A stretch of DNA of 64,000 nt from Tricharina praecox (Eukaryota). Under the pieces are notes generated by a model. The model was not told where the DNA came from. It saw nothing but the letters and a program-made list of their open reading frames with translations, and ran no database searches. Below are positions 1 through 64,000 of this stretch, in pieces. A program made the translations under genes and the position numbers. The stretch spans positions 124,001 through 188,000 of the forward strand of contig NW_026250439.1 of the NCBI RefSeq assembly GCF_024521635.1, written 5' to 3'. The stretch's first letter is position 1, and each line of letters begins with the position of its first letter.

Positions 1-905
1 GTCGTCGCATCCTACCATGCTGCCGTAGCTGACCTGCTGGCAGAGACAGTACAGCTTTTTGTCCTCGCCCTCACCGCCGTCCTCATCCTCGTCGTCATCG
101 TCGTCATCGCCATCCTCATCGATAACCTTCTTCACCGGCGGTTTCTTCCGCCCCGTCTTTCTCGTCCCACTGTGGCCAGACGGGGTACCAGCGCGACTGC
201 TCTCGTTCTTAATCCCGGGAGTCGCCGGTCGCCCCGCCAACGCCGACAGTGACGGTGTGCCTTGATGTCCCAACTTCAGCCTCTTATTCCCACCCGCCTG
301 CAGTCCCGGCGTAGCCGGCGTGCCGCCCCTATCCTGCGCGAACGACCTCGACATTCCGAGCCCGGGACTCGCCCTCCCTATCCCTCCCGCGCCCCGCCCA
401 CCCACATGCTGACTCGCGGCGGGGAGATTACTTGGCGGCGGGGCGGGGGTCAATGCATCGGCTGGCATGGAACCATCGCGCACGAGATTCGCGATCCCTC
501 CGTCGAGCCTGCGCTTATGCTTATCGATGAGGTCGAGCGCCTTCTGGGCGAGGTGGATCTTCTCCTCCTGGAGCTCGAGGACGCGGCGGTGCGCTTTCCG
601 GATCGCCTCGACGTACTGCGCTTCCTTGGTATTCTCCGAGTGCGAGCCGTGCAGCCGGATGTGCTTTTGTAGCGACGCGTCGCGCGATAGGTAGCTCACG
701 CGCTGCTCGTTCAGCAGCCGGTCGCGCGCGATGATCTCCTCGTAGATGTGGATTACTTCGGCGGGGAAGTTGGAGGCTGTGGCAGTTTGCGCAGAGGTTT
801 ATTAGCATCGCCGTTTGCAGGGTGAGCACGTGCACGCGAGGGTGAAGAACCATCGCTGACGAAGTTTTCGAGGACTGTAGCGGCGTCCTCTTGCGGTGCG
901 GACAT
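1..905 (-). CDS. YNG2: ING-family chromatin protein (Yng2-like NuA4 subunit), 3' end outside window
   Basis: ATG 905; intron 777-850 (weak donor GTTCTT, branch GCTAAT, CAG). Spliced protein MSAPQEDAATVLENFVSDASNFPAEVIHIYEEIIARDR...RDASLQKHIRLHGS...LQEEKIHLAQKALDLIDKH (ING N-terminal domain), an acidic tract, then the PHD finger start LYCLCQQVSYGSMVGCDD. Missed by the ORF track. Confidence 0.9.
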
Positions 906-2259
906 TGGCGGCGAGTGAGAAGGTGCAGAGGAACAGTTTTCGCTGGTCGGTGGTAGTGAGTGTCGTGGACGAGTGGTTGGAGTACGGTCGGGAGTGGGGT
1001 CGACGTTTCGCGCGTCGCGTTTAGGTTGGCGTGTTGTCTGGGACCCCTGCCAGGCTCTGTGTGACGTTCGTCATAGCTTGGCAGCTGCAACATCCCTGCT
1101 GATCGCATGCATAGTCAGCGCTTCTTCCATTGTATGGCCTGCCGGACGAACGAGGAGACAAACATGGGCGACAGGATGAGTAGCTAGACTTCTTAGTGGA
1201 GCTCACAGAACGCTGGACGGGCCGAGAACCGGACTGGTACCTTCATCCAGTCATTCACTCTTTTCTTTTTTTGGTGTTGTCTGTCTTTCTGTATTTCTTT
1301 CTGTTTGTCGGGTTGAGTGGAGAGGATTATTCATGGAGGATTGAGCGGGAATGATTGCGCTAGGAGGGCTGCGCGAGGAGGATTGAGCGGGCATGGCTGT
1401 GCGGGGGTTCAGGGGATGCTTGAGCGGAGAGCAATAGGGAACCAGTATCAAGCTCGCGGCTGGCCAGCGGCCCCAGCCATGGTGGAAAAGGCTATGTAAT
1501 CTGCCATGATCTACTAAAGTCGAATACAATGATGGTTAAACAAAAAAAAAACAATCGCAACATCTGCCCACGTCCTCACAGCATGATCGCTCCGATGCTT
1601 GCAATCGCGATTTCTCGCCACAACTACCTGCGATTGAAAAGAGAAGTTGTGGTAGGTTTCCACTCTTGCCTCTTGCAGTGATATCACGTTTAGAATATCC
1701 AGGCTCGTGTGCTTTGACTTCCTTTGTTCTCCCACGGAGCGCCCCTATTCAAAATCCACCTTGGGAAACCACAAAGAAAGGTTAATTAGCCCTCGAGGAG
1801 CGATTCTCGCCCCGACGACATAATGTCTTTATTTGCCAGCGAAATATCGGAGGTGGTCTCGTGGTCTCGTCGTGCAACCGGTAGAGGCGATGAAGGTTGC
1901 AAAAGGGAAAATGTCCGGGCACATGGAGATGCATTACGGCCTAGGTACTCGATCGAGTGAGGGGATATTCGATTGACTGCTCGTCCGTTTGTTCCGCCTC
2001 ATTACCGAACCTTGCCGTGTTCCATCAGTCGAACGTGAAAGAAGCAGTATACCGCGCCAATATATATTGACACCATTCCCGTCCTGCTTGTCTCTCTCAC
2101 CAAATACCCTTCCGACTGGCAAGACAACACTTTCCCTCCTCAGCAGTGCTCTCCCCTCATTCACTCCATGGGGTGGGGGGCAGGGCCATACCACTCAGGC
2201 ATCTTCATCTTCCACAGCCCTACTCTGGCGCGGCTTTCTTGAACTTCAACATTATATCA

Positions 2260-5200
2260 ACTTATTCGCTGGCCTGCTGGCCCTCTGCCGGTCTTTCCTG
2301 TATCCCGCGAAGAACCAGCCAACACTTACCCTGCCGGCATGGCTTTCCGAGTCCCCTTCGAATCCATAGTGATTGCCCAACACTATACCAGTTAATTCGC
2401 TGGCCTACTGGCCCTCTGCCAGTCTTTCCTGTCTCCCGCCAAGAACCAGCCAACACTCCCCCTTCCGGCAGGACTTTCCTGGTCCCGTTCCAATCCGTAG
2501 TGACCGTCGAAGGTACTACTTTCTTTCCGCTCCAAGCGAAACATTCTTGGCACCCTTCGATTCCGCAGGAGTCGCCTAGCTCTAAACTACACTCGCTCTC
2601 TCGACCGGGCCTCCTTCCAAAATCACTAAATTCTCTCCTGAGTTTCCACTGCATCTACAAGCTCCGAAGGACTCTCTCTCGTCCGATATTCGGGAGCAGG
2701 GATCTCAATCAATTCTCGACGTGTGGTAGATTCGACGAGGCGGCCTACAACGAATACTTCCGAAGGACCGACCATCTTCAACTTATTCGGATTTCGCTGG
2801 AATTATGAGGGAGGCCTGCCCGGGCCCCGGGGGGAATAAAGTCTTTCCGTTTCCTCGGTCACTCGCGGCCAGCGCCTACAGCAAGCGGGCGTGACCCTAC
2901 CATCTTTGAATCCTTCAAGATTCCTGTTTAATTGCGCGGAATCTACATGCTCCGAAGGACCTTACGCAAAATCCTTATCGCGCCAGATTATTCGGAGTTG
3001 GGCGGGGATATTGAGGGACGTCTGCCGGGGAGATAGTTTCTTTTTGTCCTTTCCCCGGTCACTCGCGGCCAGCGCCCACAGCAAGCAGGCCACAGGTGCG
3101 ACCTACGTTCTTCGAATCCCTCGCGAAAACAGTCTTATTCACGTCCCCGACGTAATAATCTATTGCCGTTCTGTGTCGATGTTCCCTGCACTAGAGCCGA
3201 ACTTCATGGGTGCAGCCGGTGCAGGCGAAGGATGATGTCCTGACGGCTATGGAAAATTTCCTCCGGTAGCTTCCTTTTTCTTGCCACCATCCTGGTGTGG
3301 ACTCTTTGGAGCGGCTGAGCGACCGTACGCATTTATTCCTGGAGTATTCCGGTCGGAGCAACTGTACTCATTAATTTCCCGAGTCTTCCAGTCTTCCAGT
3401 AGGAGCTTGCCTGTCGTCCGACAGAGACGATGTCCGAGGCTCTCCCGATTCCCCAACCGTTTTAAAGTTCCAGTGGGGCAGTTCAGAGAAGAGGTACCTA
3501 TCGCGGCGGACAATGGCAAGGCCGGCACTGCAGATGGATACCACATCAAAACACTACACTGTGACCAGCAGCCCCTGCGCGGGAAAGACACCACAAAGCG
3601 GAAGATTTACCTATCCTATTCCATGCCCCTGTCCCTTTTGCGACAGGAGGCTGACTACCGTCAACACACGTCACTGCCGTCGGCGCCGCCCGCTACCAAG
3701 TACGTGCGCCGGAGGACTAATCATCAAATTCTCTCAACGATTATACGACAACCTTTCATCTGGCGCGACTTTCTTGACTGGCCACGAACTACAGACACCA
3801 GTAGTCCACTCCCCTCCCCGGGTTGCGTAGTCGAGGCTGGCGTCGATCGGCATCAGCATCGCCCGCGGGCTTTCTGTTGCCAACGCTCTGGAATATAACG
3901 CTATTCCCACGCCGTCTCCTACACACGGATATGTACTGTCCTCGATCAACCGTCCCAGAAGTGCTGGTCGGCGCTGCATACCAACGGTTAACCCTGGCCC
4001 AGCTCGTATGCATCTCTCGCTCGCTCTCCCCTCCGCCAGATGATACACAGTAGGAATCAATAATTGCTATCGACTACAGAGCCACAGACTCACATCAGCA
4101 TCGCCCGCGGGTTTTCGGTTGCTACGGCTCAGGTATACTCTTCTATTCCCCACGCCGTCTCCTACACACGGATATGCACTGCCCTCGATCAACCGCCCCG
4201 AAAGTGCTGGCCGGCGCTGCATACCAATGGCGAACCCCGGTCCAGCTTGTATGCATCTCTCGCACACTCTCCCCTCCGCCGGATGATACTCAGTACGGAT
4301 CAAGAATTTATCGACTAGAGACTCAGAGCAACAAGTTACAAGCCACAGCCGTGCAGAAATCTCGTCGATCAGCTGATGGAAGATATCACGTTATGGGCCC
4401 GCCTCGGCCCCGGATCACACGCGGACCAAGTTGAATTCAAGAATAGAATAAAATGCGCCCGGCTGGCTGGCTACAGCGGCACGGACAGTGCAGAAACGTT
4501 GAGCCTCGTGATTGCAAAACCGGCTTATCCCGGTCACGAAGACGGCGCAGAGAGACCACATCGCATCGACTACAAATTGACCTTGTTTTGGGCCCTTGGA
4601 GGAGTACCGTATGGAGGTTCTTAGCGTTTTAACCTACCGAGGGCCCAATCCAGAGTCCGGACGTCAATACTACTTATCGTGGCCCGGCAGCTTTAGCTGC
4701 ATTGGCCCTGGGCAGTACGACTAATAGGGTCCTCTCGGATGATTTCCTCAGAGGCTGCCGGCCAACTGTAAATATCGGCCCCGAGCGCGGCCGAACCCAC
4801 TTTTGAACGGTATGGCATGGAGCAAGCCAGTAGGCATCATATTCTGGACAACATCACTTCTGTCTCTCGAGCGGCTAAGGATTACGCCTCATGGCTCTTG
4901 TCGTCTCTTCCAGCGCTCGCCGTTCAACCACCTCGAGGCTAGCCTACGAACGCACAAGCTTTATTGCCCGGTGCCCACAACAATCTACAAACCGTCCTGC
5001 ACGTTGCCAAATGTTCTCGGTGGCTAACGATGCCAACGTCTCATGGCTCTCGGCGTCTCTTCCAGCGCTCGCCGCTCAGTCACCTCGAGTTTGCCCTGCT
5101 AACGCACAAGCTTTATTGCCCAGTGCCCACAACAACCTCAAATTGCCGTGCGCATTGCAAGTTGCAACAGCCGCACGAATATCTAAAATTCGCCGTGCGC

Positions 5201-6460
5201 GCTGCCACAGCCGTGCGGATATCTACAATAATTGCCCTGGACGTGGCCACAGCCTGGCGGATATCTACAATTAATCGCCCTGCCTCCACGTCGGGTAGAC
5301 CATTCTTCGAAATGTATCAATTATCGCACGGTGCGCCGCACTCCACCGGTCGACCGCCCGCGGAATCCGGATCGCCAAACCCATGCACCCATCCGGCCCG
5401 AGCTACCATCGCGGTTTCCTCCGGGTAGATATTTTTGTTTCGTGTCTGTTTGTCGGCAAATGGGAAACCGCCTCCACTTCCACCACGTACGTACGTACAC
5501 ACACGGGCGGGAGCCAGAGGCCGGCGCCGAACCGGCAGTCGAAAACGTCCTATTGTGCGTGCGCTCCAGATACAAGCTACGGCGGTGCCTAACGAATCTT
5601 CATGCGCAATAGGGAACCCACCCACATCGAGCTCGCGGCCAGCGGCCAGCGGCCTCCGGTCGGTGCAGAGACTTCGAGCCTTGTGATAAGAAAACCGCTT
5701 TATTACGGTCGAGACGGCGGCACAGAGGGACCACATCACATCGCTCACAAATTGACTATGTTTTGGGCCCTGGCGGAGTAACGTATGGAGGTTCTTAGCG
5801 TTTTAACCTATCGAGGGCCCAATCCTGACTTCAATACTACTTATCACGGCCCGGCTCGAGGCTAGTCTGCGAACGCACAAGCTTTATTGTCCAGTGCCCA
5901 CAAAAATCTACAAACCTTCCTGCACGTTGCCAGTTGCAACAGCCGCACAAATATCTCAAATTCGCCGTGCACGTTGCGGCAGCCGTGCGGATATCTACAA
6001 TTAATCGCCCAGTCTCCTCATCAGGGAGGGCATTCTTCGAAATGCATCAATTATCGCACCCTACCTATCGACCGCTCGCAGATCACCAAACCCACCCACC
6101 CATCCGGCCCGAGCTTCCATCCGCAGTTTCCGCCGGTTAGATATTTTTGTTTCGTGTCTGTTTGTCTGCAAATGGGAGACCGCCCCCCACCGCTTCAACC
6201 ACTTCCACCGCCTCCACCGCGTACGTACGTACACACAGGCGAGCGCTGCAGCCGAACCGGCAAGCAAGCGCGTCATATTGTGTGTGCGCCCCAGATACAC
6301 ACGGGCGGGAGCCAGAGGCCGGCGCCGAACCGGCAGTCGAAAACGTCCTATTGTGTGTGCGCTGCGGATACATCATACAGGCTACGGCGGTGCTTAATGA
6401 ATCGTTTTGTGCAATAGGGAACCCACATCGATTCGAGCTCGCGGCCAGCGGCCTGCGGTC
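2260..6460. repeat. Block of imperfect tandem/direct duplications, probably a decayed transposon interior
   Basis: Pairs at ~2262/2395 (~130 bp period), ~2760/2950, ~3850/4090 (~240 bp) and ~4890/5040; 5728-6460 is a shortened copy of 4555-5655. No convincing protein. Confidence 0.7.
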
Positions 6461-7215
6461 GCCGGTCGGAGACAGTGCAGTGGGGTGGAACTGGACGTGT
6501 GTACACTGGTGGCTGCACTCGCGAAGAGGCTGTTTAGTCCGTTTTATGGTCCGACAGCCTACAACCTAGGGGCGGCGAGGCACCGACTATATCGCCGTCA
6601 GAGGAAGCGGGGAAGTGCGGTGCACCCCGGGCGGCTACATCGGCGAAGAGGGGATCCATTTTATTCTGGCCTGAACTGTGCCTGCACTCCCTCAGTGGAT
6701 TGTTGAGCCGGAATAGCTGCAAGCTTTATCGCCGTCTGGGGAAGTGAGGATGTGGGGAACCGGGTGCGCCCCAGGGTACGGAATCCATCAGTGAAGACTG
6801 AAGACTGAAGACCGGAGCATCTCGATCGAACACTGCTGAGGGTGGGGCAGTATAATTTCCATGGGGCGATGCCGTGTGTGGTGGGGGGCGAAGGAGTGGG
6901 GGGTTTTGTGTCGTGGTGCCAGCTGGCGGGGAACTGCTGGCGGGGAAGACCAGCTCGGGCGGGATTGTTTGGAGGGAGAGAAGGATCTACCTACCGTAGC
7001 GGGAACACAAGATCCTGAGATCCTACATACAACGGTCTGTGAATGTATGATATCATTGACTCGTCGCCGAAATACGTGATTCATTCTCTCTCGTGACAGT
7101 TACATGTAAAAATCGCATTCTCCCGCGTCTCCCTCTCCCGAACAAGCAGCAGGCTACTATCGCCAGCCGCGCGCCCGGTTCTCTTCTCGTACCTACGCAG
7201 AACCAAACATCTCCG

Positions 7216-8074
7216 CTATGCAAAGAACGAAACATGCGGATGATCCCTATTCACTCCTGGATCAGCATTCATCCTTTCACTCCCACTATCAGGAAGAAAC
7301 CCACCAGTGATTAGCCGTATCGGACCCCCGATCCTCCATAGACCGCCAGCTAGCCCACGCCTTGGGGTTGACATCGACCTCGCGGTTCCAGATCTTCTGG
7401 CCCCAGATGATGTATTTCACCTTCAGACTTGAGTGGTTGTTCATCGTCCACTCGGCGATGGTTTGGCCAATTGCACTGCGGTTGGGGACCATAAGGTCGA
7501 GGGCGAGGCCGAGACCGTGGTCGCCGGGCCTAGGATCGATGGGGACTGTTAGCTTACCATTGATAAGGGGGCAGGGGGCAGAGGGAAGGAGGGAAAGAAG
7601 GGACGGACTTGTTGGCGTAGCACCACACAGTGTGCACCTTCCCCGGAAACTGGTTCAGGATTTTGTAGCCGTTCGTTACGACATGGGATTTGCAGTTAGA
7701 AGTGGGGATCGTTGGGTTTCCGCCGGACGGCTGGCAGCACTTAAAGTCTGCGGGGCCAGGACACAGGTCTTTCTATACGTCAGCAGGCATCTCTGTGGGG
7801 GAAGAGGGAGAAAGCGCGTACTGGACACGGGCGTGCCAGTGCACTGGCTGGTCCAGCGACAGTTCCCGCCGGATCCGCAGGACGTCTTGGTGCAGCACTG
7901 GATGCCGACAGGATCGTTGGGGCAGAAGCCCGCGGTGGACTTTCCGCCGCCGCTGGAGCACGCGGCGGTCGACAGGCAGACGCCGGGTGTGCCGGAGACG
8001 GAGCACGGGCCGTTGACGGCTGCGCTGGCGCTGGCGGCGAAGAGGAACAGAGTGGAGATGAGGGTGAACTGCAT
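7216..8074 (-). CDS. Secreted 222-aa protein: tandem Cys-rich repeats plus peptidase M15/DD-peptidase-like Zn domain
   Basis: Exons 8074-7822, 7768-7609, 7529-7305, 7246-7216 (669 nt, in frame). Signal peptide MQFTLISTLFLFAASASA; repeats GFCPNDPVGIQCC and NLCPGPADFKCC; motifs GDHGLGLALD, KYIIWGQKIWN and DRGSDTANHWDHPHVSF. Confidence 0.85.
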
Positions 8075-9687
8075 CCTGTTGGAGTGTCCGAGTTTGCCGT
8101 GTAGGTGAGGATGATGAACGGAGGGGGAGAGGATGGAGGGGAACGTTATATGGTCACTGGCCAGGCCACCGCCGCCTGGCCCGAAAGAATCGTCGGCACA
8201 TCCGAACGGGCGTTCGTGTTCAAGAGTGCACATCACGCGAGGTCTCCTCCTCGTATCCTCCGCATGCGGCTGAGCCACGCCGTCGAACGACGCAACGATC
8301 CCATTTCCCAGCCCTCTTTCGTGTGCGACGTTTGTGTTACTGCAGATTTCCGTTGCTCGGTAGGTTAGCGAATCGCGGGGGTTGAGGAACCTAACGTCGA
8401 CAGAGCAGCACGAAGGAATTAAGGAGGAATGTTCCACGGGCGTCTCCGATGATTTGGAATTAATTCGCCGGTGACTTCCTAGGGCCAATTGAAGGCTTGG
8501 TGCATATTCTGGGATGAATCGACATTGGAGGGAAGATGGAAGACATGGGTACGGGACGATAGGGCAATGCGCGCCTTGTCGTGACTCGTCCGCACCAGCA
8601 CCAAGACTTCTTGTTGGCCTGTGTGAGCTGAATCCTGATGGAATCTTTACGGATTCATGGTGCGGCCTTGATTGGGAGAGGAAGCGTGCCAATGACGATG
8701 TCTGCAAACTCCCTACCGTATTCCCTACGGTCCACTTTTTGTCCGTGTATTTAGATGGAAACTCCGTGAGACGTGAAGTGCAGATAAAGTAGCCGCTACG
8801 CTGCAGACACCTACACCCTCATCCCTCATCCCGGCTTCGGACGCCCCGCGAATATTAATCCGCGATCGCGCTACTGGTAGAATAGCGGGGATCTCCGCGA
8901 CGCACCACCCTGCGGAAACGATTCGTGCGTTGCGAGGTGGACTCGTCCTCCTTACCACTATGAGGTAATACGATTCCTCATTGGATTCCTATTTGCGGTT
9001 CGTGGAACCAGGCCGGAGTGTGGCTCATCCACAGAAATTCGATTTTCCTTCCACTTCAACCGCTCGCACACTGAAAGGGAGGCGTTGGTGCGGATTCTTA
9101 CACACGCATCTGCATCGATCCTTTCCGTTGAACCCAAGATTTTTTCCCCGGTCGGTGTGGTGTCGTTTCATAGGTACTCTCCCTTATGTAGGGCTCAGGG
9201 TTCGAACTTCGGCCAGCGCCCGTTAGCTCGCTTCACTTCCCCGCTTTCGGCGTGGCAAAGCAGGGGCCATAATACTAGTAGTTATGGCCGACGTCGAATT
9301 AAGGGACTTCCCGGTGGAGCGAGGTGGCCACTATTAGTAGAGCATTGCAAATCTTCGCATTGGCTACGCTCATGGAGTTTCGGTACTTTATGTCCACGTC
9401 CACAAACACGGCGGATTATCTCCAGACATGGGTATCACTCGCATTAGGCCTCCATCAACAAGAAAACGTACGTACGCCAAAATGCGATGGCGGATTTGGT
9501 AAAGCTACCGTGGCAAAAAAAACTGGTAGAATGGACACTGGATTGACACCATATCTATCCAGGTTTATTGGTTCGAGAACTTGGTTTAAACCACAAGTAA
9601 TCCGGTGCACTGTTCACTGCCGTACGTTCCGCTTCGTCCCTTCTCTCGGTGATGATGTTCATCATCTGGATTCTCGCCTCCACGGAA

Positions 9688-10030
9688 AGAGAGGGAGATA
9701 TCTTCCTGTTTTATTTTGCATGCAGCCTAACTAGACTATGGCGAACCAACGAACTCCTTTTCCTGTCCGCCCTGGCCAGTCGAGGTGAAAGCCCCGGTAC
9801 TGATCAGTCCGATGCGGCGCCCCACTTCCCCTGCCCATCCGCCTCGGGCCGACACAAGCAAGGAGTAGATTGACAGTAAAGACCGGAATGAGCCTACATG
9901 CCCGCTCCTCCTGCTCCCCCCTCGCTTCTCTCCCCCGTCTTCCGCTTCCGCTCCAAAAAACTATCACCGCGTATCCTCATCTCCTACTTCCTCGAATTGG
10001 CTGCAGACGCAGTACCCTGCTGGGCACTCT
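9688..10030 (-). mobile_element. Decayed LINE 3'-end fragment
   Basis: Similar to 30959-31200 and 54670-54750 (GATCTTCC..TTTTATTT.GCATGCAGCCTA.CTAGACTATGG). Confidence 0.7.
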
Positions 10031-10421
10031 TTCTCTGTCCCTTCTCGCGTCGACGGCCGGCCGCGCAAAGGCGTGTCATATGATACTACCGAGTGATAGG
10101 TGGTGCCCCGCCATAGACAATAACAATGACAAAGTGCCGCCCGTCATCGGAGCGTCTGGATGGTTCTTTCATTTCAGGCTACGGTATCGCTTGCTTTATA
10201 AACACATACTACCTTCATGGCGCTGCGAAGGTTTTCTACTTTCTACGACAATCGCAGATTTTATCACCACCACTGCAACTAGGTACATTATGTAGGTAGA
10301 TAGTTGATTGCATGTTCAACGTATTCACTGAGAGATGCGGATTTGCAAAAATCACCGCACATGCCTCTATGAAGTTGCAATCCCCCCTTTGGCCCGTCCA
10401 TCTCCAGATTCCATTGAAGAC

Positions 10422-10817
10422 AACAGTGAAGTTCGTAAGACCTTTCATTCCCTAACTAGAGAAGCCTTCCGAAAAAAGAAAAGAAAAAACAAGAACTTGG
10501 CCGGCCTACCCCCCTCACCCCGGCCCCCTACCCCCCCACATCGACCAACGGCCGGGCGTCTAGTAGTCACCTCCCCAGACGCACTGGGTGTTGCACCCCG
10601 GCAGAGCCGAGGGCCCTATGTACAGGTACGCGAAATTCCACCTGCTTAGGTCGGCAGTCTATAGAGTAGTTAGTATCCACACGTCTCCTCATATCGATGC
10701 ATCATCAACTTACCAATGGGGGGGGAGGGGGGTAGGCCGGAAAAGTTCTTGTTTTTTTTTCTTTTTTCGGAAGGCTTCTCTAGTTAGGGAATGCAAGGTC
10801 TTACAAACTTCACTGTT
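10422..10817. repeat. ~95-bp inverted repeat with ~200-bp spacer
   Basis: 10422-10515 (AACAGTGAAGTTCGTAAGACCTTTCATTCCCTAACTAGAGAAGCCTTCCGAAAAAAG...) is the near reverse complement of ~10721-10817. Confidence 0.9.
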
Positions 10818-11582
10818 CATAGGAGCGTTGGTGGGCTTGGAGGTAACGGTGGCGTCCTTGGGCGGGCGTGCAGGGGAGATGGAGCGGCTCTTGGTAACGG
10901 AGTCGGAGCGACGACGGCGGGAATTTTCAGTAGTCGTGTCCTTGGTGGTGAAAGGCTGAACCGGGCGGCGGCGACCACGGACCTCTTCCTTGGTGATAGC
11001 ATTCTCTTGGGTGACAGCATTGCCCTTGGTGACCACTTTGTCCTTGATGACAGCGTTGCGCTTGATGACAACTCTGTCCTTAGTGACACCCGAAGTGATG
11101 GTGTTCTTGTCCTTAGCAGCGTCACCCACAGCCTTGGCCTTGGGGACTCTCTTGATCGGTAACGCGTGTATAGTTCCAGACTTATTATTGATGACATAAG
11201 CGTTCTTGGTGCGAGTGATGCTGGGTCTCTCATTGCTGCCAGTAATCACATCGTTCTTCGCGGCGGAAGAAATGTCGGGAGCGGGGGTGGTGTTGTTGGT
11301 GTTGCCAACGCCACGGGTGCTTTTATACTTGGAGACGACGCCTTCGACAAAGTTCGAAGAACGGTTGGTCGGCGACGGGTTCAGAACATCATCAACCTTG
11401 AGATCCAAGCCGTTAGTTACATCGGAGTCATTATTAGTACACAGCGGAAAAGAACTAACCTTGCTCTTCTTTGAAAAGTGAGTATGACCCTGCACAGGGA
11501 TGGACTTGTTGGTGGGCGTCTTCGAGTCGACGTTGGGGTTTGACTTCATAAAATGAGCCGCGGTGGGGCGTTTGGGAGCCAT
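10710..11582 (-). CDS. Hypothetical basic K/T-rich protein, 290 aa
   Basis: ATG-initiated uninterrupted ORF with short internal repeats (KDRVVIKRNAVIKDKVVTKGNAVT) and a pyrimidine-rich leader; no recognised domain. Confidence 0.5.
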   Translation of the reverse strand: MAPKRPTAAHFMKSNPNVDSKTPTNKSIPVQGHTHFSKKSKVSSFPLCTNNDSDVTNGLDLKVDDVLNPSPTNRSSNFVEGVVSKYKSTRGVGNTNNTTPAPDISSAAKNDVITGSNERPSITRTKNAYVINNKSGTIHALPIKRVPKAKAVGDAAKDKNTITSGVTKDRVVIKRNAVIKDKVVTKGNAVTQENAITKEEVRGRRRPVQPFTTKDTTTENSRRRRSDSVTKSRSISPARPPKDATVTSKPTNAPMNSEVCKTLHSLTREAFRKKKKKQELFRPTPLPPHW

Positions 11583-13719
11583 TCTAATTGTGCGTTGATT
11601 CTTGAAGTAGAGGGTTGTGGTTGTGAAAGGTAGGATGTGAGGGAAACTGTGGTCGCGATGCGAAAGTGAATGAGTGGTTGTGGGCTGGAAGCAAAGACGT
11701 TGTGGAGAAGAAGTTGTGGAACGAAGTTGTGGAGAATTTGTTGAAAGAAGTGGTCGAAAATTTCTGGCGATGGGAAGAAGTTGTTCCGAACTTGCTGTGA
11801 AGTGAAGAAGGAAGGGAAGAGAGGGAGAGGGGGATCGAGGAAAAGGGAGGACGAGGGAAAAAAGCGCTTGCCTCGGAGATTGTTAGGGCTAGACAGCGTG
11901 GTAGAGCTCTAAACATTCCATCACTCGACAACCTGTAATCTCATCACTACTTGCACTAGCGATTGAACCTGACTGTGACGACGGCGATAGGACTAGCTCT
12001 CTACCCGCGCAGAGCTGGCAGGAAATATCGCGTTTATGATGGTCATAGTCCAGAGAGGCCGTATGTGACGAATCCGAATGCTTCTAATATCGAACGGCCA
12101 GCGTGTGCCGAGTCCTCGCATCGACGCACATCCCGAACAGATATCTCATAGTTTGCGTAAATACCATAGATAAACAGTTTATGCCAGCAGCAGCGGATCT
12201 TTTGTCACACAGTTACGAGTAACTGCCGGAGCTCGTCTACCGGCCATACAATCTTCATGTCTCACATCTGCACGGCAACGGTCCTATTGTTATGCCCATC
12301 CGTATCTTCACGGGTCAGGTATCTTACGGATGTTGCATTGCGCCCCCGCCCCCTCTGCACTCCGTCGAGCATGGTCATCCCAGTGCTTATCTCCCGATTA
12401 CTCAGGCGCCCGTACGTAGTACCCTCCTTTCCTTCCCTCCCGCTCGAACACACCTCATCCCGCCGCTCCTCCGACCAGATCACCCACTCTCACTCGCGTT
12501 TCCCACTATCCTGTCTCGTCGAAACCAGCGGTTGCGGTTCGGTGAAAGTGGATCGTCTAGCAAAGTGGCGGGCGGGACGGACTACTCTTGGAGCGTAAGG
12601 AGCGGAGAGGTTTGACTGCAGGGAGGTTTGGGCCGCTGGACGGAGAGCAATAGGGCTCGGAAACCGGTATCGAGCTCGCGGCCAGCGGTCGGCGCCAATA
12701 GCCGGGGGAGACGGATATATAATCTGCATGATCTACTCTACAGTACCAACGACGAAGGTAGTGATGATGCAACAAAAAAAAAGCCTGTAACGCAAGGCGT
12801 GTCACATGATACTACCGAGTGATATTTAAGTACCACTCGTAGTGCTCTACTCCGTCACGCCGAAAACAAGAAACCGTCACCACCCCCGGCCGGTGGGTGG
12901 CTTGGTTTCGAAGCCCCAAGAGGTTCAGTCAATCCAAAGGTCATTCACCGGAACATTCCCTCATTCCCTCAATTCCCCTCGTCGATCGATCGATTGCATG
13001 GCGCAGTCGGTACTTAGTAGACTACTAGACCACGTGAGGGTTTTCCGTGCTAGAAACATGAATGCGATGCTTATAAACGACGGACAAGCTCCGCCACAAC
13101 TCTGGCTGCGTTGGACGAGCGAACGGCATGTCACGTGATTTGAAGGGATCTAGTGCGATGGATTTCAAGTTTAAACGAACGGTAAAGACAGCGCGTTAAT
13201 TGTGGGGAATGTTTGTGAATGCTGTGTCTGTGACGAGGAAGGGGGGTGTTGTCGTTGTCGTTGTCGTTGTCGTTGCCGGTAGTGGTGTTGGTTTCTATTT
13301 CATCACACTGCACTGTATTCACAATAGGTACTTTCAAGAGTCAAGACTATGGCTGCGAAGTATGTACGTTGTTGCTCTTCCTGTCCACAGTCCTGTCACG
13401 GCAGATGATTAGTCAGAATACCGGCCCTTCCGACTCCTCTGGCTAGGTAGGTAGATTGAAGTCTTACTAAGGAAAGAAGCGACCAAGGAGGAAGCGGTAA
13501 ACATTGCGGCGAGCATCAAATGGATGACGTTTAGTTTTTGTGGTATAGACCGTGGCACTGTCTCGAGAGACCAAGGAATTCGCACACAGGTCACTACGGG
13601 GGCGTGGGAAGGGTATGTACTACTATGTCATTGCCAGCGACGAAGGATACGTTAAAGGATAACGAAGGAATTGCTTTACCTCTGAGTGTTTCGACGATTC
13701 CACCCGTGTAGAGCATCCT

Positions 13720-15540
13720 CCAGAGCCAAATACGGATCTCGCAGTGCAGTACTGCAGATAATATTTCGCGACAGCATCGCGCAGGAAATCTCTAGTATGT
13801 AGAGTACGACCCCCATCAAAGGAAGTGACAGCCGGTCACTCCATAAACTCTGCTTCATCATTAGATATCACTCATTTCCGAAGCCCTTTTCGATCGTTCC
13901 GATATCAAAATAATCAATACAGTGCTCGCTCTTCAGGGGTCGCCAATGGAGCGGACACATCACTGTGCATAGGGCTGTCTGAAATCGAATGGCAAAGCAC
14001 ATGCACTTTATTATTAACAGCATCGGGCGAGTTTGATGCTATGAAGCGGAGCTCGCCCACGCCATCGAGTCACGACTCTTTAAGTACATGTATCTCACCC
14101 ACTCCCGATGGTATACAATTCCTCCAGAAAGAGCGCAGTATCCTTTCCGGAACACCTGCACGGTATTATCTACTCCAGGTACTTTTATTCTCTCCCAACT
14201 CTCGAGCCTCGACAAGAACTATTGGTGTATTTTGTACTTTAGTTTTCTCGACCGAGCTAGGAAGCAGCATCACGACGGACTGGACTCCGATGTGTTTCTA
14301 TCTTACAGCACAAGCACAAGCACAAGCATAAGCACATTGTCGCCCCGGGGTGGTGGTGGATGAGTGAGTGCTCCGCCATGACGCCATCCGAATTCTCACA
14401 AAGCCTCACAAGTCCTCACAAATCCTCACAAATCCTCACAAATCCTCACAAATCCTCATAAATCCTCACCCATTTATGTCGCAGCTGCGCACTACTATAA
14501 TTATCATCACGGCTCTTCACTCTTCTAGATACCTCGCGTACAATTGATGATCAGGATCGCAGCAATCCTCGGGGTCTCAATCCCCGGCCGGCCAGAATGG
14601 GCAGGAAAGGAGTGCGACGTTTCGAACTACGCCATATTCTGGATAGGCTGCATGCAAAATCAACTGAAGATCCTATAGGGGGGCTCGCAAGACTGCAATC
14701 GCAACGCGTGACACCATTCGGCAAGAGACTCCTGGTAGAGTACCTACAACGCCCATAAAAAGAAGTGACCGCCGGCCACTGCACAAACTCTGCCTCATGC
14801 GGTATCACTCATTTCCTCAGTCCTTTTGGATCGTTCCGATATGTATCAAATCGAGTCCTCGCTCATCACTTGTCGCTATGTAACGTAGCGAAGAGAGCCT
14901 AATGGCTCTGTGCCCTCAACTGGCCGAAACTGAACGACAAAAAAAGCACGTGCTCTTGAATAACAAAACCGGGCGAGTTTGGTGCCATGAAGCGGAGCTC
15001 CCCCACGCCAACAACTCGCTGGACCCGCCAACGCTGATGCTCCCTACTATACTAACCACTTCCGCTTCATCCCCTCTAACAGAAATCCTTCATTACTTCC
15101 TCGAGAGCCAAATACGGGGCTCGCGGTGCTGTGTTATAAATCACAACGCTTGGCAACACTGCGCGAGAAATCCCTGGTATGTAGAGTAGGTACAACGCCC
15201 ATAAATGGGAGTGACAACCGGTCAGGGTCACAAACTCTGCCTCATGGGGTATCACTCTTTTCGGAAGTCCTTTTCGTTCCGTTGATATCAAAATAATCAA
15301 ATACAGTATTCACTTGTCGCCTGTCGGTTTAGTAATGAAGCGGACAGAGCCGGAATTCCCCTGTTACCAGGACTGGCAGAAACTGAACCACAAAGCACAT
15401 GCTCTTGAGCACATGCTCTTGTTCATCAATCAAGTCGGGCGAGTTTGATGCTATGAAGCGGCGCTCCCACACGGCAACAACTCTCTGGGTAAGCATCCTC
15501 ACAAATCCTCACCTATCACAAATCTCCACCCACTTGCGTC
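13720..15540. repeat. Three diverged copies of a ~300-400 bp unit, with an (AATCCTCACA)n tract at ~14390-14470
   Basis: Shared block GAAGTGAC.GCCGGTCAC..CA.AAACTCTGC.TCAT..GTATCACTC at ~13822, ~14762, ~15209, and CGGGCGAGTTTG.TGC.ATGAAGCGG at ~14024, ~14970, ~15436. Confidence 0.8.
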
Positions 15541-16314
15541 GCAGCTCCCTGCCAATTCACCTTACGGCTGCTCACGCTTCTACTCCAGATGAGTCACGTG
15601 CAATTGGTTAGGATTATAACCAAACCTGCAAACCTACTCTCTCTCGGATCTCGGGGCCTTGAGCCGTGGAGGAAAGTTTCCGGCGTCCACGACTCCACGA
15701 CTTCACTCCACGACTCTGTTCCAGCGAACAAACCGCCACAATCGACGTGCCAGCTCTCCCAGCTCCAGTATACTGGGTTTTCAGTTTCCACCACAAGTTT
15801 CAACTTTCTACTTTCGAAAGCAAGATGCTAAGGCATGCGTGTCACATGTGCTCGTCGGGAATCGGGAATTAGTATGGTATTTTAAGGTTCGCCTGAACTA
15901 GATGCCGCACATCACCTGTGTACCGGCACCACGGTGCTCCCGTTGCCTCGGGAGGCTTCCGTACTCGGTACTAGTAGATGGCGGCAATCCTATCACGATC
16001 ACGAACCAGCGTTCGCACCGACAGTCTAGGACTCTAGGTACCTATTCCATTCGACAGCCAACCACAGGTCCACAGCCAACCACGGCGATGCAAAACGCGA
16101 GGAGGTAGCAGAGCCGACTCCTGAGGATGAAACATAATCCATTTGAATCGTTCCTCACAAAAAAAACCAAACCAAAAACCAAAGGAAGATATATAAGCTA
16201 GTATAACTACAACCACGAATCGAAACCATCCCCCCATCCAGCCATCTTCACACATCGCTCATCCATATATTACACCCCACCCCACCCCACCCCGCCCCGT
16301 CCCGTCCCGTCCGC

Positions 16315-19300
16315 TCAACTCAAATCCACCCCCGGGCCCACGCTCACACCCATCTGCCTCCTATTTTCATTATCGATATCCTCGACCGTACGCACGAGCT
16401 CCTTCGTCTCTCGTGCCATATCAAACGCGAGCCCCGCGAGCTTGGACTTTCCATCCTTCGCCACTCTGTCCCCGCCATCCGCATCCAACCCCTCCCCCCT
16501 CCCCAGCCCCACCCTCATACCCACCATCCTCTCCAGACACGCGCCGAGATTCTTAACGATCCACTCAGCGCGGTCCCGGAGCGCGTGATTCTCCATCGCG
16601 GCCTCGGTGGAGGACAGGACTTTCCCCACGACCGCTTCGATCGACAGGATGTGCGCGCATAGCTGCCCCGCTGAGCTGTCCGCCTTGATCGCTTCCAGTA
16701 GGGACTGGATCGATTCTACGATCGCGTTGGTTTGGTTTTCGAGGAAGAGCTACCAGAAGGGGGTGGGCGTTAGTGGATGGTTGCGTGTGAGACAAGACAG
16801 TGGTAGGTGACAGGGGAGGGTTGGGGGGAGAGACGCGCGGCAAGGAGGGACGGGCACGCCTTCCGCATAGGGAGGTGCCACATAGGGAAGGAGGACAGGG
16901 ACAGGGGAGGGACACTCTACATATGTAGAGGAGCGTGGTATGGGAGTGAGGGAGGGTAAAGGTATCGTCATTTTCCTCTAGGTATGGTATAATGTTCCTC
17001 TACATGTCCGTTTTGTCCTGTCCTGTTCCGTGTCCCATATGTAGCAGTAAACAAGAGCGGCGGGCAGTAAAAAAAGAAGAAAAAAGAAAAAAGAAAACAA
17101 CCAGAAAACAAATTGAACAAACCGACAACAAGCAACCTCAAGGTCTATGGTGTTTATACAATCAAACCCCACCAATGAAAGAAAAAGCGCAAAACAACAG
17201 TCCGGATGAAAAAAGAAAAAGAGTAGGAGGCAATTAAACCGGAAATAAGGGCAACAAAGGACGAAGCAGCAGTCAGGAAGAAAACAAAAAAACAAAAAAC
17301 AAAGGCGCCAATCAATCAAATCAATCAATCAAGCATACTGCATATTCCGGCTTGGGGGCATAGGAAAATCGAGTGCACCTACCCTGAGCTCTTCAACCTC
17401 GCTTCTCGCGAACTGCGGCGGCGGCGCGCTGCCCCAATGCCTGCTCTCGGTGCCGATGGTACTGCCCAGTAGCGCGGACCCGTCTCTACTCCTGGGTCCG
17501 TTCCTGCTGCCCCGCGGCGAGTTGAGCGGACTATATAAAGAATCGTTACTTAACCGGTTTTCGGCTCCACTCACGTCCAGCTCCGGCACGTTGACGTTGA
17601 CGTTGCCGCCATTGCTGCCGTGGCCGTGGCTGTTGCGGTGGCCACCGGAGCCGCCGCCGTTTACGTGGTAAGTGGAGGAATCATGGTCACCCACCGGCAC
17701 CTCGTAGCGAGAATCCTCGTTCGGCGGCTCGGGGACGAACTCCTCCTCCTCGTCGGACTCGCCCTCTATCGTGGGGCGGATGCGCACCAGCTTGACCAGC
17801 TCGATGACAGACGCGGTGAGATGGGATGCGGCAGCGTCCAGCAGCGATACCGGCGACAGTCCGCAGCCGGTGGCGTGGTTCTTGGCCGCGGTGGTGAGGT
17901 TGTTCGCCGTGGCCGAGATGCGAGATTTCGCCCGGTTAACGGCCTCGCTCTGGTCCCGCTCGAGTCCCTTGGTTAGCGCGCGAGTCGCCATCACGACCGA
18001 TTTGACCTGGTCCAACGATTGGTGGAAGTTGATGCCGCGGGCGACCTTGAGCAGCTCGTCGATCGAGATCTGGAACTTTGTGAGGAGCACAGCCTTGACG
18101 AGGCCATTGGCATCGACCAGATTTCCCTCCTTCCCGAACAGTCCCCCCGAGGTTGGCACCTGAAGTCCGAGGGTCGAGCTTCGGATGGACCGGATCGTCG
18201 TCTTTGCCTTCGCGTACCGCGCCTTCCACTCCTGTACGTCGCCCTGAAGCTTTTGGATTTGCGCGTGGAGCCTCTCTTCCCGTTCATATGACTCATCAGC
18301 TCGTTCGGAAATGTCCTTCATCTGCTTGAGAAACTCCATCGCCTCCTTGCGAACCTCCTCCGTAACCTGTCTTCGTCAGCATCACGACCGCACTCGACAC
18401 CACTAACAGCCCAAAGCCCAAAGCATACCTCTTCCTGCTCCCTCAAATCCATTTTCAGATCTTCATGTTGTCGTAGCAATTCTTGATATTCGGCAGAACC
18501 TCCATCTCCACCACCACCTCCGCCTCCACTCCTCTTCAGCTGTCCAACTTCTTCCTGCAGATCCCTCACATGCTGCTGTAGCGACTGCTCACTCGCCGCC
18601 GAATCCGCCTTGACCCTATCGAGCTCCGACCGCAGATTATTATTCAGATTCTCAGCATCCGCCAGTTTCCCCTCGAGTTCGTGCCGGAGGTTATCCCATT
18701 CGCGCTGCTGGTCATGCTGTGACACGGGAAACTACGTCAGCCACAGCCACATTACGAGCGATATGTAAGGGGAGTGTGAAGAGAACAAACATCCTGATCC
18801 CTTGAGCCGCCGCCGCCGCCGCCCGAGGTCCTGAAAAGATTCAATTCCTCCTCCTTCTCCTCCAGACTCGCCTCGAGGCTTGAAACCTTGTCGTGTAGAA
18901 TCTCGACCTTGCTCTGGTACTCTGCGATGACTCTCTTATCCGCCTGCACACACACACCTTGTCAGTCCGCATTCTCCACAAGGGACAGAAACCAGCCAAC
19001 TTACATCATGCCCGGACCTACTGGCCATACTCCTGGCGCTCTCCCTCCTGCCAGGGTCATTGCTGCGGCGGTGGCCATTATCCTCGAGCCCAAACGCGTC
19101 CATATCGTCGTCGTCATCGCCATCATCATCCTCGACCATAGTGCTCTTATTCGGGATGATAGTGTTATTCTGAAACGTTTTCGGTAGCGGTCTTCCGAAC
19201 GAGTTCTGACCGTCGGGGCCCATGAGACCGCGCGGGGGCCCCGGTGGCGCGTTTTGCGGCGGCGGGCCGCGCGGTGCCCCGCGGTAGCCGTTCGTGCCAC

Positions 19301-20183
19301 CTGGTGTGCCCGGTGGTCCGTTGGGGCCAGGCCGGTACGGCCCGCCGGGGCGCATCATGCCTGGGCCCGGACTCCCCGCTCGCATCGGGCCCGGCGAGCC
19401 CATTCGCGGCGGCATTCCCGGCGAGCCCCGGCCGCCCATCGGCGGGATTCCGCGGCCATCCATGGAATTGGTCGGCGAGGTGATGGGCGGGATCAGGCCG
19501 GACTGGAAGCGGGGGAATCGCCGCTCGAGCTCGTAGAAGACGTCGGTGGCGAGGTCGCGGAAGCGCTCGGCGGGGAGCGTCGACAGCTTCTGCCGCGCCT
19601 GGTTGCGCTTCTCGTGGAAGTTCGGTTTCGGCGGCAGGAACGGCGGCGTGTCGCCCTCGGGGATTTCCTCGCCCGTGGACCCCGGCTCCCGCCGCTGTAG
19701 CTCGTCGTACACGTCCGTCGACAGCTCCTGGAACTGGATAACCGACAGCCGCAGCAGCTTGTCCCGCGCCCGGTTTGGCCGGATGCTGCCCTTCGTCCGC
19801 AGGAAGTCGCGCAGCCATTTCGCTAGTGCCGTGTGGTGCAGCGCCACCTGCTCCTCGAGCGCGATGTTCTTGAGCGTGACGGAGCCCTCGCTCGAGGCGT
19901 ACAGGCCGGTGCCGTCGGAGCTCCGGGCGATCGAGGCGGGCGGCGAGACGTTGTGGCGGCCGCTCATCGGGTTACTGCTCGGGGGCCCGCCAAACATCAG
20001 ATCGTTCTCGGGAGAGTTGTAGTTTTTGATTCCGGACCAGTCGCTGCCGGCGACGGAGACGGGAGAGAGGGCGGAGCGCGGAATGTTGGCATTGCCGTTG
20101 TTCATCGAGATGGATAGATTGCCGCTCTCATGACCTCGGATGGTTGGAGGGCTCTGCGGACTCGGGGGATCATTCGCGTTCAT
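16315..20183 (-). CDS. SPA2: Polarisome scaffold Spa2
   Basis: SHD repeats RARDKLLRLSVIQFQELSTDVYDELQRR and KRNQARQKLSTLPAERFRDLATDVFYELERR, coiled coil, GLSPVSLLDAAASHLTASVIELVKLV, C-terminal KLAGLAFDMARETKELV. Introns 18944-19004, ~18717-18790, 18367-18428, 16750-17382. Start is ATG 20183 or 20105. Confidence 0.93.
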
Positions 20184-23100
20184 CGTGTTCTTGGCGGGGG
20201 GTGTGGATTGGGGGGTGGTTTCAGGTATATCGTAGGGCACCTGGAGGAGACCAGTGACGTCCGATCTTTACTCTAAGTTTCCAGGATCTCGACGAGCGAC
20301 AGCAATCGCGATCGCAACGTAGTGGGGTATGGGGAGGGGGGTGGAGGTGGGGTGGGGCGTGAAGTATAGTAGAATGACTGTGCCTTCGTCGACGCCTGTG
20401 CAGTGAAACGTCTCGAATGGTCGCAGCGACTTTTCCGTGAACCCCCTTTCTCCGTTCAATGAACACGACACCCGTCGGCAACGACTGCCTAGCTATGCTG
20501 TAGCACAACGAGACTTGCTCGACCGGACCGAGGTATATGCGAGAGGGCGTGAAGTCGGGAATGGGGGTGTGGGTTTCGCGATGGAAAGAGTTGACCGTCT
20601 TCGGGTGGTGTGTGTAAGTGCGTGTGTGGGTGGGTGTGTATTGGGGGAGGAAGGGGAGTGCGAGCGATCTCTGGTTTGGTCTGGTGCTGGTGCTTGGGAA
20701 AAAAGGGCCGTTAGCAACAACGACGGGATCTTCTGCTCTGCAACCCTGGTATGGCTCGGTGTTGGTTCGTTCGTCGAGTTTCGGATAGCTCGGTATAGAG
20801 AAGGAAGTTCGTCGAAGGTGTCGGCCCCCCCTTTTTTTCTTGTAGCTTTCTCGGGTCGCTGCAGAACACAACTGTGGAAGCTATGGCAGGGAGGTTGAAA
20901 GGGCAGTTCCAGGGCGTATATGTGTCTCCTCCGTGGAGAACTTGTTCACTTCACTTTTCCCAGGGCGCGAGGAACCAGGTAGGTAGAGTAGGTAACTAAC
21001 CTGACGATGAGTGTTCTCCGCAACGCAAACCACCACCAACTTCCAGCCAACTTCCAGCCGCCGAGTACAGACGCTAAAGAGTCACGACGCCGACGCTTAA
21101 CATGGGAATTCTCTCAATCGGGATTCAGTCAAGGAGTCGATGGTGGTGCAATTGTCGAGTCGCGATGTCGAAGTCCTCGCGGTGTTCCTGTCTCGTCTCG
21201 TCTTGACAGACCTGTCTAGGCAGGGGGGGCCACCACCGACCCGAGTCCGGCCAGATCATAAGAGAGACACAGACATGAGCTCTGGGCGGGCGGGCACGCA
21301 CCTCGCACTAGTTCCCCCACCCACCCGCACCACCACCAGCACCACCACCACCCGCATCACCAGCAGCAGCACCAACATCATCTCCCAGAGACACGCCTTC
21401 TTCTCGCCCTGCTGTCGAGCGAGCAAGCCCCACGTCCCGACGCGGCGTTCCCGTGATGTTTCTCGCCTCGATCGTTTTGATTTCTCCGAAAAAGAAAAAC
21501 AGCGCCCGCATCCTGGCAGGCTGGCAGGGACCCAGGGTGGCCCTGAGTTCTGCACACGCACTAACCACTTCCGTCGACGGACTGGCAGGGGGTGGAGGGG
21601 GGAGTGAGATGTCGTGAACGATAATGCTGCTGACAGGACTCCTTGCTCGGATGGTCGGACCTCGATGGTTGCCGGCGCCGGTGCCGCTTCCGATGCCGGT
21701 GTACTTAGAGCCGGTGCGGAGTAGAGCCGGGAATACGTACCACTCCGGATATTCGTAGTTAGAGTTACCGGAATTCCTTCCGGCCCGATAGTATTACCGC
21801 TGCCGCGCGGTCGTGGCAGTGCTGCTTCTGCGCTTGGGGTTTGCCCTCGTAATCGGTTAAGGGCTTGATACCTATTCCTGTATACTGGTAACTATCTATC
21901 AAGATCAGAAATGATACGGGAAATGATACGGAGAAAGAAAGCAAACGAGGAGAGGAAAAGAGGAGAGGAAATAGAGCACGGCAGACCTGTAACCTATTTG
22001 CGAATGGGATGAGATAAACATGGCTCCTGATCGGAAGCAGTGCTAGAATAGGTACGTGGGGAAGAAAATCCCAACGATAGGTAGAAGAGGCCGAGGCTGG
22101 GGCCGAGGAGGTGGAGGATGCCGAGAAGGAGGAAGCCGAGAAGGAGGAAGCCGAGGAGGGTGAAGCCGAAGAGGAGGAGGAGGAAGAAGCCGAAGAGGGG
22201 AGCGCCGCCACCTGGGTATGAAGTCGAACAGGAATTCTCGCGGGCCGGTATTGCATTTGCAGGAGGTGATCATGTTTTTCCAATGTAAAATTGGTTGGTT
22301 GGTTATCGGTCGGTAGGTAGCAGCGTAGAAACGGGCCGTGGTTGTGGATGGAGCATTCTCTCAAGCGGAGCTGGCAGGAAAAATCTCGGGAAGGGAAGGG
22401 AAGTTGGTGGTTGCCGTAGTCTACCGTAGTAAACTGTAGTTAAGGCCGCACCGCATGCGATAATCAATTGATGTTCTCTGAGGTCTCACTCACTGGTACA
22501 CGGATTTTGAGCTGGTTAACGATAATGATAGGTACTGCCATTACGGTATTTATCTGGAGTAGGAATAGGAGTTGTAGTGGAAGTGGGAGGAGTGCGGGTT
22601 GTAGATGACAGCTACAGCACCGGGAACGTGCAGCCGATAAGTCGTGCCTCACCACCATTACGTATTATAATCTCAAGGTGAGGCAGCACTTACGCTTACA
22701 CTCGAGTACAGTATGTACGGTAGAATGCTTTGACATGTGGAGGGATTTGATTTCTTCCCATCATCGACCAACTAGATTGGCACTCGTACATAATCCATCA
22801 TCATCGGGTATCTTCTTATCCCCTCCTGGTCATGCTTTACCCTCGAGCACGTCCATCACCCGCTCAAGTCTCAATCTGCAGCCGTAGATACTAGGTCGGC
22901 ATACGAGGTATGCACACTCACTCACTCGTGCCTCAATTTGCCCCGCCATTAGCTGATCCTATGATTGCCATTGACCAAGCCATGGCTGACGCAAAGGTGA
23001 AGAGATCACCCGTTTCCCACTCGTTCCGTCAAGTACAGTGGGAACCAAGTAGTATAGTAGCATAGCAGTAGTATTCCAAGAACAGCCAGCAGAAGGTAAT

Positions 23101-23253
23101 CAACGAAAGTAGAAACCAAACAGTATAGTATAGGTAGTAGCAGTGAAGTGCAGTAGTATCAAGCACAGCCACCATCACCAAACCTAACCAAAGAAAAGCA
23201 AAGCAAATCCATCCCAAGCAAACGTACCGAACGCCCCTCCCATGCCCCACCCC

Positions 23254-24483
23254 CTAGAAGTAAGTCACACTCCACAGCGCCGGCAAATTAGTCCACTTCT
23301 CCTGCCACTTTCCGAGGACCTCTGGCACACGCGCATCCACGGTGCCACGCTCAAACGGTCTGCCGTCGGCATCAGCCCTATCGCGTTCCTCCTTCGCAGC
23401 GGCGGTGAGCATGTTCGCCAGCTCCAGGATCCCGCGCCCCCCCACGATCGCCTCCTCGTGGTTGTCCTTGATGTCGATGTTGATTACGTGCACTAGCCGG
23501 TTGAGAGGGGAGTTGCGGTTGGTTAGGTCTGCAATATTCACTGTTAGCGGAGTGAAGGTGGGGAGAGAGAGAGGGGGGGCGCACCATCCAGCACAGCGTC
23601 CCAGCATCTCTCCTCGCACGTGACGACGACGTCCACAACGCCCTCCTTAACGCCCTCCCCCCCTCCCCCACCCACAGCCCCACTCCCCTCCAGCCTCGGC
23701 ACGCCCACCTTCCAATCCTGCCAGCGCTCCGGATGTCCCTTGATGTGTCTATTGCGATCCAGCATCTGCAGCAATCCGTTTGCCGAGTACAGGCGGGGAT
23801 CCTTGCTCTTGAGCTCCTGGAACATCTCGTCGTAGGTGGTGCTGTTGAAGCTGTAGATGTTGGGCTTGTCGATCGACGGGCCGGGCAGCCGCACCGCAGA
23901 GCCGGTGCCGAACGAGATCACGGGGTACTTCGCTAGCGACAGGACCAGGTGCGCTTCCATTGATCTGTGAACACGGGGGGGGGTTCTCAGCGCGGGTTCG
24001 GAACGATTAGATCGCGCGCGCGGTGGGCGTGGGATGTGGGGGTCGCTTGGAGGGGCAGCAGCACGGGCTTGACGGGGATGGGTGGAGTGCAGTGGACGAG
24101 TGTGGATATTGACTCGCATCCGTCTCCGCCTCTTCGTCGACAGCAGATCATGCTGCCTCATCGACGAACAACGCAGACAGAGCAGGTACACAGGATTGAT
24201 CAGTGCAGCGAGATGGTGCATGATGTCTATATTCTACATAGTGGGCGTGGCCCTTGATATCCTTTTGTCCCAAGCTTCCAGCTGCTGCCCTCCATAGTGG
24301 TTCACGATACCGGCATGCGCAGATGCACGCGGAAGAGAAAGTCGACAGTGACACAGTAAAAGCGGGGACAAACCTGTTCTGGTTGCTGGCGCAGACCGTG
24401 CAAAACGTGAGGGGAAAGTCTTCGGCTCCGCTGGTAGAGATGCCTTCATGCGGCGGCTGGGTTTCCATTGCGGTGGTGGCCAT
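23254..24483 (-). CDS. SSU72: RNA polymerase II CTD phosphatase Ssu72
   Basis: Catalytic [13 protein letters not shown] spliced across intron 23965-24373; [31 protein letters not shown]; second intron 23529-23584; [14 protein letters not shown]. Confidence 0.96.
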
Positions 24484-24616
24484 TGCGATGGTAGATGTAG
24501 ATGTCGGTGTCGCTTCTTGGTGTGTTTCACGATTCTAGGTTCTTTCGAGACCGTTAGCTTTTGCAACACGTGTTTCGGTTTGGGTTTTCGCGAGAGGAAA
24601 AGTGGGGTAAGACGGG

Positions 24617-24720
24617 GGAAGTCAGAAAAAGCCTCTAGATGTCTATCCGCATCGCCAATTCCCCTGATAAAGGAGGAACGACTAAGACAGCTCCAATATA
24701 ATCTTAATTCATCACATGAG
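24617..24720 (-). ncRNA. Box C/D snoRNA in a 5'-UTR intron of SSU72
   Basis: Intron GTATGT 24790 to GCTAAC/AG ~24535-24542. Box C GTGATGA (24715-24709), guide TATTGGAGCTG complementary to conserved 18S CAGCUCCAAUA, D' CTTA, C'-like ATGCGGA, box D CTGA (24625-24622). Confidence 0.8.
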
Positions 24721-27541
24721 GGGCAGTTGTGGGAAAGTGGGAAAGTTTGTGCGTGTGCGCGTAGGTGCGAGTAGCTGAGGATAAACATACCAGTTGCTGT
24801 GAGATCGCGCAGGGATTTATTATTGGAGACGGGTGGCGATGATGGTGATGGTGGTGTAGAGAAAGACGGTGGTTGATGTTGGTTGTGGTGATGTTGGTGG
24901 TGTTGATGGAAGAGGGAGATGAAGGAGGAAAGAAAGCTGGCGTTGACATAGGCGACCGGAGCGGCGAAAACTGTGAAACCAGTCACGTCCTGGACTAACC
25001 GCAAGTGAAAAGGCACAGGAGAAAAAAAGTGGGAAAAGAAATAAAAGAGGAAAGTGCAAAGAAGGAAGTGCCCTACCGCAACCGCCGACGATTTTGGCTT
25101 GGCAGAGAGCGAGCGAGCGGGGGGACGCGAGGGACAGGCAAGATGATTGCACGCCGAGGAGAGCTTTCTGGCGAGCTGCTGCGGAGAAAAGAGTCTGTCT
25201 GGTTGGACGGCCTGCAGCTCAGCGCAGCGCGCGCGGAAACATCTTTGATTGCTGGGCTGGTTGCTGGTCTCAAGCGCCGAAGATGCAGATGCGCATCTGT
25301 CTCGGGGAAAAGTTGACGAAGAGAACACAACCGCAGTCCACACCCCGGAATGGAAAAAACAGAAGGGTGGAAGGGAAGGGGATGAGGAAGCGAGAGGACA
25401 GAGACTAGAACACTCCCGATGCAGAGTCCTGCTTCTTCGGCATCATCTTTGTCTTCTCCATCGTCGGCGAGCGCGAAGGATGAAGGGTGAAGCCCTTGCA
25501 TTGCATTGCAGCGTGCTGATGTGGATGTTGTATCATACTATGTGTAGAGTATCTACCTTCATGTGGAGCAGGCGGATTGGAGCAGGTGGCAGAAGGTACT
25601 TGGTAGGCAAGTAGTTCTGCCGACGTTGATCCCCGCCGCGGCCGTGATGATTCCTGCGAATTGCCCTCACAGGTATCTTCGGCTTCCCTCCTATGGCCAT
25701 TCATCCAAGGCTATGGCCGTTGGTGCGATGGAATAATGTGCCCGGTCGTAGCCGTAGCCAAAGAAGACGACTCGGATAAACCGTATAGCACCTACTCTGC
25801 AATGCCCCACGAGCTGCTCTGTAGGTGCCACTCAGCCCAAGTGCCTGATTCTTAGAGGACAAATCATCAAGGCGGATGGGCGGGCGGGTCTCTAGTCTCC
25901 GATCTCCGACGCAGGCACCTACCATACGGACGAACAGCTTCCTTCACGTTCAGGCCAGTTAGTTCGCCATACAAGCCTACAGTCACAGTCACGTTCACTC
26001 ACATGCGGTTCGGCGGGCAGCAATTCCAAGTTGATATCGTTCAAAACGTGGTTCCTGGGTTCGACAGCCCCGGCCTTGATCCGTCAGCCACATGTACCGG
26101 TAGTCTACCACTGACGGGATAATTCTGGTTGGGTTTGGCACATTACCATCGGCATTACGATAGGAGGCTGGTTGTCGGATCGTCGTGACGGAAGGGGGGA
26201 TGACGGGACCAAACCCTGTGTCTTCGATGTGCCTTCGATTCGCATTCTTCGGGCGCTTCAAAAATAGAGTAGGCAAATAGCTACTCCGTAGTACTCGGGT
26301 GTAAGGGTAAGTGCTGCCTCACCAGTTTTTCCCCCATACAACTTAGTCACAACCACTCACTCGTTTAAGTGTATCTGGCTTACTAGTGCGCTCCCAATAC
26401 AGACTAGTGCTTCTCATTCGTAATGGTGGTGAGGCACCGCTTATTGGCAGCTCCTGGTACATAGATCGCACGGCGGGAGATGGATGATTGATTGATGATT
26501 GCCAACCACCTCAGGGGCGCAGACTTTCGGAGCACTCCTGGAGAGTGATCGTCAGCGTTCATATCGCCCGCCCACATCCGCTCGAACAGCTACCTGGTAG
26601 GTCACTTACCGGCACCCGTGCCTGCCATTCAGGGTTCCTCGTTTCGCATACCGTCGTCCATCGTCCTTCCTTCCCGTATCGATTCGATGGATTCGATAGG
26701 CAGTTTGCATTGTACCTATAGCAAGTACCGTACCTTCGTGCAGACCTCTGTGATGTCGTCGGCTGCCCGTCCAGTCATCGGCCCCAACACATGATGGAAA
26801 GTCCCCCAGTCTGCGTCTATTGCCTGCATGACTTTGCTCTTCATTCGCCTCTGGCGCACAGACTGGCCCACCACTAAACCATCCAGTCCGCTCCTCGCCT
26901 TCACCATTCGAGGGCGCCAAACTGGCCACTGAACTGAGCCTCGCTTCGCCTCGCCTCACTCCCACCACTCCCACCTCCACCTCCACCACCACCACCACCT
27001 CCACCTCCACCACTGCCCATCATTCCCCAACACCCACCCCCCAATTACTCACCTGCATTCGAGACCACCCCCCCGTCCGTCCGTCATCGCATTCCTCCAA
27101 ACCACCTCTCCACTCCCAAAAAAAATCCACCTCAAACCCTCCGCCCCTCCTCCTCTTCTCCCTCCCCCCCCTCCTCCACCCACCTCCGTCTCTCTTGCCG
27201 CACCGCCACCTTTCATCTCCTCCATTCTCCCTTTCCCGACCCCCCTACTGCGTCACGGTCCAAAGTCTCTTTTGGCTTCTCCGCTTTACTTTCTTCGCAA
27301 ACTACTCCTTTGCCATTCGATCGTTCGTCGCTTCTTCAGAAAAAATAACTGCAGCTGGTCTGGCTTCTGTTCTCTTACCCCTTCGACTTCGTCGATACGT
27401 ACATCCCTTTTTAGCCTTCGTTACCACAACCGCTTGCAAGCGATCCCTCCCCCTCCCCCCTCCACCAGCAGTCGTCGGGACGCCCCCCCATCTCCAAACT
27501 CCTGAACTTCCCTGACCTCTGCGCCCTCAATTTCATCATCC

Positions 27542-29596
27542 ATGGTCAGCGCAGAACCATCCGATAACACAACAACCATGGCCTCCTCGGCTCCCTCGGT
27601 CGCCCTGATGCCACCGATGCCCGCGCCTGGTCTGAGGGACCCCGCTGTTAGCCCCAACCCTGCCGCCGCCGAAGCTTCGTCGCGCCTTAATCGTCGGTCT
27701 CGGATACTGTCGCCTCCCGATACGCCCACGAAGCGGTTATCGATGGCGTCCAATCCGTCGCGAGAAGCCCCCAAACCCAGCCCCTCACAGCTGCCACTCT
27801 CGTCGTCACCCGGCGTGCGTGGGCCGAGCCCGTGTCCGAGCCCCAATCCCAGCACCAAAGGCCACACGATCCCATCGTTCCCGACCACCCCGCAGCCCTC
27901 GACGAGAATCTCCATCATCTCGCTAACCTCGCCGCCCTGCGATAACGACGACGACGGCCGCTTCCGCCCCCAGTTTGCGTCGTCACTGTCGTACGCAAGT
28001 GTCAGGGATTTCGCATACCCGCCTGTCCACCCTCTGCACTATGGACCGACAATGGCGGCGGGGGCGACGACGCCAGGCGTGGACCTCCAGGAGGCGGTGG
28101 CGGCCAGCGGCGTGTGGTTCCGCCGGCTGTCGGATCCAGCCGTGTCGGGAGAGAATCCTTGGGGCGACGATTTCGGGGTACAGTTCCGACGAGGTCAGAA
28201 CAATCAACCGCCGCCACTCAACTTTGCCGACGGACCGCCATGGAGCGAGGATGAAGATCTGCAGAGTCCCGTGGTGGTGCCGAAACACGCGGTCCATCGG
28301 AAACACAAGTCGAGTGTGCCGCAGAGCCACCATTCGCGCGCACACAACGGCAGCAACACCCTGACACCTACGCAGCTGCAGCACTTTCCGGGCACGAAGG
28401 GGGACTGGGCGGTGCGGAGGCGGAGCACCGGCAACGGCAGCGATCTGGGCGAGAGTTATTACCGGACAAGCGCAGGACCGCAGGATCTGGAGGATGGCGA
28501 GCCGGGCGGCGAGCTCTACCATCTCGCCGAGGTGGACGAGTACAATCCGCACAGCGCCGGCTACTACGATCCGGACTACGTTTACTCCGACGACGAGGGC
28601 CCGGATTTCAACGTCGAGGGCGAGGACTCGTTCGCAGACTACAGCTCGCGCTTCAGCAGGGATTACCAGTTCACGATCGCTAGCCCCGCAGAGGAGATGC
28701 ACGGCAAGGCGGTGGCTCTGTTCGATTTCATACAGGAGAACGAGAACGAACTGCCACTGGTGGAGGGCCAGGTGGTGTGGGTCAGCTATCGGCACGGAAT
28801 GGGCTGGCTGGTCGCCGAGGACCCAAAAACAAGTATGCATCCCCTTTCCCCGGGTCCGAACGACACTATATCAGCAAGCTAACAGGCCCAAGGGGAGTCC
28901 GGCTTGGTACCAGAGGAGTATGTGTGTCTGCTCAGGGACATGCACCCCGGCCCGGACGGCCACATGGAGATGAACCCGTCGGCGCTCGTACCCGACGACG
29001 GTCTCGAGCACCACGCGCACGTATCGCACTTCTCGACCAGCTCGCGCGACGTGCATCCGTACGGCTTTCAAGTCGGACACGAGGACAGCAAGGAGCGCCT
29101 CGAGCAGATCCGGAAGGAACATGAAGAGCGCGAACGTGATGCCGCGGCAACTGAGGATGAGGACGCGGACTGCGGTACGCCGAAGCTCGGCAGTATTGCG
29201 TTCGAGGCCGGAGTTAGAGCAAATGGGCGTGTGCCCGGGGAGGAGGAGATGGATGCTGCTCAGGAGGAGGCGGATGCTACCAAGGAGGAGACGGATGTCG
29301 TCAAGGAGGAGACAGCTCTCATCAAGGAGGAGATAGCTCCCACCAAGGAGGAACTCCGTGCAGAGGAGATACCCCGCACCACGGGAAATGCCCAGCCAGC
29401 AGAGCAGAAATCTCCGGAGATTGAGGAGCAGACCCACACTCAGGAGAAACCCCGTGCAGACGAGAAACTCCGTGCAGAGGATACACCCCGCACCTTGGGG
29501 AATTCCCAGCCAGCCGAGCAGAAGTCTCCAGAAGCCGAGAAGAAAGAGACCAAGAAGCAGAAGAAGGGAAAGAAGAAGGCCACAGCGAAATCATAA
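27542..29596 (+). CDS. NBP2: SH3-domain adaptor, Nbp2/Skb5-like
   Basis: SYASVRDFAYP, GPPWSEDEDLQSPVV, SH3 KAVALFDFIQENENELPLVEGQVVWVSYRHGMGWLVAEDPKT|RESGLVPEEYV across intron 28833-28892; acidic repetitive tail. Confidence 0.85.
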
Positions 29597-30229
29597 AGGA
29601 GTATGTACGCCCACGTCTACGACCATGCTATGTATGATGACGACGACGATGCACGAAGGAAGACAAGGGGGATGGAGGGATGGAGGGATGGAGGGATGGA
29701 GGGATGGAGGGATGGAGGGAGTTTATTTTCGTTGTCCTTCATCTTCATCTTCATCTTTTTTCCAGCCTTATGAATGTTACCTTCCTCCTTCCTCCTTTCC
29801 ATTTGCTTGTTTGTGAGTGCTGTGCGGTGCGGTCCGAATGGGGTTATTTTGTTTGTACTTTGATGCCCTTTTTTTTCTTCTTTTTTTTAGTAACCTCGTT
29901 ACTTACTGTTAGCTTTCATTACGGGGGGGGGTTAATGTGTTTGCTTTACATGCGTGTCAGGGCGGTTGAGATGGGGAGATGGGGAGATGGGGAGATGGGG
30001 AGAAGAATGGGGAGAGAAGGAAGGGGAGATGGGGGAGATGGGGGAGAAGCGGAGAGAATAGTAAGACGGACGGCGTTACGGTCGAGCTGGTTTCCTGGTT
30101 TGTGCATGCAATGCGATGAGAATGAGACGTGACTTGTGATGTGATCTGATCTGATCTGATGTGAAGCGATGGGATAGGTTGGATGGGATGGAATGGGATG
30201 GATGGGGGGGGATGGAATGGGATGGGTAC

Positions 30230-32110
30230 CTCCCGTGGTAGGGCGTGGTGTGGATTTCGTGAGGGAACTCACTGCCAACTGATAGAGGTATTAGCTCAGT
30301 GCTGCGTTCCAGGAGTCATTGGTCCCTGGGTTCCCCATGAGTCTGTATCGGTGATCTAAGTATCATCCTCCGTCGACCACCAGCGACCATGCTGCTCGAC
30401 TACAGTGTTGACCAGCCATTCCATCCCACCTTACCTCGACCAGCACTGGTCCGCATATCCCGAGGGAGCGAACGGATGCCCATAACTGAACGATTTTCAC
30501 GGTCCGTAGCACTTCGGAGTCCGGACCGATTACCTACGGATGTAGCTTACTCACTCACACGTAATCAGTCGTCATTGCATCACGAGGTCGCATCGGCTTG
30601 CCTATTCGGGCTCGCGAATAGTTAATCGATCAGCAGCGTTTCAGATGATGGATGGTGTGGGTTGCGCGGGAGAGGCTGGAGCTGGCGGAAAGATCACTGG
30701 GCTCAGCCGCTCAGCGGGATGAGTTAGAGTGGGGAGTGGGGTCTGTACCAGGTAGGTGGTAGTAGGTACTAACTCTACTCTTGCAAACAATGCATAATCT
30801 CCCGTGTCTGGCCTGGTGAGAACGTGGTGGTGGTGGTGGTGGATGTGATAGGGTGGATGGGATATGTAGATGGGATATGTAGATGGGTACGTCGCCTGGT
30901 TGATGTCGTGAGTGGATCTCCGTCCAATTGATGGAGGTATTGGCTCCGTGCTGCGTTAAAGAGAGAGAAAGATCTTCCTTTTTATTTCGCGTGCAACCTA
31001 TCTAGACTATGGCAAACCGTCGCACTCCTTTCCTGCCCACTCTGGCCGGCCGAGGGTTGCGACCCCGTTACCAGCCAGCACGATGTGGCGCCGCTGCCTG
31101 CCTGCCAAACAAATAACAAAAGTAATAGCACCACGAGAATATTACCGCATATCCTCATCTCCTACTTCCTCGCACCGGCCGCAGACACAGTACCCTGCTG
31201 GGAACTCTTGCTCTGCTCCCAATGCGATGCTTGCCTCCTCCTCCTCCTCCTCCAGGTCTGGTGGAGCTTTCCTCCCCACATCCGTCGTTCTTAGAAACTC
31301 TAGGATTGCCTCGCTGCACCGCTCGTCGGCGAACAAGCTATCGACCACCTCTCTTTCCTTCTCTCCGTCTCCTTCCCAACCTTTGCCCACAAGGCTTTCT
31401 GTTGACTTCTCCACCGTGAGTAGTTTTTGAACAGGTGTTCGCGTGATTGCTTGGTAGGCCTATTGTCCGTGCTGCGTTATAGGAATGTCATCGGTCTCTG
31501 GGTTCCCTCATCGGTCTCTGGGTTCCCTCATCGGTCTCTGGGCTCCCTCATCGGTGATCTACTAAGTACATACTATGTATCATCTCTCCCATCGGCCATC
31601 GGCCATCCGCGACCACCCATCCTGCACGCCTACCTACCGTACACAGTTGACCAGCCACCCCGCCCCGCCCTGCCTGACCGGCACCGATCCGAATATCTCG
31701 AGAGTCGAGGGAGTAAAAGGAAGCCCGCGGCTGATCAATTTCTAGCTCAGCGAGTACGTACGTGCGGATGCAGCTTACTCACTCACTCACGCACGCACTC
31801 ACGCACGCGTAATCACTCGTCGTCTCATCTTGGTGTCGCATCGGTTTGCCTATTCGGGCGCGTGGAGAGGAGAGGCGTGAAGGGGGAGGCGAGAGGCGGG
31901 AGGATATACGGTACGGTAGGTACTTGATCGGTCGGCAGTATTCAAGTGAATGGATGGTGTGGGTTGCGCTGTGGGTTGCGCTGGGTTGCAAGGCGTGTTC
32001 CGCGTGAGAGCCGGGAGTTGGGTGGAAGCTGAGCGGAGCTGGGTGAAAAGATCACTGGGCTCAGCGGGCTCAGCGGGATGAGTTAGAGTGGGGAATGGGG
32101 AGTGTACCAG
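30230..32110. repeat. Tandem duplication (~550-650 bp unit), second copy interrupted by a LINE
   Basis: 30270-30307 matches 30920-30957; 30300-30755 matches 31468-32112 (both end GATCACTGGGCTCAGC.G.CTCAGCGGGATGAGTTAGAGTGGGGA). Confidence 0.8.
30959..31465 (-). mobile_element. 5'-truncated LINE (Tad1-like) with 14-bp target-site duplication
   Basis: TSD TCCGTGCTGCGTTA at 30945-30958 and 31466-31479; encodes ORF2 C-terminus QSREHLFKN...LFADERCSEAILEFLRTTDVGR. Confidence 0.88.
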
Positions 32111-32729
32111 GTACATACCGCTTTGTTTTTGGTTTAATCATTGATTGCATGCTACCTAACTAAATCGTAGCACTATACACTGAAGTCATTCAGCAATGGC
32201 TAAGTCTATAGTGTATAGGCTATATTCTAATAACGATAAAACAGAAAGAAAAAACAGTTACACGCAACAGCCTAGGGAAACGCACGTGCGGGCTTGTAGT
32301 AGTCCCTATGCTTGATTTGTATCACATGGAGGAAGCCATTAAGACAAGGTGACTCATTTGTGACGATAGGCGTGAGACTTCCACTTCATGTGAAGACTGA
32401 ACCCCCCTTCTCACATAGATGTTCAGCTTTGTGGCGGTGGGAGCTCTTCAGCGATGTAGAAGCCGACGATTCCTCTGTGCGTACTTTTGTCAAGCGGATC
32501 TGAGCAAACGAGTGAGAGAAAGATGGAGATGTGATTGCTAGATACAGAACAAAAAAGAGCGGACAACAGACAGTATTTAAAGAGATACACAGGAGCAAAA
32601 ACCAAATCCCAAGATATCCGTCCGCCCCACAATATCCGTCCGCCCCACAATATCCGTTCGTCCCATCCTATCCGTCCGTTCCCATCTTATCCGTCCGTTC
32701 CCAACTCGGTCTATTGATGCCCGAGGACA

Positions 32730-33191
32730 TTAAACCAAATCACCGACACGTACATCGAGTTGGCGACTGGCTGGTGCCGGATGGTCCGGAGTATCGGTGT
32801 CGACAACCATTGAGAAGGAGCCGAACAACCAGACCTTGGAAGAGGCGGTGCTTGAGCGGTGTGGGGCGTTGTAATTCAACTTGAGGAACATCTGTCAGGC
32901 GGCCACCACGAAAACAATGAAGATGAAGCTCACGATCAGGTTAAAGATGAGCGTCGTTTGGTCGGAGGCGCTGCAGTAGCTGAAGTGAGGCACTTTAACT
33001 ACCACAATGCCAAAAAGAGCGTCGAGCAGCATCGTCACCAGCACAAAGCCAGCGAAGAGCCGAGTCATGGTGAAAAGTGGCTGCATTTGTGTATTCGGTA
33101 CTGTAGGTTTGCTGACGGAGTTTTGCGGGAGTCGAGGCTGGTTAAAAGGCGTGGAGGTGAGAAAGTGTCTGTTGGGGATCGGCGTGATCAT
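32730..33191 (-). pseudogene. Possible two-TM protein gene with in-frame TGA
   Basis: Two hydrophobic segments (LFAGFVLVTMLLDALFGIVVV; LIFNLIVSFIFIVFVVAA), TGA at 32897-32895, frame open a further 54 codons to TAA 32730; start uncertain. Confidence 0.3.
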
Positions 33192-34236
33192 TGATGTAGC
33201 GGGTGAGAATGTGGATGCTGCTGTGTGGGCGGCAAACGAGAAGCAGGGTCACAGAAGTGCGCTGTCGAGCAACCTAAAACGTGGAGTTGCTGCTTTCTCG
33301 GTGTGCAAGCCACCCACCCCGCTTTGCCGCTACCTAGGTAGGTAGGCACCGACTCTGCTCGCACAAATATTCCATCATCTCCCCAATCCCCCAGTCCGAA
33401 CGTGATGGCTTAGTACCTATGGCTCGTCTGTTTCAGCCCCGAGCTGAAAATCACGCTCAGCCAAACCTCTGACTCTATTTGTCCTTTCCATTCGGTGACG
33501 ACTTGGTGAGCTGTGAGCACGTGGTAGTAGTGGAGGGGATGATGCGTAGACTAGACGAATAGACGAGGAAGAGGAAGGACGATTTGGAGAGGAAGGATGA
33601 TTTAAAGAGGGGAGACCAGCGTCCGAGGCCTGGGTCCTGGGATGGGTTGCTCATCCGCGCAGTACTCGACCGAAGGTTGTCTATCACGAAGTACAGTGAG
33701 CTGTGTTTCCGCTGCCCGGAAGTCGCATCTATCCATTTATCACCATCCATCACGAAACCAACTTGAGAGTCGAGAGGGCCAGAGCGGATTGATTACGCAA
33801 AGGATGGCTGGCTGGCTTTACTATTGTAGATGGGTAGAAGCTACCTCGCTGGTGGATAGTGGATTGTCACGTGGAAGGAAGTACCTTGGCATTTCGACTG
33901 GCCGCCTCCCCAGAGAAAGGGTGCGAGAGATTTTGCCATTGCCCCGCAAGAATTCCTGTTCTATGTATGACGCTGAACTAGGTACACTAACTTCTGCACG
34001 TGCTTTGTCTGGTCTGAGTTCTGCGTGATATCTGATGAAGACGCTCTGAAGGGTTGCTGCTAGTGAATCCTGATACGGCGACCAGCAGCATCGCTTTCGC
34101 TCTTAAACAATCACCTTCGACCCTCCTACATCTTCTCTCCTACAACACACAACCCTCCTCTACCACAACACCCCAACCCTCTACCACAAGACTTTCTCTC
34201 CACATCTCCCCACACAACCCCACCCCAAGGCCCACC

Positions 34237-35022
34237 ATGCCGAATCTCGCTCCTACTCCCTACCACCGCTGCCAGCTTACTCCTTACGACCGCCGCCAGA
34301 TTCATCTCCGCAGCATGCGTTACACCATGCTTCTGCTCTTTGTGGGCAGCGTCTTCCTTTTCGTTTGGTCGACGGCAATTCTCATCGATGCCGACCACCA
34401 AGAGAAGTGCGACGCCGCCGACATTGACAGGACGCACTGCTTCATCTTCGGCTGGTACCTGGGCCTCGTTACGTCCTCCAGCTTCGTGGCCGGTTTCGCT
34501 CTCACCTGCTTGATGTTCCTCGACCGCCCGATCAGGTTGGTCCTCTTTCGCATCCACCTCGACGAGTTTCATCCCGAGAGGGACCTCGAGAACGGCCTCG
34601 GCGGAGATGGAGCTGTCAACAAGTTCGACGACAAGGACAAGGACGAGAAGCTCTACGACGCCAAGGAGGCCCTTCTGTTCAGGGAGGCCCAGTTGTATCA
34701 TGAAGCCCAGTTGTATCATGAGGCCCAGTTGCTCAAGGAAGTGATGGAGTTCGAGGAGGAGATGCAGTTCAGGGAAGCACTATTGCACACGCAAGAGATC
34801 TTTCTCATGGCACAGGATTTGTACGAAGCGCAGGTTTACGAAGCGCAGGTGTCCGACGAAAACACCGGTGGATCGACAGTGGCTGAGTACGGCGGCTCGG
34901 ACTCCGGCTCTGACTTCCGCTCTGAATCTAACTGTGAATCCAACTGTGAATCCGACTCTAACTCCGACTCTGACTCTGACTCCGACTCCGATATGGAGGA
35001 GTTCGTTCTTGCTGACGCTTAG
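34237..35022 (+). CDS. Hypothetical two-TM membrane protein with acidic, repetitive C-terminus
   Basis: CACCATG context after a C-rich leader; two hydrophobic helices flanking a two-Cys loop; EAQLYH repeats and (DS)n tail; C/G-ending codon bias. Confidence 0.7.
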   Translation: MPNLAPTPYHRCQLTPYDRRQIHLRSMRYTMLLLFVGSVFLFVWSTAILIDADHQEKCDAADIDRTHCFIFGWYLGLVTSSSFVAGFALTCLMFLDRPIRLVLFRIHLDEFHPERDLENGLGGDGAVNKFDDKDKDEKLYDAKEALLFREAQLYHEAQLYHEAQLLKEVMEFEEEMQFREALLHTQEIFLMAQDLYEAQVYEAQVSDENTGGSTVAEYGGSDSGSDFRSESNCESNCESDSNSDSDSDSDSDMEEFVLADA

Positions 35023-35971
35023 AGGTTTGTGGAATATACCCTCGGCGGTGGTGACAGTGCTAACGTTAGAGAATCAAGTCGGCCGATCACGCGCCACTCG
35101 TTACTGCGTCTTGTCTGTCCGTGGAGCCGATGGATAATGTTTCGAGAGCTGGGTTGATACTACATACTTTCTTCAAGGGTTCTGAGATACGGTAATGGGA
35201 AATAATGATTGTTTTTCAAGGGTTCTGGGATACGAGAATGGGAATTGATGATTGTTGAGAAAACTATCGCTCGCTTCTCGGTATTGTGACTATGTGCTTG
35301 TCGAACTGCTCAGTTTCCTCCTGAATTCCTGCTCCGATCCGACGTGGCCCGGTGTCTCTACCTCTATTAACCACCTAGGTATTCTCAAGCTCCACTCCCC
35401 GCCAATGACATCATGTATCTCCACCATCATTCACGCCTATGTACTTCGACATCCACGCCCATGTCGAGGAATCATGTCCGCCAACTTGTAGCACAAACAG
35501 AATAGAATCCTAGAATCATATAAGCTCTACCTACCCAAATCTGGATCCCTTTCACCGCAACCAAACAGGTGCGATACAATCTGCCGTAACTACGGAAAGG
35601 GCTGCTCTCCCCGTCCCGTCCTAACAGCCGGCAGGGAAAGCATGGACCTCTTGGAGATACAAGCAGTTCCGGGGGACGCCCGTCACAACCCTCCCTCCTC
35701 TCGGTCACGAGTCACGTTTGCTTGCGGATCCGCAATATCATAGTTCTGATACTAGAGCAGAGTCCAGAGGAGTAGGAAAACTACGTCACTATACCTATGT
35801 GGTAGAACTACGTTTCCGTTTCACAGGAGCGGTCGCATGCAGAATCCGGACGGGCCACGGCGATCTACTCTGACTACCGGTACAAAGCTGGGCACTTTTT
35901 ATGGTGGCAGTTAATCACGATTAAGCATCAAAAGGCCGGCGGTTTTTTTTTAAAAAAAATGTACATAGACC

Positions 35972-36050
35972 AACTGGGAGAGGAGAAGTTAGAACCCCGA
36001 GCCTAACGATCTCAACCACCAGCTTTTATCCAACGGGGAGTCAGGGACCA
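35972..36050 (-). other. Degenerate tRNA-like sequence (pseudo-tRNA or SINE head)
   Basis: D-loop-like TTGGATAA, central stem CTGGTGGT-TGAG-ATCGTTAG, T-arm-like GGGGTTCTAACTTC; no clean acceptor stem. Confidence 0.2.
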
Positions 36051-36854
36051 GGGCGGGCACGGCTACATACGAAGCCGATGATGGGAACTGCTAGGAGTCT
36101 AGAGTCTAGGACCTTAACGATCAGAAGAAGAGGCATGAGTGAGCCGTAGCGGGTGGCACCCAGGAGCAAGGAGCAAGGAGTAAGGAGCAACGGCTGGTCT
36201 TCCATGTGGCCTTCTCCATCCCCGCGTACAGCAAAGACCGCTGGGCTGCACCGGGTATTTATAACTGTGGCTGTTTCAGATTTCTGAAGAGCAACATTTC
36301 AACTCACTGGATACGTAGAATTCACTAAACGAACTGCAAACTTCCGGCAAAGTGTTCATGTCCGTGCTCGGGCCATGATTACGTGTAATACGGTATCGGA
36401 GTTATGATTCGTGTGCAGATAAGACGTCTCAAACGACAAAAGGTGATAACGTTTTGCACGCCTCGCACCAAAACACTTGAGCCACAATCAGGATCAAAAA
36501 ACTACCTCATATTACATATCACATTCAGGCGCATCAGACCTGTTCAAAGTATCTCGCAATAGAGACAGCAATTTTCTCATTTTCAACGATTGCAGTGCCG
36601 CAGCGAGTGATATCGCATGAACTCCTTCGGATGCCTGGCACTTCTCATCGAAGAGCTTCGGGCTGGCTATTAGGCGTGTTCGAATATAGGGTTTATTCGA
36701 TTACACGGAGCGGCGGAGCAAAAGGATATACGCGCAAACCTCAAATACGGATGTCACAGAGAAATGACACTCGATTAAAAACCGCGGAAAGCACCGCCTG
36801 CGCTTTATGGGGCATCATCTAATAACGTCGAATACAATGATTATCAAACAAAAC

Positions 36855-36910
36855 GGCAAATGTTTAAAATGCCATGGTTTTCGGCCTGAATTTTAAAATA
36901 CCATGGTGTC
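36855..36910 (+). mobile_element. Possible solitary Mutator-like terminal repeat
   Basis: GGCAAATG followed by two copies of TTTAAAATRCCATGGT; no partner end found in the window. Confidence 0.3.
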
Positions 36911-38062
36911 AGGGATAGGTCTTTTTGGGTACGCCACCGCCAGCTGCTGGTACTGCTTTGCAAGGTCATTGATGTATAATTATACGAGAACGAACTGCTC
37001 CATTATATTGCTATGTTTCTAGCTACTACTGCTGCTCGCCCGGGATATATATCCCCCCCTCCGTGCCTACGCGGGCGGAACCCCGCCTTCCCCACTCTCC
37101 GCGCCTTCCGCGCCCTCCGCGCTCTCCGGGCGCCCCGCCGGACAGCCCAAATGAAAGGCCCCAAGGAAGTGCCCAGTTTGAGCTGGACTGCCTCGATGTT
37201 TGCCCTTGGCTTCGTATCTCTCCGCAAAGAATTGGATTTTGCTAAAATCAAAGTAATTTTCAAAGTGCGGATCAAAGCCAAATAGGCCCGAGACATCAAC
37301 AGTGACCATCCATACCAACCCATCCACACCGACGCAAAACCACCGAGGTCCGACACTTGAACGCCGACACTACACTGATCCGCCAGTTTAACCTGGATAA
37401 CTGGTTGATTATCCAGGTTAGACTGAAAACCTATTTTCGATTGCGCCGGAAACTGGCCAGAACAGTATCATCGAAGGGAAACAGACTGCAGTGCTTGCTC
37501 TCAGTAGTTGATGGTTTACTGTTCGACTCCAGTTTCGCGCGGTGGAGACCTCGGGGTTCTCCACGGAGAGTATTCTGGCACAGATTGATACCGACGAACG
37601 CCGCTATCCAGAAGTGCCAGAATACTCTCCTTGTTATATTGCCAGATCAAGCTGGCCTCGCGGGGCCCCCCCCCCACACCTCCACCCAAGTACTTCCCGA
37701 GTACTTGTTGACAGCTGGCCACGTATGGCCATTAGGAAAGGGGTGCAAGGCACCCCGATCCGATGCTGGGTGCGGGAGATGGAAAGATCCATGGCAGTCA
37801 CTACTGCCTGGCCGCCCGCGGCCGGCCCCCGGACCGGTCGACGGAGGGTATTATTCTCGTGGACGCGCACATGGTGTAATCGTAGTTCTGGTAACCCACC
37901 GGTGGCACTCTGCTGAGCCGTCTGCTGCTCGGCGATAGGCACTTTACCACTTCGGTGGCATCACCCTCGGAATAGTCACTATCCGAGGGTGGGTATACGC
38001 GGGGAATCACTTACGCGTAGAAGGGGATGTTTGGAAGACCGGAAGACGGCCAGCCGTCGTAG

Positions 38063-38150
38063 GTTTGGCAATCTTGTCGAACTCGTCGAGGCAAATTATT
38101 CCAATTTCTGCCCTCCTAACATCATGGTTCGCGGCTACCAGTAGCCGCGA
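38063..38150 (-). pseudogene. Isolated ClpX-like AAA+ fragment (Walker B region)
   Basis: Translates SRLLVAANHDVRRAEIGIICLDEFDKIAKP, matching the ClpX/Mcx1 pattern LL.AA..DV..A..GII.LDE.DKIA; no other ClpX sequence seen nearby. Confidence 0.7.
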
Positions 38151-38204
38151 ACCGCCAGGTCGCGGCGCACCCTGAGATCAGGGTGCACTTTGGTCGAGTA
38201 AACC

Positions 38205-39925
38205 CTGCCGGTCCGGCCGGCAACATCTGTTGGGGAGCTGCTGGGAGATCTCTCCGAGCAGCAGTTAAGAGTGGCGTCGCCGCCACCCCCAACGGGCCGG
38301 CAAAATCTTGCTCGAGCTGCTCGGAGGTCTCTCCGAGCAGCAGTCACGGGTGACGTCCCCGCCACCTTCATTGGGCCGGCAACATGTTGCCGGGCTGCTC
38401 GGAGATAACTCCGAATCGCAGTCAAAGGTGGCGAGGTGGGGTGGGCGGTTCGCGATCTGCGCGTCGCGCCGGCGCTTATGCTGATCGATAAGAAGTTCGG
38501 CCATCTGCGCCAGGCAGGCTGATGTGTTTCCGGAGAGATGCATCAAGGGATCGGTTGATGAAACACTCCTCGTCGAGTTGGCGGTCTCTGGCGGAAATTG
38601 GTTGTGGTAATTTAAGTAGAAAGCCACGTCGCGTGGAAGGTGAGCCGACTCTTGAGAATTGACCAGGCTATAGGTCGAAGCCGTCCGTCTTAGTGAGGCA
38701 GTGGGAGAGGTCGGATGAGTCGGTGTCGGTAGTAGTCAAAGGCGGCGTCGCCGCCGCCTTCAACGAGCCGGCAACATCGGTTGTCGGGGTGTGGCGTCAC
38801 CGCCACTCTCAACGGGCCGGCAACATCTGTTTGGCAGCCACCAGCAGCCGGTGCACCGACTGGTCCACATCCTCACCGACACGGTGCGGTGCGGTTCTTG
38901 TCGTTGGTGCACATCTCGCAAACCCACATGTTCGCGCTCCTCATCTCTCCGACACCAGGCCCGGCAACACAGCTAGCTGGTCGACTTGCTGCTGCAGCCT
39001 CCCCTAACAGCAACCAAAGGTGGCGTCGCCGACACCTCCAACGGGCCAGCAACATGGGTTGCTTGGCTTGAGAGGTCTCTCCGAGCAGTAGTCGAGGTCC
39101 AGCAACATCGGTTACCGGGCTGCTCGGGGTCACTCGGAGAAGCACTCGAAGTAGCGGGCCGGCAACATGTGTTGTCGGCCTGCTCGGAGGTCTCCCCGAG
39201 CAGGAGTCAAAGGCGGCGTCGCCGCCGCCTTCAACGGCCGCCAACGACGAGCCGGCAACACAGTAAGTTGGTTGACTTGCTGCTGAAGAAAGAATAAGAG
39301 TAGCGATTCCGCTTGATAACGGTGCTAGCCAAACGAACGGTGTCATGGGCGGGCCCAGCGACAAGATTGGTTCCTTCGAAGCGGTCTGCTGAATTGCTAG
39401 ACGAGACGGATACGGCGTCGTCCGGAGACAGTGGTTTGGAGGTAGCCTTTGGTTCCGCATCCATGCTTCCCCTCTTTCGAGTACCACCGACAGAGGCAAT
39501 GACTTCTCCACCTTTGTGCCACCGCACCCCGCGACCTTCCACGCGCCGGCAACAACGTTGCGCGGCTGCGCGGCTGCTTGGCTGCTCGGAGGTCTCTCCG
39601 AGCAGCAGTCGGTGGAACCAGCGTCAGCTGCACCGCCATCTTCAAGCGGCCGGCAACATTTGTCGACGCCCTGGTCGGAATCTGTGACTTCGACTAGCCT
39701 CAACGGGCCGGCAACATTAGTTGCTGGCCCCCCGAAGAGCAGCCAAGGTGGCAGTGCCGTTCTCCTGGCGTTCAACTTGCCGCCAACACGTGGTGTGTTG
39801 GGCTTTTCGCAGGTCTCTGCGAGCAGCAGCCCATGGGAGCTTCGGGTTCGGCATCGGCGCCGCCACAAGCGACTGTGGCTGCGAACTGCTCCGGTATGGT
39901 GTTCGGAGGTCTCTCCGGAACGCAA
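38205..39925. repeat. Array of degenerate ~79-nt units, each made of three adjacent hairpins
   Basis: GCCGGCAACA-like motif at about 13 sites (38215, 38294, 38373 spaced 79 nt); CTGCTCGGAG-GTCT-CTCCGAGCAG at ~38316 and ~39582 plus variants; AAGGCGGCG-TCGC-CGCCGCCTT at 38739 and 39210. Confidence 0.88.
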
Positions 39926-41252
39926 CAAGGTAGGCGGCTTTTTCATAGCCTTTGGCGCACACAGCAAAAATTGCTTGTGGAGAATGTAGTAGGCAGCCAC
40001 ATGATATTCGACGCTTCCATTCTGAAGAAAAGAATATCAGTATGGCTTGGCCATAAGTAGCGATGGTGGTAGGAATCACTTACGTGTTGGAGACGAATCT
40101 CCTTTTAGCAGCTGCACACTGCGGTGCAGTGGCCGGTGGGGTGTCAAAAAAACAAACTCCCACCGGCAACGGGTTGAAAGAAACCCCAGAAAACCTCCCT
40201 ATCGAAAAGGGGCCTCATCGCGGACAACAATGTATTGTTGACGGTAACCGCGACGGCGATGGTGTCGCCGACGGTATGCTTGATGTTGTCGACACGATCC
40301 TTGATGGTGTCGACGGGAGACTTGATGGTGTCTTCTCCGGTTTTCGTGATGTCCCCTGCAGTCGGTGCTGCTTGGTTGCCGCACCGGCAGGAGCGGCAAA
40401 CATTGCCTAGGGGTAGGCGGAGCTCCACAATGTCAGTGGAATGGCTTCTGAAGAAAATAATATTAGTATCTATGACTAGGCTATGAGCAGAGAAGACGGG
40501 AGTAATCACTTACGCAGCCTTGGTGGTCTTCATGTTGGCATGAACCGGCGCCCGCACCAGATTCCCGCACCAGAATTCCTTGCCCCCGCGACACAAATCT
40601 TTTGCATGTTAGTAGCCACACTGAAGGAGGAGGTGTTATCCTACACACGATCCCTTGAGACCAAGCTCTTTTCGAATCGAAAGCAAAGTGCGGGACTATT
40701 GCAAGTCAGTACTATAAACACGATGAAGGAGATTGGGATTATCTTACACTCGAGAATGACCAAGTGATCTTGGATATTTGTGATATTAGAAGTGAAGAGA
40801 GAAAGTGAAGAGAAGAAGAGAAGAAGTGGAGGACGAAGAGGTTGAATTTATAACAAAATCTACGCCAGAACACACGGACCACCACGGCAGGCGAGCCCTA
40901 AGTCTACGTTTGCGACTCCGCTGGGGATAACCCTCTTCGCAATCGCAATTCAAAATTGAAATGTGTGAGAAGTGGGCAGGTTATACCCCATGAACCGCCT
41001 CGTAGATTCACTCACTATCTTGCACTCGCTTTGAAGTTGTCTCCCGGGTGCTGGTAATTACAGATCCTGGTCATCCATTGCAGCAACCCCCACTGCAACC
41101 CCCCGCTCTCACCTTCACCATAGACACGGTTGCTTTGAATCAATGCAAAAGAAGTCACCGTCGCATCGCCTCGGCCGCTGCCGCTTCACAGGTTAACTGC
41201 CGAGTCCCGACCGGCAGGCTCCGAAATCCCGACCGGCAGGCTCCGAAATCCC

Positions 41253-41492
41253 GGGCCGTATCCACCTACCTCTAAGTGTTAGACCTCTACAGTCTATATA
41301 GAGTCTACGACACAGGCACGCACAACCTCCCGCACCACCTCCGCAGTAATAAACATAGAGTGTATAGTATCGTCGTGTATGTTTGGTCTAACACTTAGAG
41401 GTAGGTGTATACGGGCCGACTAGACCTCCAAGTGTTAGACCAACCGGCATATATCGGCCCGTGTACACCTACCTCTAAGTGTTAGATCAACC
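41253..41492. repeat. MITE-like inverted repeat with extra copies
   Basis: CACCTACCTCTAAGTGTTAGACC (41263-41285) perfectly inverted at 41385-41407; further direct copies at ~41424 and ~41465. Confidence 0.8.
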
Positions 41493-41782
41493 GGGTGGTG
41501 GAAGGCAGCCGTCAGCCGATAGTACATCACGAGCTCGATTATCACGGGCCCACGGCGTACATCAATCCGCTCCTCCCGGAGTGCCCTCTCCGCATATCCC
41601 TTTTCCGGCTCTTCTAGACACTCTGCAGAATCAGAGACAGCCAGAGGTACTGGAAGTTCACACTGCACAGTACATGAGAGATATTTCTGGTATTTGTGCT
41701 ACGTATATTCGAGCCACCTATATTCGATATGATATACAGTACAATACTACAATACTACAATCAAAAACAAAGAATCCAAACT

Positions 41783-42099
41783 CCGCCGAGGTGTATCAGT
41801 GAATCCTCAAAGTGTACAAGCAAAAAAAAAACAGAGACAGAGATCAACGCCCGCCGAGGTGTATGAGTGAATCATGCCTGCCGCCCCGCCGCCCCGCCGC
41901 CAATCAATACAACACTACAATCAAAAAGTCAAAACAAAGTCCAAACTCCGCCGAGGTGTATGAGTGAATCCCCCAAGTGTACAGACAAAAAACAAAAACA
42001 AAAACAAAACTCCCGCCGAGGTGTATGAGTGAATCCCGCCTGCCCGCCTGCCCGCCTATAAAACAAAAACCAACGCCCGCCGAGGTGTATCAGTGAATC
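41783..42099. repeat. Five copies of a 23-nt motif with variable spacers
   Basis: CCGCCGAGGTGTATSAGTGAATC at 41783, 41851, 41948, 42013, 42077. Confidence 0.95.
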
Positions 42100-42142
42100 C
42101 CACATCCCCCCATCCCCCCATCCCCCCATCCCCCCAGCCAGC

Positions 42143-43531
42143 CTAGAACCCAACCCTCCTCCTCAACTCCCCCACCACAGCCTTGTAATTCTCCCCACTC
42201 CTGCCAACAGCGTCCTTATTCTCCTCGGCCCTCCTCAGCAAATACTTAACGCACTCGCCGGTAGTCCCCCAGACGGCATACTTCAGCACCGGTGCTCTGC
42301 CGACCAGGCTCAAGCTGAGCTCATCCGCCATCCCCATGAGCTGGGCGAAGACCAGCAATCCCCTCCCTCCCTTCCCCTGTGCGTCGACGTCAGCCCGCAA
42401 CTTGAGCGCGCACTCGACACTGCGGCGATTATGCGACGCCACCACGGTATCCACACCCTTCCTCATCAGCTGCTCCAGCGCCGCATCATACGCATGATCC
42501 GTCTCCGCCTTTGTGCCCCACATCCCCGCGCGCGGATCACTACCCAAATACGCGCCGCGCACGAGTTTAACACCGAGCCGCCACCCCTCCCGCTCCGCCA
42601 GCGCCACATGCGCAGCTAGCACTCCCGGCGCCCGCCGCAGGTACATCTGGTAGGTATTGAACACCACGGCAGCACCGGTGGGGGAGGTGTTGTACCGCCG
42701 CATCATCCCCACCGCCCACGCGTCGACGCCGCGCTGCAGCGCCGCGTGCTCCGCGTCGATCAGCAGCGCGATGCCGCGCGCGCGCGCGGCGGCGCAGATG
42801 GTATCTAGAGCTGTTGCGAGCGCGGGGATGGTCGTGCATGGTTGGGAGGAGGAGAGTAGTGGCAGGATCGATGGCCCGGCGCCGCTGAATTTTAGGGCTA
42901 CGAAGTCCCCGGGCGTGCTGAGGGATATGGTGGTGAGCGTGCCCGAAAGCCAGGAGGCTATGTCGGCGGAGGTGCTGGTGGGCGAGGGGGAGGAGGGTGA
43001 GGAGACCTCGCGGGCGTACGCGAGGATTAACCCGCTGTAGCCTAGCGACCGTAGCGAGGAGACAGTGCGGCTTATCTCTGTTGGGGTGGAGCCGGCGCAG
43101 AAGTGGGCCTGTAGGACGGGGGTTCAGTACTTATTCACTCACTCACTCACTCGCTGGGATAGTGGGGGGGAGGGGGGAAATACGTAGAACGTCTTATCAA
43201 CCACCCACTTCAGCGGCGGAATGCGGTCGATATTGTCTGCGGTGGCGAGCATGACCTTCGTGCCGAGCGCGAGGAGCGTGGGCGAGCTGGTAATCGTGTG
43301 CAGCAGCAGGGAGCGCACCAGCGAGGCGGTCGGTAGGCGTGCGAGTGGGCCGGTATCGCGCGAGGTGGGCGGTGGCGGTGGAGTCGCTGCTGTGGGGAGC
43401 GAGTGCGAGTGCATGGAGGAGACGGTTGATTGGAATCTAGACGGAGAGCACAGTAGCGGTGCGGGTATGCACACTCGAGACGGGACGGCGAGACGGCGGG
43501 CGGTGTGCCAGAGGGCGTGTGCTGTTGCCAT
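42143..43531 (-). CDS. PUT1: Mitochondrial proline dehydrogenase (Put1/PrnD)
   Basis: Presequence-like N-terminus; KTFY|AHFCAG across intron 43109-43183; FVALKFSG, LLIDAE, NTYQMYL, GVKLVRGAY, ASHN, FAQLMGMADELS, KYLLRRAEEN. Confidence 0.96.
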
Positions 43532-43835
43532 CGTAGCCAGGGTAGGTATGGAAGCTCGCAGGTAGGTACTCGTGGTAGGTACTCGTGGTATGTAATCTCG
43601 TCCAGTATATCTCTATTTCCAATCGTGTGCTGTTATACCTCAGTCGTGTGCTCAAGAGGTTCTTAAAGGTGTTCTTACAATCAGTTCTTATAAGAGAATG
43701 AAGGAGGAGGCGGGGAGTTTATAGTAGGTGTTTAGATTCCAGGAGCCAGCCGGCCCTTGAAAGGATAGCTCAAGCTCTGACGTCCCTTGACGTAGTGCAG
43801 GGTAGATGGATGGCCATCGTGATCTCTCAACTCCC

Positions 43836-44072
43836 GCTTATCAGCGGCATCGCATCCTCATCCCCCGGCCCCTCCCTCACCCCCTGGACACTCCCATCCC
43901 CCGGTCCCGGCCCCCTCCTCCTCCCTCCCCCTCCCTAGATAAGGTCCAGATAGCGCCCTGGCCCTCCGGAGGAGCACGCCCGCAGCACTCACTGGGTCAG
44001 ATTAGAGACCGTCGCAGTCGGCAATTAAGTACGGAATGGAGAATGAAGGCGGGGGTCGGTGAGATAGATAGA
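43836..44072. promoter_or_regulatory. Cluster of HGATAR (AreA/GATA-type) sites upstream of proline dehydrogenase
   Basis: CTTATCA 43837, AGATAA 43937, AGATAG 43948 and two overlapping AGATAG at ~44062-44071; consistent with nitrogen control of proline catabolism, but the motif is short. Confidence 0.35.
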
Positions 44073-44468
44073 GAAACATGTGCACTCAATCGCGGTCTCT
44101 CGGTCTCTCGCTCTCAATGAGCTTTGACCAATTCCGAGCAAGAAGAGGATGTCATCCCCCGGATCTGATTCATCACAGTCTATTTCAACTCAACTCATAA
44201 CCCCAAAAACGGGAACCCAGAGATCCCTCAAAATGACGAGTAGGTACAGCAGCAGCAAGCAGCACACTCAAAAATCAATATCCAATGCTCTCCAAAGCTT
44301 TCAAGAAAGAGACAAGCAAGTATCATAAGCATAGAGCAATGTAGAGTAGGTATAATCAAAAAAGGCCATCAATCATTAACCCCCGTCGCTTCCCGTCGCG
44401 TCGCTTTCCCATACCATGCCTTACCATGCCTCGCCGCCCTGCCTCCGCCCTGCCTCCCCCCCTGCCTC

Positions 44469-46374
44469 CTACGGATAATAAACCCCCGCACTCTTCCTGT
44501 ACGCGCCCGGTCCCGGTCCTGGCGCGGGGGCATGGGCATGTATGTAAGCATGTTCCTTCCTCTCATGCTCTCGTTCCTTCTCGCGTTCCTTCTCGCGTCT
44601 GCGGCGTCTCCGCTTCTCATCGTCCTTCTCCCTGCGCCGCTCCTCCTCCTGAGCGGCGAGGACATCGTCGTCGGCGTAGTACTGGTCCGCGTGCGGGTGC
44701 GGGGGCTGCTCGTACTCGTTCTCGACGTAGACGCGAGAGCGCGACTTGCCGGTGTTGGGGAGTGCGCCTAGCGGCGCCCGCGAGACCGGCGAGCAGCTGC
44801 GGTGCCGCAGGAAGCGGCTGCGGAGGTCGTCTTCCGTCGGTTGCGGCGTGGGCGAGTGGTAGTGCATGCCCGGCACGCTGTGGAAGGCGTGCAGGTGGGA
44901 TTCTGAGGGGCGGATGTAGGTGGCGGGGGGCTCGAGGGTGGTCGCGATGGGCACGTAGGGATCGATGACGACCGGATCGCGGTCGGGCGTGTACACGTAG
45001 CCGGCTTTGAGGTACTCGCGCGAGGGCTGGCGACTGCGGCTGTGGCTCTGCGAGCTGAAGCCGTGGCGGTGTTGCGAGCGGCTGTGGCTCGTGCGCCGCG
45101 AGTGGCGCGACGCGTAGAGGTCTTCTTCGATGTCGCTCGTGACGGGGGTTTCGACGACCGTGTGCCCGTATGCCTCTGGGTGGGAGTAGGAGTGGTGGTG
45201 TCGATGTCCCCGACCTGAGGAGCGATACGCCGAGCGGCCGTGGTGATCGTGGTGGTCATGCGCGGCCGGCGCACTCCGAGAGTAGTCCAATGGCTCCTCG
45301 TATGCCGTGTGGCGATGCCGATGCTTCCGTCTCGGACGATACGCCCAGTCCTCCTCTTCGCTTTCTATCGGTATGCCAGTCGAGATGTTGGCCGGTTCCG
45401 GTTGTACGGCCGCCTTCGCGCGCTCCTCGAGCTCGCGCTTCTTCTTCTCGGCGTTCTTGAGCGCGAATGCTTCGTTGTGCCATCGCTCCGTTTCTACGTC
45501 TGTGTATCGCGGGAACGCCTCGGCTGGGATCTCGCGCGGGAAGGGCTCGCCTGTTTCCGGATCGCGGAGCATAAAGTTCCGCACCGCCTCCTGGATGTAC
45601 GGAACGTGCTCTTCCGGATCGAGAAGCAGCTGTATCGTCTGCCAACACGCGAAGCCCCGCTGGCTCAGGGCCGGGATCGAGGGAGGAATGAAGTCATCGC
45701 CGGGTACGGGCTGAAGAGAGTGTGCACAGCCCAAGGTCGAGTAGATGTCGGACAGTTTCGCAGCCGGGGTACCGAGGAACAGCTCTACAAACCCCTCGTC
45801 GTCAGTTCGAACGAACGAAACGAAAGAGAAAAGAGAAAAAGAGGCGAAAGTAAAAATAACCCACCATCAAGATCCCCTCCAACCTCTTTATAAAAAGCCG
45901 CAAGTTTCGCCGGCGTGAGCGTCCGGATCTCTTTTGGCGCCATGTTCTCGATCTGGATTACGTTTCCCCACAATTTAGCCCCCGCTGTAACGATAGCGAG
46001 CACCCCCCGCATTCCCCCCTCCCGCGCCGCGCAGCCCAGTGTCCAAAACCCAGGAGTCGATAAAAAGAGAGAAAAAGAGAACTCACGACATAATCCGCAA
46101 TAGCACCGAGCAGCCTCCTAAACAGCGGTGTGGGCTGCGTCGGCTGATCGCGCGAGATGAGGTACCCCCAGAACTCCCGCGGCGACTTCTCGGGCACGCG
46201 GGACGAAGTTCTTGGCGGCTTCTCGCGCTCCCGATCAGCCTTCACGCCGCCGCCCGGAAACCGCTGTGGCGACGGGTGCCGCGACGCCGGGTGTGATGCC
46301 GTCCCTCCCCCTCCTCCGCCTCCTCCTACTCGGTCCCGCTCCGGCGACGCATCGCGCCGGTTGTTGTAGCCTAT
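44469..46374 (-). CDS. Conserved fungal hypothetical protein (recalled as DUF7514-like) with long His/Arg/Ser-rich tail; start uncertain
   Basis: FWGYLI...PTPLFRRLLGAIADYV|IENMAPKEIRTLTPAKLAAFYKEVGGDLD|ELF...IYSTLGCAHSLQP...PSIPALSQRGFACWQTIQLLLDPEEHVPYIQEAV; introns 45953-46086 and 45785-45864. Confidence 0.85.
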
Positions 46375-46794
46375 CGGTACGAGATCCAGCTTGACGGTTG
46401 TGCGGGGTGAAACGGGGATGGGGTTGCGGGGCTGGCGAGCTGCGATGTGACGAGAGGTGCTGCGAGAGGTCTTTGCGAGTAGGTTACGCAGCGTCTGTCG
46501 TCGTAAATAATCGTCGTCGCCTTTGTCGTCGGCGTTCGAAAGGGGGTGTGTGTGGGGGTGGAGAGCGATTTGATCTCGTGAGAGTAGATGGGTGCCGAGT
46601 ATGCAGATTGAACGAAGCGTTGGGTTGTGTTAAGTGTTGAGTGTTGAGTGTTGAGTGTTGGGTTGAGTGTCGAGTGTCGGAAGATGATGAGTCTGTCGGA
46701 CAGTCTGCAGGACGAAAACTGGCGGAGTTGGCGGCGGTAAAAATCGAATGCTGCTGCTGCTGCTGTTGTGGTGCTGAGCTGTGCTGTGCTGTGC

Positions 46795-46906
46795 TTGCTG
46801 GCTGGCTGGCTGGCTGGCTGGTTTGGTTGCTGGTTGCTGGTTGCTGGTTGCTGGTTGCTGGTTGCTGGTTGCTGGTTGCTGGTTGCTGGTTGCTGGTCGC
46901 TGGTTG
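46795..46906. repeat. Microsatellites (GCTG)n and (TGGTTGC)n
   Basis: Directly visible; about 11 heptamer copies. Confidence 0.95.
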
Positions 46907-48564
46907 CCTGCAGGTTCCAATAGGTAGAGATCGACTCGCCGACTTCGCTTTACATACATGCTCTGCTCGACTTTTCCAGGGCCTTCTTCCGCCCGAATGA
47001 GCGAACGACGACGATGATCCCTCGTGCATATGGTAATATAAAGTGGGAGGCCTTCCCCCGTCAGACCAGATCAGATCAAGGTGGAGTAATGGAGTAAAGT
47101 AATGATGAAGTATACTTCGAGCCGTGTACTTCTATCGCGCCCTCTTTTCCCGTGATGTCCTTTCCCCTTTCTCCTCCTTTCTCCATCGCCATCGCCATTC
47201 GTCGCTGGTCCAGGAGCAGCGCAGACTCAGCAGAGTGCTTTGGATGGGGATGCTGACCAGTGAGCGACCACGTCAGATGCATCTACCTACTCTAGTACGG
47301 CATGGGGAAGGTGCAAGTACTGTATCTAAAGTACTGTACAATTTGCCCGTCACCTCCAACGAGCGCAGTGATGGGCTGAGCTGAGCAGAGCGATGAGGGG
47401 GCTCGCGCAGTGCAGCGACTCGCGACTCGCGAGCTCTCGTAGATAGAGTAATTCCGCAGCCGACTTCCTACACTCCTCACTCCCCACTCCTCCCTCCTCA
47501 CTCCCCACTCCCCACTCCTCCCTCCTCACGATAGCCCTGTCCGATTAACCGTCGCCAGCCTCGATGTCGAAAGTCGATCCTCCTCCCCCCCCCACCCCCC
47601 CCCCCCCCCCCCCTACACCCCACCCCGGCCCGAGCCGGACAGGGTTACATAACAGGGCCCAACTTTCCATGCGAAGTCACAACGTGGCACTCGGGCTTGG
47701 CTGACGTAACCATCGGACGTAACCATCTTTCTCTCTGTACCTGCTGGGATTCGTGAATCGCAGACATCGAACGCCGCAGAACTCGTGGCGCGGGAGCCGG
47801 GGGCGGAAGTAGAGTACGTATGCTTCGAGTCGAGTACTGCATATTCGGTCTTGCGTTCTCTTGGGCTTCGGCTGGGGTTGTTCGCACGGTCTTGCGTTCT
47901 CTTGGGCTTCGGCTGGGGTTGTTCGCACGGTCATTCGCTGGAGTTTTCGCAACACCCCGCAGTGTGAAACAGTAGATGCGGCACGGCATGGTGATGCATC
48001 ATGTTTGGACGAATGAGAGAGAGTGGTGGGGAGGTGGGGAGGTGGGGATGTGGACTCTGAAGGTGTGGAGTTGTGGACTACTTATCGCTGTCTTCGTAGT
48101 CGTAGTCGTCGTCGTAGTTGTTTGAGACGAACAACAGCGACGTCGGTGGTGCGTGGTGTGTGGGGCGTGGTGTGAACTATGGCTGTAAGCCTGTAACTAT
48201 CTGTATGCATAGTCGTCTGAGACGGGAAACAGCGACGGCAGCGACGGCAGCGACGGTGGTGGTGGGTGGATGTCGGTATGTAGAGTATCGACCCGACGTG
48301 ACGGTTGAGAACTTGAAACTTCAGAGACCGTAAGGCGTAACGGTTAACCTCCCAAGTTCCAACAACACAGAGTTTCGTCCCATGATTCCATGGTTCCATG
48401 GTTCCATGAGAGCACTTGCCCACTGGTCACTGGACGACGATACGCACTCTCGGCGGCTCCAGTTGTCTACATACATAGAACCGCAGAAAGATGGAGACTC
48501 ATGGTCGTAGTCGCGGGACTCGGGAGAGGTAACGTCGGCGTCAATGGGATACCAATGGAGTGTC

Positions 48565-49010
48565 CAAGCCCATCACACCCATCGCTCGCCCCGCCGCATC
48601 CCTACCTCCCGTTGCGCACGCGCCTGAGTATCCCATACATGCACCCAGTACGGTACATACCATTCCCGGAGGCCGGAGGCTGGAGGCTTGAGCTCATGTC
48701 ACGATGGCCTCGTAAGCCTCGTAATCCACGCCACGCCACGCCACGCCACGCCACATCGCAATCATGCGCGCTATTTGCAGTCATAGTCGTGGGGGAGACG
48801 ATTGTGGCGTCAATATGGCACCAATGTGCGCTCCTCCCCCGTGCCAGACCCCGAGCCCATCACAGCCATCATACCTATCCATCACTCGCCCCGCCGCATT
48901 CTGGCCTCCCGTTGCGCACGCGCCTGAGCATACCCAGTACGGTACATACATACCATTCCTGGAGCTCAGGTGATGGCCTCGTAACCCACGCCCCATCGCA
49001 ATCAAGCGCG
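48565..49010. repeat. Imperfect direct duplication (~300 bp period)
   Basis: CCATC.CTCGCCCCGCCGCAT...CCTCCCGTTGCGCACGCGCCTGAG.AT at ~48579 and ~48879. Confidence 0.8.
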
Positions 49011-51224
49011 CTACATATTACCGTACCATAGGTATGCCATTTGTCTCCTCCTCGTCGCCGCCGTCGTCGTCGTCGTCCGAACCCCTCGTGGCCAGCCGCC
49101 GGCTCCGTGTCTCGGCTATATTGAAGCCACAAATACCTGGGTAGGTACATAGCTGCTGGCATCGCGGTGTCGCTGTCGCTGTCGGGATTCTGTGGAGGGA
49201 TGTAGATGTTGGGGGGATGTAGATATTGGAGGGGTGTAGTGTGCGCATAGCATAGCGACGTCCGCGTGTTGCTGTAATTCTGGTAGAGTGGATCCGCATA
49301 CCCACCATCGGTAGGTGAGCATGTACGCCACATCGCGGCAGAAAATACCTCCTAGCGCGTATGTGCGCGAGATGTCGTGCATAGGTAGGATCGCTCTCCG
49401 CTCCATTTGAACTTCGAAGCGGCTTTCCGCAACGGAGAGGAGAAACATCTTGGGGCGAGTGTGGCAACTCTGGAACTCTGGAACGGCCGCCGGTGCTATG
49501 TGGGTAGTGGCTGTGCAGTGCTAACTGGAGGCTCCAGACACGTTTCTCGGTCTCGGGAGCGACTGTGACTGTGACTGTGACTGTATTTAGATCGTTTAGA
49601 TCGTTTCAAGTGGGGGGAGTCTGTGTGTGGGGTGGAGGGGAGGGGGGGGGTCGAGCCGTTTGAGAGCTCAGTGTATCTTATCATCGCATCATACGGAGGG
49701 AGGGACGGTGCGCACGCACCGTCGTCCGAAGAATATTTTCCTCGCTGATCGGCAGACAGCATGCTCGGAACTGGACCGTGCAGCCGCTGCTGCAGCTGGC
49801 GGACGGGCGAGGACGGCAAGCGAGCGAGTGTGCGAAAAATAAACCGAAACCGAGGGTACCAGCGATAGCGGCAGCGCTTGTATTTCGCACGCACTTCCCG
49901 GCTGGAAGGTACTTCCTCCCTCCTGGTAGGTGTGTAGGTGGTAGGTACTCTCGTTATCGACAGCTCAGGATCGCGACACATTGCCTATTCGAAACGGTCG
50001 GGAATCGGGCGACATGGACAGGCTCTTTGGCTCCGGGGGAAAGAAGCTCGTTTCTCTTTTTTTGTTTTTCGTAGGGGTAGGCGAAGCTCAAAATAAACAC
50101 TGGCTGTTCTGGCTAGACGCCGTGCATGAGTGGCTAGGGAGACCCTGGCCCCAGAAACGGCTGGGAAATTTGTTTTGCCTTGTGGCGCGTGCAGAACCGC
50201 CCGAGCCAATGGCGAGAGGGAATTGAGTAGGATCTGCACGGTTTCATCACGACGATGGGGGGCCACGGGGGGTCCCGAGATCAATCGGATTCAAAATGGA
50301 ATGAAACCGTGGCTTGTGGCTGGTGCGGTGGAAGCAGGTACCCTGACTATGGACATGCCGCGCTGCACTGCACAGCTCATCTAAGTGGTCGCAGTACCCG
50401 CCCCCACCAACCATGAGCGACACCTGCGTTCCTCGTCTCCATGACTCTCTCCCGCACGGAGACTGGCGATGAGTGGCCGTGCTATTCACGACCTGTCTGT
50501 CGGTTTCACCAGGCAATGCCCCACCGGAGCCGCGGGCACGCGGCCGTAGGTATGGTATGGTATGTGGCTTGACTCGAGAACGAACGTGAGGAGGAGGAGG
50601 AGGAGGAGGCTGGCTTTCTATTCTGCGTGAAACCATTTCGTTTCGATGTCGCTGGCAGCAGAGTCGCCGCCTCCGTGACTGTGACTGTGACTGTCGCCGG
50701 AATCTGGAAGGAAGGCGTAGGTTGTAGCTTTGTTCCTACACGGCCCGGACGACTTCAAATACTCGCCTCGCCCACCTGCAGTGTCACCTCATTATCACTC
50801 ACAACACTCAACTACCTCGGGCTCCATTCACTCTAACCTTCTCACCCTAACCACCCTCACACCTTTTCTACTTCCACAGCAGCTTCTATTCTTCCGCGGA
50901 CTGGCTCCCCCTCTTCAACCTTTTCCTCCCCTTTGAACTCCATCTCCGCTACCATCTACCCTTCATTTAACCACTCCCGCTCCCGCTACTGCTCGGCATC
51001 TCCCATCCAGTTCACCTTGATATCCCCTTCGTTCATCTTCCACACTACAAGCAACCTGTAAGTCCCCCGACTCCCCGCCTATAAATTCGCAGTTCGCAAC
51101 ATCCCGAGAGAACACTAGTGACTGATACTTTTTAGCACCGATAACTTTTGCTGTTTCGCTCCTTCTAAACCAACATCTACATAACACCCAACTACATATT
51201 ACGATCTCCCGCAAATCTACCAAT

Positions 51225-52078
51225 ATGCGTTTCACATCCGCTCCTATGGGCTTGACCCTTCTCTCCGCCATCTCCACCGCTTTCGCGCACAGTTGGGTAA
51301 GTCTTATTATTCCTGCTGTTGATGCCCATGAACAAGACTGACCTCCTCCCAGCTCGACGACCTGACCGTAGTCGGCGGCGCTAGTATCGCCTCCACTCTC
51401 GGCTCGAAGGGGTACATCCGCAACTACCAAGGGCACGTTGACTCTACCTCTTCCTACCGCATCGAGGACCCGACCCTCGCCGCGCCCGCCTGCGCACAAT
51501 TCCAGCAGAGCTCGACCTCATACACCAACGCCTTGTACCCGCAGCTTACCGCATTCGCCGGCGACTACATCCAGGGGGCCTACCTCGAGAACGGCCACAT
51601 CTCGAAGAAGGAGTTGCCAGAGACGCAATCGGGCACCACCTACTGGTTCGGCACGGCAGACAACTCGCTGCAGCCCACGCTCGCCGAGGTCATGGCGTGG
51701 AAAGACGGCGGCGACGGCGCGCAGGGGAAGCTTCTCGCCGGGCCGACGGATTTCGACGATGGTACTTGCGTCGAGGATAATGGTACCCCCGAGGCGATCA
51801 AGCGCAAGGCGGCCGGCGGCGGTGGACCCTGCAAGAGCACGTTCAAGCTCCCTGAGGACCTGCAGCCGGGCTCGACTTACACCGTCTATTGGGTCTGGGA
51901 CTTCTCACTGCACTTTGGCCCCCAGAAGGTCGGGCACACCGAGTGGTACACTAGCTGCGTCGATATCAAGATTGGCGGAAACACATCGACTGCGACGGCG
52001 GCGGCGGCAGCGGCCGGCAACAAGAGCACACGCAGCATCCCCCGCATCCGTGGAAGGGTCCCGGCGGCGAGGCTTTAG
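51225..52078 (+). CDS. Secreted His1 protein, LPMO-like (recalled as DUF7492-like)
   Basis: Signal peptide ending TAFA then HSW; intron 51297-51352; GYIRNY, YLENGH, FDDGTC, YTVYWVWDF, EWYTSCVDIKI. A 5'-UTR intron is likely at ~51058-51134. Confidence 0.88.
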
Positions 52079-53063
52079 TGAAGTTGACGAGAGTGATGGG
52101 CTGACGGACTGACGGACTGACGCTTTGTTTCCTGCATTTCTTATGTTTTTTATCTGCATAAAGGGGGGGGAGTTCCTTTTTCCTTTGGGTTTCTCTTGTA
52201 TCTGTCCTGGTTGGGGAAGCATCATAAACGGGAGTTTGTTGGACATAACTGATTGTTTTCTTTACGTTTTCTTTTTGTATATGGTCTTTTCGCATTTTTT
52301 AAGCACGGGGAGAGGGGTGATGGTCATGAGTGACGAGAGTAGATACGAAACTTTGGGGTCATGTATTGGTGATGAAATTTTATGGTGATGAAATTTTATG
52401 GGTTTGGCATCTGAGTTGGTTAAGACGAGTGATTGTGATTGTGATCGTGATAGTGAGAAGCCGCAACCGCAACGTGGTATGAGATGCAAACTTTCAATTC
52501 ACAGGAGTAGGAGTATTCCCTTGCTTGCAAGTTCGAAAGCTTCTACTCTATCTCAACAAAAAACCTTGACGATAAAGTTTTATTTTTGACTCTATTCTTG
52601 TTGCGTAGAGTTTATACTCATGGGTCATCACTCGCTTTCATCTGCCAAGCAATCTTTGGCTGGTCGGCCCTGGCTGACTGAGCCATCACCCACGCGCCAG
52701 CACCAGCGCCAATCCCGTCGGCGAAAACTTTTCTCCCATCCCACTCGCACTACCACCACCGTTCCTATTTCAACCACCATCGTCCCCCCACTTCTGCTCC
52801 ACTCCTCCCACCGCCGCCACCACCACCACAACCATCACCAACAACAGCACCAACAACACCAACAGCACCAACAGCACCAACAGCGACAGCAAGGTATGAG
52901 ATCGTCTCTCATTATGCCTTCCACATCCGCACGGACAACCACTACAAGGGACACGAGGAATTCCGGCTGATGAATTGAATGAATTCGTGTCTCGCCGTTG
53001 ATCAAGGTACGTTCTTTTTTATTCTTCTTTCTGCGCGATGATGGGGCAGGGGACGAGGGAGGG

Positions 53064-53157
53064 GGATTCAAAGTGATGATTTTCTTGCCTACATGCAATG
53101 GCGTTTCCGAGTTTATGCTGCGGATTTTATCTAAGAACGGCCTTCTGATCTGGATCT
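53064..53157 (+). ncRNA. Intronic box C/D snoRNA with 18S helix-34 guide
   Basis: In intron 53007-53228. Terminal stem GGATTCA/TGGATCT, box C GTGATGA 53073, D' CCGA, C'-like CTGCGGA, guide CTAAGAACGGCC 53131-53142, box D CTGA 53145. Confidence 0.85.
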
Positions 53158-53363
53158 GTTTTTCGACATTGTTATTCGCGCGATGGGTATTTGAGGGGGA
53201 TCATGTGGCTGACAAGGGGGGTTATTAGGTGATCGGATACTACTGCTACGGCCACTGCTACTACTACTACGACAATAACAATAACCGGCGGCTGCCAGGG
53301 TGGAAAAGAAAGGGTACGTTTTTCATCTCCGCTACATGCCCGCTTGCACAATGCACAACCCTC

Positions 53364-53457
53364 GGTGTTACAATGATGATTCTTCATGAGACCTGTTCTA
53401 AGGCTTTGCCAATGCTTAATTCATATTGCAATTGTTCTATCTCTGACTTTACACACC
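53364..53457 (+). ncRNA. Intronic box C/D snoRNA, snR56/SNORD25-like
   Basis: In intron 53314-~53521. Box C ATGATGA 53373; guide AGACCTGTT before D' CTAA pairs with 18S AACAGGUCU (yeast Gm1428 site); box D CTGA 53443; terminal stem GGTGT/ACACC. Confidence 0.85.
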
Positions 53458-53534
53458 CTCCCCTCTTTTCCCACCCTCTTCATCTCACTCCATCAGTTTC
53501 TAACACTCCCTCAAAGACCAGATCCACACATACC

Positions 53535-53798
53535 ATGTCCTTCAAAATGCTCTACTTCGCCGCCGCAGCCGACTACGCCAAGTGTGCGGCCGAACTGCTG
53601 CCCGCGCCGTGCACGGTGAAGGAGCTGTTTGCGCTGCTGGACAAGAAATACCCCGGCATGGCGGACGTCCTCGAAAGCAGCATGCTCACGGTTAACCTTG
53701 AGTATGTCGATTTGCTCGATGAGCATGGGGCGCAAGGCGCCACGGTCATTAAGGAGGGCGATGAGGTCGCCGTTATTCCGCCCGTTAGTGCGGGGTAA
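53535..53798 (+). CDS. cnxG: Molybdopterin synthase small sulfur-carrier subunit (MOCS2A/CnxG/MoaD)
   Basis: 87 aa, MSFKMLYFAAA...MLTVNLEYV...IKEGDEVAVIPPVSAG; ubiquitin-like ThiS/MoaD signature; ACCATG context. Confidence 0.92.
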   Translation: MSFKMLYFAAAADYAKCAAELLPAPCTVKELFALLDKKYPGMADVLESSMLTVNLEYVDLLDEHGAQGATVIKEGDEVAVIPPVSAG

Positions 53799-54669
53799 AT
53801 GAATGATGATTATTATTATACGTGGAGACAATGGTGTGTGTTGTGCTTGATGTGATGTGATGGGGGAGCCGCGAGAAATTGGCATTGTACTCTACTATCG
53901 TGGATGTCGTCGCTGTGATCACGGCGTCCAAAGACAAACCTGCTCGTTTGAACATACGATACTTCAAAATGCCCATATGTTTCGTCACAAGCAGGCTTCA
54001 CATCAGAAGCAGACGTTATAACTTATAGCCGCACCATAACCAAGTCACCACGTACCCAAAACCCGCTTGTTAACCCATCCATAAGAGCGGCGGATGAGCA
54101 TCGGATTCGCGATCACTCAAGCATAGAAGGAGTAGATGTGCACGGTACGGTAGGAGTGATACTTCGTGAGCAGCTGGACTCCAGTTTTCACGAAGTATCA
54201 CTCATCCACTCTTCAATCTTGTCCCAAGTGTTTTGCCGCCAGGAAGCGTCACATCAAGCGTTACATCATGAGCAAGCGTTCTGGCCGCACCATAGCCAAA
54301 TCTCTATCTACCCATAATTCGCTTGTCGCCCATCCAATCGTCAAAACGGTAAGTGAGCATGGGCATATGATTCTCGATCACTGCAGCATGGAAGGAGTAT
54401 GCACGGTAAGAGTATCCACAGAAGGAATGATCCTTCGTGAGCATAGGGGATTCACAAAATATTACTCATCCACCATCCACGATCTCTGTTGAAATCGAGA
54501 GAAGAACTTGACTTGATTGATGAGAAAGACGAGAAAGACGAGAGAGAAGACTACTTAAAAGGGAAACAATGAGCCTGTGTAGAGAAAGGTATGAATGCTG
54601 CGTATGTGACGATGCGAAATGATAGAGGACAGAGAAAAGTAGCAATGGCACCGGAATAGGCCAGTAGAC

Positions 54670-55940
54670 GTGGGAGAGAGAGATCTTCGGTTTATTTCGC
54701 ATGCAGCCTATCTCGACTATGGAAAACCGTCGCACTCCTTTCCTGCGAGGCAAGTAGACGTGTAAATAACCGACAATCACTATACCCGGCAGCAGTGATT
54801 CTTCGTGAGCAAGGGAGGATTCACGGGGTATCACTCATCCACTCATCCACCAGACGCTAACATAATCTTTTTCACTTCTCTTTTCCTTCTCTCTCATTGC
54901 CCTCTAAGGTACCTACCAGTACTGCAGAAGTTACTGTGTGCACAGGACAAAATGGCAGGAAGAAGACTTCATGATCCGAGACCAACTCGAGTATCGAGAC
55001 CTCTTCGCAGACGAGTGGTGCGGACGAGCGGCGCAGTGCAGTGTACCTATAGTAGTCAAGCAATTCCACTACTGTATGAGCTTCCTCGAATTCTTCCCAG
55101 ACGGATCCTGGAGGCTGGAGGCTGAAGGCCGCAACTGGAGCATTCACGAAGTATCACTCATTCACCGACACCATCTCCTGTTGAAAATATGAGATTGATA
55201 TTATTCAGTTGCTTGATTCATTCGTAAAACACAGCGGATGACTAGCTAGACAGAAGCAGAATAAATAGGATTCTCGAGGCGCACACGAGGCGCATATGAC
55301 CAATATGACAAATGTGCAATCTCTTGGACGAGTGACGACCGTGGCTGTTCAACGAGAATCGCAACATCTCCTTTCGTTAGAGAAAGCACAGCAGAATTTA
55401 CTCTACCTACCGTGGGCATAGACCTGGAAGGAGACTTCACGGTCCTAGACGAGACATTTTCGTAGACGAGCAGCGCGGTGCAGTGCAGGAAGGCCATTCC
55501 ACCATAGGCTTCCACCATAGGCTTCCTCGCACTCTATGCTTCCTCGCAGAGTCGTACAGTCGCTACCACGGACGGATGTGGGCATTGGGTATGCGGATCC
55601 TGGAGGCTGGAGGCCGCAGTTGGAGCGTTCACAAAGTATCACTCATCCAGCAGACACCAGACACCAATACCATATTTTTTTCCTTCTCTCTCCTTCTCTC
55701 TCCTCAACCCCCAAGATTCTTACCACCACGGAGTCCGCTGAAGAAGATGCAGCAAGTGAGGTGTCCGAGTGGGAGCTAACTTGCCGAGAGAGCGGGGATG
55801 AGGCAGACGGCGAGGAGGCGGGAGGAGGAGGCTAGGTAGTACTGAGTTCGAGGAGCCTACACCTTCGTTTATGGAATCTCCTGATGAAGAGGTAGGGACG
55901 AGGATTTGTCTTTTCCCAGTGCTGGGGTGGTGAAGGTTTT
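54670..55940. mobile_element. Cluster of short decayed LINE 3' fragments in both orientations
   Basis: RDLFADE.C-type remnants at ~54995 and ~55450, TTESAEEDAASEVSEWEL at ~55725, 3'-UTR copy at 54670-54750. Confidence 0.7.
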
Positions 55941-56329
55941 TGCTCTCGGCGTTGTCATGAAACGTCACTCGTTTATGCTATCAACCACTGGTGAGATTTC
56001 ATTCGATGCTGGGGCAGACAGTGAGCTCGGACAAAGACTGATCACTTCCCTGGGAAACCTTGGACGGGCAGAAGAGGTGACGGTGGTTCTCGAAAAATCC
56101 CAAGCACTTGATTGCACGGTCACTACAGACGAGGCAGTCGCAGCGAAAGTGCACGCGGCAGGCCCACAACCCCTAGGGCTCTCTATGTACACAGACGGAT
56201 CTCGGAAAGAATCCAAAGCTGCCGGCTTCGCTGTTGTCTGGCGCTCCAGCGACGGATGGAAGGGACACAAAGTCCTGATGGGATTCGAACACGAGGCGTA
56301 CGACGCGGAATGTGCAGCATTGGTTCGTG

Positions 56330-57540
56330 GTCGTCGTGCTCCTGGCCGTATGCCTGGGATCTCCCCCTGGGGTTCACCATTTCCTCCCCTCTCCATCCTC
56401 CGCCTCACCCACTTCTCATTCTCACTCTCCTTCCTCTACTCCTTCCGTCTCCTCTTATTCCTCCCCCACACCTCTCTCTACTGCCTCCTCTTCCTCTTCC
56501 GGCCCCTCGCTGGAGCCTTCTCTATGATCGTCGGTTGGGTTGTTGAAAGTTCCCCACTCTGGCGGGTGCCGACGTTGGCGTTCTGGATCTGGATCTGTCC
56601 GATGTTGGCCCAGTTTCCATCCGCGTGTGGCCACCTTGGTTGTGGCAATGTAGGTATCGAGAGCGTCAGCTCCCATGTTGGTGTAGAGGAGGAGGGCCAG
56701 CCGAAGCCAGTGTTCTCCATAGTCCAGTCCGTCCGTCCTGAGCCTCGGAATGGACTGGACTACATACATCCAGTCCGTCCGGAGGTGTCTTTTGGACGGA
56801 CTAGTCCACCAGTAAGGTCGGACGGGACGGACTGCAGTCAACTGCAGTCGACTACCAAGACTAGTACAAGGCGACAGAAATCATGATAGAAAGCCCGCGG
56901 CGCATTATCGGTGGTTGTGGTGGCTGAGGGGAGTATATGCGCACGGGCTCAAGATGACACCGCGGCGTTGATGGCACTTAACAACTATTGTGGCGCAGAT
57001 TGTGGCGCAGATTGTGGCGCAGTTTATTGCGCCTGAACGAAGATTGTGGCGCAGAATACCCGGTACTGGACGAAGATGGTGTCGCCGCTCACGGTTTTGC
57101 TGGCACTGGACGGAATTCAACACACGATAGTGGAAATACCATCAAATTTGGTGGGATAAGTGCTGAAAATAGTTGCATTTGTTTTCACTACCGGACTGTA
57201 GTCGACTGCAGTCGACTGCAGTCCAACCCCGTCCAGCAAATTGGCGGACGGGACGGACTACTTTTATCCCGTCCGCAAAAAGGCACGGACGGGACTGGAT
57301 CTTGGCAGTCCGTCCCGTCCGGACTGCAGTCTGGACCGGACTCTGGAGAACACTGGCCGAAGCTTGGAGATCTTGGGCGTTGTTCTCCTCATCAGCTGCC
57401 TGGCTTTGAAATGGTCGGGGCACCTTAGGATGAGATGCTCGGGCGTCTGAGGGGGGTTGCCGTTGCAGTGGCAGCTTCGTTGCCGTTGACGTCGGTGTGG
57501 CTAGGTACCCATTGAACGGTGATGGTGGTATTGTTGAGGG
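56330..57540 (-). mobile_element. 3' end of a second LINE family inserted antisense
   Basis: After removing the MITE: QTPEHLILRCPDHFKARQLMRRTTPKISKLRLALLLYTNMGADALDTYIATTKVATRGW. Confidence 0.7.
56708..57355. mobile_element. Non-autonomous hAT-type element (648 bp)
   Basis: TIRs CAGTGTTCTCCA.AGTCC.GTCC; perfect 8-bp TSD GCCGAAGC at 56700-56707 and 57356-57363; subterminal GTCC/GGAC repeats. Confidence 0.93.
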
Positions 57541-59204
57541 CCTTGAGGGCGGTGCTGACTGTTGCAGGCACGAAAGCATATCGTCACTCTCCGTCAAAGG
57601 GAGCCTGCGATCACCATCGAGATTAGATGGTGCCCGTCACACAAAGATGTTCCCGGGAACGAGAAGGCGGCCGAATGGGCCAAACTGGCAGCTGACCACC
57701 CGACCGCTCACGGAGTGGAGGTCACTCGCCACAAGTACCGCTATGGCTCCAGTCAGCCACCGCCTGAATCACTGGCATTCCTGCGACGAGGCATCACAGA
57801 AATGAAGTGGAAGGAAGCGAAGGCATGGGCGGACAGCAAGGTCTCTCATAAGAAGTACCGATGCAGCCGGAAATCTGGCCAGAGACCCGACCCAAATCCA
57901 GAGATGGCCCCCAAGCGCCTGGCCTCGAGGTTCCCCAACTGAAAACAGGCCACTGCCACAACGGCCAGTACCTCCAGTGGACGAAAAGCCGCCCGGATGC
58001 CCGCTGCGGTTGCCATCTGGTGTCGCTACAAGACACAGACTCGGAAGCACCTCTTCAAAAACTGTCCCGAATGGAAAAGTCAGCAAAAGACACTCTGGGC
58101 AGAAGTCCGGAAGCAGACAAGGAGGGGAAAAGACCACTTCAAAATCCGGGACCTCTTTGCAGACGAGCGATGCAGTAAGGCCATCCTAGACTTCCTCTCC
58201 ACCACTGATGTGGGCAGACGAATGCCAGAGGCCGATGAGGAAGATGAAGCAAGCGAGGCATCCGAGTCACCGAGTGGGAGCTCAGGAGCGGGAAGACAGA
58301 GCGGAGCTGAGGCGACTCGAGGAGGAGGAGGACGCTGAAGCTGAGGAGCCAAGCGACGTAGAGTAGCCGACCAGAGACTTGCGGTGGAGGTGGACGTGGA
58401 CGTGGCGGGGGGGAACGATCGTTGCCTCTTCCTAGCTCTGCCTCTGCTTGGTGCGCTCACAAACTGTCGGGAAAGGCCAGTGCGGAGGGCAGGGGAAGCC
58501 ACATCGGGCTGCCTGATGAAAGTTGGATTGGACAGTCACCAGTGGCGTGGAAACGGGGGGGGGGGGGGGGGGGGGGGGTGCACGAGCAGATGATATTGCC
58601 ATGATCTAGATAGGTCGTATGCAATCAATGAATGAACAAAAAAAAGCGAGCCCGTCTATGGATGGGTTAGATTTACCAGCTGGCCAATATGTGGGTAGAA
58701 TGTTTTGGATGACCGGGCTGGTGCACTCACAGACACGGATTTTCTGCAGTGGGGGAGCCCATTCATGGATCCACGGGTGGACTCTCGTACTGCTACCTAG
58801 ATTACTTTGCACCAAAGTTCTGTAGGTAACCTGTTCATAATCTCCAGTTTCGGTTCTCAATCCGCAAAGATAGCAGATAGTCACGAATATAATACCGACA
58901 GCGAGTATGGGTATCTATCAGAGCGCCATGAGTACAGGTACCGTAACTCTGGTTTGTAACTAATAGCCACTCCTGAGTCCAGGGTCCCTCATCTCATCCC
59001 CTCACTTCACTGACTTGCCCCTCCCTCGGTAAGCTGTACGAAGGACAGAAAGTGGCCGACCGATCATACGTCCACCCTGCCGCGAAAAAAAGTTCATGAG
59101 TAAGCCCGGGGTGGTGAGGGAGGAAGCTGACTTTCAGTACGCAGGAATGATTCACTCCAGGGGACTCCTATCCCCAGGGGCTAGGGTAGAGGAAGTGTTG
59201 TAAT

Positions 59205-59395
59205 GGTCGTTCGCTCCTTAGGCCTCCGTTTCTTAGGCCTCCATTCCTTAGTCGTTCATTGCTTAGGCTTCCGTTTCTTAGGCTTCCATTTCTTATGTAG
59301 TCGTTCGTTCCTTAGGCGTGCGTCTCTTATACAGGCTTCCGCTTCTTAGGCTTCCGCTTCTTAAGCGTCCGTTTTTTAGTCGTTCATTGCTTAGT
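59205..59395. repeat. Degenerate ~14-15 bp minisatellite (CTTAGGCTTCCGTTT)
   Basis: About a dozen diverged copies visible. Confidence 0.85.
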
Positions 59396-62048
59396 CAGTT
59401 GTTCGGTCATGACGGTGGGAAACACTGGCCGCCTACCACCCCTCTTTTATGTCTTCTCTCGAGGCCTTCAGACTCTCTCCATAAAAAAATTGTTCATACC
59501 CTCCAACAGGAAGGGGGTTCGAGAAACGAGTTGCTATATACGACCGGACGGCGGAGGTCTGTGTGATGGAGGACGAATACCGGTACGAGTCGACGGTGGT
59601 AGAGAAGATGACGAAAGGGTGGAGGCGGACGATGGCGGGATGACTGGGGCGGATGTGGGACTGTGTGTGTCGCGCTGTTGAACCTGTCAGCAAGTAAAGC
59701 AGAAGCCGTGCAGGAAGGAAGGAAAGCTCACGCATCCCGCGCCAGTATTACTTATAGCTTGGTTACCGTAGGGAGATAGGTAGGACTTCCGTTCACCGGC
59801 AGCCCGAGGAACTCGTCCTCCACGTCCACTCCGCTTATTCGAACTTTGAACGTGCGAGGCGCTGTCCCAACTGGTTACAACACCCGCACGCAGCCGGATT
59901 GTGGGTGCTAACGAAGGAGGAAGAAGGCTGGGTGGTGTAAACATCTTTGGATCGATAGGTACCGATGGTGATTCTGTCGCTTCGGGGCGGTGGTGATGAA
60001 GGTTAGAGCTGTTCAGGCGGAGAGTGCGGAGTGCGGAGTGCGAAATGGTAATTCAAAGAGAGCGCGAGAGTGTGAATCTCTGTGCTTCCATGATGTATCG
60101 AAAGGGAGTTTTCTGTGACTTGAAGAAGTATATTGTGCTTGTTTACGAGCATATGGTTGCACCACAATTGGCGGCTAAATCGCATTCAGATAAGTTCGAA
60201 GGCAAAACAGATGTAGCGTCTGGTGACGGTAGCGTCGGGTCGAATCTTAGGGCTGAATCACGTGTTCGCTTCCGCTTCCACCTCTCCTTCCCGTCCTCGC
60301 TCTCTCTCTTTCTTCCACTCCACATCCTTCCCTTTCCCCCACTCCACATCATTCCCTTTCCCCTTCTCAACATCCTTCTCTCCTTTCTCCCAAAGACCTT
60401 CGGGTCGCAATCATTTCCTTTCCGCTTTGCTCATCCTTTTTTTTTTCTTTCGGTTTTTTCTCAGCTCATCGCCTACCGACGGCACCAACGATGACTTGGG
60501 TTCTCGGAAAAGCAGGATGGTACTCCATCACACCACCTACGGAGTACGCCCGCAGAGACATCTCTGCGAAGCGCGGCCGAAAACCCAACCTGGGCTGTGC
60601 TGCTTGGAAGAGGAGATGACGTACTCCTCGTTCGATCAAGCCTTCGGCGGAGTACTCCCCAATCTTTGGTTTGGAGAACAACTACTTCCTAGGTGATTCC
60701 CTGAAAGGGTGGGTACTCCATATTTCTTCCTATACAACGTCAGCCATGCTAATAAGACTTCTCGGAACAGTTGCGAACTCCTGCCGCCCGGAAGTGTGAA
60801 TCCAAAGTTAGTGTATGGACAACAATGCCCATCTTCTCCAAGATGGCACACGTGGTTTTGCTACCTGCGATCACCCGACTAGTTGGGATACTTTCAGCCA
60901 CGAGTCCACGAGAACCCGAATGCAAACTGCGCGGAGATCCCAATGCCAAAGACTCCACCATTTCTTGGGTTTCGCCTTTCCCACAGCCATTGCGTATGAC
61001 TGTCAATTTGGATGAAGGTTTTTCCCTGAAGGCTTCGGCCTGATGGGGTTTTCCTTGCTGTTCGCAGCGAATAATATTATTCCCTGGCCGCTGTGCGAGT
61101 GAATGAAATTGTTCTATCGGTGTTGTCTTCTTCCGCAGTGGTGCGACTTCACCCTGGACTAGAAAGAAGCTGGTTCGCTCTCTGTCCCACTCCGTTGCGA
61201 TATGTTTAGAGTCTAATAGACGAGGAGGAGAGGGGCAAATAGATGTCGATGGGGAGCGCATCGGGGGGCGGGCATACCTATGCGAAGAAACAACTTGTCT
61301 TGATCTGGTATGCTCTATGACGTAAGTACCCATGCCCCACAAGTACCGCAAACCATCAAACCGCACTAAATCATTCGGCGTGAGCTGTGACGATAGGGCA
61401 TACCGATCCCTCCGGGTCCGAAGTATAGTACCGACAATTCAGAAATCGTCGCTCGGGTTTGCGGCTGTCAAATATAGGCTCAGGGACTCGTCAGTAGATG
61501 CGTTGGACGTCGGTGCTGGAGCCCAGGCTTTGAAGCATCATCCTCGTTCTCCAATTTATCCTCGGGAAAACACCCCTTCCACCCACAGCAGCAGCGGCAG
61601 CAACATGAGCTTCTTTCTCGGAAGATCGTCGGCTCCTCGTTATCACAGTGGCCTAGCTTCCGACCATTACTGTTACGTTCTCATCCCCCTCTTTATCCTC
61701 AGGACAACTTCCCTTCTACCCACAGCAGCGCCATGAGCTTCTTCATCGGAGGACCACAGGCTCATCGCTACCGCGGTGGCCCAGCTTCCGAGCTTTACCT
61801 CTACCTTTACGATCCCGATTTCGGCCAGGCATACCGTGCCTCAGGCCCTAAGAACGATACGCAGGCGACCGAAGCCACTACCACACTCTTGAGCAACAGC
61901 CACCTCCCTCCCGGTTTCATTCGGGTGCGAGAGTGAAATCCTAGAGCTGAGTGGATTGATACTCGAAAACACCGGCGCCGGAGGCTTGTGGCATCGGAGA
62001 TGGATGCGGGAGCGTGGCGCATAGCCCCCCGCCAGCTGGGAGCCGAAG

Positions 62049-62395
62049 GAAGCAACTGGACAGTCTGGACGACTGGACCGCTGCGTGCGTTGGCGCGAGG
62101 CAGAGAGGGAAAGGCGGAAGATGCCGGTGGGGAGGAAGGAATGGGAGTGGAGACGGAGCGGCTGTGCGACGAGCTGGATGGAAGAATCGAGTTGATGGAG
62201 GAGGGATGACTGGAGCAGTGACGAAGGAAGCAACTGGACGACTGGGCCGCTGTGTGCACAGGCGCGATGCAGAGCGGTAAAGGCGGAAGATGCCCATGGG
62301 GAGGAAGGAATGGGAGTAAAGACGGAGCGGCTGTGCGACGAGCTGGATGGAAGAATTGAGTTGATGGGGGAGGGATGACTGGAGCAGTGACGAGG
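62049..62395. repeat. ~180-bp tandem duplication
   Basis: GGCGGAAGATGCC..TGGGGAGGAAGGAATGGGAGT...GGCTGTGCGACGAGCTGGATGGAAGAAT at ~62113 and ~62282. Confidence 0.9.
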
Positions 62396-63214
62396 AGGAG
62401 GAGGATGTGGTTAGTGTAGATGTACATACTACACAAGGGATCGGAAGTGGTAGAGGCGGTATTGCGTGCCTAAATTATCCCGATTCTATGGAAGACGTGG
62501 GGCTGCGACGGCTATCTGCGGCCTGGGGAGGACTGTTTCCTCCCGACAAATCCATGTCTCGTTCGCTTTCGTCGTGATTGTGTCGAATCGTGTGGTGCTT
62601 CGAGATCCCGACTGCCCGACGAAGCTGGATAATCTACAGCCTCTACTTCAAGCGCAAAGATCCTGAGTCCTGACGGACTGGATATTACTGGCCCGTAGAT
62701 TCTACTTGGCTACGGAATCAATCTGTACGACTAAACTGCTCACGGCTGAAAATGATGGCATATTTACACCTCAGCACATTACTTCTTCTCCAAGAGTATT
62801 TATCTCGGCCTAGGTATCTCATCGCAGGAGGTGGGCTTCTGGTAATGACCTGCATGCTACTCACGATAGCATTTCCGTGGATTACCATCTCCATTAGCAC
62901 GATTTCACGATTTTGCGAGATCCCACCGCGACAGATCCGGGTGTTTCTCCGAATATGGTCGATTACGTATAAATACCTCCCGTACGGCTCTGACAAGGCT
63001 GAGTATACGGTAGACTTGAAGGATGCAAGAGTAGGTACATAGTTGCTATGGCGGAAGGATCATTGATATTTGTATCACAGAATGAGGAGTCTAGCACAGG
63101 AGAGAAAAACTGTTTGAGCCTTGAAAATTCCCGATTCTTCAGACGACGTCGTTACTACCAGTTACAAGCTACTGGCCAGCTATTTGATGCGTAGAGAGCC
63201 AAGCAGATACCCAG

Positions 63215-63826
63215 CTAGATATTGTCGGCGAGATGCTTCTCAAGCCTCTCCCTGTCGCGCAGAAGATCTTCCTCAGTGACACCCAACCACTCCTGAACAG
63301 CGGAGAGCACGAGCTCGCGGCCCTGCAGAACGCCCTCCTTCCTGCCGTGAGCGCGGCCCTGCTCGATGCCTTCCTTCTTACCACGCTCGTAAGCGTCGAT
63401 GATCATGCGCTCGAGATCGATGGAGTCCCTTTTGCCACGCTCGTAAGCTTCCTTGAGGACGCGCTCGAGGGCGGCGTCAGTAATCTGGTGGTTACCGGTT
63501 GAGTAACCCGAGTCCGCTTGATGGCTGCACTCGTCGACGACGGCGGCGAAGTTGGAAGAAGCGAGAGCGGGGCGGGCCTTGTGCCAGTTGGCAGCAAAGA
63601 CGGACGTTGGCAGGAGACTAGCAGCGAAGGCAGTCTTGGGCGACATGCCGCCAACGTCTGCATGATGGAGACTCCTGTAATTCGTGACGAGATCTGACAA
63701 CTCGTGACCAGTCTGATCCATGCTGACGGCGTGGCTGTCGTGGCCACTGTGGAAGTTTTCGCCGGTAGCCTCCTTCGAAGTGGTCTCCTCCGAAGTGAAT
63801 GTCTTGTTGGTTGGGAGGGGCTCCAT
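63215..63826 (-). CDS. Hypothetical protein with AYERG/GxxxG repeats
   Basis: 203-aa ATG ORF with coding-like composition; EAYERGKRD...DAYERGKKEGIEQGRAHGRKEGVLQGRE. Confidence 0.55.
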   Translation of the reverse strand: MEPLPTNKTFTSEETTSKEATGENFHSGHDSHAVSMDQTGHELSDLVTNYRSLHHADVGGMSPKTAFAASLLPTSVFAANWHKARPALASSNFAAVVDECSHQADSGYSTGNHQITDAALERVLKEAYERGKRDSIDLERMIIDAYERGKKEGIEQGRAHGRKEGVLQGRELVLSAVQEWLGVTEEDLLRDRERLEKHLADNI

Positions 63827-64000
63827 CTGGATGGTAAGTTAGTCGCGACGTACAATCGGAGTTCGCGGGAATCACACCTCGAAAGTTCTTTTGAGGTGTA
63901 AAAGCTTTTTTTTGGAGGTGAGGGGGGGTTATTGTGATTGAGGAATGGAGAGTAGTTTGTGGGTACGGTGGATGGTTTCTGAAGTGTAGATGGGTACGGT

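Follow-up and report, generated by a model that had tools for sequence, protein, structure and literature searches.

A hairpin-rich locus in Tricharina praecox as a possible transposon-derived mosaic of captured exon pieces

A cluster of short palindromes in the genome of Tricharina praecox raises the question of whether such an arrangement represents a structured RNA, a coding repeat or a product of mobile DNA. The window analyzed here, a stretch of 64,000 nt, corresponds to positions 124001-188000 of one contig in a 38.4-Mb, 104-contig assembly. Its neighboring genes encode Spa2, Ssu72, proline dehydrogenase and fungal DUF domains, and named homologs of the window genes belong to Tricharina, Sphaerosporella, Geopyxis, Wilcoxina and Pyronema, as expected of a cup fungus (Pezizomycetes). 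An earlier note, made from the sequence alone, had described positions 38205-39925 as an array of triple-hairpin units of about 79 nt and favored a structured nucleic acid. Three short palindromes, here termed A, B and C, do recur at 38215-39925; the description of the two loops, AT at 38384 and ATTA at 39716, holds, as does that of the paired T-A/C-G variant of C. The picture of an array proved accurate for only part of the region. Tandem repeat analysis with TRF confines the 79-nt period to 38215-38425 (2.7 copies, 78% matches), and only three whole A-B-C units were found, at 38215, 38294 and 39157, the remaining units being partial or reordered. A mismatch-tolerant scan of 37900-40100 recovered the 5' arm of hairpin A 15 times and hairpins B and C eight times each, two of the C copies being degenerate. 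Read on the minus strand, a tandem cluster of 79-nt units in the order B, A, C occupies 38215-38433, partial units (C, A, C, A) lie at 38735-38830, further partial copies accompany the third whole unit (39157-39235) within 38959-39260, and degenerate units with A and B copies extend over 39544-39925. Start-to-start spacing of the repeats ranges from 49 to 387 nt and more, and the order of the motifs varies.

The folding of these units exceeds what is expected by chance. Positions 38205-38430 gave z-scores of -7.35 on the minus strand and -6.67 on the plus strand, and none of 200 shuffles folded as well; 13 stems of at least 7 bp occur within 36.2-41.0 kb (2.7 per kb), compared with 20 in the other 59.2 kb of the window (0.34 per kb). 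The claim that each unit is almost wholly palindromic was nevertheless too strong for hairpin A, in which 14 copies (one of the 15 being left out) carry 6 mismatches in 140 nt on the 5' arm vs 47 in 140 on the 3' arm. Hairpin A conserves the sequence of one arm instead of its stem, and an 18-nt motif located there is nearly invariant over the 14 copies. Among the copies of hairpin B, one G-C to C-G double change was observed, which lies beyond what CpG decay can produce. Hairpin C, read on the minus strand, forms a 13-bp stem with a GNRA loop in all six full copies, and its G-U cells outnumber its C-A cells by 16 to 3 (7 vs 3 distinct column states); strand bias of this kind is absent from hairpins A and B. 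Covariation among the units was not significant, as the scores of C and B were matched by 63 and 32 of 500 shuffles, respectively, in alignments of low power with 5 and 7 distinct rows. RNAalifold recovered 4 pairs from 10 partial units, a low number owing to gaps in the alignment.

Searches for relatives of the hairpins were conducted at several scales. No Rfam family matched the window at its gathering score, and five sub-threshold matches obtained in E-value mode for 36.2-41.6 kb were read as hairpin shape; no tRNA was detected. Neither hairpin B nor the whole unit matched elsewhere in the host genome, and local alignment of one unit to 14 loci gave no convincing source. The 18-nt A motif, with up to three mismatches, has 34 matches in the host genome, nine of them inside the array, compared with 16 for a reversed control; matches beyond the array are read as chance. 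The exact hairpin-B pattern was found 0 times in JGI metagenomes and 0 times in IMG/VR, collections from which near-identical genomes may be absent. The earlier preference for nucleic-acid structure therefore holds insofar as folding matters at this locus and does not extend to a conserved structured-RNA family. A long non-coding RNA maintained by the host could still be envisaged, in which a spliced minus-strand transcript would present hairpin C and the A motif as repeated protein-binding sites, with the exon pieces described below as passengers. Such an RNA would account for the G-U bias and GNRA loops of C, the double change in B and the near-invariance of the A motif. We nonetheless consider it improbable, given that covariation is no better than in shuffles, that A and B lack strand bias, that whole-cluster z-scores are alike on both strands and that no relative was found beyond the locus. 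With stems of 9-13 bp, A, B and C are too short for a milRNA duplex of 21-25 nt. Only a long hairpin at 37562-37633 (minus strand; z = -8.7, and -6.9 on the plus strand), with 35-nt arms, 17 perfect pairs, a pre-miRNA-like shape and no donor found, offers a stem of sufficient length.

The DNA between the hairpins was decisive for the interpretation of the locus. The clusters had been described as separated by unique DNA; in fact, 404 nt within 38205-39925 are copies of host exons. Altogether, nine pieces of 36-198 nt, totaling 774 nt and lying at 37232-39534, are copies from seven unlinked host genes located on six further contigs. Their identity to the donor exons is 78-94%, none being identical to its donor, and all are in the sense orientation on the minus strand, an arrangement with a chance probability of 0.5^7 = 0.008 for seven donors. 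Four control stretches totaling 5,534 nt contained no exon piece. No donor was found for the spacers 37465-38065, 38425-38605 and 39830-40460 or for four ORFs, in searches with a word-based first step that can miss older pieces.

Several of the donor genes could be assigned from their domains. The piece at 37232-37267 (94% over 36 nt; L027, contig C35) derives from an exon of an LSH/DDM1-type helicase with SNF2 and Helicase_C domains, whose best PDB matches are DDM1 and HELLS (194 bits vs 157 for BRG1). It is followed at 37270-37467 by the 3' end and 3' UTR of an unknown gene (78% over 203 columns; L016, contig C25), in which a 17-bp hairpin at 37384-37425 is stronger than that of the donor. 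A ClpX gene, assigned from its AAA_2 and ClpB_D2-small domains (L006, contig C8), contributed piece a at 38062-38162 (83%), with a perfect 12-13 bp hairpin (38126-38153) that is absent from the donor, and piece b at 38822-38881 (85%), which overlaps piece a by 46 donor nt. The piece at 38165-38215 (91% over 46 nt, 38170-38215; L007, contig C17) comes from a chromodomain-protein gene with PF00385 and HP1-type PDB matches, and that at 38599-38728 (84%; L002, contig C25) from an exon of a fungal-specific transcription factor gene that scores at about the cut-off for PF11951. A PHD-finger exon piece at 38887-38957 (89%; L003, contig C29) originates from a gene with PHD, Myb/SANT and zf-HC5HC2H domains, which we take to be Snt2-like from its domain order; PMC9508808 lists SntB among the readers of chromatin. 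Finally, two colinear pieces at 39310-39378 (83%; L004, contig C1) and 39472-39534 (84%; L004/L005) derive from a DNMT1-RFD (RFTS)-like gene, which encodes a C-terminal zinc finger, scores 21.8 bits for PF12047 against a cut-off of 22 and has two homologs carrying PF12047. Raf2 is described as bearing an RFTS-like domain (PMC10135481) and DIM-7 as a distant homolog of Raf2 (PMC2973830), and the domain match suggests that this donor may be Raf2/DIM-7-like, with a putative role in heterochromatin.

Four of the seven donors (LSH/DDM1, Snt2-like, RFTS-like and chromodomain) are chromatin proteins, and none is an Argonaute or Dicer. Chromatin genes are expected to make up a few per cent of genes, and the proportion among the donors lies far above this, for a category that was picked after the fact. 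ClpX and the RFTS-like gene were each captured twice. The chromodomain donor and the RFTS-like gene have only two to three homologs each among 5.8 billion proteins, which indicates that both evolve fast; one named protein is 70% identical to 37% of the chromodomain donor and lacks the chromodomain. Outside the nine pieces counted here, a 58-nt stretch at 36277-36334 matches, at 88%, non-coding DNA upstream of an SH3-domain gene on contig C83 and may represent a further captured piece.

A single-copy locus composed of bits of other loci could in principle be an artifact of assembly. Such a chimera would be expected to carry its donors at 100% identity, as opposed to the range observed. Of the words sampled from 36500-41500, fractions of 0.93 and 0.69 are present in sequencing runs of two studies, one of which may underlie the assembly; four of the six run entries, with less than half of these words each, are not counted as evidence, and no RNA run was among the entries. 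We regard an assembly chimera as barely credible.

The junctions and the folding of the pieces offer insights into how they may have been joined. Microhomology was found at two junctions, 5 nt between the Snt2-like piece and ClpX piece b and 6 nt between ClpX piece b and hairpin A; the remaining ends of the nine pieces show a partial match or none. ClpX piece a and the unknown-gene piece fold better than their donors and better than nearly all of 300 matched random donor mutants, which carried the same substitution types as the captured copy, the fraction of mutants folding as well being 0.000-0.017 in all eight tests, which used RNA or DNA parameters on either strand. Within their BLAST boundaries, the remaining seven pieces showed no folding gain. 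At the junction, the hairpin of the chromodomain piece reaches beyond the BLAST boundary and lengthened from 5 to 10 bp (-19.3 kcal/mol in the copy vs -10.1 kcal/mol in the donor), bringing to three the pieces in which the copy forms a better hairpin than the donor. The changes that perfect the hairpin in ClpX piece a alternate between its arms, so that at least two switching events are required.

The substitutions that separate the pieces from their donors are distributed unevenly. Across the eight coding pieces (the UTR piece being left out), synonymous changes make up 49 of 77 substitutions, and third positions account for 51, with pS of 0.38 and pN of 0.06. A neutral copy simulated beside a constrained host gene accumulated 36-46% synonymous changes, and the observed 64% was reached in 0 of 1,000 runs under each of 12 parameter sets. 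Because neutral decay does not match this bias, the pieces would either come from a sister lineage or have been conserved. Over all nine pieces, C-to-T and G-to-A changes number 35 and the reverse changes 27, an excess so slight that the divergence does not resemble RIP-like decay. In ClpX piece a, an R shared by 15 of 16 relatives is retained where the host has Q (16 of the 17 matches held the motif), and the host's I is present where all 16 relatives carry T or S. These mixed residues point to a donor close to the host lineage and yet not today's gene. Additionally, the non-coding pieces are 22-33% diverged from their paralogs, which would fit capture in a sister lineage followed by a move into the host.

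Of the 46 sites shared by the two ClpX pieces, 12 are different, as large a divergence as the pieces show from the host gene (9 and 8 of 46). Together with the repeat-spacer appearance and the ortholog-like synonymous divergence, this might suggest a memory in which palindromic repeats and pieces taken from competing or incompatible relatives guide RNAi against those relatives. Much of the a-b difference, however, goes back to the perfecting of the hairpin and to the inclusion of some 12 nt of hairpin A in the alignment of piece b. The order of the repeats and the length of the spacers are irregular, ClpX piece a has a host-specific residue, and acquisition genes are absent nearby; a memory of this kind is accordingly very improbable.

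The synonymous bias could also be taken as a trace of protein coding, either of a gene with a 26-aa repeat or of a chimeric protein assembled from captured exons. A 387-aa stop-free frame, 357 aa from the first ATG in the spliced model, is compatible with such a protein. As the earlier note had suspected, however, the 26-aa repeat of the minus strand is not maintained: the unit measures 79 nt, and the long ORF at 38876-40036 crosses the units in changing frames, belongs to no Pfam family and has one irrelevant weak match among 1.84 billion representatives. Moreover, the pieces are spread over the three frames and carry stops and indels, and the long frame contains only the Snt2-like piece. No homolog was identified; among 45 small ORFs compared with Pfam, only the ClpX piece matched, and the ESM Atlas gave no usable match for a 121-aa frame. 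We therefore attach very little credence to a protein-coding function.

The element is larger than the 38205-39925 interval first proposed and reaches from about 37.0 to 41.0 kb, with parts of transposons at both ends. Its 5' module (40695-41001, minus strand) comprises TATAAA at 40852-40847, a C/T-rich leader and a predicted 52-nt intron (40747-40696). Two paralogs of this module exist in the host genome (67-73%; L029 and L030), one of them within a 6.2-kb element with long TIRs. That element, on contig C47 (L224:883-7082), has TIRs of 165-200 nt and nested repeats and itself lies inside another repeat; a transposase domain was not found in it. Downstream of the module on the minus strand are a predicted 66-nt intron at 40448-40513 and a predicted 62-nt intron at 40022-40083 with GTAAGT, a branch site, a pyrimidine tract and CAG. 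These two introns are homologous to each other, and their common GTAAGT 5' splice site recurs a third time, downstream of both, at 38003-38014, with an uncertain 3' site. Minus-strand transcription and splicing of the element are predicted from these signals. Within a 107-aa spliced ORF ahead of the array, which has no homolog, a repeat with a 21-nt period occupies 40258-40352. At the opposite end, 36978-37129 (plus strand) is an internal piece of a dispersed, non-autonomous TIR element family of about 1.6 kb (73-77% to L017-L023 and L025). It contains a TATA-like run that points toward the array and has a C/T-rich tract after it, and may hold a plus-strand, that is, antisense, promoter. Members of this family (L017:1237-2832, L018-L025) have short imperfect TIRs flanked by TA, and these termini are missing from the window.

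Signs of a complete mobile element were sought at both borders. The longest match between 34.0-37.3 kb and 40.5-42.05 kb is 11 nt, so that no TIRs were identified, and no Helitron 3' end (hairpin, CTRR, T) occurs at either border within 33.0-42.09 kb, where the only sites are one internal (37735, with a 4-5 nt gap) and one outside (35746). A search of the host genome with PF14214 (Helitron_like_N) gave no match, and its control likewise gave none. No target-site duplication was recognized around the putative ends of the element, and a second copy was not found in the host genome. In view of the lack of TIRs, a Helitron end and a second copy, mobility and the route of transfer are suppositions. 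Around relatives of the adjacent proline dehydrogenase gene, the element was missing from all 80 metagenome loci inspected, and in the sole metagenome locus that preserves the gene order, 3.4 kb correspond to 13.3 kb of the window. Just upstream of the 5' module, 41252-41494 holds single-copy inverted repeats with 37-nt arms that are 95% complementary and an extra copy of one arm; they have no match elsewhere in the genome of the host and may be a terminus of the element. The 3' flank of the gene for proline dehydrogenase, which aligns in part with two metagenome relatives, contains several direct copies of a motif of about 25 nt at 41753-42098.

Considering these observations together, we hold with moderate confidence that the locus at about 37.0-41.0 kb is a single-copy, non-coding, transposon-derived gene-capture mosaic, produced by template switching at hairpins and originating in a sister lineage, for which no host function is needed. 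The promoter-and-intron module that heads the minus-strand unit, as seen also inside a TIR element, would represent the starting point. The hairpin cassette may then stall or break replication, and template-switch repair at short microhomologies would re-copy the A, B and C cassette in varying order and draw in 36-198 nt of unlinked exons. Template switching could further convert imperfect palindromes into perfect ones, creating new fragile sites through which the locus would keep growing. The pieces would have been taken from genes of a sister lineage and would have reached the host genome by introgression or horizontal transfer, which could account for the concentration of their differences from the host genes at synonymous sites. 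The retained introns point to DNA-level events as opposed to the retrocopying of spliced RNA. We propose that only sense pieces survive because antisense pieces would silence needed genes. Cross-talk of siRNA or methylation onto the donor genes is likely a side effect of the mosaic; silencing cross-talk of captured fragments onto donor genes is reported for maize (10.1101/777037).

Precedents for the individual steps are described elsewhere: template switching homogenizes the arms of inverted repeats (PMC3820800, PMC8604942), and, combined with microhomology, it fills single-copy Pack-TIRs (PMC8277862). The transposon parts at both ends, the clean control stretches and the absence from the loci of relatives also argue for a capture mosaic. 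Despite this support, neutral capture does not predict the chromatin proteins among the donors, the one conserved arm of A, or the GNRA loops and G-U bias of C. The mosaic is further weakened by the fact that clear microhomology was found at only two junctions and that seven of the nine pieces show no folding gain.

The prevalence of chromatin genes among the donors instead recalls a selected anti-silencing decoy. A selfish fungal element could have built a multi-target RNA decoy against LSH/DDM1, Snt2-like, Raf2/DIM-7-like (RFTS-like) and chromodomain genes by serial capture at self-made hairpins. Its transcripts from both ends would form dsRNA that is diced into siRNAs, and these would lower the mRNAs of the four chromatin genes to the benefit of the transposons from which the element arose. 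The copies would be held to their targets as drift or escape altered synonymous sites of the host; the synonymous bias would then reflect host escape from a conserved guide, or the decoy would have arrived ready-made from a sister species. The repeated hits on two of the donors, the low pN of the pieces and the intact appearance of the splice signals agree with this scenario, and the minus-strand module at 40.85 kb and the plus-strand promoter-like piece at 37.05 kb may face each other. A host Argonaute pathway is present, with eight Piwi matches at four loci, seven of them over the cut-off, and telomeric elements of Drosophila provide a precedent (PMC7785250, PMC13534243). However, all pieces are in the sense orientation, so that an antisense transcript has to be assumed, three of the donors are non-silencing genes, and the chromatin category itself was chosen post hoc. 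The LSH homolog of Neurospora is reported to be dispensable for DNA methylation (PMC4714748) and targeting in Drosophila failed at about 80% identity (PMC13534243), a level to be set against the 78-89% of seven of the nine pieces here. Furthermore, the host ClpX protein changes no faster in its captured part (2 of 37 conserved columns vs 28 of 200), and there is only one copy, without a transposase to benefit. We therefore consider the decoy rather unlikely, though the main alternative to the mosaic.

Comparison with known systems places the capture mosaic near, though not within, several classes of element. Like Pack-TIRs and Pack-MULEs as described in PMC8277862, the locus combines pieces of host genes with transposon-derived DNA, is present in a single copy and shows microhomology at two junctions. 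It differs in that neither flanking TIRs nor a target duplication were found and in that its pieces, 36-198 nt long and of ortholog-like divergence, are interleaved with a self-amplified hairpin cassette; moreover, its seven donors are all on other contigs, whereas single-copy Pack-TIRs of animals favor nearby donors. The hAT-borne transduplication of histone H3 in Pyrenophora tritici-repentis is another instance of a chromatin gene as fungal cargo (PMC3538342). Helitrons likewise capture exon pieces serially and carry hairpins (PMC5148889; for maize, 10.1101/777037), although the canonical 3' hairpin-plus-CTRR end (termini as given in PMC5148889) is missing at both borders here and no asymmetric inverted repeat was seen. 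On sequence grounds, the locus would thus work like a Pack-type capture element while belonging neither to the Pack-TIRs, for want of TIRs, nor to the Helitrons, for want of the end motif. Pieces captured by Helitrons tend to share one orientation, as do those of the fungal locus. Routes of gene capture are reviewed in PMC13317346.

The telomeric retrotransposons of Drosophila, with their fragments of nxf2, aub or piwi, resemble the locus in that they carry short pieces from genes for chromatin or silencing, took up one gene repeatedly and amplified internally; their captured pieces are given as 140-235 bp at 76-95% identity (PMC7785250, PMC13534243). The fungal locus differs from them in having no ORF, one copy, retained introns and several donors, and the only donor tested, ClpX, evolves no faster where it was captured. 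In quasi-palindrome template switching, imperfect inverted-repeat arms become identical in the copy (PMC3820800, PMC8604942), as in the captured pieces; here, three such pieces lie side by side, with changes on both arms. In contrast to CRISPR-like arrays, the locus has neither a constant repeat nor a regular spacer length. A literature search that covered few subscription journals returned no report of a fungal locus combining many donors with interleaved hairpin cassettes and perfected hairpins.

The capture of gene fragments is well documented for plants and flies and thinly for fungi. With serial capture, hairpin amplification and hairpin perfection readable against known donors at one locus, the mechanism of capture becomes directly testable. 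Should its small RNAs reach the four chromatin donors, the locus would be a fungal counterpart of TART-A with several simultaneous targets. An origin of the pieces in a sister species would make it a compact marker for the transfer of DNA among soil cup fungi.

Elsewhere in the window, a high-copy dispersed repeat of about 500 nt at 30960-31466 is 75-93% identical to many loci of the host genome (40 of 276 candidates scored). Positions 32119-33332 are duplicated at 194.4-195.4 kb of the same contig (83-89%), with a dispersed repeat of about 260 nt in the middle. Additionally, two short blocks at 26291-26366, which have no tRNA or Rfam match, are 90-97% identical to a metagenome locus (L082) and possibly represent a small conserved RNA.
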